Notes under the pieces: model-generated
The model's database searches: none
Told to the model about the DNA's origin: nothing
What the model saw: the letters and a program-made list of their open reading frames with translations, nothing else
Program-made: the position numbers and the translations under genes
Assembly: GCA_003345555.1 (NCBI GenBank)
Contig: PRDJ01000029.1
Location: 1-7,512, forward strand
Direction of reading: 5' to 3'
Length of the DNA: 7,512 nucleotides
Origin: Candidatus Thorarchaeota archaeon
GTDB taxonomy: Archaea > Asgardarchaeota > Thorarchaeia > Thorarchaeales > Thorarchaeaceae
Shown here: positions 1 through 7,512 of the stretch, one piece after another
How the letters are laid out: every line of letters starts with the position of its first letter
Numbering within the stretch: the stretch's first letter is position 1

Positions 1-84
1 ATACTCCTAACATCGTTACCTGCCCTGCTAATACCCTCACACATCATCTTTGGGCATCACCAGAGAAGGTCGAAACAGGATTGA
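1..84 (+). CDS. Possible 3' end of a convergent gene from outside the window (TM-like segment plus basic tail)
   Basis: Frame 1 is open from base 1 to TGA 82-84: ILLTSLPALLIPSHIIFGHHQRRSKQD*. Too short to be sure; a minus-strand start at ATG 47 with GGTGA upstream is an alternative reading. Confidence 0.25.
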   Translation: MLLTSLPALLIPSHIIFGHHQRRSKQD

Positions 85-215
85 GATGTTGACCCGAATT
101 GGAAGGAGTGGCTCGGGCCCAGATATGTTGAGCATGCGGTGGGCCGTGCAACATCATGGCGGCCTGTGATGTCTAACCATAGCTGATCACAAACACGACA
201 AAGGACGTCTTCTTG

Positions 216-3200
216 TTACGATTCAGGGTCTGGAGCCTCGGAATGCCCATCATCTTCCGAGGGCAGTGGTACTAGATAGTGTTTCTCAATGGCATCAACT
301 ATCTGGGTGTATACTGTCGTCTCCTCTACGCCAAGGCTGGTCATCTCTCCAGCAAGAGTCTCGAGACCAAACTTCTCCGGGTTCTCCAGCCGGCCCACAG
401 CTTTGGCGACTGTACGAAGGCTCCTTGGCAGTTTCATGTCTTCGACATATCCGTAGTTGTCAAGAAGATGGCCATCGAGGAGATCATCGAATAGCTTCTG
501 GTACTGGGTCGACATCTCAGGATCAACGATACCTGTGGGCGGCAAATCGTAGAAACTATCAAACATGAGTCCGACAGACCTCGCAAACCGCAGGAGTTTC
601 TCCTGCTGCGAATCTGTGGGGGAGCCGAGTGTTATGAATGCGCACATGAGGTTCTTGGTTCTGACCACCCTGATGATATCGGATATCGGTATCACTGCCC
701 CTTCTGTCTCATCGACTCCAAACTCCGTCCTGAACTGAGTGATAGCTGTTATGAAACCCGATATGAGCGATTCATCAAGCCCACTCTTCAGAATCTTGGA
801 GAAAACCGGCAATCCACTGCTCTTGTGCAACACGATAACTCCGATGAGGCTCTTCATGTCATCAAACCTTCTCTTGGTGGCCAAAGCTTGGATCTGACGC
901 CTGCGCTTCCTGTTGGCTGAAACTCTGTTGGTCGACACGCCTATGATGGCGCACATCATGATGAAGATGAATGGGCTCATCTGACGGACTGTCCTTGCTA
1001 GCTGTGCGCTCTCGCTGAGCAGTGGATTCAGAGATGCTTCAAAGCTATCCACATCGAGTTCGTAGTTGTCGAGCGACACATAGATTCGGATTTTCTGCGT
1101 TGTGCCATAGGACGGCATCACGAAGGTCGCCTGATATCTGCCGGGGCTGATTTCTTGGAGCGGAGTGATATCTCCAGGTCCGGGTAATGTCATTATCTGA
1201 AAGGTCACTGACGCGCCAGAGATCGGCTCTCCGGTGCCCGATTTGACTAGCCTAAGACTCAGGGTTGTGTTCTCGCCCTCCAAAGCTTCTAATCCTACGA
1301 CGTCGATGATGCTCAAGCTTGCAGGCACGACGACGAATGACAAGGCTGAAGACCTCGAATCAAAGCCCTCTTTCTCGAATACAATCGTGAGACTGTAGGT
1401 TCCCGTTGCTTGGGGTGCTATGGTGGCTCGATAGTGGCCACTACCTGTGCCAGTCACTTGAACCCATTCAAATCCCGCCCCCTGAACAGAAACGACAGCA
1501 TTCTCAATCCCTGTCGAATTATACATCACGTAGTTGAACGTGAAGTTGTACGACCTGCCATAGATTAGGTCGTTGATCAATGAGATCTCATTGATGGTAC
1601 TAGGAATGCTTGTCACTTCGAGTTTGAATTGAAAGAAGCCGTCCACGTAACCGGTCTTGTTCGAAGTTATGAGTATCATCCAGACGCCGACAGTCTCGGT
1701 CCTGAACGTCAGTCGATAGCCGCCGGTCGTGTTTCTTACTTCACATGAAAGTCCGCTATCAGGGGTTGATGTCATGGCAAAGCTAGCTCCGTCCACTGGT
1801 TGGTTCAAGTCTGTCCGATTGTACGTCACAGTTATCTCGCAAACTTCAGTGAATGGAATGGACTCCTCCGATGCTCCTCCTAGTACTTCTAGGCTCGTTG
1901 GGATGAAGCCTACAACGAGGGTAAAGCCCGCAGTGGAGTACTGATAGTTCTCACACGATGCTTTGAAGGCAATCTGGTATGTTCCAATCTGAAGGGGTTG
2001 AATCGTGATGTTGTACCGGCCGCCCGGCAATGGTACGCAGCTCTGGAAGAGTAGTCCTGACGGTGGGTTCAACACGGTGATGGTTGCACCTGCAACAGGG
2101 CTAGATTCATCGTCTACGAGTAACAGCTGCACTGTGTACGCTTGGTCCATGGCGACACTTGCCCCTGAGGTGCCGACGGTCAACACAGTGGGAGTTTCCA
2201 TCGCTGTAAGAGTGAAGGCGATTACTCTCTCCACATGGTTTTGAAGGGTGGCCCTGATGATGACAGTGTATGTTCCGGTTGTGCTGGGCGTCAAATAGGT
2301 GTAATAGTCACCATTTCCAGAATACGTGAAGGCGAGGTAGCTGAGCCCGGAACTGGGCGACACCTCGGTCACAGTCACGTTTGCACCTGGGAGACCGAAG
2401 CCAGTATTGTTCTCGTAGTGAATGACCAGTCTGTAAGTCTGTCCCATTCTCACTAGGCCTGAGCTACCGTTACGCGAAGATAGGACAGCGCCAGCTTCGG
2501 TGACGAGCAGTGTGAACGTATCGGAGGCCGAGTAGTGATATTGCTTTGTAGCCGTCATTGTCACTGCATAGAGCCCGCTCACTACTCCTCTGAGAGTGAA
2601 TGAGTAGTTACCTCCGCCCATGTCCGTCCAGTCTAGAGACAGCACACCATTGTCGGGACCGCTATAGTCTAGGGTGATTTCTGCTCCATCAATCGGGGAG
2701 CTGTTCGTAAGCGTGTAACTTAGATACACTGTGTAATCATCCAAATATGGGGAGGTTGCGAGCAGGCCACCTACTGATGTGACATCGAGCGTCGTCTCAT
2801 AGAATACTCTTAACGTGAATTGGCACGATGTTGTGTCGTAATATGGCTGGGACGCGTTCACGACGACAATGAACTCCCCGCCTCCAACCAATGAGGTGTC
2901 GAAGTCCGCTTCCCACCAGCTTCTCACTAGGTTGGGATTGTAGGTCACTGTACCGGAAGACCAATTGGCTGCAATCGAAGCCTCATCATCAACTAGATAT
3001 TCTTCGTTGCTGGTATCTGTGTAACGGAGTATGCTTGTGATCACCGAGCCAGCCTCAGTCTCTATGACTGACTGAATGGCAGCCAGACTAGAAGCGTGAT
3101 ACACGTCGAAACCGATGACTGCAAATGCAATCTCTGTACCATTTGTCCAGAAGAGCTCTATTGCCCACAGCCCTGCCGTCGTATTCTCTCCGCCAAGTGT

Positions 3201-4901
3201 CGACGGGGTGCCGTTGAAGGCCCCGTCAACTATGGTTTCAATGTTCTCTTCTCTCCAGACGGTACCATTGGGCATTATCCAAGTGACCTGTGCCGGCTCG
3301 CCTTGGTCGGGTGTGTTCGTTGCAGTACCGAGTTCAGCATGTACTCTCGTCATGTTGCCGGCACGGAAGAGCGAGTCATCTGACCATTGACCTGTAGAAT
3401 CATGGTACTTCTGTGTTGTCAAGCTCTTTGCATAGTTAGGACCATCCAGCTGAACCTCCCACCAACCTATGCGGTTCAAGAGACTGTTCGGAATGGTCAA
3501 CGCACCAGGATTCACATCACACTGGAGTGTGAGATCGTTGAGCAGAGGATCGATTATAGTGACATTCTCCCAGTCTGATGGATACTCAATGTCAATGGTG
3601 GTATTCTCTAGGCCATAGGCGCCCGCCACATAGGTGTACAGCTTGAGAGACGCGCTGTGACCTTGGGTTATTGTGTAGGAGATCCCCGGTTTCGTGGGGT
3701 CCGAAGTCCAAGAAGAGTTAACATACTGATGGAGTAGAAGAGTAACCTTGTAGGTGAATGAGATGGTAGCATTCGCAGTGATTTCCACGTGCAACGGGCT
3801 AGTGGTCCAAAATGATGGGTTTGTGATGACTGCTGTGCCAGCCGTGCCTGTACCGGTGACAGGTGCCTCAAATTCGCCCGCGTGGAATCTCATGTCCGTT
3901 GCTTCAAAATCGGCAGGAACGACCCCCTCAAGCGCTATATTGTCCAGTCGGAGGTCTATCGTCCGTGCGTTTTCCACCCCGTCAGCGACGCCGTCCTCGT
4001 CATAGTCTGCATCGGGGGAGAGCACCAGATTAACGACACCGACAGATTCTGTGATGTACAGTCCGAACATTACATCGAAGCTCGAAGGTGGGCTGGCAAA
4101 GTAGAACGGAATGTCCGAGAGGAAGTACCATGTGTTTCTGGAATCAATGCCGGTCAGCAGACTGATATAGTATCCAGTGGTGTCGACGAAGAATACGAGC
4201 CAGACATCAAGAACGAAGTCGTTGCCTTGGGGGTCTAGTGGTCCGGACGCATATAGGAAATCGAAACTGAGCGAGAAATTACTGGCCAAAGGTGAATTGT
4301 TTATTGTCTGTACCCAGAAGATTTCTGTTGCTTCCCAATGAGTGTATCTCGGCGTGGGGGTGGCGGAATACCTACCGACGTTCGTGGCTACAACGTGCTT
4401 TTGAGTCGAATTGTAGGATGCAGTCGAGTTCTGGAATCCATTGCTCGGGTCGACTATCGAGGTGGTCCATGGTTGCACTCCAGTATCGAATGTGCCATTC
4501 AGCGCGTAGGCTCTTCTGCTGTCGGTTACCTCCACACTTGCCTGACTTGCGAACCAATCGTTGGCCTCATCGATCGTGATATTCCTCTTTGTGTTCGTAC
4601 CAGTGTCGGTCCTTGCTCTCACCTCACTACTCACTTTATACCCTGAGTGCGTCACTCGCGCGGGGTTCAATGTACCGATTACATCATCCTGGGAGAGTGT
4701 CAGAGGAGTAGCATGTGGCGATTGGTGAGTTGTCAAGTCTGGATGTACTGCGGAATCCTCTGCCCGACGCCCATCCTCTTCGCCGCCCGTCATGAGTGGC
4801 TGCTGATAGCTTCCCGGAGTAATGAGCATCGGAAAAACAAGTGCCAACGATAGGAAGGCCAGAATCAGGTGCTTGTTGAGTTTCACGGCGATACATCTCA
4901 C
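216..4901 (-). CDS. Large type-I membrane, receptor-like surface glycoprotein: Ig-like repeat ectodomain, single TM, cytoplasmic longin-like plus winged-helix-like domains
   Basis: 1561-codon uninterrupted ORF (GTG 4901, alternative GTG 4886 giving MKLNKHLILAFLSLALVFPMLI; TAA 216-218). N-terminal basic + hydrophobic signal peptide, seven ~95-100-aa beta-rich repeats, ~29 N-x-S/T sequons all before the TM, hydrophobic segment PFIFIMMCAIIGV followed by RKRRR (positive-inside rule), ~235-aa cytoplasmic tail. The coding call is firm; the product is inferred from motifs. Confidence 0.93.
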   Translation of the reverse strand: MRCIAVKLNKHLILAFLSLALVFPMLITPGSYQQPLMTGGEEDGRRAEDSAVHPDLTTHQSPHATPLTLSQDDVIGTLNPARVTHSGYKVSSEVRARTDTGTNTKRNITIDEANDWFASQASVEVTDSRRAYALNGTFDTGVQPWTTSIVDPSNGFQNSTASYNSTQKHVVATNVGRYSATPTPRYTHWEATEIFWVQTINNSPLASNFSLSFDFLYASGPLDPQGNDFVLDVWLVFFVDTTGYYISLLTGIDSRNTWYFLSDIPFYFASPPSSFDVMFGLYITESVGVVNLVLSPDADYDEDGVADGVENARTIDLRLDNIALEGVVPADFEATDMRFHAGEFEAPVTGTGTAGTAVITNPSFWTTSPLHVEITANATISFTYKVTLLLHQYVNSSWTSDPTKPGISYTITQGHSASLKLYTYVAGAYGLENTTIDIEYPSDWENVTIIDPLLNDLTLQCDVNPGALTIPNSLLNRIGWWEVQLDGPNYAKSLTTQKYHDSTGQWSDDSLFRAGNMTRVHAELGTATNTPDQGEPAQVTWIMPNGTVWREENIETIVDGAFNGTPSTLGGENTTAGLWAIELFWTNGTEIAFAVIGFDVYHASSLAAIQSVIETEAGSVITSILRYTDTSNEEYLVDDEASIAANWSSGTVTYNPNLVRSWWEADFDTSLVGGGEFIVVVNASQPYYDTTSCQFTLRVFYETTLDVTSVGGLLATSPYLDDYTVYLSYTLTNSSPIDGAEITLDYSGPDNGVLSLDWTDMGGGNYSFTLRGVVSGLYAVTMTATKQYHYSASDTFTLLVTEAGAVLSSRNGSSGLVRMGQTYRLVIHYENNTGFGLPGANVTVTEVSPSSGLSYLAFTYSGNGDYYTYLTPSTTGTYTVIIRATLQNHVERVIAFTLTAMETPTVLTVGTSGASVAMDQAYTVQLLLVDDESSPVAGATITVLNPPSGLLFQSCVPLPGGRYNITIQPLQIGTYQIAFKASCENYQYSTAGFTLVVGFIPTSLEVLGGASEESIPFTEVCEITVTYNRTDLNQPVDGASFAMTSTPDSGLSCEVRNTTGGYRLTFRTETVGVWMILITSNKTGYVDGFFQFKLEVTSIPSTINEISLINDLIYGRSYNFTFNYVMYNSTGIENAVVSVQGAGFEWVQVTGTGSGHYRATIAPQATGTYSLTIVFEKEGFDSRSSALSFVVVPASLSIIDVVGLEALEGENTTLSLRLVKSGTGEPISGASVTFQIMTLPGPGDITPLQEISPGRYQATFVMPSYGTTQKIRIYVSLDNYELDVDSFEASLNPLLSESAQLARTVRQMSPFIFIMMCAIIGVSTNRVSANRKRRRQIQALATKRRFDDMKSLIGVIVLHKSSGLPVFSKILKSGLDESLISGFITAITQFRTEFGVDETEGAVIPISDIIRVVRTKNLMCAFITLGSPTDSQQEKLLRFARSVGLMFDSFYDLPPTGIVDPEMSTQYQKLFDDLLDGHLLDNYGYVEDMKLPRSLRTVAKAVGRLENPEKFGLETLAGEMTSLGVEETTVYTQIVDAIEKHYLVPLPSEDDGHSEAPDPES
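264..434 (-). other. Winged-helix-like C-terminal domain (aa ~1490-1546)
   Basis: helix PRSLRTVAKAVGRL, short strand KFGL, helix LETLAGEMTSL, helix EETTVYTQIVDAIEKH, strand YLVP: the a-b-a-a-b pattern of winged helices, followed by an acidic disordered tail. Confidence 0.4.
474..851 (-). other. Cytoplasmic longin-like domain (aa ~1351-1476)
   Basis: Order of apparent secondary structure: b1 LIGVIVLHK, b2 SGLPVFSK, a1 DESLISGFITAITQFRTEF, b3 AVIPI, b4 IIRVVR, b5 LMCAFIT, a2 DSQQEKLLRFARSVGLMF, a3 PEMSTQYQKLFDDLL. This is the bbabbbaa longin topology, with the xxSGL...Dxx(L/I)ISGFxxAI signature seen in archaeal longin-like proteins. Confidence 0.7.
927..980 (-). other. Single transmembrane helix of the large protein (aa ~1308-1325)
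   Basis: MSPFIFIMMCAIIGVSTN is the only long hydrophobic stretch after the signal peptide and is followed by NRKRRR; all sequons lie N-terminal to it. Confidence 0.75.
1026..3095 (-). repeat. Seven tandem ~95-100-aa Ig-like (Big-like) protein repeats, aa ~603-1292
   Basis: Recurrent motifs at ~100-aa spacing: PIDGA(736), GLPGA(836), PVAGA(935), PVDGA(1035), GIENA(1131), PISGA(1226), each followed by GxG/GG-x-Y-x-hydrophobic and, in most units, GxY/W...Y...F-T/K-L. The first unit (603-701) is more divergent. No near-identical DNA repeat is visible. Confidence 0.8.
3096..3380 (-). other. MG2 (macroglobulin-like) / Ig-like domain, aa ~508-602
   Basis: FRAGNMTRVHAEL...VTWIMPNGTVW...TAGLWAIELFW resembles the YRPGETV...DPxG...GxWxI pattern of MG2-type domains. 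Confidence 0.35.
3924..4505 (-). other. CBM4/9-like (galactose-binding-type) beta-sandwich domain, aa ~133-326 of the large protein
   Basis: Opens with NGTFDTGVQPW and closes with LRLDNIALE, matching the NGxF...W / xxDNxxL bracket typical of CBM4/9-like jelly-rolls; rich in aromatic residues. Recognised by pattern only. Confidence 0.5.
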
Positions 4902-4961
4902 GAACTCTGTTATTGCTGAGTCAGCTAGGGGTGGAGGCTGCGCAATGGGGGATTATGGTAG

Positions 4962-5026
4962 AGATTGGCCGCAGTCAATATTATGATATTTATGACAGAT
5001 TACGGAGCCTCTGCGTCCGCCAATCT
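4962..5026. promoter_or_regulatory. Bulged inverted repeat enclosing an AT-rich core: candidate promoter/operator region of the large surface-protein gene
   Basis: AGATTGGC(4962-4969)/GCCAATCT(5019-5026) and CGCAG(4970-4974)/CTGCG(5011-5015) with a 3-nt bulge. The enclosed segment contains ATATTATGATATTTATG, read as TATA-like ATAAATAT on the minus strand (4993-4986). Confidence 0.4.
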
Positions 5027-5165
5027 TGGAGACCTGAGCAAGAACATGGACCCAAAGGGCCGGACCGAGCGTCCAATCAGCCCGGCACTCTAGACAATAC
5101 GCAGGCATGAGAAATTCTCGGGGCCTTTTATGAACACGACTAGGGACGATTGTATCGTCTCTGCT

Positions 5166-7214
5166 CTAGACCTCATGCCGCGCCGAGACTTTGACGACAA
5201 TCAGGAATGCCAGAGCACAAGTGCAACCGATCCCTGCGAGCAAGACCAAATATGAGGGAACCGATTGAATGGAGTCCGGTATGTGCGGGTCATGACCTGT
5301 CTGATATTCGATTCTGTTCGTCAGGCCATCTCCATCAGGATCTAGTTGGGAATCATCAACTAGTGGATTGAGACTGTGAGCCTCCTCCCACCCGTCCGGC
5401 ATCCCATCTTTGTCTGTATCATTGCTTTGCGGGTTGGTCTTGAGCAGGAATTCGACGGCATTGGTCAATCCGTCTTGGTCGGGGTCATCTCCTGAGTCAT
5501 TGACAAGCGGCTTGAGCACATTATCGACTTCCCATCCGTCAGACATCCCGTCTCTGTCAGTATCATCGTCTCTTGGATTCGTACGTAGCCCATACTCGGC
5601 AATATTGCTGAGTCCATCGCCGTCGGGGTCGCTAGCTGAATCGTCCACAAGAGGATTGAGACTATACTTCACCTCCCAGCCGTCGCTCATGCCGTCATAA
5701 TCGGAATCATAGTACTTGGGGTCTGTGTGCAGAAGAATCTCGTCTCCATCGTTCAGATCATCATTGTCAGTGTCTGGGTTAAACCGATCTAGGCCTAGTA
5801 TCATCTCGTCACCGTTTGATGCCCCGTCGCCGTCGGTGTCAACAAGGAATGCATTGTGCCAGAATTCCTGACTGTCAGGAATACTGTTTCCTTCGAGGTC
5901 TGTATCATGTACTATAACCAAGTGCACTGTTGTTGCATTTACACCTGTGTTAGTTACCCTGAGAGTATGGATTCCAAGTGCCGACGTGTTGAGGCGGAGC
6001 ACCGTTGCATTTGCAGCAGATTCTTCATTTGTGCTGTTTGAAGCCAGTCCGGACAAATAGGGGTCAAACACTGAGAACTCGAGACTATCTGCACCTGACC
6101 AAGATCCCCTGACGTCGACTTCGGTTGGCATCGTCATTTCAAAGAGATAATCTCGGCTTGCCCCCGAAGCGAGGTCCGTCGAGTACTCAGAATAGGTCAG
6201 CTGACCTTGCGTACGGCTCAGAGTGAAGGCGATGCTGGCTCCAATGCTCGCTATTGCGGCAGCAGCCACTGTGTAGTTGTAGAGAACATTGTCCCATCTG
6301 TCCTGTGAGGTATGGTACGCATTATCAAGTGCCATACCTGTCTCGAAGGCGAATATGTTGCTCTTGTATCCTCTCTGGACGAACGGGTAGTGGTCCGATT
6401 GTCTCCAGTACGGGAAAGAAGACGATGGTGATGGGTAGATGATAGGAGTGGCAAAAAGGCTGCTCATACACCTTGCCATCTCAGCCCAGTATCTTGCATC
6501 CTGATGAATCGTTCCGCTACCGACTTGGTAGTTCATCAGAATCCTCTGATCGGATGGCCGGTTCGGATCTTGAACAAGCAACATATCGACATTGAAGTCC
6601 ACAAGGACATCGATTCTCTTGCTGAGAAACAAGGTCGACACTTCTCCACTTCCGCGAAGGCCCTGTTCTTCGCTGTTCCACAGACAGAAGTAGATGTTTA
6701 GCGGCCAGTCATATTGTGAGAGCACGCGTGCTAGCTCAAGTACTGTCGCAACTCCCGATCCGTCATCGTTTGCTCCAGGCGCCACAGACACCGTATCAAA
6801 ATGCCCGCCGATGACTATGGAAGGCCCGCTTGTTCCGAGATATCCTGGCAGTCTTCCAACCACAGACTTGTAGTTCCCCAGTACGCTTACATTGATTTTC
6901 CCGTTTGACAGACCGACCAATTCCTGTGTTAGCCAGGAGATTGCTTGTGTATTGGCTTCGGAGCCATAGTATCGGCTACCGTTTTCTGTCAGCTTGACTA
7001 TGAACTGCTGGAATGAGGAAACAGAGACCTGTTCATAAACGGCTTTGGCAAGATCCGTCGCATAGACCAAACCAAAGGAGGTTTCTGCCCCGCGCGAAGT
7101 ACCTGACGAATGAATGTCTATCGCGGCAGGAAATTGTCCCTGTACTAGCGTCGACGCTAACGGGCTCAATGTGAAAAGAAGCAAGCAGATTGCAGAAATG
7201 TACGGCTTCTTCAA
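5166..7214 (-). CDS. Membrane-anchored M28-family Zn aminopeptidase with beta-sandwich domain and thrombospondin-type-3-like Ca2+-binding repeats (~682 aa)
   Basis: M28 motifs in order: GGHFD (H222), GANDDGSG (D234), NSEEQGL (E266 catalytic, E267 ligand), NVDM (D294), SDH, YHTSQD (H385). Start placed at TTG 7214 because it gives a signal peptide (MKKPYISAICLLLFTLSPLAS), has TAAGGA 7 nt upstream, and the ATG at 7466 would overlap the divergent gene. C-terminal TM YLVLLAGIGCTCALAFLIVV; TAG 5166-5168. Confidence 0.92.
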   Translation of the reverse strand: MKKPYISAICLLLFTLSPLASTLVQGQFPAAIDIHSSGTSRGAETSFGLVYATDLAKAVYEQVSVSSFQQFIVKLTENGSRYYGSEANTQAISWLTQELVGLSNGKINVSVLGNYKSVVGRLPGYLGTSGPSIVIGGHFDTVSVAPGANDDGSGVATVLELARVLSQYDWPLNIYFCLWNSEEQGLRGSGEVSTLFLSKRIDVLVDFNVDMLLVQDPNRPSDQRILMNYQVGSGTIHQDARYWAEMARCMSSLFATPIIYPSPSSSFPYWRQSDHYPFVQRGYKSNIFAFETGMALDNAYHTSQDRWDNVLYNYTVAAAAIASIGASIAFTLSRTQGQLTYSEYSTDLASGASRDYLFEMTMPTEVDVRGSWSGADSLEFSVFDPYLSGLASNSTNEESAANATVLRLNTSALGIHTLRVTNTGVNATTVHLVIVHDTDLEGNSIPDSQEFWHNAFLVDTDGDGASNGDEMILGLDRFNPDTDNDDLNDGDEILLHTDPKYYDSDYDGMSDGWEVKYSLNPLVDDSASDPDGDGLSNIAEYGLRTNPRDDDTDRDGMSDGWEVDNVLKPLVNDSGDDPDQDGLTNAVEFLLKTNPQSNDTDKDGMPDGWEEAHSLNPLVDDSQLDPDGDGLTNRIEYQTGHDPHIPDSIQSVPSYLVLLAGIGCTCALAFLIVVKVSARHEV
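5274..5906 (-). repeat. Thrombospondin-type-3-like DxDxDGxx(D/N)xxE Ca2+-binding repeats: 8 clear copies and 1 degenerate
   Basis: Motifs at aa 521 (degenerate DTDLEGNSIPDSQE), 543, 565, 587, 613, 635, 661, 683 and 709, e.g. DTDGDGASNGDE, DSDYDGMSDGWE, DPDGDGLSNIAE; spacing 22,22,22,26,22,26,22,26. Confidence 0.88.
5907..6194 (-). other. PPC-like beta-sandwich domain between the peptidase and the Ca2+ repeats (aa ~425-520)
   Basis: Alternating beta pattern (RDYLFEMT, EVDVRGSW, SLEFSVFDP, GIHTLRVTN, VHLVIV), typical of pre-peptidase C-terminal domains; four N-x-S/T sequons within ~35 aa. Confidence 0.45.
6219..7049 (-). other. Peptidase M28 catalytic domain (aa ~140-416)
   Basis: All five Zn ligands and the general base are present (codons starting at 6803, 6767, 6671/6668, 6587, 6314), plus Tyr384 next to the last His as in Streptomyces griseus aminopeptidase. 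Confidence 0.9.
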
Positions 7215-7221
7215 GAGGCGT

Positions 7222-7227
7222 TCCTTA
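7222..7227 (-). promoter_or_regulatory. Shine-Dalgarno-like site for the M28 peptidase gene
   Basis: TAAGGA on the minus strand, 7-nt spacer to TTG 7214. Confidence 0.55.
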
Positions 7228-7402
7228 CGACTTTGCTCCCTAGCTGGTCTATTGTACTTTCTGATAACCGCGGTGTTCTGCTTCCCCGACGTTACGTAGA
7301 GTGGATACCTGCGTACATCTGGCAGAACTTGCCTCTGCTGCTCAGCCAATGGAAACAGATGGATGAGGGAGCAGCCTAAAATTGATGTTGTTTCTCCATT
7401 AG

Positions 7403-7417
7403 AGCGAAGGTATAGAT
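7403..7417 (+). promoter_or_regulatory. Candidate archaeal BRE-TATA promoter for the nadE-like gene
   Basis: Purine-rich AGCGAAGG followed by TATAGA (7411-7416); the usual ~25-nt offset puts the TSS near 7438-7440, just before the SD. Confidence 0.35.
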
Positions 7418-7439
7418 TGGGCACTTCTCCCAAACAAGA

Positions 7440-7445
7440 AAGGGG
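7440..7445 (+). promoter_or_regulatory. Shine-Dalgarno-like site for the nadE-like gene
   Basis: AAGGGG, 8-nt spacer to TTG 7454. Confidence 0.5.
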
Positions 7446-7453
7446 ACACAAAC

Positions 7454-7512
7454 TTGAGAATAGCACTGGCTCAGGTCAACCCGACAATGGGCGACTTCCA
7501 GGGGAATCTAAG
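7454..7512 (+). CDS. nadE: 5' end (truncated by the window) of a carbon-nitrogen hydrolase-domain protein, most likely glutamine-dependent NAD+ synthetase
   Basis: TTG AGA ATA GCA CTG GCT CAG GTC AAC CCG ACA ATG GGC GAC TTC CAG GGG AAT CTA = MRIALAQVNPTMGDFQGNL, matching the (I/V)ALAQxNPxxGDxxGNL start of the nitrilase-like glutaminase domain of Gln-dependent NadE; AAGGGG lies 8 nt upstream. Only 19 codons are visible, so a stand-alone nitrilase-family protein cannot be excluded. Confidence 0.65.
   Translation, partial: MRIALAQVNPTMGDFQGNL

Follow-up and report, generated by a model that had tools for sequence, protein, structure and literature searches.

A conserved longin-fold domain lies at the inner membrane face of a large Thorarchaeota surface protein, behind a single transmembrane (TM) helix, and this ectodomain-TM-longin layout is real and widespread in the Asgard phylum. 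Eukaryotes dock small GTPase switches on this fold, and here it stands just inside an archaeal membrane. Among Asgard archaea the longin is already established as a signature fold; what is new is the architecture into which this known domain is set. We tentatively favour the reading that the protein is a membrane-tethered docking platform which works together with a soluble longin and a GTPase. The window, which is the whole 7512-base contig of a 2.28-Mb genome, carries two long minus-strand genes, and a scan for promoters and terminators gave matches at chance level only. The gene with the longin domain shows the following features (aa, residues of its product):

216 to 4901, minus strand: whole gene, type I membrane protein of 1561 aa (start codon uncertain, GTG at 4901 used)
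4812 to 4868, minus strand: hydrophobic N-terminal signal segment, aa 12-30 (KD19 2.21; conserved in full-length homologues)
1014 to 4811, minus strand: ectodomain, aa 31-1296 (Pfam CarboxypepD_reg 1.4e-10, YtkA, Filamin, Big_1; sequons; repeat motifs)
924 to 980, minus strand: single short TM helix, aa 1308-1326 (KD19 1.64, 19 uncharged residues, family evidence)
849 to 923, minus strand: basic juxtamembrane helix, aa 1327-1351, ending in a conserved K-x-R-F-D-D (helix in the model)
480 to 848, minus strand: longin-fold domain, aa 1352-1474 (AlphaFold2 model, structure searches)
723 to 773, minus strand: longin alpha1, aa 1377-1393, candidate docking face for a partner or GTPase (column counts)
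267 to 458, minus strand: acidic winged-helix-like domain, aa 1482-1545 (model m87fe4680fc2b, pLDDT 85)
219 to 266, minus strand: acidic low-complexity C-terminal tail (from the sequence)

The last 262 residues have homologues in proteins of about 860-2340 aa, with identities of 36-81%, and those with names are mostly hypothetical proteins of Thorarchaeota. The second long gene (5166-7466, same strand, upstream) encodes an M28 peptidase of 766 aa that contains calcium-binding TSP3 repeats of the bacterial type and is anchored in the membrane at its C-terminus; this gene is not conserved as a neighbour in the loci read.

The organisation is that of a type I glycoprotein with an N-terminal signal, a sequon-rich ectodomain, a single TM and a positive-inside flank, where the signal segment was called from hydropathy and conservation and not by a signal-peptide predictor, and the topology from hydropathy and sequon counts and not by a dedicated topology predictor. 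About six Ig-like beta-sandwich repeats form the ectodomain stalk (roughly aa 700-1296; Pfam and repeat motifs, from sequence only), while the N-terminal region before it has no assigned fold and contains a putative calcium-binding loop of the DxDxDG type (aa 299-304; window 3988-4005, minus strand). All 29 N-glycosylation sequons of the 1561-aa protein lie outside and none inside; this large surface protein is probably sugar-coated. The TM itself is marginal in the query (KD19 1.64 against a family median of 1.67) and directly follows an amphipathic-looking helix (aa 1297-1307). We nevertheless accepted the type I topology because of the split of sequons across the family (2.4 per 100 aa before the TM and 0.03 after it), the uncharged run (at least 17 residues in 112/112 homologues scored) and the basic inner flank, with a net charge of about +8.5 in the same homologues. 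Nine distant members have clear TMs (KD17 2.0-2.9). Among 250 profile matches a TM was found by hydropathy in 207, another 36 are truncated or have short N-termini, and six of the remaining seven show a plausible TM by eye.

Between TM and longin the earlier note had seen a basic helical linker that could transmit conformational change. In 104/112 homologues 20-21 residues separate the TM end from Phe1346, the invariant Phe of the K-x-R-F-D-D helix, which is consistent with a rigid helix, and conformational coupling through it would fit this spacing.

The same note had placed a longin with a bbabbbaa pattern at 474-851, C-terminal to the TM. On the minus strand this segment corresponds to aa 1351-1476, and the motifs quoted for it are present (SGLPVF at aa 1362, DESLISGFITAITQF at aa 1376, the basic linker at aa 1331-1348). 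An AlphaFold2 model of aa 1334-1549, computed from a 50-sequence alignment (mean pLDDT 86.5, pTM 0.80), shows E-E-H-E-E-E-H-H over aa 1352-1474 by DSSP, which is the longin topology with an expected size of about 120-140 aa. A structure search returned 40 chains with Z of at least 8 and, among the matches listed, all have a longin or roadblock fold. The best one is the TRAPP subunit 7kmt_K (Z 11.0, rmsd 2.9, 120 residues aligned), followed by a COPI chain (9qpq_L, Z 10.9), sedlin (2j3w_A, Z 10.6), Sec22b (1ifq, Z 10.3) and Vamp7 (4afi_B, Z 10.0). With Foldseek the longin domain found AP-2 sigma as best match (E 5e-4), with AP-2 mu and zeta-COP also among the top ones. We assign the domain to the longins and reject a roadblock assignment because the longin superpositions (Z 10-11, 115-123 residues) include alpha3 up to about model residue 143-147, whereas the roadblock superpositions end at about 116-120, without the last helix. 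Direct searches of Pfam, NCBIfam and PDB sequences did not detect the longin domain, and the link to Pfam longin families runs through the soluble paralogues described below. One of 50 homologues matches Pfam Fuz_longin_1 (E 0.011), and weak matches to DUF7902 and PG_binding were disregarded. The close matches in the ESM Atlas are unnamed archaeal clusters only (TM 0.82-0.86 for the whole 216-aa module).

With a median identity of 53%, against 31-46% in segments of the ectodomain, the longin is better conserved than any other part of the protein; the linker and the alpha1/beta3-beta5 region of the longin are strongly conserved. Invariant residues cluster round alpha1 and beta3 (F-R-x-E-F and P-I-S-D), and alpha1 exposes a face of small residues (Gly/Ala1382 and Ala1386, each in 50/50 homologues), as in longins of the Mon1-Ccz1/TRAPP type, a match by residue spacing and not by superposition. 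The invariant Gly after beta1 and the small alpha1 face are likewise spaced much as in Mon1 (G250/T254 in the case of the alpha1 face), an analogy by numbering. Beta3, which would be the pairing strand, contains an invariant Pro that may hinder edge-strand pairing and disfavour a canonical homodimer. Co-folding of two copies of the cytoplasmic module gave a score of 0.01, which counts neither for nor against binding. With regard to the arginine finger of GAP longins, the arginines conserved in the alignment are Arg1391 at the end of alpha1 and Arg1411 in beta4, and none is conserved in the beta4-beta5 loop.

The longin R-SNAREs Vamp7, Sec22 and Ykt6 also have their longin in the cytosol and on a chain bound to the membrane (Z 9-10), and the earlier note described our protein as their reverse. 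This holds for the order in the chain, with the longin after the TM, but not beyond it: the longin is cytosolic in both, and the protein is of type I with a luminal N-terminus, not tail-anchored, and has no SNARE motif. A longin R-SNARE would have a 60-70 aa SNARE motif beside a C-terminal anchor and the longin at the N-terminus, and we reject a reversed SNARE because the linker measures about 25 aa, Pfam gives no match to SNAREs and the layout is of type I.

Longin and roadblock pairs are GTPase platforms that bind on the alpha1 face (PMC3747258; PMC5216073), and longins are platforms rather than catalysts, usually needing further elements for catalysis (PMC3747258). The region a1/b2 named in the earlier note for dimerisation is wrong, because longin pairs dimerise via beta3 and alpha1 (PMC3747258). 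TRAPP (Bet5/Trs23, sedlin), Mon1-Ccz1, Fuzzy-Inturned and BLOC-3 resemble the domain in fold (Z 9-11), in G-x-P after beta1, in the small-residue alpha1 face and in a helix before beta1. They are soluble heterodimers recruited to membranes, whereas here a 1300-aa ectodomain and a TM precede the longin in the same chain; identities are 5-15%. In Mon1-Ccz1 exchange needs a Lys after the beta1-beta2 Gly and an elbow motif SxDxR; substitutions at G250/T254 in the alpha1 interface (bulky ones), at G232/K233 and in the elbow motif abolish it (PMC5216073). The Lys and the SxDxR motif of the alpha2-alpha3 elbow are each found in 0/50 homologues. The adjacent GP motif before beta2 of the GAP longins NPRL2, FLCN and SMCR8 (PMC12290439) also occurs in 0/50, the family having G-[LIV]-P at this place. 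The domain, which is not a longin SNARE and lacks both the Mon1-type GEF and the GAP-longin motifs, works at most like a GTPase platform.

The order of longin and then winged helix in NPRL2/NPRL3 of GATOR1 (PMC3747258) would be the same as here, with a Z of only 5-7 for our winged-helix-like domain and of 8.4 for the GATOR1 longin; our protein differs in its single winged helix, its membrane-spanning chain with an Ig-like ectodomain and the missing adjacent GP motif. Liu et al. (10.1101/2020.10.19.343400) report NPRL2-like longins from Thor genomes and also fusions of such longins to two-component signalling domains, and the main text describes no membrane-spanning version with an Ig-like ectodomain. 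The N-terminal longins of AP/COPI sigma, zeta and mu and the SRX of SR-alpha are alike in fold, SRX showing that a monomeric longin can bind a GTPase on the same face (PMC3747258); in contrast to the AP/COPI longins the domain here is outside a coat heterotetramer and no partner subunits were recognised nearby. A prokaryotic precedent for a sensor, a roadblock-fold protein and a small GTPase is provided by the actinobacterial conservons with the sensor kinase CvnA, the roadblock CvnB, CvnC and the GTPase CvnD (PMC13343842; PMC13621833), from which our protein differs in having no kinase, a longin instead of a roadblock, one fused chain and no conserved operon. Asgard fusions of longin, Vps28, adaptin, Ig and HTH domains have been reported (PMC11188069), and adhesin-like single-pass proteins are known from a cultured Asgard strain without mention of longin-type tails (10.1101/2025.07.22.663070). 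A literature search on Asgard longins and surface proteins, mostly in the text of papers outside subscription, gave no description of an ectodomain-TM-longin-winged helix protein.

Matches were found in 85/87 genomes of the class Thorarchaeia (73/87 at E<1e-40). Multiple copies per genome are common, as are runs of two or three paralogues in tandem (L004, L028, L029, L030 and L035), so that paralogues with a common tail are expanded across these genomes; the source genome itself appears to have a single copy. A phylum sample of 301 genomes gave matches at E<=1e-8 in 140, of which 72 belong to eight other families, and 9/9 of the distant loci read encode an ectodomain, a TM, a basic helix and a longin.

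Candidate partners are present in the same genome. The family profile finds three soluble paralogues in it (E 2.6e-7, 5.9e-5 and 2.2e-4), with nothing at E<=2 among reversed ORFs as control; two of the three weakly match Pfam Longin or Fuz_longin_1, and winged-helix models are also matched. A tandem pair of soluble Fuz-type longin plus winged-helix genes with frames of 309 and 446 aa (C36:66702-69030, that is L026:12703-15031), one of which reaches the Fuz_longin_1 gathering score, is a candidate heterodimer and has a Rab-like GTPase gene about 8 kb away. C66:9533-10216 (longin plus winged helix) and C55:14148-15359 are soluble longin-like paralogues with the alpha1 signature and hence candidate partners. 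A motif search yielded about 11 small-GTPase-like ORFs.

In the Thor loci read no small GTPase adjoins the gene (wide flanks were covered for the window, L001-L004 and L028-L035, short ones for L005-L024), a P-loop-like match beside L034 being a peptidase S9, and a conserved operon with GTPases was looked for in Thorarchaeia and not found. Asgard gene order rarely pairs longin or roadblock genes with small GTPases (Tran et al., PMC10933270). At L043, the closest non-Thor member (E 1e-42), two genes come next on the same strand, one for a soluble longin-like protein and, overlapping with it, one for a GTPase of the Ras family (Pfam Ras 6.5e-47). The soluble longin is related to the query longin (hhalign probability 80%, E 1.3e-5) and this pair is kept in 9/9 further loci of its own family, while the receptor beside the pair was sighted once and does not recur in the sister loci. 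At nearly every locus read from this Asgard family (L043:1453-2864, G156:C331; L045-L059) a Rab-like GTPase gene begins inside the gene of the longin-like protein, which measures about 275 aa, and L054 and L057 have arrays of two to four GTPases beside it; the orthologue encoded by the source genome (C42:65148-65987) stands without a neighbouring GTPase. At L044:5606-6686 (G211:C5) a distant member has an Arf-like GTPase and a winged-helix protein encoded 1-2 kb away on the other strand. A GTPase is nearby in 2/9 distant loci, which could be chance in GTPase-rich genomes.

We favour the tethered docking platform on the basis of the longin fold with Z 10-11, the small-residue alpha1 face, the soluble paralogues together with the GTPase-like ORFs, the three-gene run at L043 with its conserved soluble longin and GTPase pair, and the layout resembling NPRL2/NPRL3. 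The protein would be a surface glycoprotein akin to receptors or adhesins, with its cytoplasmic longin plus winged-helix module as docking platform at the membrane. The longin would bind a cytoplasmic partner, most likely a soluble longin(-winged-helix) protein of the cell, and the resulting two-longin platform might hold a small Ras/Rab/Arf-like GTPase on its alpha1 face. Acting as a scaffold or allosteric partner, with exchange, hydrolysis or only localisation as net effect, the longin could make local GTPase signalling or membrane remodelling depend on where the ectodomain is or whether it is engaged. Against this speak the missing GTPase beside the Thor members read, the single adjacency at L043, the possible chance in the 2/9 distant loci, the equally high structural similarity to Sec22, Vamp7 and AP sigma, which are longins that do not regulate GTPases, and the invariant beta3 Pro, which may hinder pairing with any partner. 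The stronger version, in which these are phylum-wide single-pass receptors where engagement of the variable, glycosylated ectodomain acts through the rigid helix on the longin plus soluble longin and so on a Ras/Rab/Arf-like GTPase switch, we consider unlikely. If it were true, it would be a prokaryotic pathway from surface receptor to small GTPase made of parts later used in eukaryotic membrane traffic.

Asgard genomes encode dozens of longin and roadblock proteins and small GTPases, and their positioning and activation in an organelle-free cell is at issue. A conserved longin at the inner membrane face under a large ectodomain is a candidate link between the unusual Asgard cell surface and the GTPase machinery. 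The system is tractable, since the 215-230-aa tail should be expressible, partners from the same genome are listed above and L043 offers a ready three-gene set.

The alternative that survives best, though still unlikely, is that the longin acts without a GTPase as a peptide- or protein-binding module for sorting or anchoring to coat-, ESCRT- or cytoskeleton-like machinery. The alpha1/beta3 region is the peptide-binding region in longin SNAREs, and it is here that the invariant residues cluster; the top Foldseek matches to AP-2 sigma/mu and zeta-COP and the tie of Sec22b, COPI and Vamp7 for the best Z point in the same direction. Asgard proteins that combine longin, Vps28-C, adaptin-appendage, Ig-like and HTH/PCI domains (PMC11188069) would also fit such a role. 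However, genes for ESCRT, coat or cytoskeletal proteins were not recognised beside any member, with many neighbours unannotated, and the genes of related soluble longins are coupled to those of GTPases.

Clustering of the ectodomains might instead assemble longin homodimers, or dimers of paralogous receptors, which act directly as GEF for a small GTPase, as the earlier note had proposed. The rigid linker of fixed length and the tandem arrays would suit this idea, as would an Asgard longin deposited as a dimer (8yqg, a match of our structure search) and the helix before beta1, which recalls the GTPase-contacting helix alpha0 of Mon1 (PMC5216073). We nevertheless regard it as improbable, as the Mon1 Lys and elbow motif are missing in 50/50 homologues, the longin GEFs known so far are heterodimers that have additional elements for catalysis (PMC3747258; PMC5216073), beta3 has its invariant Pro and the source genome appears to be single-copy.

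A purely structural tail, which by self-association or binding to the inner membrane organises an irregular surface coat without signalling, seems quite improbable to us. It would agree with the strongly basic linker, the multi-copy glycoproteins and the non-crystalline coat of many surface proteins on cultured Asgard cells (PMC9834061; 10.1101/2025.07.22.663070), but an anchor would need less than a folded tail of 200 aa in which many residues are invariant, and the longin module is absent from the other large surface proteins inspected in the source genome, most of which have short tails.

The C-terminal domain (aa 1482-1545), which the earlier note had omitted, is modelled as a compact fold of three helices and strands. 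Its structural neighbours include many winged helices with Z 5-7 and none above 8, and Foldseek gave no match for it at E<=0.001. Very unlikely is a Notch- or anti-sigma-like release of the tail by regulated TM cleavage with subsequent DNA binding by this domain, since the short TM rich in small residues and the winged-helix-like fold are outweighed by its acidity (net charge -6 in the query, median -2.5; third helix median -2) and lower conservation than the longin, both arguing against DNA binding, by the ordinary strong TMs of distant members and by the lack of a conserved protease neighbour in the loci seen.

Some further observations concern the surroundings of the family. At about 10 loci (L009-L011, L013, L014, L016, L018, L019, L024 and related ones) one paralogue class has a convergent gene immediately downstream, with a product of about 275 aa; this gene is unannotated, and the one copy checked has no Pfam match. 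The arrays at L004, L028, L029, L034 and L035 often follow a run of DNA ligase, 6-pyruvoyl-tetrahydropterin synthase and GTP cyclohydrolase genes, which is probably a conserved chromosomal site. Finally, two other large sequon-rich single-pass proteins of the source genome (C81:14592-19223 and C10:48572-51532) have another kind of cytoplasmic tail, mostly helical and about 190-210 aa long.
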